A DNA stretch of 57,425 bases, filler included, from Circinaria calcarea (taxonomy: Eukaryota), in assembly GCA_051942165.1 (NCBI GenBank). It is 2 parts of 2 records of this genome, joined end to end, with 100 filler letters (N's around TTAATTAATTAA, not from the genome) between each part and the next. Parts side by side here need not be neighbours in the genome. Positions count along the whole stretch, not along the records: positions 1 to 28,688 come from JAVECS010000052.1; 1 more part is not named here. One strand, 5' to 3'. Below, one piece after another: positions 1 through 57,425 of the stretch; position 1 is the stretch's first letter; the number at the start of each line of letters is the position of its first letter. Under the pieces are notes generated by a model. The model did not search any database, was not told the DNA's origin, and was given only the letters and a program-made list of their open reading frames with translations. The position numbers were made by a program, and so were the translations under genes.

Positions 1-1031
1 GAGGTAGGATACGAGAAAGGAAAACTATGTAGATAGATAGTCTTCCTGAAAGGGGGGGGGGGGGGTTTCGGGGTGTTAGTTTTGTAGGGCGGGGGAGATA
101 GTTTGGGAAGAAGAAGAAGGTTTATCCTCCAATACCATACACGCTTTGAGTTGCAGTCTTCAAGTTAGCCTTATGGTAGGTAGAAAGAGAGGCCTGAGTG
201 TAGAATTGCACGCAAAACGACCCCACGAGTCTCGAGCCCAAATCTACCAGTCACTGTACGTACAAGGTAAGGTGAGGTGCACCCTCGCAAGGATTTTAAT
301 ACTTGTTAGAAAGGGGAATACCGATCGGCAAAACCGGGCTAACGAGCTTTAACCTCTCCCCTTCCCTTTACCTTCCTCTTCCCTTCTTCTTCCCCCTCCC
401 ATACCCCCGGGGAACTAGAAGACCCACACCCGAGTTAAAAGGTCCCTACCGTTCGAACGAAATCGAAAATCGAAATGATTTTGCGATGCTTGTCCGTCTC
501 CCCCCTTTCGGAAACAACCCCTATGCGAGTGAACTGCTAAATTTCCAAGAAAATTCCTTTTTCTCTTTTTAACAAGTGTAGCTGTTTAAATGCCTAGCTA
601 CCTACCTTTAGGCGCGCAAGGAAAGCTTTTACTATTCGCTGGGGGATGGAAACAATATACATGAATTGATTGATATACACCCGAATCAAAAAGTATGTAA
701 AAATGAACCAAAAGAAAAAACAGGGGCCCGGGAAGGAAAAATGGAAACGGGCTATCCGATCCGAGCCCAGTCATCATTGATCGTCTCAGGCAAACAGAAA
801 GGAACGCCCTTATCCACCAGAGGATCCGTAAGATACGCCTTCGAAAATGCCACGCCCCCTATCCCAAGAGCCCCACCCTCTTTGATGCATAATCCCCCTG
901 CCGCCTTCCCCTTTTCCTCCCCAGCGCTTCCTTCGCTCCCACTTTTCTTCATACCTCTGAACCTCCCCACCTGCCCTCATCTCCTTCGTCTGCGTCCCCC
1001 TTCGCCTCTTCTAGACATCCAGAGGCCTCCC

Positions 1032-4000
1032 TCAAGAGTCCTTATCCTTGTAGAACTTCCTCATGATCAAATGCAAGAATAAATTCACACTCACTCGCAA
1101 CCCCGTCCCCTGCCCGAAAAACTCCAGAAACTGCGTGCCGTTAAACTGCGCCTGCAGCAAATCGTCCAGCGGCACCTGCGCGCTGGCTCCCGGCATCGCA
1201 ATACTGCCGCTGCTCCCCTCGATCGTGAACACGCCCACCTCGTTGCTGGCAATGGTGAGGTCGATCTGGTAGTACTGACGTTCATTGTACCCGTGCCACG
1301 AGATGAGAATACCACGATTGAAGAGTTCTTGGGCCGAGTATTTGAAGGAGCCGAATTTGGGGATCCGTCCGGAGCGTTGGAGTTCGCGCTCGTGATCCCA
1401 TTGTTTGGTAAATGGCATGAGGAAACGTTTCTTGCCTTTCTTGTTTTGCAACGTGACCATGGCTTGCTCGATATAGTCGTTGTACGTCTTGAGTTGCTGC
1501 TCTAAATAAACAGCTTGGTCATTCAGCCTGGCGAGGGTGAGACGCACGCCTTCGAGCTCACGTTGGCGCTGGATTCGTCGTCGATGTTTCGTACGGATGT
1601 CAACAGCGATGGCGTTGAGAATATCTTGATAATGGTTGTGTCGAGTAAGGCGGCCGAATTTCTCGAGGTGGAGGATGTTCTCGAGAGCAGTGCGTTTGAG
1701 TTCATAATAAGACATTGAAGCAATATCAATCATAGTATTGGCTTCGGCGTATGCACCACGTTTACGGCTCCCTACGGATAGTTCATCGCGGACTAGGCCT
1801 TCCCATCGGTCTTCATCCTCAATGGTGATTGGCTTGACCATGATTTCCATAAGGTTGGCGCCAGATTGTACACGGATAATGTAGAGAATGCACCTTTTCG
1901 TTTCCATAAAAAGAGCCTTTACTTCAGCATCGGGATCTAAGCCCTCAAGTCAGTACCCTCTATAGAGATGTGGCCATATTACCTTCTGCTTACCTTCTAT
2001 ATCGTGGAGTTTCGGGTTCAGCGTCAGACAAATCTCGGATGTACTGACACTCATAAGTTCGTTCTCATTGTTCTTCGCACTACCGACTTCACGGATGATA
2101 TCTCTGAGGATATCATCCTGACTGGGGCAAATGTATGCTATATCTGCGGCAACGATATGATGGATGGAGAATATGTCCGCCATTTTAATGTATAGGGTCG
2201 GCTTCGTCTTTGCATACAGATCATTGAACTCGTCAATGTCAAATTGTATTTCAGCATCCGGGACAGTGATTACTGGAAGATCATCAGTAAAGCCAATGAC
2301 AGCGATGATGCAGTTAATAGGATGCTCACAGTTACCCCAAATTTCACCAAGTCGCTCGACCGATTCAGTGACATAGCTGTTGAGAGGCTGCAGAAAGATA
2401 TTCTCGGCGCCAAAGAGTTTCCCGGCTGCAACCTGACCGATGAGCTTCGCTACTTCGCCGAGGTTTCTTTTATGTTCTTGGGAGAGACCTCGATCTACCA
2501 CACCAAATTTCTCCGGCTCCAGCAAAGCGGGCTGCAGGTAACTCTTCCATATCCAATGACCTACAATCTGCAGTATGTGGCCGGGCTCTTCATGCTGAAA
2601 CCTTGAGGTAAGATATTCGAACATTTGTTGGGCAATGTATCTCACACCGTAGGGCATCTTGTGAAGCAGATCTTCGAATGCGGCAAAGAATTGGTCGGCA
2701 ATGTTCCGCAGTTCCTGAAGATTGGCGATGAAAGTACGTTTCGTTTCTTCATCTTTGATAGCTTTTTCAGGGGGGATATCCGTCCTTCGCTGACTGCGCT
2801 GACCCGTCCGCAATTGTTCGTTCTCGATAGCTGAAAGGTAAATCTGCATCGGATCACTCTCAAGATCAAGTCCAGGGTTGTCGATGATATTATCCTTCAC
2901 GAGTGGACCGAGGATTTCTCGCATGTATTTCCGATCCCTTGGCGACTTGATGTAGGCGCTGAACACCTTGGCCCAGAAGAAATTACCACGGAGATAATCT
3001 TGGATGGAGGGACAACTATCTACCTCCTCCTTGATGGATCGTGTGAGGAGCTTGAGTAGGTAGTATTCTTCTCTGCGTTTCTGCGCGTAGCCGAAAAGCC
3101 CCATGATCAGATGTTTCATTCGCTCGCATTCCTTCTCCGGAGTGGCTTGCTCTCTAATTCTCTTGAACGACCTAGCAAGGTATTGGGGCTGTGTTTGTAA
3201 CATGAAGAATAGCTCTTGATAATGCTCTAATTTCCTCCTGGAGTTCTTGTTGAGCGCTTTGAGATCAAAGGGGTCTTTCGAAGCCATCTCCGTATTAGTG
3301 AGTAGGTTACCAACAGAGCCTCCAAAATGCTTCTGATGCTTCACAACTTCATCCAGGGTGATCTTATTTTTGACGAGCAAGGCAATTTTGATGTCTAGCT
3401 GGGTAATGTATTGATCAGCCATCTCATTCTGCCGTACATGCTGCACAACAGTCTTCCTAAGCCGTTCAAATTCCACCTCTTCGTCGAAATCGAAATCGCT
3501 GTCGTTGAGTAAATGCACAAAGCCTTTTACGGTCCCAACTGGAGGGTTTTTGCCGCTGGTCAAACTCTTGTAGGCTTCCCCCTGCAACTTTCCCCGTATG
3601 AAACTTTGAACTTTGACCACCTTCTCCATGTTCTCCTTGTAGAAGCGTTTCTTTTCCACGAATTTTTCCCGGACGAGCTTGCCACGAGCAGCCGCTTGAA
3701 GGGCATCTGTTACGTGCTCTACTTCATCAAGTTGAGTAAGGACATCACCTACTTCAAGTCTGACAAGCATTGCACGGGTAAGTGCTTGTAACTGAATGAT
3801 CTGAGGCTCGTTCGGCCAAAGCTCGTCGAGTAAATCACGTTGGGTTTGGCGCAGTAAGCAACCACGTATGTTGGACTGAAGAGTAACGACCTTGGAGGTT
3901 TCCTTGTGTAGTTTTCTAAGATCTGATGATTGCTGTTGTCGGAAGATATATCCTCGAGTGGCAGCCTGTAAGGAAGTGATCGTAGCTTTAGCCTTAGATA

Positions 4001-6440
4001 AGGATGACCTAACGTGGTTCGTACGAAGTCGAATAGCTAGGCCACGTGCATGGGCCTGTATGACAGCAATCTCCGCTGCTCGAGAGTGGAGCTGTCTTTG
4101 GACATCCTGAATCTGCTTTCTCAACAGCAAACCCCTTGACACCGCTTGCAAGGCACACCACAGTCCAGCATGGCTTCTTAATGTGTTCTTTTGACTTGCC
4201 ACACAAGATCTTGCAGCCATCCCACGAGCTGCAGCTTGTATGGCAACCAAGAGGCCATCATTACTTCGTATGGCGGCGTCTTGACTGGACAAGTGACACC
4301 TTACTGCCATACCACGTGATGCGGACTGTAGGGATCGCCACATGCCTGTATTCCTTTGTAGTGCAAAGTTCTGGTCTGACATGCTGGATCTCGCTGCCAT
4401 CCCACGAATTGCAGCTTGTAGGTTACACCAGAGGGCTTCGTTGTTCCGTAGTGCTATATCCTGTATCAATTGGTATGATCTGGAAGCCATACCACGAGCT
4501 GCGGCTTGAAGTGTTGTAATGCTATCCGAAGATTGTTGTAGCTGCAAGTTTTCCCTCTTCCTTCGCTGTCGTTCTATAAGTCCTCTCGCGGCCGCTTGCA
4601 AGTTTTCTACACCGGTCTCAGCAGCGAGAGTATCTTCATATTGCTCGTTAATACGATTACGCTCCAAAGCACCTCGGATTGCAGCCTGGAAATACCGCAC
4701 GCCAGATTCATGCCGACGGGCGCTGCTCTTAAGCTGACTCGTCTGTTCCCGAGCTCTTCTCGCCCGTATGAGGCTTTGTAAGGTGAGTATCTCGGCTGAG
4801 TTGCTCTTCCACCAGTCTTCCTTACCTTGTTGCCTTGCTCGTACCAAGTACCCTCTCGAGGCACTTTGCAGGCTAGTCGCAAAGCGCTTCATAGTCAAGC
4901 GATACTCAGCAATCTGCCTTGCCCAATCTCCTCGAATTCTGGCTTGAAGATCAACGAGCATTTCTTCAGCATCCCATAGCCCTTGCATCTTGTCACCAAG
5001 GCGCATGCGAATCAAAGCACCTCTGATTTGAGTTTGCAGATCCACTATTATACTCTCATTCTCAGCCAGTTCACGTTGTATTCTATCCTCTTCTGACTCC
5101 ACAGGCTCCGGTTCCGGTTCCGGCTCAGGCTCTGCGCCAAAGCTTGCTCCCATACCAGAAAAGCTGGGCATATTTACACCTGCCCTGTCCAGTCCCTTCT
5201 GCATCTCTTCTAACTCGTGATCTTCAAATTGCAACTGTCCAACCAAATTACCAATTCGAAATCCTACCATACCATTCCGATACAACAGCCAAGACAATGC
5301 GTGAATACAATATATGACCTTGGGTATATTTTTCTTCTCGTAGAGATCAATCAACTCGAACCGGAAAAGCTCGGGAAGTTCAATCTCCCCGAGAAAGCGG
5401 AAGAATAAAGCGATATTATCAGAATGTCGGAATTGTAGCTTTTCGTGGCGGAAGATACGTAAAGTTCGGTTTGGGGTGAATACCTGTACAATCTCTGCAA
5501 GAGTGACTCCATCTCGTAAAGCTTCTTCCAGCTGGACTATCGGTGGGATCGGCTTATGTATGATATCCTCTATCCATTCTTTTGCCTCACCAATGTGACA
5601 TAGATACTCGTACGCCTGTAAGAACTGTCGCTGTTGATCCATCCAGTTCCGTCCTGCCCATGCATACCCAGATCCATTGGTTAATGCGACTGTACCTTTG
5701 CTACCCCTCGTAGAATCTGTACGCTTTAATTGTCTTCTGCCAAGTAGTCCAACAACAGAGGGTGCAGGCACCGTCATTGATGAGAGGTCGTCCTTTGATC
5801 CATTTTGTGCGAACTTTGATAAAGTGAGAAGATGACTTGTGGTAGAATTCTTCAACGTTGTAAGATCTGGAGGGCTTAAGACTGAGGCGTGAGGGTTAGT
5901 GTTAGCATGGTGTATGTGAGGTCGTCCCGAAGTGGAATCAGCGCGGCTGAGAGTCATTGAGTGCGCATGAGGATGGTTGGGTTGTGATGTGGACAACGGC
6001 CGAGTGTAGACTCCGTCATCATATCGGAACTTTGGCGGCTCATTCAAGATCTGACCGCGCGACTGTCTGGAAGAAACAGTTTTATATGTTGCTGGAGGTG
6101 ATCCGTTTGGGGCCTGCGGTAGTGGTCTCAGCGACTGTCTTGTATTCCGGTATGTCCCCACCGGACTCGACTCATTGCTGTTGAGGAATCCGCTCCCAGC
6201 TGCGGAAGGACTCATCCCAGCTTCGCTGCTGCCACGCTTGTGCCCAGCCCCGTTGTACTGATAACCGCTAGATGCTGCGGATGATATTGTACTGGTCCGA
6301 CTAGGTGGATATGGGTTCGAAAAGTTTGAATGGGCAGAAGATGTTGTCGAGGCGTTGGAAGATTGCCGCAAGGGACTTGTACGTGGTAGAGGGTATTTTG
6401 CGCTTGATTGCTGGTGTAATGGAGGGTTGAAAGCCATCAC
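1032..6440 (-). CDS. IQG1: IQGAP-family actomyosin-ring scaffold (Iqg1/Rng2/SepG-like): CH domain, IQ repeats, RasGAP-related domain, RasGAP_C
   Basis: Contains AYEYLCHIGEAKEWIE...LRDGVTLA (calponin-homology region), many LQAAARG IQ motifs, FGYAQKRREEYYLL and DLESDPMQIY (GRD), and KFGSFKYSA...VNLFLHLI (RasGAP_C). The two ORFs (1950-6440 and 1032-1907) are joined by a GTAAGC...CTGAC...TAG intron near 1938-1992. A further 57-nt in-frame intron lies near 2273-2329. Confidence 0.95.
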
Positions 6441-7227
6441 ATTTATAGAGATCGCCGTCTCGATGGCTTATCCGTGGTTTCTAAATGACTCGGTACAGCA
6501 ATGTACATGGTATCTGCCTTGACCGTTTTGGCGGCCGCTCCCTGCGGATTACTGCCGGCTTATCCAGGTGCCAAATAAATACACGCTGCAAGTGAGGGGA
6601 GGACGAGCGCAATGCCGTGCTTGTGACTTTTGTCTTCTTGGCTTCAAAAGGGAATGTTTGATCTTCTGCCGGAGAATACGCGGAAACCTCCCAAAGCTCC
6701 GATAATCCCACAATTTGCCCGATTGAGGACCGACGGTCAAGATTGAGGTCGAACTGTTTGTTGATATCGCACCGCGGTTATCGCTCCCGAGGCTAGCCCA
6801 TATCAAGAAAGCGTCCTTTCACGTCCTCACGTGGGGTCCAATCCTTTTTTGGTCGAGCTGATGCATGAGGCTGCCCTTTGTCCAGAGAGAAGCAAAGCTT
6901 TTCAGACTGGTAATCCTCTGTTCTCTGCTATCCTTCTGCAGACCTTAACGAAAGCTTTCCGATTGAGCTTCACCTTCATCTGGCTGAGCTCGACCAACGG
7001 TCTTGTTTACTATCCACCATTAGTCATCTAGCGCCTTCGCGTCAGACCCCACATTGAAATTTCCGTAAAGAAATTCTTACTTTTTGCTCTTACCTCTTAG
7101 GAGAAGATATCTTCAACCCGTCAACATAAGCTTAAACATCTCCGGCCGTTGACTATTTCATTCTCGTTTCCTGCCGTTGTTATACCAGTAACGTGCTAGA
7201 TTGCTAGCTCTATCCTCATTTGTCAAG

Positions 7228-9143
7228 ATGCCTCTCACAAACGGTGATGTGTGCTTAGGTTCAGCACATTTGCTCTCTGCGACCGAACTCCTAAAATTCA
7301 CCACTGCCCTTGACATTCTAGAGAAAGAGTATCCCCAGCGAGATGGATTGGATGCAAAGACGCTTCTAGACTCCCACACCAACGGCGGACTCACTTACAA
7401 CGATTTCCTTATTCTCCCAGGCTACATTGGTACATGCAGGTCGAACATCCAGATGATTGGCGGCTGACAGACCGTGCAGGCTTCTCTGCTTCTGATGTTA
7501 TCCTCGATACCCCTGTAACCAAGCGAATCTCCCTAAAGACTCCGCTTGTTTCCTCTCCAATGGACACCGTGACAGAACATTCCATGGCTATCCATATGGC
7601 TCTTCTTGGCGGCCTGGGTGTCATCCACCATAACTGTTCCGCCGAGGACCAGGCGGAGATGGTTAGAAAGGTAAAAAGGTTCGAGAACGGATTCATCCTT
7701 GACCCTGTCGTCCTCTCCCCTAAGACCACGGTAGGCGAAGCGAAACTACTCAAAGAGAAATGGGGATTCGGAGGATTCCCAGTCACAGGTTAGTTGTCTT
7801 GTTCCTACAATTGCGATATCCCCATCTTCTCGAACTTATTATGATGCATAAAACAACACAAATAACTTTCGTTCATCCACAACGATTCCATCGTATTGCG
7901 GAAATCCGATAATATAACTGAGATGCGTCTATGAAGAGACGATATGCTGTGCAGTAGGTGTGATGGGCTAGAATCGTGTGCTGATGGTTTACGTGTCGTA
8001 GAGAACGGCACCTTACGATCTAAGCTTGTCGGAATTATTACCACAAGGGACATTCAGTTTCACCCAAACCTAGAAGACCCCGTCACGTCGGTAATGTCTA
8101 CAGATCTTGTCACTGCCCCATCTGGAACCACCTTGACCGAGGCGAACGCAGTCCTTAGCAAGTCTAAAAAAGGCAAGCTGCCTATCGTTGATAGCAACGG
8201 TCATCTTGTTTCCTTACTGTCACGGTCCGATCTGATGAAAAACCTGCACTACCCGCTGGCATCAAAGCTACCTCATTCTAAGCAGCTAATCTGTGCTGCC
8301 GCAATCGGTACGCGACCTGACGACAAGGTACGCCTCCAGAGTCTAGTCGATGCAGGCTTGGATATTGTTGTTCTTGACAGTAGTCAAGGCAACAGCATCT
8401 TCCAGATCGAGATGGTCAAATTTATCAAGGAGAAATACCCAGAGCTAGATGTTATTGGGGGCAATGTAGTCACTAGGGAGCAAGCAGCTTCTCTGATCGC
8501 AGCTGGAGTTGATGGTCTTCGCATTGGAATGGGAAGCGGAAGTGCTTGCATCACCCAGGAAGTCATGGCCGTAGGCAGACCTCAAGCAGCTTCAGTATTC
8601 AATGTGTCAACCTTTGCAGCTCGTTTTGGTGTGCCGTGCATCGCGGACGGAGGTATACAAAACGTCGGCCACGTTGTCAAGGGACTGGCACTAGGCGCTT
8701 CCACTGTCATGATGGGAGGATTACTTGCGGGTACTACCGAATCTCCAGGGAACTACTTTGTCAGTCGGGAAGGACAATTGGTGAAAGCGTATCGAGGTAT
8801 GGGCAGCATCGATGCCATGGAGGATAAGAAAGCCGGATCCGGTGGCAAGAACGCGAAAAAGAACAATGCCGGTACAGCAAGGTACTTTTCCGAGGGAGAC
8901 CGCCTACTGGTAGCCCAAGGCGTGTCGGGCTCCGTCCTTGATCGGGGATCCGTCACCAAATTCGTCCCATACCTTATAGCCGGCCTTCAACATTCGCTAC
9001 AAGACATTGGTACGAAGAGCTTACCAGAGCTTCGGCAAGGCGTGCTCGACGGCAAGGTTCGATTCGAGCTGAGGACGGTCAGTGCACAAGCTGAAGGTAA
9101 CGTGCACGGATTGCACAGCTTCGATAAGAAGCTGTATTCATGA
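7228..9143 (+). CDS. imdA: Inosine-5'-monophosphate dehydrogenase (IMPDH), 3 exons
   Basis: Motifs [27 protein letters not shown] pair, catalytic [18 protein letters not shown] and KAYRGMGS. Introns at about 7430-7479 and at 7789-8001. Confidence 0.97.
7837..7924 (+). ncRNA. snR54: Intronic box C/D snoRNA, snR54/SNORD59-like (18S rRNA 2'-O-methylation guide)
   Basis: Lies inside the 213-nt IMPDH intron. C-box-like ATGATGC at 7841, guide TAACTTTCGTTCA at 7863-7875 complementary to the conserved 18S sequence (T)GAACGAAAGTTA, D box CTGA at 7918-7921, and flanking complementary segments (ATATC..TCTTC / GAAGA..GATAT). Yeast snR54 is hosted in an intron of the IMPDH gene IMD4. Confidence 0.85.
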
Positions 9144-9531
9144 ATGGCCTCAAAGGCAAATGCTTTATGGCACCGGGTGGCGTTGGAGCGAAAGGGGAAA
9201 ACATGAGGGGTGAGAGGATAAGATTTGCATTTTACAGAATAGATACCCTAAACAGACACGCAAGCGGTAACTTAACTGTCGAGAATAGGGGTTCTACACT
9301 ACGTGGGAACGAACTGACGGAGCGGGTTAACTAATTACCGTGACGTACACATAGCAGAGTTTTCTGCTATGCAATTCTGCAGTCAAGTCAATACCATTAG
9401 ACTGGTAGTTACCATAGCAATCCAAGTCTGGTTGAAACTAATAGCATGACCCCGGAGGACTTTCTCTTGCGAGAACTGTATCCCGTCATAATTCTTTGAG
9501 AGCTTGAAGGTAAATACGAGCTAAGACTACT

Positions 9532-10533
9532 TTACGCTACATCCTTGCTGTTCCCGTCCCTAACCAGCGTTCCCGGGTCGTATTTGCGTGGCTTCATATA
9601 CCTTTGCAGTGCCTCCCAATCAACGCACTCGCGTAGTACGTTCGGCCGCGGCGTGAGGGCATGGCCAACGATCTGCGACCAATAATATGGCAAAATTGTA
9701 AGATCCGGATTGCACATGACAGATGTACGCAGTGACTCGAGGCAGTGTACTATGCAAGGTGAGCCTCTACTTGCCAATTTTTACACCTGAAACAGAAGAA
9801 TGGCACCATACCGTTGTGCTCCTTGTTACTTTCACGCTGCTCCGCGGTGATGTTCGGGTAATAATAGCTTTCGTGTATCGTTTGGCGAAGTCGTCGCTGA
9901 AGAATTGTCAAACAGGCACGATGAAGGATTGCTGGAGAACTTACGAGACAATGAAGGTTGTGATCGAACCCAGTGATTGTGGCAAAGTCACCATTAGGCA
10001 ACGAGACGCTTTCAGTAATATCCAGGCGCGCAGCTTCGTCGGCGAAGACACGAAGACCGTGGGCTATAAGGATATTAAGCCAGAGTAATCTTCTCACTCT
10101 TGTCTGTTAATATCGAGCACTCACGGTGAAGCAGATCGTTCCAAGCCTTGTCAGACTCGCGATTAGGCTCTCCCATAAATTCCTGATTGTCCCAGTAACC
10201 CCTTGGAGGCGTGTCGATCTCGTAATGGATTCCAGGAGATAAGGGTGCTGTGAAGGCTGTGTTAGGTTTGTGATATCGTAGGCAACCTTCTTCCCACGTA
10301 CAGAATAATCTTTGTGGGCAAAGACTGCCAGGTTTGGTGTTCGGTAAGACTGAGGACCAGTTGAAGACAAGGAGTGCCAATATGAATACCGTGCTGTGGG
10401 TCAAGGTACTCACAATCCCGCGTCGAATTCGACTGCGGGAGGAGAAAGCAGAGCGTTGACCACATTTCGCACATTCGTATGAATCACAGTGATCTTGCTC
10501 AAGCAGAAGTAATTGCTTCTCAGTCTCGTCCAT
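9532..10533 (-). CDS. DUF3328 / UstYa-like (mycotoxin biosynthesis) oxidase with N-terminal TM anchor, multi-exon
   Basis: N-terminal hydrophobic segment (TVFILALLVFNW), FMGEPNRESDKAWNDLL, and twin HxxHC motifs recovered after splicing (FDHNLHCL|RRLRQ and EHNVHCLESLRTSVMCNPDLT), ending in RECVDWEAL. These are hallmarks of DUF3328. Confidence 0.9.
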
Positions 10534-11168
10534 TGTATATGTCTTCTGTAGGTAAAGATCATGGGCTGGGGAGAATGACAAAGGTTTCCAACGTTACGAA
10601 GAAGAACGAGCAATAAGAACCCAGGGCGGGGGATGGTTGTTCACCAGCCTATTAAAGCTACCCAGAATCGATTTTGAACAACAGACTGGTATCGAGAAAG
10701 GGATAGGATAGATGTTACTAGCGCAAACTCAGGCTTCGGAACTGCTATGCCGGACGGGCTGGTCACTATAAATGCAGGATGCCTTACCTTGCGAGAAGCT
10801 GCATCTTCCAGATCATCCGCTCCCGCAAGACGATGGCACAGCTGTCCGACTGCTGCTGATCGTCTGTTGCCTGTTCTAGGCTCATGCCGTCGTGCAGTCA
10901 AGGGATTAGCTAAGATCAACGCACATGCAGCTGGAACCCTAATCCAACCAGTTGCTTGGAGGAGTTCTCGGGCGTTGTACAAACAGAGTATGAAGGACAT
11001 TTCATCTAAGTAATAACTGAAAGGGTTAGAAAGCCGGCTAAATCGCGCAATCCGAGCACAGATCGGCATATGAGTATTAAGCGAAAGAGAATTATATAAA
11101 GGAAGCTTGCAAATCACCTCAAAGGCTATCGACATCCCCAAACCAATTCCAAAGTCTGCCACCTTGAG

Positions 11169-11175
11169 TATAAAA
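11169..11175 (+). promoter_or_regulatory. TATA box of the small secreted peptide gene
   Basis: TATAAAA about 60 nt upstream of ATG 11232, followed by a CA-rich leader. Confidence 0.55.
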
Positions 11176-11231
11176 CTTCCATACAACATCAACAATAACT
11201 TTACACGGCCAAAAGTTGGTTCCACTTTAGA

Positions 11232-11481
11232 ATGCGTTTCCAGCTTCTCCTCCTTACTGCTGCTTACGCCTTTGTTGTTCTTGCACTACCTATCGTCGAT
11301 AGTAAGTGATGCTATATTCAAGGCTTCTTAACTCTTTGCGCTGACTGAGCAAGCGGATTTAAAAGAAACATTGCCGGACATCGAGACCGCGTTACTGCTC
11401 ACTAAGCGGAATGAAGCCGGTGTAAAAAAACCGTCAGCCGAGTTAGAATCACCCCCTTTGATGGAGATTGCTCTCAATTGA
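11232..11481 (+). CDS. Small secreted peptide (65 aa, 2 exons) with signal peptide and Kex2-type KR site; candidate RiPP precursor
   Basis: Exon 1 is 11232-11301, the intron is 11302-11353 (GTAAGT...GCTGAC...AAG, 52 nt), and exon 2 is 11354-11481, followed by a second in-frame TGA. The product is MRFQLLLLTAAYAFVVLA|LPIVDTDLKETLPDIETALLLTKR|NEAGVKKPSAELESPPLMEIALN. It is absent from the ORF track because it is spliced. Confidence 0.8.
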
Positions 11482-11586
11482 TGAAGGGTGGACAGCGGCG
11501 CGGACAGACAAAGCATGCATGGGCAATAGTTTGGATCGGCAAGAGTTTGAACTCCATAGTTTCTAGACGTGTTGAAATTAAAGCTT

Positions 11587-11810
11587 TCACCTTTCTGCCA
11601 ATCCTGCAATGTATTCTCAATTTCTCAGACCGTCGATACGTCTCATCAATGATGAACCAACCCTGGTAGGTATCTGTAATAACTCATGCAGTTCATCAAA
11701 GAGTCGCATCAGCAAGCTTTCTCTCCTCCGTTGGCCCTTATGCGGCCTGTTCGCCGGACTTTTGTTGCCCGGGTTGGTACTCGCGATACCAGCCGCATGC
11801 CGATGCCTTC
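11587..11810 (-). pseudogene. Possible decayed bHLH-like coding remnant
   Basis: The minus frame reads RPHKGQRRRESLLMRLFDELHELLQIPTRVGSSLMRRIDGLRN*EYIAGLAER*, resembling the bHLH basic/helix1 (RRR...FDEL..LL) and helix2 (EYI..L) pattern, with an internal stop. Confidence 0.25.
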
Positions 11811-12661
11811 TGTAATACCTACCTTTTTGAGCTGTAGCTAAGAACTTCCGGATCCTTCAGAGTCATCGTCCTCCACACCCGTAGCAGGATCTGCGCGTAA
11901 GTTGATTGTATTGGTTGTAACTAAATATAGGGCGCACGGCATGAAAGAGGGGAAAGGAGCACCAGAGATAACAGCAGCTGAAGAGAAAAGTGGTCCACCG
12001 AGTGGTCCCGGAGAACTGGAAGATCCATTTCATTGTGTCCCCCGAGTCCCGTCAGCCGCGTGCCGCATACCTCGTTCCCTCCTCAGATTAGTTGTGAGAT
12101 CCGACGGCGGCAACGAGCAACGTGGGGGTCCTGCTGCGGTAATTAATAGTGGATATGGAGATTCTCGGACCCACAATCAACCTTGCTTTCCCGCCAGCTT
12201 GGTTGAGAGCCCCGCTTAAAATCCAGACTGTGGCATCCAACACGTCTAAATGATACTGCTATGATATCGCAAAGGATCGAGCATCGATCGGATATTTCGT
12301 GGCAAGCAAAATTAACGAGAACTCCCCAAAGGCGTGTGCCACAAAATATCCCGATCAGCCCGCCCGGCGGGGTCCTTATCCCTTTGTTGTGTACGGAGTA
12401 CACCATCTCTTTTTCTTGCTCAAGGCAGATCCGAACCGTACCACCCTATTTCCACAAATCGGAGGGCGCGACCAAGACCTTCCAATTGTGGTACTGGGCT
12501 GGTACGGCTTTTTCGATCTGGATGTAAGGGTTAGTACGTTGCATCGGGCTGATCCAACTGGAATATATATCTCCTGTCCGTCACAAAGCTACCATCATCC
12601 GCTGGGCGCCGCTTGTTTGGGTACTGTATGTTTTGCTTCCATCCCGGAGAACTATATCATT

Positions 12662-14102
12662 ATGGCTACCATTCGCATCTCAGCGCCGTACATGATTGCA
12701 GCAGGCGCCGTTTGGCCTCCTGTATGTGCTGGGCTGGTTAGCCTGCGGTTTATGACACGAAAAGCACAGCGAGCACAGCTAGGGATTGACGATTGGCTTG
12801 TACTGCCGGCATTGGTGAGAAGTATCGGAATAATGGATTTCTGGAATAGAAACTTATTCTTGCACTAGGTTTTACTCTTCGCCATGTGTGGAGCGGCAAT
12901 TGCGGGTAGGGTTTCATTATGCGAATAAAATCGATAAACGCTGACCGTTGCTAAGGTACCGCACTCAAAGCGGTGGCCTATCCAACACCTAGATTTGATC
13001 CGGCGCAAGCACTCACTGAAACCAGTTATCAACAAACGGTGACACGAATTGTAATCTCAATTTCCACATCCGCAAACAGCAGAATAAATAAAAACTTACA
13101 TTTAATTAGGTCTACTGGGTGATTGAGGTGATGCAGGTGCTAACATTGATGTTTATTAAGCTCAGCGCCATGTTTTTTTATCGACGCATTTTCTGCACCG
13201 GCTATAATAAAGCCGTCAATATTGCTATTTGGACGGTTATTGCCATTGTGATCGTATGGGGAGTCTCTTTCTTTTTTACGCTTACCTTTGAATGTGGTAC
13301 ACATTTCGACTACTTATGGACGAATCTGGAAAACCAGGCAAAGTGCAGCGATACAGTGAAGGAGCTGATGGGCTTTGCCGTGTCCGACGTTATCACCGAC
13401 TTCATTATTATGCTGTTTCCCATCCCACTTATCTGGCGCCTGCAGATCCGCACGTCCCAAAAGTTGGCTTTAATAGCCATATTCCTCGTCGGAGCCTTGT
13501 AGGTATCGCGTTGCTAATTCCATTGGAATAAACAACTAACAAGGTGTGGTGCTATCGCTGCTTCCCTCACTCGTATGATTATTTTCATCCAAGCCCTCTC
13601 TGCCGAATTTTCTTCTAGTACCGATCAAGACTGTAATTATCCCCCTTTTTTTACTTTTCCTTCTCTACCCTTTTTGTCTCCGCTATATCCCCTCATCCTT
13701 TCATTCTCTGTTGTAAATGTTTTATTATTAACTAACCTCCTCGATCTAGTACTCTCTACCGCTGGAATTTATTCTATGCTCATTGAAGTGGGCTTCGGTA
13801 TTTGCGCTATATGTCTGCCTTCCCTTTCTGGCGTCCTCAAGATCAAGGCCGTCCAGACCCTTATCAATGGCTTCTCCTCCGTCTTCTCTTCACGCGGCAC
13901 CGGCAGCGCCCCCTCCTCCATACTGCCCTCCGCTACTAAGCCGTACCGCCTTGGCAGCTCTTTCAACTCCGAGCGCGTCGAATTTGTGAGTGAAGGCAGG
14001 AACGCATCGGCGCATACATTTGAGATGAAGCCGGTGCAAGAATCTGGAGGCAAGGGCATTACGGTAACCAAAGAAGTCGATTTGAAAGCGGAAATAGTCT
14101 AG
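12662..14102 (+). CDS. PTH11/SAT4-like rhodopsin-domain integral membrane protein (no CFEM), multi-exon
   Basis: Motifs VSLRFMTR...LGIDDWLVLPAL, IKLSAMFFYRRIF, SDVITDFIIMLFPIPLIWRLQ...QKLALIAIFLVG and IEVGFGICAICLPSL, with several short GT-AG introns. Confidence 0.9.
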
Positions 14103-14468
14103 TAGGATTGGAAACCAAGGAAATCAGTACAATAAAATACAGTTGTAAGGAAAACACTATATTTTATCTCCGTAAATTTAAAAAGGCAATATAGCTAAGT
14201 TTTATTTAAAATAAATACAAAACACCGAATTTGTGAGGCCGCAGAGTACTTTACTTGAAAAGTATTTAAGGTTAAGATATGTGGTAATATGAGGCACGAG
14301 TAATACAATGGCTATACGTAGTGTATTTGAGAACTAATCACTACAGAAAAAGTGTGCGAGTGAAAGGTTTTCACTGTACGCCAAAACGCCAAATAAGCGA
14401 GGTATCGCCAACCCCCCTGAGCCCAGAGCATGACAATTAACCCCTTTTCCCCTGCCGCCAATTATAGT

Positions 14469-15770
14469 TTACTTTTTTTCATAATCCTCATAATGCCACT
14501 TACTCCGCTCTTCGGCATATTCCTTATACGTTGTCGGCTCAAATCTCATTTGGCCATCCTTCTCCACCCTTGAGGCTGGTGGTGCCACGACTGCCTCTTC
14601 ATTCACCGTGAGAAAGAAGATGACGGAGTAGCGCGGGGGCGCTGTCTCCTTGCCATTACCATCAACTGTAGGTAGAGAGTCGATCCTGCTTTTGGGGAGA
14701 ACGACGCGGTGGGTGCAGGAAGGATACAGGCCTGCAATGATAAACTCGGTAAAATATCAGCAACGGGAGGAGATTGGGTTTACGAAGTGGAAAGAAAACA
14801 GGGAGCGGGAGAGAAAGAGCAAGGAAGAGTGAGAGTACCGTTGGACAGCCTTTCCATCATGTCACCGATGTTCAGGTACACGGCATCACTCCTTGGTGTT
14901 ACCGGCATGAACGCACCTGTGTGGCGGTCCAAGAACTCGAGGCCGCCCGTGGCGTCCTGGAACGAGAGGGTGAAGGAACTGTTTTTATGCTTCAGTCCCA
15001 CTCACTTGATACCAGCAAATGAAAAAAGCTTCACCTCCAGTCTGTATGCGCGGGCAGACGATTCGCCTCCTCCATCACCCATCGATCAACCACCAGCAAC
15101 GGGTAGTGCAACAGGCGAAGCTGGCCGACGGGTCCAGAGTGCATATCAAGTGCAGCCGCGTGCTCCTGTTTTGTAACCTCCATACCTATAATCAATGCTT
15201 CGAGTACGGCGAAGCTCAGCTCACGCAGTCGTTCGAAGATCTTAGAGGACTGCTGACGGAATCCTGGCAGCGTTATTTCCGGGAGCCAGATGTTATAGTC
15301 TTTCTTGTTTGCGTCGTCGCCCACCTCATAGCTTTCCTGCCACGAGGAAAAGAATAGGGTGTTAGCAAGAATCTTCAGGCATTATGTGCGGCAGCAGCGA
15401 TACTTACTTTCCAGTCCTGCGTTTGGTGCAGCATTTCTTGGCGCTTTGCATCGCTCGCGTCGTGGTCCTCCTTCTGGAAAGCACGTTCCTTTCCAGGAGC
15501 GGAATAGCCCCGGTGAGGAATCAAGCCCGCTGGGTGCGGTGCCTTCATCTTCTCTTCCATGGGCAGGTCGAAGAGGTGCCGCGTGAGATTGAAGGCCTCC
15601 TCAAGTAGCTCGGGTGGCACATTATGGCCGGTAATGGCCAGGCAGCCGTTGACAGAACATTTCTCTGCAACCTCTTTTGCTGTCTGCCGACGCGTGGCAA
15701 TGTCGGCGTCCTTGGTAGTGAAGGAGGATAGATCGACGACAGGAATCGAAGCTGGCGAGGCGGTGGCCAT
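14469..15770 (-). CDS. 2-oxoglutarate/Fe(II)-dependent dioxygenase (IPNS/clavaminate synthase-like fold), multi-exon
   Basis: IPVVDLS and LFDLPMEEKMK...HRGYS (DIOX_N), LRLLHYP, PAHTDW (HxD), FQDATGGLE, NIGDMMERLSNG, SCTHRV (distal His) and RYSVIFF (RxS). Stop codon at 14469-14471. Confidence 0.92.
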
Positions 15771-17247
15771 TATGTTGAGAGGGACGGATTTAAATGCATG
15801 AAACGGATCAGGAAACCTAGAAAGTTGCTATCCAAGGGGGAATTTAAAAAGATACCGAAATACCACTAAGGCATAGAAAAATCAGCGGCTCCGGTACGTG
15901 GTTTAGATAATAATGCCATCCCATATAAATATGAGGCAGGCTCAGATACCTAATTTTCTGGCCTAGAGGAATAAAGACGGGGCAGATCTTACGGGAGCAT
16001 AAACTCCTGTAGGGGGTAAAGATCGTCAGTACTGGTAGCATGCATACTCGTTACGGCGTTAACGAGTCCGATTGGAATGATAAACAACCCCGGTTGTTAT
16101 AGAATTACAATAAGCAATCCCACACTCTATTCCCGTCGCTTATTTGGTCTTCCATCTATTTGACCCCCACGCTGTTTGGTTACACGGACGATCGTGTCCG
16201 CTTTATCCGATGAACTTATAAACCATGCACACCACTTAAAGCTAAAAGCCTTTGGGTATCCTTCCTACCAACCAATTTGTGGCAAGAATAAAGTATAAAA
16301 ATGCTTTTTTCTTCTATATAGACTTGCTGCTTTTTCACCCCAATTCCAGGTTCGATCTGAACGCAATAGAGCACCGTCGCTATATCGTTTTCTAAAAAAT
16401 ACCACATTCTGAAGCAATATGCGGAATATAATTATATCGAATTCCTCGTAAGGTAGCTCAAGCGTGCTGGTCCAGCCAGATTATTAAACTCAATCGCCTT
16501 ACTTCAGCCTAATATATATGCATGCGATTGTATTATCATATTGGTTATATTTCAACCTGCAGAGAACATCGCCCGAACCTCGGTTCTAGTTTGCGGCACG
16601 CTGACAACGATGATAAGACCGAAGATTTTCACTGGGCTGGATATGGATTTGTATATGCAGAGAATTATTGCCTGATGCAATATTATGGCGTTACCAATGG
16701 GGTATAACCACCGACTGGTTCTGATTAAAGTAAAGTACTTTAATCAATGTTGTACGAGGGCTAATGGGATGTCTCGTGGCACGTAAAGAAAACGAGAACT
16801 CCTTCAAGACATGTGTTACACAACATCCGATCAATTAACGCTACAACTTCGGTTATCATACAAGGCACCCGACGCTGATCCCCAGATTGCAATCCTATCA
16901 CCTACTAAATTGGGTTATTTGCTCCATGCATACGTCGGTATAGCACTTCACAAGAACGCCTATTATTAATTAGTAGGGTAAACTTTGTTGAGCATAGCAT
17001 CTTCTTTATTTTGCTGCCGGATTTAGCGAAGAACATGCCATGTCCTCTATATATCCTGGAGCTGATGCGGAATAAGGGCTGTAATGGTAGGCTTTTCATG
17101 AGTGTGTGACTGCTACTGGTACGAAACGGCCCTCGAAAAAAAGAGCCAAGCCCAATTTTGTGCGGATATAGCAACGAGATACGATAATCCGCACAAATAA
17201 GGTGTTTCAAGGCCGTTTAAGGAACGGTACCCCTCGTCCTGATTAAT

Positions 17248-19041
17248 ATGGCGAGTGGCACCGGAGCAGCAGAGCCAGCAACATCACTCGATCGCGCCGA
17301 CTCGCAAGTTGATATTCTCTCGAGCACTTTTACAGAGAAGTGTAACCAGGTCCTTCTGTCTGGCGGCGACGAGAGCGATCGGAACTTGCAAACGCAATCT
17401 TCGAGCGTTGTGAATCAGAATGCTGATACTTCAGCTCCTAATATTGGGGCCGATGTGTCGACAGGACCAGACAGTTGGGCGGGCGACCCCCAGAACCCTA
17501 AGAACTGGTCGCTAACGCGCAAATACACTATTATTGTGCTTACAGGTACAACAAACATTGTTGCGTAAGTATCTCTTCGAGTATCTTTCCATCCCTCCAC
17601 CTATCCTACCCCTTTTTTCCCTTCTTGCTCAGCCTGACTGATTCTATCCGGCAGAGCCATGTGCGTCACCGCCTTCGAACCCGCTCTGCCCTCCATAATG
17701 CAAGACTTCCACTCCACCAATGACGCTGCCGCCTCGCTCACTGTGACTATTTACGTTTTGGGCTACGTAATAGGACCTTTGATTCTTGCGCCAGTCAGCG
17801 AGCTATACGGACGTATAGCAGTGCTGGGACCAGCATATGCGTTGTTCATTGTCACACTCGTAGTCTGCGGTATTAGCACGGTGCTCAGCGAGTTTTTAAT
17901 CATCCGCTTGGTTATGGGATTTGCGGCGATTGGGTTCGGAATCGTGGGGCCGGCCATTGTGGCGGACATGATATCGGAGAAGCAGCGAGGACTGGCAATA
18001 AGCGTTCTATCCGGCGGATTAGCGCTGGTAGGTTTCGGAGGAACAGTATCCTTGATAACGAATTGCTGATGTTCCCACGCAGGGCCCCACGCTGGGACCG
18101 ATATTGGGAGGTCATATCGCGGAAAACGTGGGCTGGCGCTGGATCTTTTGGACCATGCTTATCGCTGTAAGTCTACATCACGTCCTTGTTCCGGACCGAC
18201 CACCAACAGCAGTTTCATACTCATTATTTCCCCAAAGTTTGCCTTTCTTGCCCTCGTTGCTCTACTGGTCCTGCGCGAAACTTACGAGCCGGTTCTTCTC
18301 CAGCGGCGCCAAACTACCCAGCAACCACTGCAGCTTCCCCGCAACTCTGCCCATCTCGCTCTTAAAGCTGCCTTTCAGCGCCCCTATAAGATCTTTTTCC
18401 AGTCGCCCATGGTCCCGCTTTTCGCCCTTTACACTTCTGTCCTGAACTCCTACATGAATATTCTTTTTGCCACCCTCGGTACAGTCTTCGAGTTCCAATA
18501 CTCCTTTACCCCAGGGCAATCCGGTCTCGCATATCTCGGTCTAACCGCTGGCTTCTTGGTGTCCATGTACACAATCGGCCCCTACTCCGACCGCCGCATG
18601 GCCACTCTTTCCGCTCAGCACGCTGGTGTGCGCAAACCCGAGTGGCGTTTGCCCCCGCTCGTATTGGGCTCGCTACTGCTACCAGCGGGCTTCTTGTGGT
18701 ACGGGTGGGCGATGGAAAGGCAAGCGCATTGGATCGTGCCAATCCTAGGCACCGTGGTCATTGCAGTAGGTACGATGCTGAGCTACATGCCGGTCCAGTA
18801 CTACATCGTTGACTGTTTCACGCTATATGCGGCGAGCGCCATAGGTGCGGTGAGTATCGTACGGAGTATTTGCACAGCTGTGATCCCGCTGGCAGCAAAT
18901 CCACTGTACGACAAATTAGGATACGGGTGGGGAAATACCCTCCTTGCCTTCATTGCGCTGCCGTTTGCGGGCTTCGCGGTACTGCTTTTGCGGTATGGGG
19001 AGCGGATCCGAACGCACCCACGGTGGCAGCCGAGATTGTAG
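17248..19041 (+). CDS. MFS drug:H+ antiporter (DHA1-type) efflux transporter, multi-exon
   Basis: DPQNPKNWS..RK, GPLILAPVSELYGR, GWRWIFW, LRETYEPVLL, KPEWRLPP, YIVDCFTLYAASA and LGYGWGNTLL. Confidence 0.93.
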
Positions 19042-19602
19042 TAAAAATTGACCAAGTCTATTGAGGACGTTTGAGAAAGCTGCAACTTTGCCACTAGTCC
19101 TTAACCCCTATCTAAAGTACCTTGGCTGCTTTATGGTCCCAATATGTTAAGCTCTTACAATGTATGCATACTTTTCCAAAATGTCAACCCTTTCTTTCGA
19201 ACAATCTAATTATATACTTACAAGATTTTGGCTAAGTTATTGCATTGTTATATAATATAACTATTCCAAAAAGCATAATAATGTAACGGAGAAAGCTATG
19301 GATTCTATGGGTCCGTGATCGTGTGTGCTTTATGGCCTGAAATAAAATAAGTTTTATATTATTCTGCCTGTTCGATTTATGGTAGTTCTAACCTATAAAA
19401 TTTCTATATAAGATGGTGAAAATAAAGCCTTCAACCTTTTGCGCCTCGTAAGACTCTTGATATAGAAAGCTGGATTAATTATACATCCTCTTAATAAGTG
19501 CCACCTTCATGGAAGGCAATGACCGTGTTATATCTCACGTAGGCCAGAAATAGCAGGCAGCAAACAACGCAAAAATATTCTTTTAGCAAGAGATATCGAG
19601 TA

Positions 19603-20400
19603 ATGAAAGACTTAATGTCTATGCATAAGCCGACAAGCAGGCTTGTGATCGATGAGCATGCTATACCGAAATCAACCATAGAAAATCTTATCGAGTATGC
19701 ATCCACGAAATCTGGAACGACTCGTGGCGGAGGCTTTGCGGCTGGCCCTAATAGGAAGGCGGTATTTTTGACGGACACTGAAGGTACCAAACAGTTGATC
19801 ATAGGAGCGGGAGACTGGTACAGGGGGAAGAACTCGAGGCTGCTAAACTTACCAGTGGTTAGAAATGCGATAAAAGAAGATAGGGGTATGGCAATTTGCC
19901 ACCTCCCACGTTACACGGGCTGGAGAAAATAAATTCGGCAACACTCTGCTGCACTGCGACTCCTTGGACCACTGAAACCGAAGCGTTTGTGTTGATTAGT
20001 GAAGATCGAACGCTGGCGCATGCCTGTACATAGCATGAACATCCGTTGAGTCAGAGCGGCTACGTTATCCTTGCATGTTAGAATACATTACTCATCACGG
20101 CTCTATGCCACTCGTTGGAACACCGAGTAGGGCATTCCGGGTATCAGCAGGTCAGGGCCGATGCCCCACAGCCTGATATAAGACACTCACGTAAGTAGGA
20201 GCTGAGGGGATGCTATGGTGTAGGATTAATTGGACAGAGATAAACCTCATCCAATGCCTTTCTTGTGCACCCACGGTGCTGTGCCTACTACAGTCATAAC
20301 CCCTGCGGGATAAGATACACAACTTCTCGGTCACCTTCCTTTCGGAAGCGAAGGGTGATCGAGCCGAAGAGCGTTCCCGTGCCTCTATGGACGGCACTAC
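19603..20400 (+). pseudogene. Unassigned, probably decayed coding remnant at the island edge
   Basis: A 109-aa ORF (19603-19932) with globular-looking composition, plus a downstream intron-like GTAAGT...CAG (about 20191-20237) and broken frames. No family recognised. Confidence 0.25.
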
Positions 20401-20981
20401 GCCTAAGATGCCACGGACTTACTATTTTAGAGTTATGTGAGCCTGCGGCGGGAAGGCACGCCCGACTGGTGCATATGCAGGTTTGCTAAGAGTTCGCATG
20501 ACCTTGCAACTCAGGCGAGGTACCCCTCCGTGCATCGATCATTGTAGAGCAGGTAGTCCCTAAAGAACAGTGGCGAGGACCGAGGGACTGGCCTGTGAAG
20601 GCCGAAGGGTCTCTGGAATGGGAGTTTGGTCCTTGGGTAGTATCTTCGAATGGAGTAATTCTATTAGCGACGATGGAAAGTATAATAGCTCTCAGGGAAC
20701 AGAGATCTGGGCGGGAGTAGAAGTTACAAGTTATTTTGCGCCATCCTCCGACTAGTGGGACCGGATCGGCACGGTTCGTTCCGTTTGAGCAACGGTGTAA
20801 AAGTTTACTGATTCTTGTATCATTTGTAGCCATATCAATCTTTGTCAGTTTAAAGTCATTGTGGCCACCAACCGTGTTGGTAGCCTTGCTAATGGTACCA
20901 AGTGAAGATTACCGTCTCCATTCAAGTTTTATGTTGCGTGAGTAATTTCAGTAGCTCACGCTGACTCGACTGCGCCAGGAC

Positions 20982-23211
20982 CTAGAGGAATTGCATGAGG
21001 GTACTCAGCATATCCTTCATCGTGGCATCGGTGTCTTCTGATTGGTCGCTCATACTGCCAATTTGTTCTGATATTCGGTCAACATATGAACCAATTCAGA
21101 TAAGGGGACTTTAATGCTAACCTTCCAGAGTGCTCTTGATACTGCTGAAGGTCTCATCATGTTCGGCCATCAGCTCTTGTATCTTCGAACGCGCCCCATC
21201 GTCCTCGGCGATCAGCCAAGCGAGGATAACATCAATAGCCTTCTCGGACCGTTAGAAGAAAAAATCAACCATAGGATTAGCACGTTCTGTGCTCACCTGC
21301 AAAGAGAATAGCCCGGCGTCCAACCGCCGCGATAACCACTCATCTGTATGATCCTGCAGCTCGTCGGCCGCAAGTTCCGCTCGTTCTTCTTTGATCGATC
21401 GATCGACAGCAGCTAGTTTGGATGCGTATTCTCTACGCAACTTGACTATCCTATTCACTTTCTCGTAGTCCTTCTCCACAAATTTTCCTAGCAAACGTAT
21501 CCTAGGTGCAGAATCTCCAGGTAATAAACGGAGCATTGACGCAAAGATTCCAAGGATATGCTCTGAAGTTAGGTTGTCATGCTGAAAATTGTTAGTAATA
21601 CCCATATACCTAACGGAGCTAGTTCTCGCACCTTTTTCATAAACATAGTGAAAAGTGTTTTCAAGCCTGCGGCTTCCACGAGCTTTTCACAGCATGCAGC
21701 GCCCGCTTCACCTCCCAGAGCATGGTCCAAAAGGCGCAGTGCACGTGGACGACTCATCTTTCCTTCCTTGAGCATGATCAGACAAAGTTCCACCCCTTCT
21801 GCGTCGAGGAACTTCTGCTTCCCTTTTTGATCATCTACACAGCAGGTAACGCAATCGAATACATTTTCAACATATTCTTCCTCTTCAGTGCCCTTCTCCG
21901 GATCGCGCTTTCGGTAAGTGCTGAGTAATTGTAGGAAGAAATCTATACCATCTAGCTCAAGGAATCGCTTTCTATTAGTACCGGATGATTGAAGAAGGAT
22001 AGCAAGGACCTCGGTGGCGTATTGCTTATTTTGGCTTATCGGGACTTCAGGGTTTCGGGCTCGATCATAGAGCCATGAAAGAATTATCTCGTTGCCTCCT
22101 ATCCGTTCTGCCAATGATGGTCGCGAAGAGAGACTTTCCAACACGCCTAAATCCTTTAAGACTCTTACTTTCAAGAATGTATTAGGCTTACGTACCCAAA
22201 ACGTGGTACACACCACTTCTGTCGGATTCTATCTTCTCGTCGAACCGTCGCAGGTTTTGGGACAGAAGTTCAAGGAGATCTGCCTCGAGCTGCGAATTGT
22301 TAGTAGACTTAAGCCGTAATATGGTCGAAGTGTAAACTACCATAGCATCAACGAGTACATCCCAGTGCGCTTGTTCAGCCTCCACGTCTTCGTCTGTTAG
22401 CTCGTTTATAATCTCGATGGCATCAATTGCAATGTCCGTGTTCTCGTGGGCAAGCAATGAGACTAAAGATGCGACACACCCAAGCCGAGCAAAGTCTTCA
22501 TAGAGCTCTGAGTGTTCCGATAGAATAGATAATACTTTGATGTCGGCATCAAGGTCTGCTTCGGACCCAACAAACCTATGCCGTTTGGTTAGAAATGGGG
22601 GCATGATTAGACACTTCGCACACACTTCTGTGGCTCTCCTTCGAATTTTGCCCTCAACTCAGCGTTCTTGGAGATCTTCTTTTCAAAATTAAGGGCCAGC
22701 TTGCGCACCCAGGCCGAGTCTATCTTCTCTGGTTTCTAGGAAGCATCAGGCCCTAAGTCACGTCGGTTCAGCAGCGTAATGACTTACCTTCAAGTCATCC
22801 TGGTCTCGCTGCTCGATGAAGTCCAAGACCTCCGCAGTGTCATTGGTGATCCCACCTCCAAAAAATCGACCTTCTTCCTGATCCATAGGTTCATCTTCCA
22901 GATCCGGGGGGATATCTGGGCCGGCGTATTCTTCCTCGTTTCCTGTCTCTTCTTCCACTGTGGCTTGACCACCGCTTCTAGCATTCCCATTGCCATTGAT
23001 CTTTACTGATTTGTAGATCTCATCTGTTGACGGTTAGGTCGGCTCTGATTTGCCAGACGGTGAAGTAAATACCAGGATCTCTGCGTGGCTCTAATTTGCG
23101 TTTGTGGCTGCCGGGTAAAGAAGGTTTCTATAAGCTGTCAATTAGCCTTGTAGGATAGGACGAGTCTATGGAACAATTTTTTACTTTAAAAAGCTCGTCA
23201 ACACTCGTCAT
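20982..23211 (-). CDS. CTNNBL1: Beta-catenin-like protein 1 (CTNNBL1/DUF1716; Prp19 complex-associated), multi-exon
   Basis: MTSVDELFK start, EEGRFFGGG, SEADLDADIK, LLAHENTDIAIDAIEIINELTDED, NKQYATEVLAILLQ, KFVEKDYEK and RRLDAGLFSLQ. Confidence 0.92.
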
Positions 23212-23376
23212 TATGCGCAAAATCCGAGTGGAAGGAGGATGCTTTGAGCTCAACACCTTTGTCTTCGTTTTCAGTCTGGCTGTCCTTCAGAATATTTTGA
23301 GGATATGCCGGCACCTGAACCATCGGCCAATAAAGTGCTTGAAACTCCCGTGGTTCCGCGCTTTAGCGTCATAGCC

Positions 23377-23395
23377 TCGCGTGAATGAGACGCGA
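23377..23395. promoter_or_regulatory. Paired MCB-like elements (TCGCGT-N7-ACGCGA) in the CTNNBL1/ERCC6L2 bidirectional promoter
   Basis: Inverted ACGCGA pair about 70 nt upstream of the helicase ATG. ACGCG cores are the MBF-type cell-cycle/DNA-repair element in ascomycetes. Confidence 0.4.
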
Positions 23396-23464
23396 CCCTT
23401 GACAACCTTCACCCCACCTCAAACCCCACCACCCAAGTCCCAGAACGGCCACCCACGAGACACT

Positions 23465-26400
23465 ATGGATGTTATGATGGATCTAACCAGTGATGACGAC
23501 CTGGAAATCACGGGTGTAGTGAGAAAGCTGCTGGATGCTGACGAATACATACAAAGTCAGTTGCCACCTGGTTGTTATCAGCTTTAGTGATTTTGTACTA
23601 ATACTCAATATATAGGGGTCACCCAAGGTACATCCGCAACCCAGTCTGAAACAGATGATGACGATAAGGATATTGGCAAGACTCGCATGCGGGATAGAAA
23701 AGCAGACGGCGAAAAGGTTGAGTGGTCTGACGATGATGCACACGGAGCTTACGATAATTTCAAGAACCGGAAATCCCTCAAGCGCAAGAGAGCTGCTGCA
23801 AGTACCAGGAAGGCGAAAGCCATTGAAAAGGGAGGTGTGGCTGGGAAAAGGCCGAAAAAGTCCAGAGCCGAAAGCGGAGATGTCATGAGAGACTACGGTG
23901 AGGACTCGGACGATGACTTGATGGAGTATAATCTGCCAGACTACCTCCAAAACCGTCGGGCGCGTTTTGATCAGCGTACTAAGGAACTAAAGCAAGCTGG
24001 TCTGAAGCTTCCACCGATGTATGAGGATATTGAGTTTTCGGACGATGACAGATTGGAACACCTGCTTGAGAAGCCCATACTGCCCAAACAAAAGCCGTCT
24101 GCCGAGTATAAGGATGTGCAGCTACCTTATTCGCTTGGACTAATTCCTGCGCCCATCGCTCAATGGCTTCGGGAATACCAAGTTCAAGGCACTGCGTTTC
24201 TCCATAAGCTCTTTGTGTATCAAACTGGCGGTATTCTCGGAGATGACATGGGCTTGGGGAAGACGGTACAGGTGATAGCTTTTCTCACCGCAGCATTTGG
24301 CAAAACGGGTGACGAGCGAGATTCGAAGCGAATGAGGAAGATGAGGAGGCAAGGATCGAATTGGTACCCGCGAGTTCTAGTAGTTTGCCCTGGAACACTC
24401 ATCGAGAATTGGAAAGCCGAACTACGAACCTGGGGCTGGTGGCATGTTGATGTTTATCATGGAGATACCAAGGAGGCGGCCCTCCAAGCTGCTACTTCCG
24501 GTCGCCTTGAGATCATGATAACCACATACACTACTTATAGGGTGAACAAAAGTGCAATAAATATGATTGAATGGGATTGTGTTGTGGCCGATGAGTGTCA
24601 CCAGATTAAAAGTCGGAGTTCCGAGATCACTCAGGCTATGAATGAGATAAATGCTCTTTGCAGAATCGGTCTCACTGGTACAGCAATACAGAACTCCTAT
24701 GACGAGTTGTGGGCACTACTCAACTGGACAAACCCGGGGAAATTTGGACCGATATCCACCTGGAAGGCCAGCATCAGCGAACCGTTGAAGATAGGGCAAT
24801 CACACGATGCTACAGTCTATCAGCTAGCTAAGGCACGCAAGACGGCCAAAAAGCTAGTGGAGAACCTCCTCCCGCAGTTCTTCTTACGTCGGATGAAAAC
24901 TTTGATCGCACACCAACTCCCTAAAAAGAGCGATCGAGTCGTTTTTTGCCCACTGACTGATACCCAGGCGGACGCCTACCAAAACTTTCTGGATAGCGAT
25001 ATCATTGATTGCATCAAGAATTCCTCCGAATTGTGCCCGTGTGGTTCCAAAAAGAAGTCTGGTTGGTGCTGTCATCAACTTCTGCCGAATGGCAGTAAAT
25101 GGCAATCTTACGTTTTCCCGGCCATATCCAATCTCCAGAAGCTTTCCAATCACCTCGCGATTCTCATTCCGCAGGGAACCGACCCGAAAGAGAAACAAGA
25201 TAAAGACCTCGAGTTACTTCAGGTTGCGGTGCCTGACCAATGGCGCCAACTTTATCGCAATCGCGACTCCATTCTCAATTACTCCAATCCAGAATTCTGC
25301 GGGAAGTGGAAGATCTTGAAGAAACTCCTTCGCTTCTGGCATGCCAACGGCGACAAAGTCCTCGTCTTCTCACATTCCGTCCGTCTCCTCAAAATGCTTC
25401 AGATGCTCTTCAACCATACCGCTTACAACGTTTCTTATCTTGACGGCGCTATGTCTTACGAAGACCGCGCAAAAGCGGTCGACGACTTCAACACTGATGA
25501 TGCACAATTTGTCTTTCTTATTTCCACAAAATCAGGTGGCGTAGGCCTCAATATAACTTCCGCGAACAAAGTTGTCATTGTCGATCCCAACTGGAATCCC
25601 TCTTATGACCTTCAAGCTCAAGACCGTGCCTATCGTATTGGCCAACACCGTGATGTTGAAGTCTTCCGTCTTGTCTCAGCCGGTACGATTGAAGAAATCG
25701 TGTACGCGAGACAGATCTACAAGCAGCAACAAGCCAACATCGGCTATACTGCTAGTACGGAAAGACGCTATTTCAAAGGTGTGCAAGAGAAGAAAGAACA
25801 AAAGGGCGAGATCTTCGGCCTTGCCAACCTCTTCGCTTTCCAAGGTGACAATATTGTTCTCCGGGACATCGTCAACAAAACCAATGTGGCAGAGTCGAAA
25901 GCCGGTGTCGCTGTCGTAGGTCTCTCGCTTGACAACACAGACGATGATGACGATCCTCTGCTTGCAGACGACGATGAAGAAGACGGAGCAATGAGCCAAC
26001 TTGCTGCCCTCGTCGTTGGCGAAGACCGTACCTCGGCCAAATCAAAACGGAAAATCAGCGCCGGAAGCAAGAAGTCTGACCCAGTACAAGCCATCCTCGC
26101 CAGCGCCGGCGTAGAATACACACATGAGAACAGTGAGGTTGTCGGCTCCTCGAAAGTCGAAGCCCAGCTTTCCCGTCGCGCAGAAGAAGCCGGTCATGAC
26201 CTTGACATGGCCGAACAGCATGTCTTTCCCGAATCTCAAGAACGTTTTCATCTCTTTCAGAACCATCACCGTAGTGGAAGTGATGACGATGTCACGGATG
26301 AGGAAGATACAGAACCGGAGTGGCGGTACCATCCTCCGCAAGAAGTTATGAAGAGGCAGTTTTGCACCATGGCGCGGACGTTTGGGTTTAGCGACGCCAC

Positions 26401-26536
26401 GGAGTTTGCACTTGTGGTGGAGGGTTGGACGCAGGCGCAGAGGAGAAACTGCTTGGAGAAGTTTTATCGAGGGAGGAGGGAGAAGTTGAGGAAGGGGGGG
26501 AAAGGAGTAGGAATGACTGCTGGAGTGAATGGGTAA
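23465..26536 (+). CDS. SNF2-family DNA repair helicase, ERCC6L2 (Rad26-like)
   Basis: GGILGDDMGLGKTVQ, VADECH, GLTGTAIQN, FFLRRMK, GGVGLNIT, QAQDRAYRIGQ and a C-terminal HENSEVVGSSK (VIGSSK motif typical of ERCC6L2). Short first exon with an intron at about 23556-23615. Confidence 0.9.
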
Positions 26537-27815
26537 GTTGTAGATGCAATTAAGACTTGCCTTTGGCGGTAAGTACTCTGCAGTCAGGTCCGGACAACGC
26601 AGTCGGTCACCTTCCTACCGTCGCCTCGGTGTTGAAGTGGGGAACTACTTCATCCACAGAGATACGGGATGGTCAACTCTGGCTTAAGCTACGCTTTTGA
26701 GGAACCATTATTCGACATGGACACTAGAGAAGCGGCTATCAATGCAGCTGTTAAACACTCGACGCATATCCGAGAAACGGGAATAGCTTGAAAGGTGTAG
26801 TACTGTTGATAAGAGGGAGGGCGAAATAGCTAGGCGGGTGAGTGTATGGGACTGGGTGTTTGTTGAGAAGCGTTGATATGTATGATTGATATCCCAAGGA
26901 GGTCTCCTGTGATGGATATAGCAAACTTTGATGTAGGTGTTTTGGTTCTGGTTGTTCGTCAAGTGCGCTGCGGATACCCCTCGATAGTTGGTTTCTTTTT
27001 TTTTCTTGAAAAATCAAGACTATTTCATAGCTCGCAGCTTATATTATTTAGAATTTAGAGTTGGCTTCCTCCGTGACTGAAACATTCGCTTTCTCATATG
27101 TTTTGATACTGAGCTGGGTACCATGAAAGGATCGTGGGTAGTAGTCTATGGAGGAGAAGTGCTCTCGATTTGGATATCTTGTTTCTTAACTGCTGATTAA
27201 ATATCCAAATTCTGGCTTCATAGCAAAATTGAAGGGTTTCCCACGAGGGCCGAATTCCCTATCCCGTTCAAGATGCAGAGGTTGGAAGAAGCTAATTAGG
27301 TACGTGAATGAAGGTTGTTGAAGAGCGGGAATGTGAGAGAGATTGAAGACGGTGACTTGTTCAGATAAGTGTGCAGTATCAATAATAGTCCGGTGGTCTA
27401 ACTGTCTAGATTATCACACCGCGGTGAGGAGGCTGCTCCAAACGCATATTGATTCTTAGCTTGACAAGGGCTGATACGGGGGACTAACAGAGTCACGTAG
27501 TTAGCCTGGGTACATGAAAACTTCAGGCTCAGCCAAGCCAGATATGCGGGATAAGAAGGGTATGATTTTGGTGATGATTTGATCTGGGTAATTCGGGGGG
27601 GAGCTTACCTTGAGTTTCATGGTATATGAGAGCTTTTTCCGGCAAGAGTGGTGGGGAGAGTTTAAAGGGATGCGGGGATCAGGGGTTTTCAATGAGTCTT
27701 TTGGCAGGAATTCGATGGGGGAATTCTGTCGTTGAATGTTATAATAGAAGAGGGCGTTGGAGTGCAGCCGATACACTGGAGGGCTAAACTGCCAAGACCA
27801 TATAGTCGTCTTGCT

Positions 27816-28688
27816 CTACACTACAGTGTTATTCGGGAATTGAGAGTAATCCGGTTCGTCCCCTCCTGGTTGCTCTGGCAAGTCATTGTATATCACTACG
27901 ATCTCCAAGCCATCAGGGTCAGTGACGACAAGGACCGGGATTTTGGAGTTCTGCCGCATCAGCATAATCTGGATCTGTCTGGCCCGTTCGATAAACCCAC
28001 GGAGAGTAGGATCCTGTTCGGGTTCGGGGTAGTTTCGGAATTGAGAAAAGGTGTATTCCCAGTTTTCCCATTCCATTGTAACCGGAGGCTGAGCTTGAGC
28101 ACGGACGCTATCTTGATACTGCTCAGATTCTGGGTTGGCTTCATAGTCCTCATTCAAGATCACTGGGTCATCGAAAACTGCTGCAGGAAGGTCTTCGTCG
28201 TTTTCTCGACTGCTATTTCTGGCGCTCTGGGACTGTAGCTCGTTGGAAGCGGCGTTGTCGAGGTTGTTTTGTTCCGGAAGGGAAAGCAGCGCAATGGATT
28301 CCAGGTGAGCGGCAATATGGTTTCGAATAATCCTATCGTCTTCATCAGGAAGGAGGTCTGCACCGAGCAGTGAAGGCTCTTGTTTAGAACGAGCATCGGC
28401 AGTTTCCAAAGAAAAGGGGCACAGCGGACATTGTTGCCAAGTCTCAGACTTGTTATCAATACTTTGCCGTGCCAAAGCAGAAAAAAGGCCCGAAGCTGGA
28501 TGGGCACTTTTTTGGATCAGCATTTCCAGCTGAGATTCAGCGAAGTTGTCGCTATGCTCCTGGCGCATATGAAGTTCGAAACGCTCTTTTGAATCAAATA
28601 ATTCGGATTTGTGTCGGGAAGCTTGACATGACCAGACCATCGTGTGCTGCCATTTCATATGGCTTACCCATTCCTCAACGGTCTTGAA
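27816..28688 (-). CDS. 3' part of a fungal protein with C2H2-like zinc-binding motifs; 5' end cut off by the contig end
   Basis: W..HMKWQHTMVWSC...FELHMRQEH and CPLC...IRNHIAAHLESIALLSLP, followed by an acidic tail. The frame appears to run up to the N spacer. Confidence 0.65.
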   Translation of the reverse strand, partial: FKTVEEWVSHMKWQHTMVWSCQASRHKSELFDSKERFELHMRQEHSDNFAESQLEMLIQKSAHPASGLFSALARQSIDNKSETWQQCPLCPFSLETADARSKQEPSLLGADLLPDEDDRIIRNHIAAHLESIALLSLPEQNNLDNAASNELQSQSARNSSRENDEDLPAAVFDDPVILNEDYEANPESEQYQDSVRAQAQPPVTMEWENWEYTFSQFRNYPEPEQDPTLRGFIERARQIQIMLMRQNSKIPVLVVTDPDGLEIVVIYNDLPEQPGGDEPDYSQFPNNTVV

Positions 28689-28788
28689 NNNNNNNNNNNN
28701 NNNNNNNNNNNNNNNNNNNNNNNNNNNNNNNNTTAATTAATTAANNNNNNNNNNNNNNNNNNNNNNNNNNNNNNNNNNNNNNNNNNNN
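28689..28788. other. Artificial contig-joining spacer (N44-TTAATTAATTAA-N44)
   Basis: Exactly 100 nt and symmetric, with a central palindrome giving stop codons in all six frames. Confidence 0.97.
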
Positions 28789-28816
28789 AACGCCATCGAC
28801 CCGGCTTACCAAGACA

Positions 28817-31800
28817 TTATTTCCATGCACTTAATCCCGCCCAGGGATCTCCGGCACCGGGAACCTGCTTCCCACCGTTTCCACCTTGTCCTCGGGCTAG
28901 AGGCGGCTGCTGCCCGTACATATACCCCGATTGGATGCCAGGTGGTGGACCGGGCGGCGGTGGCGGAGGCACGTATCCTTGCGGTAAATGCTGCGGGTGC
29001 TGCGGGTAGGGAGCATGCTGGGTACTAGGGGGATACATGGTCTGAGTTGGGGGTGGAGAGGTAGAATTCTGGTAAGGGTATTGCATTGGGTCGTAGACTG
29101 AAGGGTAGGACTCTCGCTGGGGTGGTTCATGATAATTGCCGTTGGACGGCTGCGGAGGGTAGCCCTGGTATCCAGCGGCGGGCGACTGGGAAGGAGGCAT
29201 GTTGAATAGGTGTGCAGGGGGCTTCGCAGGGTAAGGAGGGGAAATAGGAGGCGATTTGTAGGCACTAGAGGTGTTAGTTTGAGACGAACGCGACAGAGGA
29301 ACTGATCTCGATGCCGATGACTTGGTACGGGTTGGGGATGATGTTGGGTCTACCGTCATTCGCTCCATAAGGCCTCGCAATCGGTCTCGCTCCCGATCCG
29401 CCTGGCCCCCAGCAGCACTTGCTTTATTACTTTCAATCTGACCAAGCAACTGTCCGCCTTCAGCCCGGCGGTTATTGACAAACGTTTCAACGTTCTTATC
29501 AAGGCTTTCAACTGTATCCTTCATCTCCGAGTAGAAGGTTTGTGCTCTCATAAGACCCGCAATGAGATCGTTGAAAGCCTGGTAGACTTTGCGGTACCGT
29601 GAGAGAACCGAGTTTCGTTGTCGAGTGAAGCTTTCGTATTTGGCTTGTTCTGACCGTACTCGTTTGTCTTGCAAGAGATCTCCATATGATTTCGTAAGCT
29701 CTTTCATCAGAGCGGTTTGCTTATGGTTGGCTTGCAGCAGGCGATTTTGGTGCGATCTAAATTTCTCTAGTTCGGATTGGAACAGCTGGTTCTCGTGATT
29801 CGCGATTGATTTTTTGTTTAGGATGAGCACGTTGGAAATGTCATCGTTATGGACCTAATCGACCATGAGCAAGCACTCGGATAATTGGCTAAAGAGACCA
29901 GGCGTACCTTTTCTTTGAGATCCTTGAGAACCTGTGTGCGATCTCTTTTAATCAGATTCAGCTTCTTGAGCAAATCCTCGATCCTGGCAATTTGATCCAT
30001 TACACTTGGGCCGCCTTCGCCATAATCTTCGTCCAGGAGGCTGCCTTCATTATTAGGGGAAGCTGGACTACCGAGTCCGCTTTTGCCCCTTCCGCGATTC
30101 CCACTAGCTTTGATCATCGCTCGCTGGTAGAGAACATCGGCCTCGTCAGTCTCTCCTGCTGACCTCATCTCATCAAAATCGGACTCGTACTGCCGCGAGG
30201 TTGCTAGCAGTTGAGCATCACTGCTACTAGCTTCATCTATCGCGGCACGATAACTCCTTATATCACTTCGTAAAGTGGCCGTCAGTCGCGAACTTGGCTG
30301 TTGTATCCATTCGCCTCCATATTTATTCCTCATCTTCTCACAGACGCTCTCTTCCATATCCAGCTGTCTCGTGCACGAATCCAACGTGCTCAGAATTTGT
30401 GATTTGTCCGTTTGTAGATGCTCAAATGCTTTGCCAAAAGGTTCATGTCCTGCAAGCTCTTCACACCAACTCCGGAACTCATTGTCCACAGTCGTCTCCT
30501 GGTCCATACCACCTTTGAGAACATTCAAGCTACCTGGTAGCTTCAGATAGTCAAGACTTGCAGCCATCTCATCATTCGCGGTCTCGACTTTCTCTGCCTC
30601 TGCTCTTACCAGCTTGGCTTTTTCTTCGTCGTACAGGCTGGCTGACTCCGTCACGGCCATGGGAACAATTTTCTGAAAGATATCGGGTCCGATTATCCTT
30701 TGAATATCTTGCCCTTGATACAGTTCGCTAACGGGAATGGCTTTGGCTGCTGGGAGCTTAGGGACGACTGCCAACGCCGCCTCGGCGGGTATGTTCTGAT
30801 GATATATGAAATCATTGTCCTTGATAAAAGATGCCAGCTTTTCCTGCACATTTGATAGATGGCGTTTGATGAGCTCGCCAAGGGTCGGTCCCGTCTCAGA
30901 GCTAAGATTCGAGCTAGGTGGAACGGATGAAGGGAAAGCACCAGCAACGCGGCTTGCATCTTTGGCCTGAGTTTCTGCGATTTGCAATCTTGCAATCGCA
31001 ACACCGTGAGAGTTGGCGTCGGCGTCTGCCATCGCTTGATAGTAATGCGCCAGAGAAGCCATGTAGCTAGCTTTGATTTGCGTTACTAACAGCCACACCC
31101 GCTCGAATATGGCTTTAGATACATTCTCATTCACCCCTTCCACCGCCTGGGCATACAATGATGCTGCCTGGCTGGCAAGTTTTGCGAGTAATCCGACCTT
31201 CTTTCCATCTGCGATTTGCTTCTCCAAGAAAACCTCTTGTGCTTGAGCCAGCATGATGGCAATGAGGGTCTTGACCGTGTCCCTGCTCAAGTCTGTGGAC
31301 GGAGCGTGTAGGAAGTTTTCATTGATATAAGTAAACATCCCGGCAGATGCCTGGAAAGAGTGATAGGCCGCTTTGAGGCCGCTATCTTCCGACCGGTTTT
31401 GGTGCGCCGCATGGCATGAGAGTACCGCCGATATGTTGAAGATAATCGATGCCTTCTCGTAAGCAAGAGAATACTGGGAAGTTGGCTTGTGTGTGAAGGC
31501 GTCAAACCTGTTGAGATATATTCATCAGCCTCTTGAGATCTCTCATACATAGAGCGGAGGAGTAGGCGCATACATACCACGTGAATGAGATTTTGATATG
31601 ATTCTCGTCCACGGGAAATCTCAGGTCCAATAGTTCGAGCTGACCATAGTACCTATACAGCAAATCCCGCCCTGCTGCGCTGTCCTGGCCCGCCCCTCTC
31701 ATATCCTGCCGCAACCTATTGAGGGTAGCACACTCCCCTGCATATCTCTCCGGATCGTCCCCGTATGTCTGTCTTATGTAGCCCTTGAGTGGTAGTATCC

Positions 31801-31855
31801 AATCAATCTCACTGGTCTGCTTTAGCGGACTTGATATCATCGGTGGCTGTAGCAT
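28817..31855 (-). CDS. BRO1: Vacuolar protein-sorting protein BRO1 (Bro1 domain, V domain, Pro-rich tail), multi-exon
   Basis: PMISSPLKQT, LNRLRQDMRG, LLYRYYGQLELLDLRFP, KDNDFIYHQ, IIGPDIFQK, ASLYDEEKAKL, a Pro/Tyr/Gln-rich tail and DPWAGLSAWK. Confidence 0.93.
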
Positions 31856-32666
31856 CTTTACAACTGAAAACCTTCCTGGGCAGGTTCTAAACAGCGCCCG
31901 ATCCGGTCACTCGAAGCACCTTGCAGATCCTATGCATGTTACTAGTAGTGCTACGTAGCGTTATCTCATGGAGCTGTGAATGCGATGGCTGGGACTCTCG
32001 ACAGATGTTGCGGGTGGGAGAATGCTGCCTCGAGCAATCCAGGTCACGAGAGTCGGGATGGAGCTTGATCGGTAAGTCGATAAAGTGAGAAGGTATGATG
32101 GATAGCTTCGATGAGTTTTCTCCTATTCTATAGTATGAAGTGCATAGATAGACTGCCGTCGCGTTCGGTTAGTAAGGCAGATGATGCGTCTTTCCGTTTA
32201 TAGGAGTTTCCCGAGTGAAGCTTGGTGTCTTGAGGCATATGTTTCGCTACTGAGAGATACCAGCGATTCATATGAGGGTAGGTGGCTTATATTCATTATA
32301 GGACTTTCCCATTGATGATGCCGCACAACCCCTGCTATTACTACTCGAATGCCAAATGGATATTGCCGTTCGATAGGTGAGAGCTTAATCGGACTACTGA
32401 ATCGACATCAGCCACTCATATGATGATGCGTCTAACCGCCGACGTCAGCCAGCCTATGGCCCGCAATGTGACTAACAGTGCATATTCAACCTCAAAGAAA
32501 TTAGATTGGCTGAGCTGCGTTGTAAGGTAGTCGTATTTATACAATTATCATATGATGAGTGTGTCACTCGAAACATCTAAAAAGTAAGATCCTGCTCGGA
32601 GAATCCACCCTCGCTATGTATAGCCAATACACAATATAGTACAGTCATGGCAGATATACGTCCTCG

Positions 32667-34423
32667 TCATCCAGAGCCAGATGCTTTCTTGGGTTCTTCC
32701 TCGCCATTAGTCTCTCCTCCTTTCGGATCCTGGGTCTTCTTGTCGGACGTTAGGTGGTCGTGTTGATGTGTCAAACGATGCCATGCTGCCTTGAGGAAGC
32801 CCTCGTTCTGGTGCGCCTCAGCAGTGTTGCTGGTTGTAGGTGGGGCGTCGGTCGAGGTTGGAGATGAGCTGCATATATATGTTAGACAGCGTACTTTCTC
32901 CAAAAAAAAGGGTGCTTGCGGCCGGTCACCTGGCCTTTCCGACATTCATAATCCTCTTCGCTGTCTTGTCTCCTATCTCGTCCGCCAGCATCTCTAATAT
33001 AGTCCTCTGATTAGAGCTTAGGTATTTCGGCATCGCTACTTTGAATTCCACGCGAAGGTCCCCAGATGCTCCTCTCCTACCGCCGAGCTTCCGCATACCC
33101 ATTCCACTAAGAGTGATCTTGTCGCCGGTGCCTGTACCTGTTGCCACCTTGACCTTTACTTCTCCATCCAATGTCGGTACTGTGACCTCGCCACCTAGAG
33201 CCGCAGTTGTGAACGGAATCGAGGCAGTGTAGAGCACATCAGCCCCTGACCGACTGAACTTCGTGTCAGGTGAAACCCTGATGAAAACATACAAATCTCC
33301 CCTCGACGAACGAGCATTCGGATTTGCCGCGGTACCTGTAGGTGGTGCATCCCCTTCTCCAGATATCCTAAGACGCATTCCGTCCTCCACCCCACCTGGT
33401 ATATCCACCGAAACAGTCTTACGCTCCCTTACGACCCCATTACCATTACAGGTGTTGCATTCCCCGCCTCGCGGAATCACAACTCCTTGCCCGCCGCAAG
33501 CATCGCAGGTGCTCGCCATTTGGAAACCGGCCTGCATGAAATGGACCCGTGTTCCCGTACCGCCACATTTCTTACATGACGTCCTTGACTGGCCTTTCTT
33601 CAAACCTACCCCTGAACAGGTTTTGCACTGAACAAGGGGCGTAACGTAGATATCTTTGGTGGTTCCTTTCGCCGCATCCATAAATGTAATGTTGGTCTGG
33701 ACCTCTATATTTTCCCCCACCAAAATCTCCTCCTGGAAGGGCGACTGCCGTGAACCTCGTCCTCTTCTTGCCCCTCCACCAAAAGCGCCAAACAGATCTT
33801 CGAAGTTGATATCCGCCCCGAACCCTCCTCCACCAAAGCCACCAAACCCGGCGCCCCCTGCTGCGCCGGCAAATGGGCCACCGGGCCCGGCGCCGCCACT
33901 CGGGTCAAAGCCAGCCCCTTGATCAAACGCTGCGGCCCCGTACTGGTCCCATGCTTCCTTCTTCTTGGGATCGGAAAGCATCTCATAAGCTGTCTGGGCC
34001 TCCGCGAACCGGTCTTTGGCCCCTGTTTCTTTGTTGGTGTCGGGATGGTACCTTTTCGCCAGTGAATAATATGCTTTTTTGATTTCGGCCGCAGAGGCAT
34101 TCTTGTCGACTCCAAGAACGGTGTAAGGGTTTTTAGTTGCGTGTCGCGCAGCTGAAGCGTGAAAAGACTATAATCCATCAGCACTGGAGCTTTTGACGTT
34201 TCCTGGAGAGTCAACTTACCCTTTGCTGCGTAGACTGGATCTGAGTCCATGACCGCGTTGATAGTCTACAGGGGCTTCGATAAGAAGCTTCCGAATGAAG
34301 GTCACGGCATGTTCTCGTCTGGGCTCTTCGTGTAATGCGTTGCCTTTGATGGGGAGTGGATGTGCCTATAAGTCGGACAGGAAAGATCACCCTCATAGGA
34401 AGGGCTGACCCCACTAGACTCAT
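32667..34423 (-). CDS. MDJ1: Mitochondrial class A DnaJ/Hsp40 chaperone, multi-exon
   Basis: Arg/Ser-rich presequence, J domain with YHPD, G/F-rich region, four CxxCxGxG repeats and DnaJ C-terminal domain. Confidence 0.92.
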
Positions 34424-35232
34424 GACCTTTTCAAATTGATTCTGCCAAGGTATGAGCTATCTAAGATGATTGATGTTGCCTCTCTACTATCAAGGTTGAC
34501 TATTGAATTTGTAAACATCATATAGGTAATCGGCCAAAAAGTTTTCTACGGCGGAGGAAACTTGCGCTTGACGCCGATTGGCTACAAGACCTTCAAACAA
34601 ACCAATTATATAGGTAATCGTTCACCTGTGTAATGGTCAACTGGCTAATTATTCACTATTACTGCTATTACTGCCCACTACTGCAGCAACAGTAGATCCC
34701 TTGGGTAACTACTTTCCGGGTCTCCTTCAGCGTGACTTTATCGGGCGAGCTACAGAGTAAAGCGATAACGAGGGGGGAGTAATAATAAGGGGGCAGTAAA
34801 AACAAGAGGCCAGCGGCAACGAAGTAAGAGCAGAGGCAGACGCAAATTTAAGAACTTTAGACCCAGCTATAGAAGATCTTGTCATTCATCAAATACGTTG
34901 TTAAGAATATGCATAAGTAGTTTGGCTATATATCGCGTTTGGTTAGTTGCACGGAACAGCTCTTCAGATTTGGGCTCTATCTTCTGAATATGCATTTAAT
35001 ATAATCCTTCGTACAGCTTTATCGGCAAGCCATACGATAATGCGCCATTGGATACCAGACCTTTTCAGTATCTCCGCTCGCCGATGCAGCCAGGGGGTAT
35101 CTTTTCAATCAGTATATACTCCCATTCCCGATCCGATTATTTTAATATGTCCGTGACACCGTGCTCGAATTTCCTCCTTATATCCGCAGGGCTTGTAGGA
35201 CTCTCATGAAGATCACGATCTACCCAGATTCT

Positions 35233-35919
35233 TCACCTCAACCTCGAGGGTACGAATCTCATCCTGAAACTTTTGTCTAAAACATTAAGTCAGCCTAAGA
35301 GTATAGAGTAGCCAACGTATAAACCAGAAGACCTGGAACTATACATACCCTGATTGTATACGCTATATATGAACGACGCAACGACATCATGCTCTGATAT
35401 TCCCGCCGCATTGAAATCCTTTCTCACCGCCAGTGCAAGGTGATCTTTATCGACCCTTCGACGGTCTTTACGTAAGGCCATCGTAGGTGAATAGCGCCCC
35501 AGCCCAGGGCCGGTGAGTATCATCCGATTGCGAGCGGAAATAAACGCTGAAGGGGTATTGAGTCGATGGGTATGCCGATACGCCTGAAGAACGGAGGTGT
35601 CAAGACTGGACCAATTAATCTATACCCCGGGTGAACGTCAGTCATGGACCCTTGGTACTGATGAATGAGGGTGGGATGAGGAGAAGGGCCATACTCCTCC
35701 GGTTGCCTCTGACCCACTCTGCTGCCCGACAGGCTCTTCCACTGTTGCATGGGCGGTGGTCACATCCTTCAAAGTGCTACTCGCGACAACAGTCGAATTG
35801 GCCGTCCTTCGGCCTTTGCCGGTGCCAGATAGCAGTGCTCCGGCTGTAGGTTTCTCTCTCGCACTCGACACATCGAATTTCGAATCCTCGGGAACACCGC
35901 GGGTTTTTGGAGGCGCCAT
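35233..35919 (-). CDS. SAP30-like Sin3/HDAC complex subunit, multi-exon
   Basis: MAPPKTR start, ..HRLNTPSAF.., and LALAVRKDFNAAGISEHDVVASFIYSV (SAP30 Sin3-binding-like). The last exon reads DKSFRMRFVPSRLR*. Confidence 0.75.
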
Positions 35920-36616
35920 TGATTTGGAGGAGAGATGGCGGAACGGAAGTAGAAAAGTGAAGGAACACGAAGAGGTGGAATGAATTGTTGATGACTCTCG
36001 TGTGATCTGCGCAAAGTGGCTGAATGTAGAATCATCAGAGCTTCTGTGCCATTGACATGAGGAATCCCGAATCACTGTAGTCTAATTAGGAAAAGACATC
36101 GACGTTAATGTCCGTTTTTCGCTTATCGTGCCTTACGGGAGTAGGCAAGTCGCTGACAATTCGATCAGGTAAACCCGGTTACATTTGGCCCTCTAACCTG
36201 AACTGACATTCCGAGTCAAAGGAGACACGCTACCAGGGAGATCTCCCCTTTCAATAAATCATTTCGGTAAGCTTTGATCCAATTTATCGGCTATGGCACG
36301 GTAAGAATACCTCTATACCACTCCCTTTACGGTCTACTTGCCGATCATGGGCGGTATTATCATTCACTCTGAAATGAAGAACTACGGTGAGATTCACCAG
36401 ATCCTCTACTTTTGAGAGTGACTTCACTCCTCCTATGGTTTCTCCTTCTTGCGCATCTGCATCACAGCTTAGGCGTTTGATTGTTTACATATTGTGCACG
36501 CTTTGACAACAGTTGATGTTGCACATGAGACATCTGCTTCAGCAACGCCTACGAAGTGCCACTAGAACTACTTCACTTACTGTCCGGCGACAAGTTCGCG
36601 GTCGCGTCAGTCCATC

Positions 36617-38341
36617 ATGCCATCTCGCACTACTCGTGGAGTAGCGAAGAGAGAGACAGCAGCCCTTGCTGTGTTAAATGAAGAAGAGGGGGCCCCATCT
36701 CTGCCAACCACGTCACCTACGCCAATGTTACTAAAGGATAAAAAAACTCGTAAGACCTCCAGCGCCAAAGTGAGCTTGAGCATGGAGATCGCGAGCGGAG
36801 CAGATGTCGCAACGCCTGCTCGTTTGTCAACCACTAGCAGCAAAGGTCAGCGTGGATCAGCCCGTACGTCCTCGGGTTCCGGGCTGGGCTCAGGTGGCAC
36901 AGTCAAAGCTGGACAGCTCGAGTCTGCCACTACCACCGGAGCTAATACCAAGCGCAAGCGTGGACCAGAAGCACCTAAGAAGACTAGCCATGGGGAGCTT
37001 TCGAATGATGAGCATGTCTTTAATAGTTCCCAGATCGCAAAGGATGACGAGCCACGGCGTAAGAAAGGCAGAACCATTGGATCCAACTCCAATTCTGCCA
37101 TAGCTCAGGAGATTACCGCAGGTCGAAATACAAAGCCGAGGAAAATCAAGGTGACCACGGAGAATGAGAAAAAGGTCAAGGCCATCAACTTTCGCCAGAC
37201 CCCTTATCCGGATTTTGTACGCCCGACTGCCGAAGAATGCCACGAGGTAGTCGATATCCTCAGCAAGCAACATGGGGAAGTTGGTTGGAAAACCCCGATT
37301 CCAGCACCAAGCCGACACAAATGTGGCTGCGGTGAAGTCCCTGAGGTGATCGATGCCGTTTGCCGGACCATCATCAGCGGCCACCTGGACATGAAAGTGG
37401 CAGATAAAGTCATCGGTATTGCTTATGATGCGTACCCAAATGTACGCGGAACCGTCGATTGGAACGAGGTCCGAAATGGCAGTGTCGAACGATTTTGTAA
37501 GGTCTTCAAAGATGCGGGGTGCGGCCTTGGACCTAGTAAGGTCAAGAACATCAAAGACACATTGGACATGATCTACCAGGAGGGCAAAGCTCGTCGCGAA
37601 GCCATCCTTTCCGGAGAGATAGCCAACTTGAAGCCACCACCCCAACACAACGACGTGTCCCTAACCAATGACGAAGATCTCACCCTCGAATATCTCCGTA
37701 CCTTACCTATTGCGGATCAGTTCAACCACCTTTATCGCTACGCCGGTGTTGGCGTCAAAACGGCTGCCTGCATTCTACTCTTCGCCTTCCAGCAGCCCGC
37801 ACTCGCCGTTGACACCCACGTCCTCCGGCTCTCCAAGTGGCTCGGCTGGATGCCTGCGAAGGAGGTGAAGAAGCAGCGTGGCAGCGGCAGTCTTTCGGAC
37901 GCCGACGCCTGTTTCTTCCATATCGACGCCAAGGTGCCGGACGAGCTCAAATACAGCGTCCACCAGCAGTTTATCCGGCACGGGCAAAACTGCCTGCGAT
38001 GCAAGGCCGATACCAATCCGAGTTCAAAGGGATGGGACGATTGTCTCTGTCCAATCGAGCATCTGGTCACGCGGGTCGGGCCGATGAAGACCGCCAAGCC
38101 CAAAAAGGCCAAAATCGGGAAAGGAAAGGCCGGACAGGAAGGCGAGAGTGGTCATGAAGATGGGTCTGAGGTGCCGAGTCGTCGGCAGAAGAAGAGCAGG
38201 AAGCCGACACGCCGAGCGAGACCCAAAGAAGGTGACGGCGAGGAGAACCACGAAGGAAGCGGAGAAGATGGTCGAGACCAGGTGCTCAGTGAGGAAGGCA
38301 GCCTCGACGGCGAAGCTGCTGCCTCCGAATTCGAGCCGTGA
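36617..38341 (+). CDS. HhH-GPD superfamily base-excision DNA glycosylase
   Basis: TPYPDFVRPT.EEC, GCGEVPEVIDA, HhH motif GVGVKTAACILLF, AVDTHVLRLSKWLGW and HQQFIRHGQNCLRC. The ORF is intronless with basic disordered ends. Confidence 0.9.
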   Translation: MPSRTTRGVAKRETAALAVLNEEEGAPSLPTTSPTPMLLKDKKTRKTSSAKVSLSMEIASGADVATPARLSTTSSKGQRGSARTSSGSGLGSGGTVKAGQLESATTTGANTKRKRGPEAPKKTSHGELSNDEHVFNSSQIAKDDEPRRKKGRTIGSNSNSAIAQEITAGRNTKPRKIKVTTENEKKVKAINFRQTPYPDFVRPTAEECHEVVDILSKQHGEVGWKTPIPAPSRHKCGCGEVPEVIDAVCRTIISGHLDMKVADKVIGIAYDAYPNVRGTVDWNEVRNGSVERFCKVFKDAGCGLGPSKVKNIKDTLDMIYQEGKARREAILSGEIANLKPPPQHNDVSLTNDEDLTLEYLRTLPIADQFNHLYRYAGVGVKTAACILLFAFQQPALAVDTHVLRLSKWLGWMPAKEVKKQRGSGSLSDADACFFHIDAKVPDELKYSVHQQFIRHGQNCLRCKADTNPSSKGWDDCLCPIEHLVTRVGPMKTAKPKKAKIGKGKAGQEGESGHEDGSEVPSRRQKKSRKPTRRARPKEGDGEENHEGSGEDGRDQVLSEEGSLDGEAAASEFEP

Positions 38342-38982
38342 TGCAACGAATCTATCTCACAGTGGGGGCCCCCCTCGGGCGGTTTCGGAGGAAATCAGAC
38401 AGTACATAATCCTTTGCCCTGAGCGTTTTAATTATCCTTGGGTTGGGGGGGCTTTCTTTCTGAGAGACTTTGCAGGCGTGGACTTAGGGCCAACCCTTTT
38501 TTTTTTTTTTTTTGAGAATTTGCCCCCCACGTAGCGGGAGAAATTGATTTTTTTGCACATATATGGCAGGCCAATAGAGCCGGGGCCGACATTCCCCCAC
38601 GGGTAGCCTTGGCCACAACGGATCGCTGCTTCTGTAACCACTGCTTTTGCTGCTAAATTTCCCCGCTGGGAAAAAAAAAAAGAGGACATTGACCCGTGGT
38701 TGCGGCAGAATGATCGTTTCAAAATGCTCATACTGTACTCTTGTATGCCACTATTGACGGGGGGGTTTTGGAAAGGACAAAAGTTGGACGATGACTATGG
38801 TACAAGTCCCGGTGGGAGACCAAAACGCCCCCATTTTTTTGCCTATTGCTTACATCCACCCGCTGCCCCCAAAACGCCGGAGGGTATCTGTCGCCCGCAA
38901 TGCCCGTATAAACTTCCCCTTTTCAAATCCACCACGGGTTCATCAAATATAGCCAAACAGTATATGTACACCTTTTGTCCCC

Positions 38983-41900
38983 TTAAGCACCCCCGTTTCC
39001 TTTGAGTAATTCTATACAGTTATTCAACAAATTCGCCGCCTCGTGCATCAACTCCCACCGGCATTTCCGAAACATATCCCGCAGTAGCATCAGCATCCCC
39101 ATGCAAGCATTGCGGTCCTTCAACGATGCAAGACTCTCGGGCCCTTCAACACCCCCGACGCGTTTCAAAAACTGCCGCATGTCGAGAACCTGCTGCTGTT
39201 TGGTCGCCAGGATCGGTGGATTTCGGATCGCCCCGTCAAGGGCGTAGCCATAGGACCACACAATCAGGGCGGCAAAGTAAAGTACCCAGGGCCGGTTTAG
39301 CAGATAATCGTCTCGGGCATTATATTCCAAGTCACCCATGCCCACGAGTTCGGATCTCCGAGGTGCGCCCACGAGATCCGGCGCCAAAACCTGAGATAGA
39401 AACTTCAGCGCAAAGAAAGTGGCATCGCGGGCACTAGCTCTGGGGGCCCAAACTTCCTTGATGTTGTTCTGAGCCTGGTTGTAATCAGAGGGGGTGATGG
39501 TCCGACCTAGGAGACGATGTGCTTTGGCAAAGATCTGGCATTTCACAATGTCTACATGCATAGCCATGTGCGCGAGGTGGTGCAAAACCGTCCGGGTTTC
39601 GAAAATATTCTCCTCGTCGAGTTTGCCCGGCGGCGAGCGATAGGATGTAGGCGAGTAACCCCTGACCTCTTTGGCAATGCTGGAATCGAAATCGGCATCC
39701 CAATAGTCAAAAGCCTTGGTAAGTGATCCGCGCCAAATAACCCTACCACCGAGACTGGGTGTTACCCCGAGCGAGCTCACTTGCATGTCGCGCGAATGCA
39801 TGTGCCAGCTGACGCTAAGCAGTCCAGCCATGAGAGCGCTGCGCCCAAATGAGTTCGTCTGGACGCTCTTCCCGCTCAACGTAGACTTTAACCCGTCCAA
39901 GAAGCTGATGGGTTTGATACCGGCCGCATGCAGATTGGCTTCAATCCTGCCAACCTCTACACCACTCGTCGCTGACCATAGGGCCTCCGCACACGGCAGG
40001 GGTAAACGCATCTCATGGGCTACCATAGTAGCGGAATGGCCAAACATCGTTGCGTGTGTCGAATCAATAATAAATGCTGCGAAAGCCACTCTCCTCGTCG
40101 CCTCGTTGGTAATCCAGTGGTTCCACCATTGGTCTGGCGTGTCAGCAACAGCATGAGGAGATCCACTAGTGGAGTTGCCAAGCCTCTCCTCCTTCATACT
40201 TGGAGGTGAGTCAAGTGCGGATCGACCTCTCAAGGAGCTTCCTCGTCTCATCAGAGCCAACGTCGTCCCGTGGTGAATGTGAGCCCTCTCATGTAGGGCA
40301 CGAGTAGAGTACATCTTCTCGTATACTTCCAGCAGGAGGAGCGTCTGAAAAACCCACAACTTGGCTGGCGGTCGAAAATCTGCATCCATAAAGATCTCCC
40401 CGCGCAGATGCCAAGCCAGGAAATTTGACAGCTCGGCGCCGGCTTGGGTGACGGTTTGACCGTGCTTTTTGTCCAAGCAAGACGCTCCGATTGCAATGAC
40501 AGCAATGAGCAACAGACTCTGAGCCTTATCCGCAGAAAATGTTGGCTTGTGTAAGATTGGCATCTGCGGATGAAAATGGTACCAATAGGACCCAATATAA
40601 GTTTGCATCCTCCGTAGACTTAGTACATGACTTTCGTCGTTGATGTTGCCGGCGAGCAGCGCCTCCTTTTGTCTACGAATCGGAAGATGGTCTCTTTCAA
40701 TAAATCGATCTCTTATGATGTCGAGTAACTGTTGACGCTTCTCCTCGGATAAGATCGTCTGGGGTAATGCATGGTCGAGAATACTCGTTACAGCCATGGT
40801 ATTCTGCTGAGGAATTGCTGGGACCGGGTGTCCATTAGCAATCGAATTTCCAGAATTATCCAGGTATGCAGGCCCAAGAGATATAGAGCCCCGTCGACCA
40901 GCCCCAGAGCCGTCGCCGGTATAATGAGGATCGCCGAGAAGCCAAGCGGCAAAGTCATCCGCCATAGCAAGGGGAGACCGAGCATATCCTTCCATACCAA
41001 AGATAGTTGAGCTTTCCCTAATAGGCGAGTCCATCCTAGCGCTGTCCGACATGCCAGAATCGTGATGTGGCTCGTGAGTATGCAATTCGCTCAAGGGACC
41101 TGGATAGCCTTGCTGCAGCGTCATTGGAGACGTGTTAGTCACTATAGAGTATAGAGGTGGTGGCAAGGTTGACAGAGGAGGGAACTGTTGGTGTGGTATA
41201 TACGGACCGTGGGCTGGAGTCGCATGAGAGGGGTAGCTGTGCGGTGGAGGGGGTGCATATGAGGTAGGACCGGTGCGGAATTGTGTTGGGCTGGTGGTTG
41301 GTTGGGTAGTGGGGCGGCCTGCAAGAACAGGGTTTTGGAAGCGCGGAGCATTCATAGATCCGAAGCTCGAATGTCTCGGCGTAGCATCGTAGTTCGATAG
41401 AGGGCCACCCCTGGCCGAACTTGGAGAGTCATAGCCGCTGGTGTTGGATGATTCGCGGTAGAATTGTCCCTCGCTGTTGGACCGATTGAGATGTGCCATT
41501 GGCCCATATGCGGAATTAGTCGGAGAATGGAATGATTGAGGGGACTTGAACTGATCACCAAGTGGAGTAGAGCTAGTCGACCGACCTTGACCTGATATTG
41601 CGAGCGTGCCTGGCATGGCGGATCGAACGGGCACGGCAGGGATATCCAGGGGTGGCGGTAAATATATCCCACCGGGCATGACAGGATTGTTGTTGTCCTG
41701 ACCGACTGCATGACCATGTGTAGGCTGGAACCTTGAGTTGGCTTGTTCGTGGTGAGATGTCCCGGCGAACGATTGCGAAGTATCGACGCTATGCATGTAA
41801 CTGTCCTTCCGTTGGAGATGCGAACCTCGTGCTGTATGACGCTCTTTATGGCGAGCGCAGAGGTCTTGACGGACAAACTCTTTATGACAGTCAGGGTAGT

Positions 41901-42310
41901 CGCATCTGTAAATCTGCTTTGGCGTATCTGTTGGCGACGATCAGTACATTGGAGGATCTAGCCGGGGGATGGAACCCACGATTTAACTGATGTCGATAGA
42001 GGTGCTCTGCACGAGAATAGCTCTTGCCGCACCCCTCGTGTGGGCAGTGATATTTCTTATCGAGCCCTTTCCGGCTCCGTTTCCTCTTCCGATGCTGTCC
42101 GTTAGCGGCCTTGGACGCGGATCCCTCGATCTCGTCATCGCTCCCTCCTTCTGCTTTCGCTCCGTCACTGGAATCCCGGTCCTGCTTGCGGCCCCGGACC
42201 GACTCGGCCTCATGCTGCGAGCCATCTGTGACCGAGGAAGGCGGACTCTTCAACGCCTTCTCGGTTTTGACCTTCCGCCCCGACTGCTTCGAGGACGATT
42301 GGGGGCTCAT
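38983..42310 (-). CDS. C2H2 zinc-finger + fungal-specific transcription factor domain protein (Klf1/Zas1-like)
   Basis: Two C2H2 fingers (CPHEGCGKSYSRAEHLYRHQLNH and CDYPDCHKEFVRQDLCARHKERH) separated by an intron at about 41922-41980. YWYHFHPQMPILHKPTF, RRVAFAAFIIDS and LPLPC..ALW mark the Fungal_trans domain. Confidence 0.9.
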
Positions 42311-44634
42311 GGTCGTATGGTCCGAAGCGGCACGAAAGGGAAGGGTGAATAGAGTCGCCGCCTTTTCTTCTGCTCGGTGGAGTCGTTCGGAGTTGCTATG
42401 AATGTAGTCTCCATGACATAGCCGAGAGAAAAGGCCTATATAGTCTTCTCCTCAGGGCCCGAAGGAACAGGAGCTGCAAAGCTCAGGCAGAGGCCTCGAG
42501 CTTTGCGGATATGGAATCCTTGACCGGACAAGAGGACGGTGATGAAGTCAATCAAATATCAAACGAAGCTAAGACATGAGAAGGAGCGGATGGAAAAGGG
42601 TGGAAAGAGATCTTTGACATCTGCCAGAGCCAGAGCTACCAGCAAAGGGTAAGGTTCGGGTCCCCCAGCCTGCAGACGGTGTGATGGAGGCTACCACGCC
42701 TGGCGGATGGCCTAAGGAGAGACTGACGAGTGAGAGGGTGAGAAGGCCAGGAGGTCGCCCGAATTAGATACCACCAACGATGTCGCGCCGAAAATGTTTC
42801 GTGCGGTTAGAGCGAGCCTGCGCATTGACCTGAGGGAACTCGGTGGGGAAGATGGGGAGTTACTGTGGTCCAAAGTCTTTCCGGGGTGGGCGGCGGCACT
42901 AAGACCCTCAAGCTGCTCCTTGGCATTGCGCGCGTATCGCTAACTTGCCACAAAACCACCACCCTAAGGCGGCAGACGGGCCCAGGACCGTCGACGAACA
43001 AAGAGTCGGGATGATACGATACCTGAACCGGCCGCCATTGGCCGGCAAATTCCGGGTCGCCGAGTACTTCCCTCTCGCACGCCCAGACTGACTGAGAGTA
43101 GATATAACTGGAACAGCGAGTGCATGTTACATATGCCCAAAGCGTGCAGGGCAAGACCAATTCGTCAACATCAGCTACCTACCTTCCAGACTCTGGCAAC
43201 CCATGGACATTGTCCGATGGTGGTACTCTACCAGCAAGTCAGCCTGGCCGACTGATATACAGATTTAAAATGTATTTCAAAAAGCCGTTTGCCCTTGTTG
43301 CGAGAGTACCGCACTAACATATATTATGCCTGCGACTCGGGTTGTCGCTTACTTAGGGCTGTAGACTGACCTTATCCATTGGCTACTGCTGGAGTCCTAC
43401 TCTTTGGCTGTAATCTGATCAGCTTGGTTTTCTCCGTAAATGGTTGCACGTCATTTTTCGATATCTCTATCGAAACTAATCTTGCGCTTCCCCTTACGCT
43501 TTGACGTTTCTTGTGGCTGTTCAACGATAATAGACGGTACCACTCATCGCAATAGAAACACAGCATTGGCCTCCACCGATGGAACTAGATGCTTCAAGTC
43601 ATGTATCAGATGTGCTATCTTGCTTTATTGACGTTGGTAGGGTAATTCTACCTGATACAGACGGAAGATATTTACCACGACTGAATTTCCATTTATCATG
43701 ATCTATTACTGTCAATTTGCGTCTGTTAGATTAGTGTAGACAGCATCCCCTACGAACTCTATTCTTCAACATGATCTAATCGACCATCTAATAGACAACA
43801 CGGACTTGAATAAGGTAAGTACCCAGACCTTATATGAATGACTTTAACGGGGAACAGGAGGATAGAAGGTCACCAATATATTTCTTGGGTGGTATGAACA
43901 TGAAAACGTGGCCCAGGTGGGGAATATAAGCTCTTGGTGCCTATAGTACTTCAAGCCCCTACACCCTCCACAATGACTATGCAGGTAAGCTATTGTAGGT
44001 TAGGGGTTCCTGTTCGGAGTAGAAATGGACGATACGTATACTGTCATAATCTTAACAAGCAAGTATCAAAGGAGAATGAAGTCTGGAGGAGATGGACTGG
44101 CAAATATGTAGCAGAACACTAGAGAAGAAAGACTCCCACAAAAGGCGACCGTTCGTTGGAGTATTCCTCTTCATTCAGAAAAGATCAAGGATCGAAGCTG
44201 TAGATTAATTAGCATAGATAATGTATCGTGGTTTTAATCATACCTTTTGATTGACCAAACCAGAGATTATTTTAGTGATTTCGGCATACCAAGCTCGTTG
44301 CTATTCTCGAAAGCTCCGCTTGTACATAGATTTGAGAGGCCACTAGATAGCCCTAGCCATGGTATAGTATAGAAGGATTATATAAGCTCCCTTAAATCCG
44401 CGTACGAGTTATTGTAATTGGAAAGTACTTGGATGAGTTCGGATCCCTCCGGTTGGAAACTTCCGGTTCCATGTAAACTTTTGCGACTGATCGACCTTGG
44501 CATATGCTTAAGTCTCCACAAAATATGCCTTACTGCGTCCGTCTCATTGTGAAACGGGGAACTTAACACCATACTGGGGGTGTCGATGTCGAACTCCGGT
44601 AAAGCTGCAACCGTATCAACTTGAATTAGATCCC

Positions 44635-45988
44635 CTACCTGATTACTGGCCCTCCATCTTTCCCCCAACCTCTACTCCTCATGCTCTCCTCGATACGTCC
44701 CCAGATGCCCTCGACTACCTCCCTATCCCTCCACCTACCCTGCGCCCCTTGCACCTGATTCCATTTCTCAATCTGCGTGCTTGTAACCCCTCTTCCCCAA
44801 CCTTTCACCGTACTGGGTATATCCTCTCCTCTCCATCCTACGTAGATACCTAACGCGTGTTTGAACAGTTCAGGCGCAGCTTGCCATTTATAGCTTTTGA
44901 ACTGCCATGTTTGACCCGTGGTGAAGACAGCCACAACACGAGACCAATAGTCGGGCTTAAACTGCTCAGGGGTGTCGACAAGGATGAATCGGAGCGCACG
45001 TTGAGGGTCGATGGAGGGGAGGAGACGGGAGATGTGGAGGATGTTTGCTGAATTGGAAGAGCCTGCAAGAGTACTGTCCGGTGGGATGTAAGTTCCAGAA
45101 TCAAGGAAGGACTTGATGTTGCTCATGCGGAGAAGAGACGAGGCGGAGGGCGAGAGAAGGATGATGGGGTCAGGTCGGCGGCCAGACTTTTTAGATAGGT
45201 TTACTAGGGCTGGGTTGGGTGTAATGGTTGTTGCAGCAGAGGTTTGATGCCCTGAGCGATGACGGTTGCGGCTTAAGAAGACTTCGGCTGTCTTGCGGAC
45301 GTGGGAGAAATCCTAGACTTGGTTAGGGATCAATGAATTCTGGCATCAGACAGTGGGCTCGTACAGTCGGCTTGATGCCCCTCAGTATAGTGTTTCTGTC
45401 ACTCACTTTCCGTTCCGCGTTGTATATAGCCTGCAATCGGGGATCTAAGGTTTTGCCTAGCCTCGTGCCAGCAGTCCCACTCGGTACTGTTGCAACACCG
45501 CCAGCAGCGCCCGAGGCCACTTGCGCTGATCCGGCTGCTTGGGCTGCAGTACCATCTGACTGTAGAGGCTTGATATACTCGCTCTCATCTGACGCGCCCT
45601 CCAGCCACGTTATCAAATCTAACCTCTCCACAAAAACGAGATTCTGAACCTTCCCTCCTACCGCTCCTGGAGCGGAAAGCTCTTCATTAAGCTGCTGCGC
45701 CGAAGCTATGTAGTCTGGGATGGCCACATCCTTCTTCTGCCAGGCAAAGTATATGCTTCGAAGATCGACGGGCTTGTCCGAGGAAATGAACCGTGTAAGC
45801 GTATCAAGGGGGTATGAATGACGATACGGTTCAGGAAACTGAAGGTGGGTTGCAATGGCCAGGTTCTCTGTCGTGTCTGAAGCTGCACTGGCATTTGCAG
45901 AAGTTGTTGCTATGGGCGGGGTGTTCGATGCTATGGATCGCCGGAGGTTCAGAAGAGGATCTGTTAAGGCCGTCTCGGAGTCTGCCAT
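44635..45988 (-). CDS. CDC73: Paf1 complex subunit Cdc73, 2 exons
   Basis: FVERLDLITWLEGAS, DRNTILRGIKPTDFSHVRK, PIILLSPSASSLL and WSRVVAVFTTGQTWQFKSYKW. Confidence 0.93.
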
Positions 45989-46110
45989 GTTACGATGTCA
46001 GATGTTCTATTGTCTTCGACCGAGCGTAGAGACCGATGATGATGGTGGTTGGTTCGTGGAGATATTTACCTTCCTGTTCTATATTCCTTAAGGTGTTGCT
46101 CTAGCATACC

Positions 46111-46188
46111 GAACCGTGCCAACCCAGTCCCACGAATCGGATGATGGCGCCGGTTTTGTCCGACTGTGGGACTGGGTTGGCACGGTTC
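46111..46188. repeat. Perfect 23-bp inverted repeat (hairpin, MITE-like) upstream of CDC73
   Basis: GAACCGTGCCAACCCAGTCCCAC (46111-46133) and its exact reverse complement GTGGGACTGGGTTGGCACGGTTC (46166-46188). An inner TCGGA/TCCGA pair extends the stem. Confidence 0.9.
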
Positions 46189-46438
46189 AGTCTATTTTCT
46201 TAGGACCAACAATTTCGAGCTCAACTATCCGAGTGTTATTTGCAACAGCCCTTTACTACGACGTTGTGAATCACTTTATTTTTGCCATGTATTAACAGTA
46301 TTACTACAACTGGGGGCTTTATGAGGCTTGTTGACATCACGTCACGATGTATAAGTAGAACTCATAATGAAGATGCAATAGGCCACGTAGGATTTGGAGG
46401 CCAAGGAAAGAGTAAGCAAGCGAGGATAATCTGATGTA

Positions 46439-47899
46439 TCAGCAGGGTTGAGCTCCAGTTCGAGCTCTGCCGTGATAGACGCAAACACCTTTCCCTCCCG
46501 ACGGATGTCCAGGATTTGTAGGGCACGAGGGACTGCTGGGCGAATGCTCGGGTACATTAAGCTCAAAACTCATTGTTGCATCCCTTCGCGACGTCTCCGG
46601 TGATTGAGTAGTGGATAACTTTAGCAAAGCTGGTACTCTCCCTGGCGAGCCCTGTGGACGATGCTGTTGTTGGACAAGAACCGGCCAGAGGGACCAGTTT
46701 CGCCGACCGGCTGTCTGCGAGCTTGGAGATAGTAGGGGCGGTGTTCCTATTCTTCGAGCCTCCGACGGTAGAAACGTAGAAGCATCGGCATCCGATATCT
46801 CCACGCGCAAATACTTTTTGTTGTCAGAACCCGTGTACCAGGCTTCTGACTCGGGTGTGCCAGTGGGTGGTTTGCCCATGAGAATAATGCGTATACTAGA
46901 ACTTGAGCTTGAGTGACCTATGTTTTTCCACAAGAATCCCGAGCGTCGATGAGAGGTATCAGCGATGGATAGGTTGGGGCTGCTCGAGGTACTTGATGGA
47001 GTGAGTTTTCTACTAGTCAAATCTCGAAGCAAACTCGATGCACGATTAAGAACCTGTTCGGTTGTCGAAAGACTGTCGTCCGAAGGTCGAAGAGCTTTTG
47101 CCGAAACTGATCTTTTTAGTCGCCAACCCCTCTTCGTCCGAAAGTAGAAGCCTAGTGTTTTAGTTAACTTGGCCCTAGCTTTTGTAGTAGTCGAATTGCT
47201 CTCCTCTCTGAGTTGTAAGGACACAGCGGATTTCACAGGTTCTTTGTCCACGACCTTAACAGTTGAACGATGACTAGGAATGGTGGTTGTGGGATATTGA
47301 TCTGGTGCTGATACAGCCTGGGATTCCCTCGTATCACCTATGAAGGCCCGTGGCAGATCTACTTCGATATGTTGTGACCGCCGACTTTCGGTCCCAGTCC
47401 AACCACCAGACGACTCTCGAGACCCCCTCTGATCAGCTTTGGCTTTTTGGGCAGGTCGACCGTTTCTCGAAGCCTTTCGTGATCGTCGCATCTCCGAGAG
47501 GCGGAGAAGCTTACGTCTGTAACCGTCAAATCCTGAACTAGCTGAAGATCCAGTCCGCCCCGAAACCGCAGACCCAACTGATTCTCTTGTCTCACGAGGT
47601 CGGGGCTCTTTTTCGGGAAGAACGTAAAGCGGAGCATGTTGGATGGAAGGCGACGAGGTACGCTCAATCGGATAGGATAACGGACTAGACCCAGTCTCAG
47701 AATCGAATCGCTGTAGTTCCCCTCTCCTTCCCTTACGCTGGCCACCGGCTATGCCAGACGACACAGGAGAGGAACCCGGAGAAAGATCGTCCGAGCTTTC
47801 TTTTTTCGAAGTTCGAAGGGCCCATGCCCTGAAGAACGAATGATCTGTATCAGGCGTGGGCGATTGTTTCACAGTACCGGAACCTGGGTGTGATGCCAT
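46439..47899 (-). CDS. Hypothetical Ser/Arg-rich disordered protein with C-terminal Cys/His motif
   Basis: 486-aa intronless ORF containing FLPSEARRIGTPPL and FELNVPEHSPSSPSCPTNPGHPSGGKGVCVYHGR. Confidence 0.75.
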   Translation of the reverse strand: MASHPGSGTVKQSPTPDTDHSFFRAWALRTSKKESSDDLSPGSSPVSSGIAGGQRKGRRGELQRFDSETGSSPLSYPIERTSSPSIQHAPLYVLPEKEPRPRETRESVGSAVSGRTGSSASSGFDGYRRKLLRLSEMRRSRKASRNGRPAQKAKADQRGSRESSGGWTGTESRRSQHIEVDLPRAFIGDTRESQAVSAPDQYPTTTIPSHRSTVKVVDKEPVKSAVSLQLREESNSTTTKARAKLTKTLGFYFRTKRGWRLKRSVSAKALRPSDDSLSTTEQVLNRASSLLRDLTSRKLTPSSTSSSPNLSIADTSHRRSGFLWKNIGHSSSSSSIRIILMGKPPTGTPESEAWYTGSDNKKYLRVEISDADASTFLPSEARRIGTPPLLSPSSQTAGRRNWSLWPVLVQQQHRPQGSPGRVPALLKLSTTQSPETSRRDATMSFELNVPEHSPSSPSCPTNPGHPSGGKGVCVYHGRARTGAQPC

Positions 47900-48828
47900 C
47901 GTGAGACTTTAATCGGAGATAAGGAATATCCTAAGAGCTAGTAGAAAAATAACATGGTAAAGTGAACGGTATAAGAAAGTAGAGTTAATAGGATCCGCGA
48001 GCCTCTGTCTGGTAAGGAGTAGGGGGTGTGTCATGATTCGAAAACAGCAATAAGAAATGAGGAAAGAACCATTGAGTTCGATAAACCCCCGAAGCTGCGC
48101 GAAACATACTTGGCTGGAGCATGGATGATGACAGTAAAAATATTGTCCTCCAGACCCGTAGGCTCACCTACCCTCAGCTTTACTCGGTGTCCGTTTTGGT
48201 GGTAGAAAGCGATTTCAAGCATTTGAAGCATATGCATTGACAACAGAAAGTTGCCAAAGCCGTCAATCATTCGAACAGTCGCTCTCTTAAATACACAGCT
48301 CCTTTAAAATACCGTGAACCGCCATGATCGATACCGCCTTTTCTTATTGAACGAGGCATGATGCTCAGGGCTATTTGTCGGAGAGCTCAATCTCAACGAC
48401 GTTGTCGACACATCGCGTCAAAGCTTCGGAATTAAGGTTCATGAACATGGAAGCCGTATAGTGAGGCCAGCAGGTACTACAAAGGCTTGCATGGTACACA
48501 CTGGCGATTCGACCACTATAGGTCGAGATGGTTGATATTTCTTGTTGAAGCATCGACGGACAGGGGACGAAGGATGGTGCACTACATCGGGCTTAGCGGA
48601 TCTGGTTGTCGATGGAGAGCATCATTGATGGGCCTCGGGAAATAATTTAGACCGGAAGGAAGTTTAGATTCAATATTGAGATCACTCCTCCGACTTCTAT
48701 CATCATGTTGAAGCTCCAGAACAGCCATCACTTTAACTATAGGAACTTTCGGTAGCGTCTTGTATACTCTCTCTCCTCGTTGTATACACCCTTATTGACT
48801 GCCTTCCTTGCGGCTTCTCCGCAAGAGC

Positions 48829-51800
48829 ATGCTTTACGGCCAAAGCATCCCATGGAGAACCGCCCTCCGCAACGCACCACGGGCTACGACCCAAACGCCA
48901 GTAGCGGCTAGGAAATACTCGACTACTCCTTTTCCGTATATACATCAAAGGCTTACCTTTCGCCGACCACTCTCAAGCTTATTGAACGCGCCCTTACGAC
49001 ATTCAACATTACGTACATTCGCCACGTCTCCAGCGAGGCGGAAAGAAGAAAACCCTGACGATACCCCCGACCCTATACCAGTAACAGGTAATTCTAGAAC
49101 TGAGCATAAATCCGGGGAGAAGCAGATCCCTATACCTGCAAATAGCGAGGAAACCGCAGAAGCAAAAAAGGAGCCTAACGCAGGGCCAGGATCGGACAAG
49201 ACAATAGATACAAGAGGTACTAGCGGTACAGGTAGCAGCGGTGACGCTGGGTCTGGAGGTGGAGATGGAGGGAAGAGAGGAGGCCGCAAAGCCCCGACGG
49301 AGCGGGCGTTACAAAAGCCATCGATTCCCGAAGTCTATCCCCAGGTCATGGCCATACCAATTGCAAAGCGTCCGCTCTTTCCCGGTTTCTACAAGGCTAT
49401 TACTATCCGCGATCCCAACGTTACATCTGCCATACAGGAGATGATAAGGAGAGGCCAGCCATACGTGGGGGCGTTCCTCTTCAAGGACGAGAGCGCAGAC
49501 AAGGACGTCATCGATAGCATGGGTGATGTTCATGACGTTGGTGTGTTTGCGCAAATCACCAGCGCGTTCCCCGTACATGGTGAAGAGAACAGTCTTACTG
49601 CTGTTCTGTACCCACACCGAAGAATCAAGATGTCCGCTTTGATCCCACCCATCCAAATGAAAGACCAGCCTGCGACTGGTTCAACTACGGTGGAGGCACA
49701 GCCTGTGCAAGCGGACAAGCCAAAACAGGATGAAACGGGTAAAACAGGAGACGTCGTTGCGAGTTTTGAAGAGTCGAATGTTACACAACCCCCAAAGGAG
49801 GTTCCACCATATGGGCCGACATCCTTCCTTCGCAACTACGCTGTCAGCTTGGTCAATGTTGATAACATGATAGAACAGCAGCATGATAAGAAAAGCCCCG
49901 TTACCAAGGCCGTTACAAGTGAGATTGTTAACGTCTTCAAAGATGTCGCGAACCTCAATCCTCTGTTCCGGGATCAGATTTCCACGTTCTCCATCAGTCA
50001 GTCGGCTGGTAACATCATGGATGAGCCGGGAAAGCTTGCTGACTTCGCCGCCGCTGTTTCTGCCGGAGAGATTCGTGAATTGCAAGACGTGCTAGAAACA
50101 ATGAATATCGAGGAGCGACTGACTAAGGCGTTAACTGTTTTGAAGAAAGAATTGATGAATGCTCAACTGCAAAACAAGATTTCGAAGGATGTAGAGAATA
50201 AGATTCAAAAGCGCCAACGAGAATACTGGCTCATGGAGCAAATGAAGGGTATCCGCCGAGAACTCGGAATAGAATCTGACGGCAAAGACAAACTGGTAGA
50301 GAAATTTAAGGAGAAGGCTAATAATCTAGCGATGCCTGAGCCGGTTAAGAAAGTCTTTGAAGAGGAACTCAACAAGCTGGCTCACCTCGAGGCTGCAGCT
50401 TCGGAGTTTAATGTAACTCGCAACTATCTCGATTGGCTGACGCAGATACCTTGGGGCCAGCGAAGTGCGGAAAATTTTGGCATCAAAAACGCAATGACTG
50501 TTTTAGACGAGGATCATTACGGCTTGAAAGACGTTAAAAATCGTATATTGGAGTTCATTGCAGTTGGCAAGCTGCGAGGTACTGTCGAAGGAAAAATTCT
50601 ATGCTTTGTGGGTCCTCCTGGCGTTGGTAAGACAAGCATAGGAAAGTCGATAGCACGGGCTCTCAACCGGCAGTATTACAGATTCAGTGTGGGGGGTCTG
50701 ACGGATGTGGCCGAGATCAAAGGCCACCGACGAACATATGTTGGAGCTCTCCCTGGACGCATCATTCAAGCTCTAAAGAAGTGTCAAACCGAGAACCCAC
50801 TCATCCTCATTGATGAAGTGGACAAGATTGGTCGCGGTCACCAGGGTGATCCTTCTTCAGCGCTGCTAGAATTACTAGATCCGGAACAAAACAACTCATT
50901 CCTTGACCACTATATGGATGTACCTGTGGACCTCTCCAAGGTGCTCTTTGTCTGCACAGCGAATATGACCGACACGATCCCACGTCCATTACTTGACAGG
51001 ATGGAGATGATCGAGCTCTCCGGCTATGTCGCAGATGAGAAGATGGCTATTGCAGAGAGGTACTTGGCTCCTGCGGCGAAGGAACTGAGCGGTCTGAAGG
51101 ATGTCGACGTTTCCCTGAACAAGGGTGGGATCGAAGAGCTTATCAAGTCGTATTGCCGTGAAAGCGGGGTTCGGAATCTGAAGAAGCAGATTGAAAAGGT
51201 CTATCGCAAGTCAGCTCTTAAAATTATTCAGGATATAGGCGAAGACGTTTTATCGGAAGACAAGGCTTTGACCGAGGAAGGCAAAGCTGCACAAGAAGAA
51301 TCGAAGAAGGACCAGAGCGACGTTAGAGAAACACCGCAGAACATTGCTAATGAGACCACTGAAACGCCGCGGGTTAGTCTCAAGGTACCAGACAGTGTGC
51401 ACGTTAGCATCGGGAAAGACAATCTCAAGGACTACGTCGGACCGCCTATCTTTACATCAGATCGATTATATGATAGGACGCCTCCGGGTGTAGCAATGGG
51501 ATTGGCCTGGACGAGTATGGGAGGAGCTGCGTTATACGTCGAGTCGATTCTGGAGAACGCGCTCAATGCTTCGTCCAAACCTGGCCTCGAACGCACCGGA
51601 AACTTGAAAAATGTGATGAAAGAATCAACCATCATAGCTTACTCCTTTGCCAAATCTGTTATGGCAAAGATGTTCCCAGAAAACAAATTCTTTGAAAAGG
51701 CCCGGTTGCACTTACATTGTCCGGAGGGCGCTGTCCAAAAAGATGGTATTACTGCGTCACTGTAGGCATATACACTTTACTAATGAGCGGTAGGGCCCTC

Positions 51801-52228
51801 TGCTGGAATTACCATGGCAACATCGTTGTTGTCTTTGGCGCTGAACAAGCCGCTTGATCCTACCATTGCCATGACTGGCGAATTAACGGTCACCGGCAAG
51901 GTACTGCGAATAGGGGGCTTGCGAGAGAAGACCGTTGCTGCCCGACGCGCCGGTGCCAAAACAATCATCTTCCCAGCGGACAATACATCAGATTGGTTGG
52001 AGTTACCTGAGGTACGCGCTAGTCGCTTGTACTCATTCCACGAATGGAGCGCTGACACCTCGGATCTAGAATATCAAAGAAGGTATTGACGGTCATGCCG
52101 CGAGCTGGTACTCGGACGTCTTTGAACTCGTGTTCCCAAACATTGACACCAATGAAGCCAACAATTTATGGAAAGGTCAATTGGAGAAGTTCGATAAGGA
52201 GGGTAAAGAAGCCGAGGACGGCGAATAA
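48829..52228 (+). CDS. PIM1: Mitochondrial Lon protease, 3 exons
   Basis: Presequence, [17 protein letters not shown], Walker [25 protein letters not shown], catalytic KDG|PSAG (Ser, across an intron) and IGGLREK (Lys). Confidence 0.97.
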
Positions 52229-53940
52229 GGCCAGAGACGGGTGGATTAGGTGGCATGTAATAGAGTAAGGCTACACTTGTATGGCTGTAGCACGGACTGC
52301 ATCATCTTGGGAGTTCAGTTCAGCGCTAGAATCAGGCATTTTAGGATTGGATGCGGATGGCGAGTGTAAGCCAATCGGGGCCGAGGGGTGGCTTTTTGTC
52401 GTTGTCGCATCCTCACGCGAGCACCTCCACTCTGTCGATTGGATTACCTCTGTATATAGAAAGCCGAACGTGCTTCCGGGCGAGTGAGAATGGTTTGGTT
52501 ACCTGCATTGTCGAAGCGTCGTGTAGCACCTACAGGTAGAGAGAGGTCATACAAACTACTCATAGAGCACTCTGACGCTGAACCGATTTATGATATACAG
52601 CACGTCATGACCTTTGATTTAGTGAAGTCGAGTTGGGATGCGAGGCAGTAAACCCTGGATAGGTCGACCAAAGCGGAGACGTACCTACCGATCGGTAGGT
52701 AGACTTCAATCGCATCGATGAGCCAGGCCAAAGCTGCGGCAAGCGTCAGTGGAATATGGAGACAATTGGAGGGTAGTATACGTACTAGAGGCATGAAACT
52801 TATGCGGTCTAAGAGCCGGCCCGCCATTCAGGAGAGCGCACATGGCTGCAAGGTTGGTGGAGCAAAAGGGAAGGAGGGATGCCCTATTCCGAGTCTTTGG
52901 GCTATCATTTGGTGGATATTATCGTCAGCCTTCAGGATGCGGGGTGCACCAGGTAAGGAACATCGAATGGTGCGAGACCACGCAGCAGGAGACGTCGGTG
53001 CTAATGCAGCGGTGTTGAAGCGAGTGGAATAGTGAGGTGAACAGGCGTCCCTCAGCATTGTCGGATCAGTGCCCGAAGTTGCTAGGACGCTTGGATGAGT
53101 GCGAGTAGGGTATCTGGTGCAGTCCAGGGAATGAACAGGTCGTTAATGCAAGACAAGACGCAGCAAAGAGAGGAGGGGGGAGGGGGGCATTGAACTGATA
53201 TAGATTAAGGGTGTCGCAACCGTGATAGTAGTGCGAGGAAGGTGACTTGATGGGCTTGCCTGAATCGAGGGCAACCTTCCTGCCACCGATTGGATTTCTG
53301 TGCTCGGCTCTCTTTGCCCATCTGCTAAGCCGCTGCGTCAGCTCGGTCCATCCTTTGGAATAGGGGTAGGAATTGCCATACGACAAGAGAGCGGGGCGAA
53401 ACGGGGCAGTTTCTGAGCTGTTTCCTACTTCTGGCCGCCTTTGGGCCGCCTTACCTGTGGAACTATTCTGGCCTACTTGATTTCTGGCGGTGTGGGCGTC
53501 TGTTGGTCTTCTCCCCCTTTAGAACATCCCCCTACTACGGATTACTTCCTTCTGGGGTCAGAGCGAATCAAGCCCCAGCCCCGGGCGCCATTGGGAGCCG
53601 AAAGGTTGCCTCGCCGCTGGTTCCAAGTCGTACCCACCAAACCTCAGATTCAAGCCTCCCCGACTCCGCACAATTCCCTCTGTTTTCGATCTCCCAAATC
53701 TCAATAAGATCCCTGACAGACAATAATCACCTCTGGCTGTCGATTGTCGCTTGAACAAACTCCCGTGATACACCTGAGGCGCTGATATCTTCGCGCTTGG
53801 GTATTGGCATAGCACATGCCGTTGGAAGCAATCCACGCGCATTAATCTATGGATACGTGCAGCGCTGTCAAACAATCATCCCCCAGTCCATCGCCCCCCT
53901 CCCGGCTCATGTCCGCATTGTTCGCCACTCGACCGATTCA

Positions 53941-56415
53941 ATGGCCTCGCCTCCCGAAAGCATCGCACCGTTCCCAACCTTGTCCATTGAGGCGGAGAAG
54001 AATGAGCAGAAGCCGATATGGCATCGGTTCAGTAGGTGGATAGGACGTAATGATCCAGCACAATGCCCGGATCGGAAACAAGAGACGGATTCCATCAGGC
54101 CGGGACTCCTGGGTAGGAGGTTCTCGCGAAAGGTGGTTCCCGGGCTTCCACGACCTGCGACCTTCAGGAGGCAGAATTCAGAGCGCCGCGAGCATCTGAC
54201 GCCGGTCGAACCGAGGCGGATTGAACCAAGGTCCACATCAATTGAAAGACGGCGGGCCATGAGTGCTCGCCCCCCCTCACCAGCTCCCGTCGCCGTACCA
54301 AAATTGTCAGCCCCGGCTGTTTGCGAGATTGACCACGGCTCATCACCGCTGACATCTGACACAAACCGTAACGGATCTCTACAAAATCCGGATCAACACC
54401 CCCCTGTTCGTCCAGCCCCACCTCCATCACCACCGCCAGACATCGAGCCAGACATCGAGCCCGACAGCACACCAGGCTTGGAAGGCGCCATGACGGAAGC
54501 CTCATCTGATGGTGACCCGGTAGATGCTGAGATCAAGGCCGAGTTGGAGGAGAAATGGATACTCAACTTGAGTATGCACTTCCGGGACCGATCGCCACGA
54601 GAGAAGTTCTTCGTCACCTATGCCGAGACACCCACCCGATGGCGAAGGGTAACGGTATCTTGTGACTATCGAGACGCCCCGCCGGATTCTCTCGAGCGTG
54701 ATCTACAGACTTTACAATATCAGCGAGATAAGAGCGCTCGAATTTACGAAGCTATACGTATGTCATTGCCAGACATCCAGTTCTATGATACCGTTACCAA
54801 CCTCAAGTTGGAGACTAGTCAAGATGATCGTCTCCATGTCCATGTCACGGAGGACACTAACGAGATCATCCCTTACCCATCTGTACATGCCGTTCAACAT
54901 CTTCAAGTGAAGGTTGTTCGGGAAAGCGAGGTTAACTTTGAAGCCCATATGTCTGGCTTTGTCTACAAAGTCAGGGTCGACGGCCAGATTTGTATCAAAA
55001 AAGAAATACCTGGTCCCGACAGCGTCGATGAATTTTTGTATGAGATCAACGCCTTGCATTCGTTGGCAGGGTCAAAGAACGTAATCCAATTTCGCGGTCT
55101 CGTGGTGGATGAGCGAATTAGGGTCATCAAAGGTCTTCTGATAGATTACGCAGAACAGGGTCCTCTTGTTGACACTCTCTTTGACTACAAGGGTACTCTC
55201 TCGTGGGCCAGGAGGGAGCGCTGGGCAAAGGAGATTATCCAAGGCCTGTCTGAAATACATGAAGCTGGTTTCGTGCAAGGTGACTTTACCCTATCTAATA
55301 TCGTAATCGATGAAGAAAATAGAGCTCAGATCATCGATATTAACCGCCGTGGCTGTCCTGTTGGTTGGGAGCCACCAGAGATAGCCCGGCTCATCGAAAG
55401 CAGTCAAAGGATCTCGATGTATATTGGCGTCAAGTCGGACCTGTTTCAGTTAGGAATGGTGCTGTGGGCCCTCGCAGAGGAAGAGGACGAACCGGAGAGA
55501 CAGCCAAGACCTCTGAGTCTGAGTCCAGCGAATACCACTGTACCTGCATATTTCCGCAATCTTGTGTTGAAATGTCTAAGCGAGCGCCCAAAAGATCGAT
55601 TAGCAGCCAAAGATCTCTTATCCTTCTTTCCGGAGGACTTAAGCCAGCCAAGCATGGAGGTGCTCCGACCACCTCTCCATGGCCACCTTAGTCTTTCTAT
55701 ACCCTCTGAAACCAGATACATCAACCCGGCCGACGCGGTCGAGCGAGAAGATCTTGATCTGCACCGTCGTCACTTGGTTTCTGGTGGGGTATCTTCCGAG
55801 TCCCACACTTACGTTGACCGTCCTGGTCTTTCCATCGACAGCCCTTTTGACGGACCAAGCTCCTGCGTTGTTCCCCGTAGGGGAAGGCAGCGAGCGGTCA
55901 ACACGGCTCACCCGGAAGGTTCCGAGTCTAGTGCTCATTCCAGAGAGGTCTCCCCAAACGATGATGAGCAGGAAGAGCCACAGATTGTTTCCATATCCCC
56001 GACAGGCGAACACAGGTGGCAGGAGTTTCAGCTGGATGGCAAACCATATATCATCCAAAACGGTTCGATTGGCTCTGACGATGATACTGAAGATGCGGAT
56101 AATGTGCGTGGGAGGCCGAATAGAAATATACGGAGGTTGGTGACCGGTCGACTTGGCGAGAATTCAAGCACCGAGGGAATGAGACATTTACTTTCCATGG
56201 AGCATGTTGATTCCGGGCTAGCGGACATGGATCTCATTGGCGTTGGCGGGCATGAAGCTTTAAAGGCGGATGAGATCGAAAGGGGGGAGCGTGGGGATAT
56301 AGAGCTGGATATGGAGGAGGGCGAAGGTGAAGACGGGAAGTCGGAAGATCGTCCGAACCTCACGAGTGAACACGCTAGGTCAGGCGACATTGCTCCTGAG
56401 GCAGTCGGGCAATAG
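53941..56415 (+). CDS. Protein kinase-like protein with non-canonical catalytic motifs
   Basis: CIKKE (VAIK-like), EFLYEINAL, FVQGDFTLSNIV, IIDINRRG, GWEPPE, KSDLFQLGMVLW and CLSERPKDR. The N-terminal region contains WILNLSMHFRD. Confidence 0.88.
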   Translation: MASPPESIAPFPTLSIEAEKNEQKPIWHRFSRWIGRNDPAQCPDRKQETDSIRPGLLGRRFSRKVVPGLPRPATFRRQNSERREHLTPVEPRRIEPRSTSIERRRAMSARPPSPAPVAVPKLSAPAVCEIDHGSSPLTSDTNRNGSLQNPDQHPPVRPAPPPSPPPDIEPDIEPDSTPGLEGAMTEASSDGDPVDAEIKAELEEKWILNLSMHFRDRSPREKFFVTYAETPTRWRRVTVSCDYRDAPPDSLERDLQTLQYQRDKSARIYEAIRMSLPDIQFYDTVTNLKLETSQDDRLHVHVTEDTNEIIPYPSVHAVQHLQVKVVRESEVNFEAHMSGFVYKVRVDGQICIKKEIPGPDSVDEFLYEINALHSLAGSKNVIQFRGLVVDERIRVIKGLLIDYAEQGPLVDTLFDYKGTLSWARRERWAKEIIQGLSEIHEAGFVQGDFTLSNIVIDEENRAQIIDINRRGCPVGWEPPEIARLIESSQRISMYIGVKSDLFQLGMVLWALAEEEDEPERQPRPLSLSPANTTVPAYFRNLVLKCLSERPKDRLAAKDLLSFFPEDLSQPSMEVLRPPLHGHLSLSIPSETRYINPADAVEREDLDLHRRHLVSGGVSSESHTYVDRPGLSIDSPFDGPSSCVVPRRGRQRAVNTAHPEGSESSAHSREVSPNDDEQEEPQIVSISPTGEHRWQEFQLDGKPYIIQNGSIGSDDDTEDADNVRGRPNRNIRRLVTGRLGENSSTEGMRHLLSMEHVDSGLADMDLIGVGGHEALKADEIERGERGDIELDMEEGEGEDGKSEDRPNLTSEHARSGDIAPEAVGQ

Positions 56416-57299
56416 TCGGATGTATGGATTGGGTACCGGTCAAAATCACGGTGCATTTTGCCCCTGCTCGACTTTGATCGTCGACCTATACCTTGCAATC
56501 GGCGTGCGGTTCTCCCATGGCGTCACCACCACTGATTCTATGACTCGGAGAACATAGTTGATGACCTACGCAGCTAACTCTACAGCCTCCGTAAAAGCTC
56601 AGGCTCGACTTAAATAACGTATATGCCAGTACTACGACACCCATCTCGCGCCTGCGGGTATTCGGAACGCAGGATAGAAAGACAGTGGCGGGCACGGCTA
56701 TAATAATGAGGAAAAGGGCTTAGGGGTTGAATAAAGGGTTCAGGCGAGCCGTAGATTGACGGCGAGGATGGATTTGCCGTCAAGTGATGAATTCAGATCC
56801 GGGCCCGACACACCCGTTTCACATTACCTATTCTTTGCTTCCAGATGTACAAAATACAATACCATACGCGCTGGAGACCTTTTATCATGTGTGTATGCAG
56901 CCAAGCTACTTCTTTGAGTTGCTTGCCTAGGCGAAGGGGTATGTCCATACAAGGGGAGGGAACGGGAAAAGGGGGGCCTTGTGTTCAACTTGGAGGGGTT
57001 GAAGATGTGCTTAGGGGGCTAGAGTAGACAGACGAACATGAAACTTGCTTCTTCTTTACACAGCCTATGATTATGACCTAAAAACCGATCATGCCAACAC
57101 TCCAACGGTGAGTGGGGGGGCCGATGTGGAATTTTGGCTCCCCTCCCTACGAGGTATTCCTCTCCTGCTCTAGGGAAACATAAGGTCTAGTTAATCATTT
57201 TTTCCCCCTCCATCCCTTTGGGAGCCTCTAGGAGGCCTATTACCCAAACTCCCCCGGATCCCGTGGGGATGGGATAGCTTAGGACCTATTCACACCCCC

Positions 57300-57368
57300 C
57301 CTTCTCTTTCTCTTTCTCTTTCTCTTTCTTCTCGGTTCTGTATCTGTATCTGTATGTGTATGTGTACA
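57300..57368. repeat. Microsatellite/low-complexity tract ((TCTCTT)n then (TGTATC/TGTATG)n)
   Basis: Visible tandem hexamers near the contig end, which terminates in poly-C. Confidence 0.7.
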
Positions 57369-57425
57369 ATGTGGTATGATCCTATTTTGTTCCACGCAAA
57401 TAAAACCCCCCCCCCCCCCCCCCCC

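Follow-up and report, generated by a model that had tools for sequence, protein, structure and literature searches.

In the window, by which we mean the whole 57,425-nucleotide stretch of Circinaria calcarea DNA analysed here, a two-exon gene for a 65-residue pre-pro-peptide appears to lie divergent from an intact UstYa/DUF3328 oxidase gene. The genome is apparently that of an ascomycete that forms lichens. Judged from its sequence, the open reading frame (ORF) is probably a real gene whose product is a small secreted propeptide, cleavable by Kex2. With about even confidence, we would file it best as a lineage-specific small secreted propeptide. Modification of the peptide by the neighbouring UstYa protein is possible, though the peptide sequence does not point to it. 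The candidate gene and its surroundings are laid out as follows.

11095 to 11175, plus strand: promoter-like stretch, with TATAAA at 11095-11100, CCAAT at 11143-11147 and TATAAAA at 11169-11175
11232-11301 joined to 11354-11481, plus strand: candidate peptide gene, a two-exon ORF of 65 codons recognised by reading the sequence
11232 to 11301, plus strand: exon 1, with the ATG, signal-peptide-like residues 1-18 (11232-11285) and the beginning of the secreted part
11302 to 11353, plus strand: 52-nt intron, with a GTAAGT donor, a CTGAC branch site at 11341-11345 and a CAAG acceptor
11354 to 11481, plus strand: exon 2, with the acidic pro-region, KR at 11404-11409 and the C-terminal 23 residues at 11410-11478

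The first-pass annotation had described a two-exon gene about 700 bp from the DUF3328 gene and on the opposite strand, with a TATAAAA box, an ATG at 11232, a GTAAGT/CTGAC/AAG intron and a double stop. All of these elements are present in the sequence. The start codons of the UstYa and peptide genes are 698 bp apart in divergent, head-to-head orientation. The peptide ATG (11232-11234) has an A at -3, and the TGA stop at 11479-11481 is directly adjoined by a second TGA at 11482-11484. On the 3′ side of the TATA boxes, the leader is rich in C and A and contains no ATG between these boxes and 11232. TATAAA occurs 16 times in the window when both strands are counted, including nine copies on the plus strand; three of these nine fall at 10767-11174, and two lie within 140 nt 5′ of the peptide ATG. 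Transcription would start a short way 3′ of the two TATA boxes (11095 and 11169), and the 52-nt intron would be spliced at GTAAGT and CAAG.

Other transcripts from the same start can be envisaged. Read without splicing, the ORF stops after 25 codons, with the stop overlapping the donor. Use of GAG at 11347-11349 as the acceptor would shift the frame and give a 41-aa product, and use of AAG at 11363-11365 would keep the frame and give 61 aa. The proposed branch site lies only 9 nt from the proposed acceptor, an AAG, whereas YAG closes each of the five other introns examined. The first intron of IMPDH, in this window too, likewise passes over an AG immediately 3′ of its CTGAC. It is very unlikely that the locus makes a transcript with a different product, whether the 25-codon unspliced ORF, the 41-aa peptide (GAG 11349), the 61-aa peptide (AAG 11365) or a non-coding RNA. 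The several AG dinucleotides within 21 nt 3′ of the branch site, and the overlap of the unspliced stop with the donor, speak for such a product. Against it, codon scores are poor and a stop comes early in the frame opened by the GAG acceptor, and fungi use G at -3 less than any other acceptor context; the 61-aa variant retains the frame and the C-terminus and would change little. A search of Rfam with positions 9000-13000 returned no family.

Codon usage argues that the spliced frame is coding. With ten long ORFs of the window, all supported by Pfam, as the training set, the log-likelihood per codon was 0.178 for the whole peptide coding sequence (CDS) and 0.229 for exon 2, compared with means of 0.10 for true coding chunks and -0.09 for open stretches in non-coding frames. 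No non-coding open stretch matched these scores, either among 145 of 65 codons (CDS) or among 367 of 41 codons (exon 2). Of the 13,461 open stretches that 3 Mb of Markov intergenic sequence contained, 4 attained the exon-2 score, and the exon-2 frame ranked third among 174 real intergenic open stretches. When the sequence was shuffled locally, 3 of 5,591 open shuffles attained the exon-2 score and 0 of 8,531 the CDS score. Synonymous-codon choice alone gave p=0.024. An overlapping 182-aa antisense ORF, at 10644-11189, was rejected as a candidate: it matched no Pfam family and had a codon score of -0.03.

Gene architecture was assessed by a strict scan that asked for a start resembling a signal peptide, a GTRAGT donor with a CTRAY branch site, a non-GAG acceptor and a product of at least 50 aa, criteria that were set after the candidate had already been seen. 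Over both strands of the window, the only spliced models returned began at ATG 11232; the scan also returned two single-exon ORFs, both antisense to known genes. The same scan of 6 Mb of random Markov intergenic-like sequence yielded no spliced model. Under loose criteria chance candidates are many, with 0.63 expected in the 4.25 kb around the peptide gene and 24 found in the real window against 16.9 expected. It is unlikely, in our estimate, that there is no gene here and that an ORF, signals resembling an intron and a hydrophobic start have come together by chance in a long stretch of intergenic or promoter sequence. The abundance of loose candidates favours such a coincidence, as do the AAG acceptor, the blank homologue searches in proteins and contigs, the failure of the public annotation to call the gene, and the fact that the first-pass annotation looked hardest beside the UstYa gene. 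Set against it are the codon-usage and synonymous-codon tests, the empty strict scan of null sequence, and the combination of paired TATA boxes, CCAAT box and ATG-free leader. The start codons of the UstYa and PTH11-like genes are 2.1 kb apart, which leaves room for a gene. Codon, shuffle and strict-scan statistics support the original proposal of a real, unannotated, spliced secreted-peptide gene head-to-head with UstYa.

Homologues of the peptide were sought in several collections. None turned up in a word-index search of proteins 22-72 aa long, a full HMMER search over 1.84 billion representatives gave no match at E<=0.001, and the ESM Atlas contained no usable match. In metagenome contigs, 593 stretches matched the search pattern and none was confirmed; in prokaryote genome contigs, the corresponding figures were 535 and none. 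Exon 2 matches no protein of the public proteome in which the window's own IMPDH is found, and the peptide gene is not called there. These blanks carry little weight, because beyond that proteome the nearest IMPDH among the organism-named matches is 94% identical to the window's own. A further database match to this IMPDH, 349 aa long, is 97% identical.

The spliced product comprises 65 aa, with a predicted secreted part of 47 residues. Residues 1-18 resemble a signal peptide, with R2, V at -3, A at -1 and 16 hydrophobic residues that carry no charge, as judged by our own hydropathy and charge heuristic together with the -3/-1 rule. These residues would direct the product to the ER and be removed after VLA. 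The peptide contains a single KR, at residues 41-42, and the 23 residues after it include neither an aromatic residue nor Cys; the secreted residues 19-65 as a whole lack F, Y, W and H. The first-pass reading of a signal peptide, within the reach of the heuristic and the -3/-1 rule, and of an acidic pro-region up to the KR agrees with the sequence, and the claim that no aromatic residue follows the KR holds over the C-terminal 23 residues. In the Golgi, Kex2 would cut the acidic 47-residue part, free of Cys and aromatic residues, after its one LLTKR site. Secretion would then release one linear peptide or two, made up of residues 19-40 and 43-65.

The further claim that the peptide has no tandem core repeats stands, with one nuance. 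There are no tandem cores set between Kex2 sites (KR or RR), Tandem Repeats Finder (TRF) reported no array at the peptide gene, and pairwise internal repetition is not significant (best self-match p=0.31). However, a degenerate 8-residue motif occurs three times, at residues 19-26, 30-37 and 57-64. This threefold motif is not bounded by Kex2 sites and gave shuffle p=0.008-0.031 over three motif lengths.

The oxidase gene that the first-pass annotation placed beside the peptide is intact, with PF11807 above its cut-off and both HxxHC motifs.

9532 to 10533, minus strand: intact UstYa/DUF3328 gene with four exons, encoding 276 aa
10533-10125, 10063-9945, 9896-9812 and 9749-9532, minus strand: the exons of the spliced UstYa/DUF3328 gene model

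In the gene model, the three introns read GTGAGT..TAG, GTAAGT..CAG and GTATGG..TAG in order. Against PF11807, which has a gathering cut-off of 25, the bit scores of three exon pieces are 28.6, 28.2 and 49.7, and together these pieces cover profile positions 4-218 of 220. The spliced model has HxxHC motifs at residues 171 and 203, the second of which hinges on the placement of intron 3. An N-terminal anchor is predicted at about residues 39-57, where a heuristic gives the top 19-residue hydropathy (1.94, from residue 39). Exon 1 matched 154 stretches of metagenome contigs, none confirmed, and a search of longer proteins only gave 183 candidates, none at E<=1e-5. Two of the UstYa exon ORFs were absent from the protein collection on exact look-up.

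The two divergent genes belong to a five-gene accessory island, consisting of UstYa, the peptide gene, a PTH11-like gene, a 2OG oxygenase gene and an MFS gene, that is flanked by housekeeping IMPDH and CTNNBL genes. Its other members and the repeated promoter elements are as follows.

10961 to 10970, minus strand: 10-mer CGAGAACTCC, in the sense orientation of UstYa, 428 nt 5′ of that gene's ATG
12287 to 12357, plus strand: 71-nt element with inverted arms and the 10-mer (at 12316-12325), lying upstream of the PTH11-like gene
12662 to 14102, plus strand: gene for a PTH11-like membrane protein with a fungal rhodopsin domain (PF20684, E=1e-24, piece 13131-13499)
14469 to 15770, minus strand: 2OG-Fe(II) oxygenase gene (DIOX_N PF14226, E=4e-21; 2OG-FeII_Oxy PF03171, E=2e-8)
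16764 to 16833, plus strand: second copy of the 71-nt element, 446 nt 5′ of the MFS ATG, with the 10-mer at 16793-16802
17248 to 19041, plus strand: MFS transporter gene (MFS_1 PF07690, E=4.3e-18)

Within the window, blastn aligned the two copies of the 71-nt element at 74.6% identity over 71 nt (E=5e-7) and also returned an internal inverted match. Exact copies of the 10-mer number three in the window, all in island promoters: one each precedes the UstYa, PTH11-like and MFS genes, in the same sense as the gene and at a distance of 337-446 nt. This sharing hints at common regulation of the island genes. Among the 40 ORF pieces of the window scanned with Pfam, there was no tyrosinase, methyltransferase, peptidase or NRPS. 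Nor did the window contain a canonical repeat precursor (26 TRF rows, no period above 17 nt).

The first-pass annotation went on to propose that the neighbouring UstYa oxidase acts on the peptide, the two forming a non-canonical RiPP pair, which we consider unlikely. In such a pathway, the domain of the UstYa copper enzyme would be lumenal, in the ER, Golgi or vacuole, and would meet the peptide there. Before or after Kex2 cleavage, it would hydroxylate, desaturate, halogenate or cross-link aliphatic side chains (Ile, Leu, Pro, Met), and the island's 2OG oxygenase and MFS protein may serve to tailor the product and export it. Quite unlikely, in turn, is the fuller proposal of a minimal RiPP system, in which a single-copy, repeat-free and aromatic-free precursor would undergo aliphatic chemistry in a co-regulated lichen-fungus island.

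Location speaks for a pairing. The genes are head-to-head with 698 bp between their ATGs, and the sole hidden spliced signal-peptide gene found by the strict scan in 57 kb adjoins the sole UstYa gene, an adjacency that we estimate at about 1 in 10 if the gene were placed at random among some 20 intergenic slots. The oxidase is intact, with both HxxHC motifs and a predicted membrane anchor, and the window offers no canonical repeat precursor elsewhere. The 10-mer is common to the UstYa, PTH11-like and MFS promoters. A 2OG oxygenase and an MFS gene complete the island between IMPDH and CTNNBL, but both kinds of gene are very common in fungi. The peptide itself argues against a pairing, having one KR only and lacking both hallmarks of known UstYa precursors, namely Kex2-bounded tandem cores and, in most cases, Tyr, and the scanned ORF pieces include none of the tyrosinase, methyltransferase or peptidase functions.

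A survey of repeat proteins that Kex2 processes (KEPs) reports that DUF3328 gene numbers peak at the position adjoining the precursor gene (PMC7329392). The same survey (PMC7329392) places only 31.8% of 9,399 DUF3328 genes within 15 genes of a Kex2-repeat precursor, so that 68% are not near one, and finds Tyr in 65.6% of DUF3328-linked repeat cores, whereas the secreted part here is devoid of Tyr, Trp, Phe and His. In lichens, a RiPP survey describes DUF3328 clusters without repeat precursors and raises a single-core precursor as a possibility (PMC12048977). Members of the DUF3328 family are also reported to act on non-ribosomal peptides, and in CctR the HxxHC motifs, which form the copper site, and the membrane anchor were shown to be important (PMC12435403). 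A dikaritin cluster in the original definition of Ding et al., as quoted in PMC12048977, has a tyrosinase, a methyltransferase, several DUF3328 genes and a transporter or peptidase. The present island has one DUF3328 and one MFS gene, and the rest are absent from the 40 scanned pieces. Later definitions require a DUF3328 gene only (PMC12048977).

Roughly two thirds of DUF3328 genes are without a recognised precursor in their neighbourhood, according to PMC7329392, and the lichen-fungus survey left the existence of single-core DUF3328 precursors open (PMC12048977). A hidden gene for a secreted, Kex2-cleavable peptide, statistically well supported and directly beside a UstYa gene, makes the precursor question testable at one locus. 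If true, the RiPP pair would offer one concrete case of the 'missing' precursors in lichen DUF3328 clusters, and a class of fungal RiPPs would be escaping any mining based on repeats or Tyr. Should the link fail, the gene would be an ordinary unannotated small secreted peptide gene, of the kind that gene callers overlook.

Among the closest known systems are the dikaritin-type (ust-RiPS) precursors, such as UstA, PhomA, AprA and VicA, and the KEPs. With these the peptide shares a signal peptide, the secretory route, a KR site, small size and an adjoining DUF3328 gene. It differs in having one KR rather than many, no KR-bounded tandem cores, no Tyr or other aromatic residue, and a C-terminal piece of 23 residues in place of cores of 4-10 (general precursor features as reported in PMC7329392 and PMC12048977). 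Unlike in dikaritin-type clusters, there is no tyrosinase or methyltransferase near the peptide among the 40 ORF pieces scanned. An alpha-type pheromone precursor would share the signal peptide, pro-region and Kex2 site, and was rejected for want of a repeated mature peptide or a pheromone-like core; the KEP survey reports a DUF3328 neighbour for no more than three pheromone-type genes (PMC7329392).

The oxidase has the PF11807 domain and the HxxHC(x)nHxxHC arrangement in common with the binuclear copper enzymes CctR, AprY, ApnU and UstYa/UstYb, and its predicted anchor (about residues 39-57) resembles that of CctR (38-59), although the search, of longer proteins only, found no close relative. 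Most described candidate effectors are Cys-rich, whereas the present peptide has no Cys, is acidic and carries a dibasic site. With lineage-specific small secreted fungal proteins at large, it shares its short length, its signal peptide, its lack of detectable homologues and the ease with which such genes are missed.

The two-exon gene model that the first-pass annotation had placed opposite the DUF3328 gene, about 700 bp off, is present on the plus strand, with the two start codons 698 bp apart. The signals described for it, a TATAAAA box, an ATG at 11232, a GTAAGT/CTGAC/AAG intron and a double stop, can each be read in the sequence; the ATG has A at −3. Unspliced reading halts after 25 codons. 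The spliced product has 65 residues, with a signal-peptide-like start by a heuristic based on R2, sixteen uncharged hydrophobic residues, and V and A at positions −3 and −1 relative to residue 19. As previously outlined, an acidic middle, a single KR (residues 41–42) and a C-terminal tail of 23 residues follow. No ATG lies between the promoter-like boxes and 11232.

Features of the probable peptide gene
11095, upstream of the ATG: TATAAA
11143, upstream of the ATG: CCAAT
11169, upstream of the ATG: TATAAAA
11232–11301, plus strand: exon 1
11302–11353, plus strand: intron (52 nt), GTAAGT donor, CTGAC at 11341–11345, CAAG acceptor
11354–11481, plus strand: exon 2, ending in TGA (11479–11481) and followed by another TGA
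11286–11361: 8-residue motif, residues 19–26
11371–11394: 8-residue motif, residues 30–37
11452–11475: 8-residue motif, residues 57–64

The three motif copies lie in the secreted part and have the degenerate form [L/P]-P-x-[I/V/M]-[D/E]-[T/I]-[D/A]-L (shuffle p = 0.012, 0.008 and 0.031 at lengths 7, 8 and 9). KR flanks none of them, and a pairwise internal repeat test was not significant (p = 0.31). Neither Cys nor any aromatic residue occurs in residues 19–65. The earlier description of a peptide with neither tandem core repeats nor an aromatic residue after the KR holds.

Codon usage argues that this reading frame is coding. A codon log-likelihood was trained on ten long ORFs from the window, of which nine have Pfam support, and scored against their five non-coding frames. 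The spliced CDS scored 0.178 per codon and exon 2 scored 0.229, compared with means of 0.10 for true coding chunks and −0.09 for open stretches in non-coding frames. None of the latter reached the peptide's scores (0/145 at 65 codons, 0/367 at 41 codons). The exon-2 frame score was reached by 4 of 13,461 open stretches in 3 Mb of Markov sequence, generated by a second-order model of the window's intergenic pieces, and the frame ranks third among 174 real intergenic open stretches. Among local shuffles that stayed open, 3/5,591 reached the exon-2 score and 0/8,531 that of the CDS. Synonymous-codon choice by itself gave p = 0.024 when compared with sequences back-translated at background codon shares. 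The window has 16 copies of TATAAA (20.5 expected); nine of these are on the plus strand, three of them at 10767–11174.

The gene structure was also assessed by scanning both strands of the window. A model had to open with a signal-peptide-like start, carry a GTRAGT donor and a CTRAY branch site close to a non-GAG acceptor, and encode 50 aa or more in all; these criteria were fixed after the candidate had been seen. This strict scan returned spliced models from ATG 11232 only, along with two single-exon ORFs, both antisense to known genes; 6 Mb of Markov sequence gave zero spliced models. With the criteria loosened to accept any GTNNGN donor and any AG acceptor, 0.63 candidates are expected over the 4.25 kb surrounding the peptide gene; across the window 24 were found against 16.9 expected, mostly at internal Met codons of known genes. 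What stands out, therefore, is feature quality and not that an ORF exists at all.

The splice sites are the weak points of the model. Its acceptor is AAG, against YAG in all five other introns examined, the branch-to-acceptor spacing is just 9 nt, and a GAG acceptor at 11347–11349 would yield a different, 41-aa product. IMPDH intron 1 (7432–7478), whose boundaries are fixed by an exact protein match, skips an AG right after CTGAC and uses one 12 nt past the branch A; by analogy, it is a local precedent for bypassing the GAG. Overall, intrinsic statistics give the peptide gene model good support, and we regard the ORF as probably a real coding gene.

A public IMPDH protein is identical, along its full 550 residues, to the product of the window's three IMPDH exons. 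Its source assigns it to the lichen fungus Circinaria calcarea, by way of a metagenome-assembled genome, so the collection includes annotated proteins of this genome. The peptide is missing among them, in line with its reported absence from the ORF track. Searches of proteins, metagenome contigs and prokaryote contigs returned no homologues of the peptide. These blanks say little about conservation, since, among organism-named hits, the next-best IMPDH shares 94% identity and belongs to lichen fungi in other genera; a further IMPDH entry of 349 aa is 97% identical.

In content the window looks like part of an ascomycete chromosome. A Pfam scan of 40 ORF pieces found mainly housekeeping genes: IQGAP, IMPDH, CTNNBL, SNF2 helicase, BRO1/ALIX, DnaJ, HhH-GPD glycosylase, a zinc-cluster-type transcription factor, CDC73, Lon and a kinase. 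None of the pieces matched an NRPS, PKS, tyrosinase, methyltransferase or peptidase. Two runs of 44 N, at 28689–28732 and 28745–28788, adjoin the BRO1/ALIX gene. A small accessory-type island of five genes, the peptide ORF among them, separates IMPDH from CTNNBL.

Genes of the island, with the exons of the UstYa gene and the copies of a possible shared promoter element
9532–10533, minus strand: UstYa (DUF3328, PF11807)
10533–10125, 10063–9945, 9896–9812 and 9749–9532, minus strand: its four exons (our spliced model)
10961–10970, minus strand: CGAGAACTCC, 428 nt upstream of the UstYa ATG
11232–11481, plus strand: peptide ORF
12287–12357: 71-nt element upstream of the PTH11-like gene
12316–12325, plus strand: CGAGAACTCC, 337 nt upstream of the PTH11-like ATG
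12662–14102, plus strand: PTH11-like membrane protein, Fungal rhodopsin domain
14469–15770, minus strand: 2OG-Fe(II) oxygenase
16764–16833: 71-nt element upstream of the MFS gene
16793–16802, plus strand: CGAGAACTCC, 446 nt upstream of the MFS ATG
17248–19041, plus strand: MFS transporter

The 2OG-Fe(II) oxygenase and MFS genes, which complete the island, diverge across a 1.48-kb intergenic region. Comparison of the island's intergenic regions revealed the exact 10-mer CGAGAACTCC, with just three copies in the window, all in sense with their gene. Around two of them the resemblance continues, over 71 nt in total at 74.6% identity (E = 5e-7 within the window), in an element with inverted arms whose exact core is the 10-mer. 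The element could be a site for shared regulation or else a short dispersed repeat; its sharing lends modest weight to the idea of regulation of the island as a unit.

The spliced UstYa model encodes 276 residues with a single terminal stop. PF11807 matches on its pieces (28.6, 28.2 and 49.7 bits; cut-off 25) jointly span profile positions 4–218 of 220. Its exon 1 had no match at E ≤ 1e-5 among proteins of 239–2000 aa, though the neighbouring IMPDH protein is present, and the gene itself may be absent from, or mis-modelled in, the public annotation. CctR, a member of the family studied biochemically, has in the available portion of PMC12435403 a membrane anchor at 38–59 and a lumenal domain, and its binuclear copper site is built from HxxHC(x)nHxxHC. 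The window's product resembles it in the position of its hydrophobic anchor (beginning near residue 39) and in paired HxxHC motifs (residues 171 and 203).

It had been proposed that the peptide is the substrate of this enzyme. The ustiloxin, asperipin-2a and phomopsin pathways depend on DUF3328 proteins for cyclisation (excerpts of PMC7329392, PMC12048977 and PMC12435403), and DUF3328 gene numbers peak at the position adjoining the precursor gene (PMC7329392, in part). Here the sole strict-scan hidden secreted-peptide gene in 57 kb adjoins the sole UstYa gene, which random placement would give about one time in ten by our estimate; the pair sits in an island in which three genes have the promoter motif CGAGAACTCC in common. 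The peptide's composition, however, is unlike that of every known UstYa substrate. It is position that makes the relation an attractive hypothesis. We consider a true enzyme–substrate pair unlikely, and still doubtful, if less so, should the peptide gene be real. What the evidence favours most is a lineage-specific small secreted propeptide, predicted to be Kex2-cleavable.

In the same portion of PMC7329392, just 31.8% of 9,399 DUF3328 genes have a Kex2-repeat precursor within 15 genes, and Tyr is present in 65.6% of DUF3328-linked repeat cores. A non-ribosomal peptide is likewise hydroxylated and chlorinated by members of the family (PMC12435403, in part). For lichen DUF3328 clusters, the accessible text of PMC12048977 reports no repeat precursor and raises a single-core precursor as one possibility. 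Tandem repeats in the window (26 TRF rows) never exceed a period of 17 nt, so it holds no canonical Kex2-repeat precursor. The peptide differs from dikaritin-type precursors in having neither Kex2-bounded tandem cores nor the usual aromatic residue, but shares with them a signal peptide, by heuristic, and adjacency to a DUF3328 gene.
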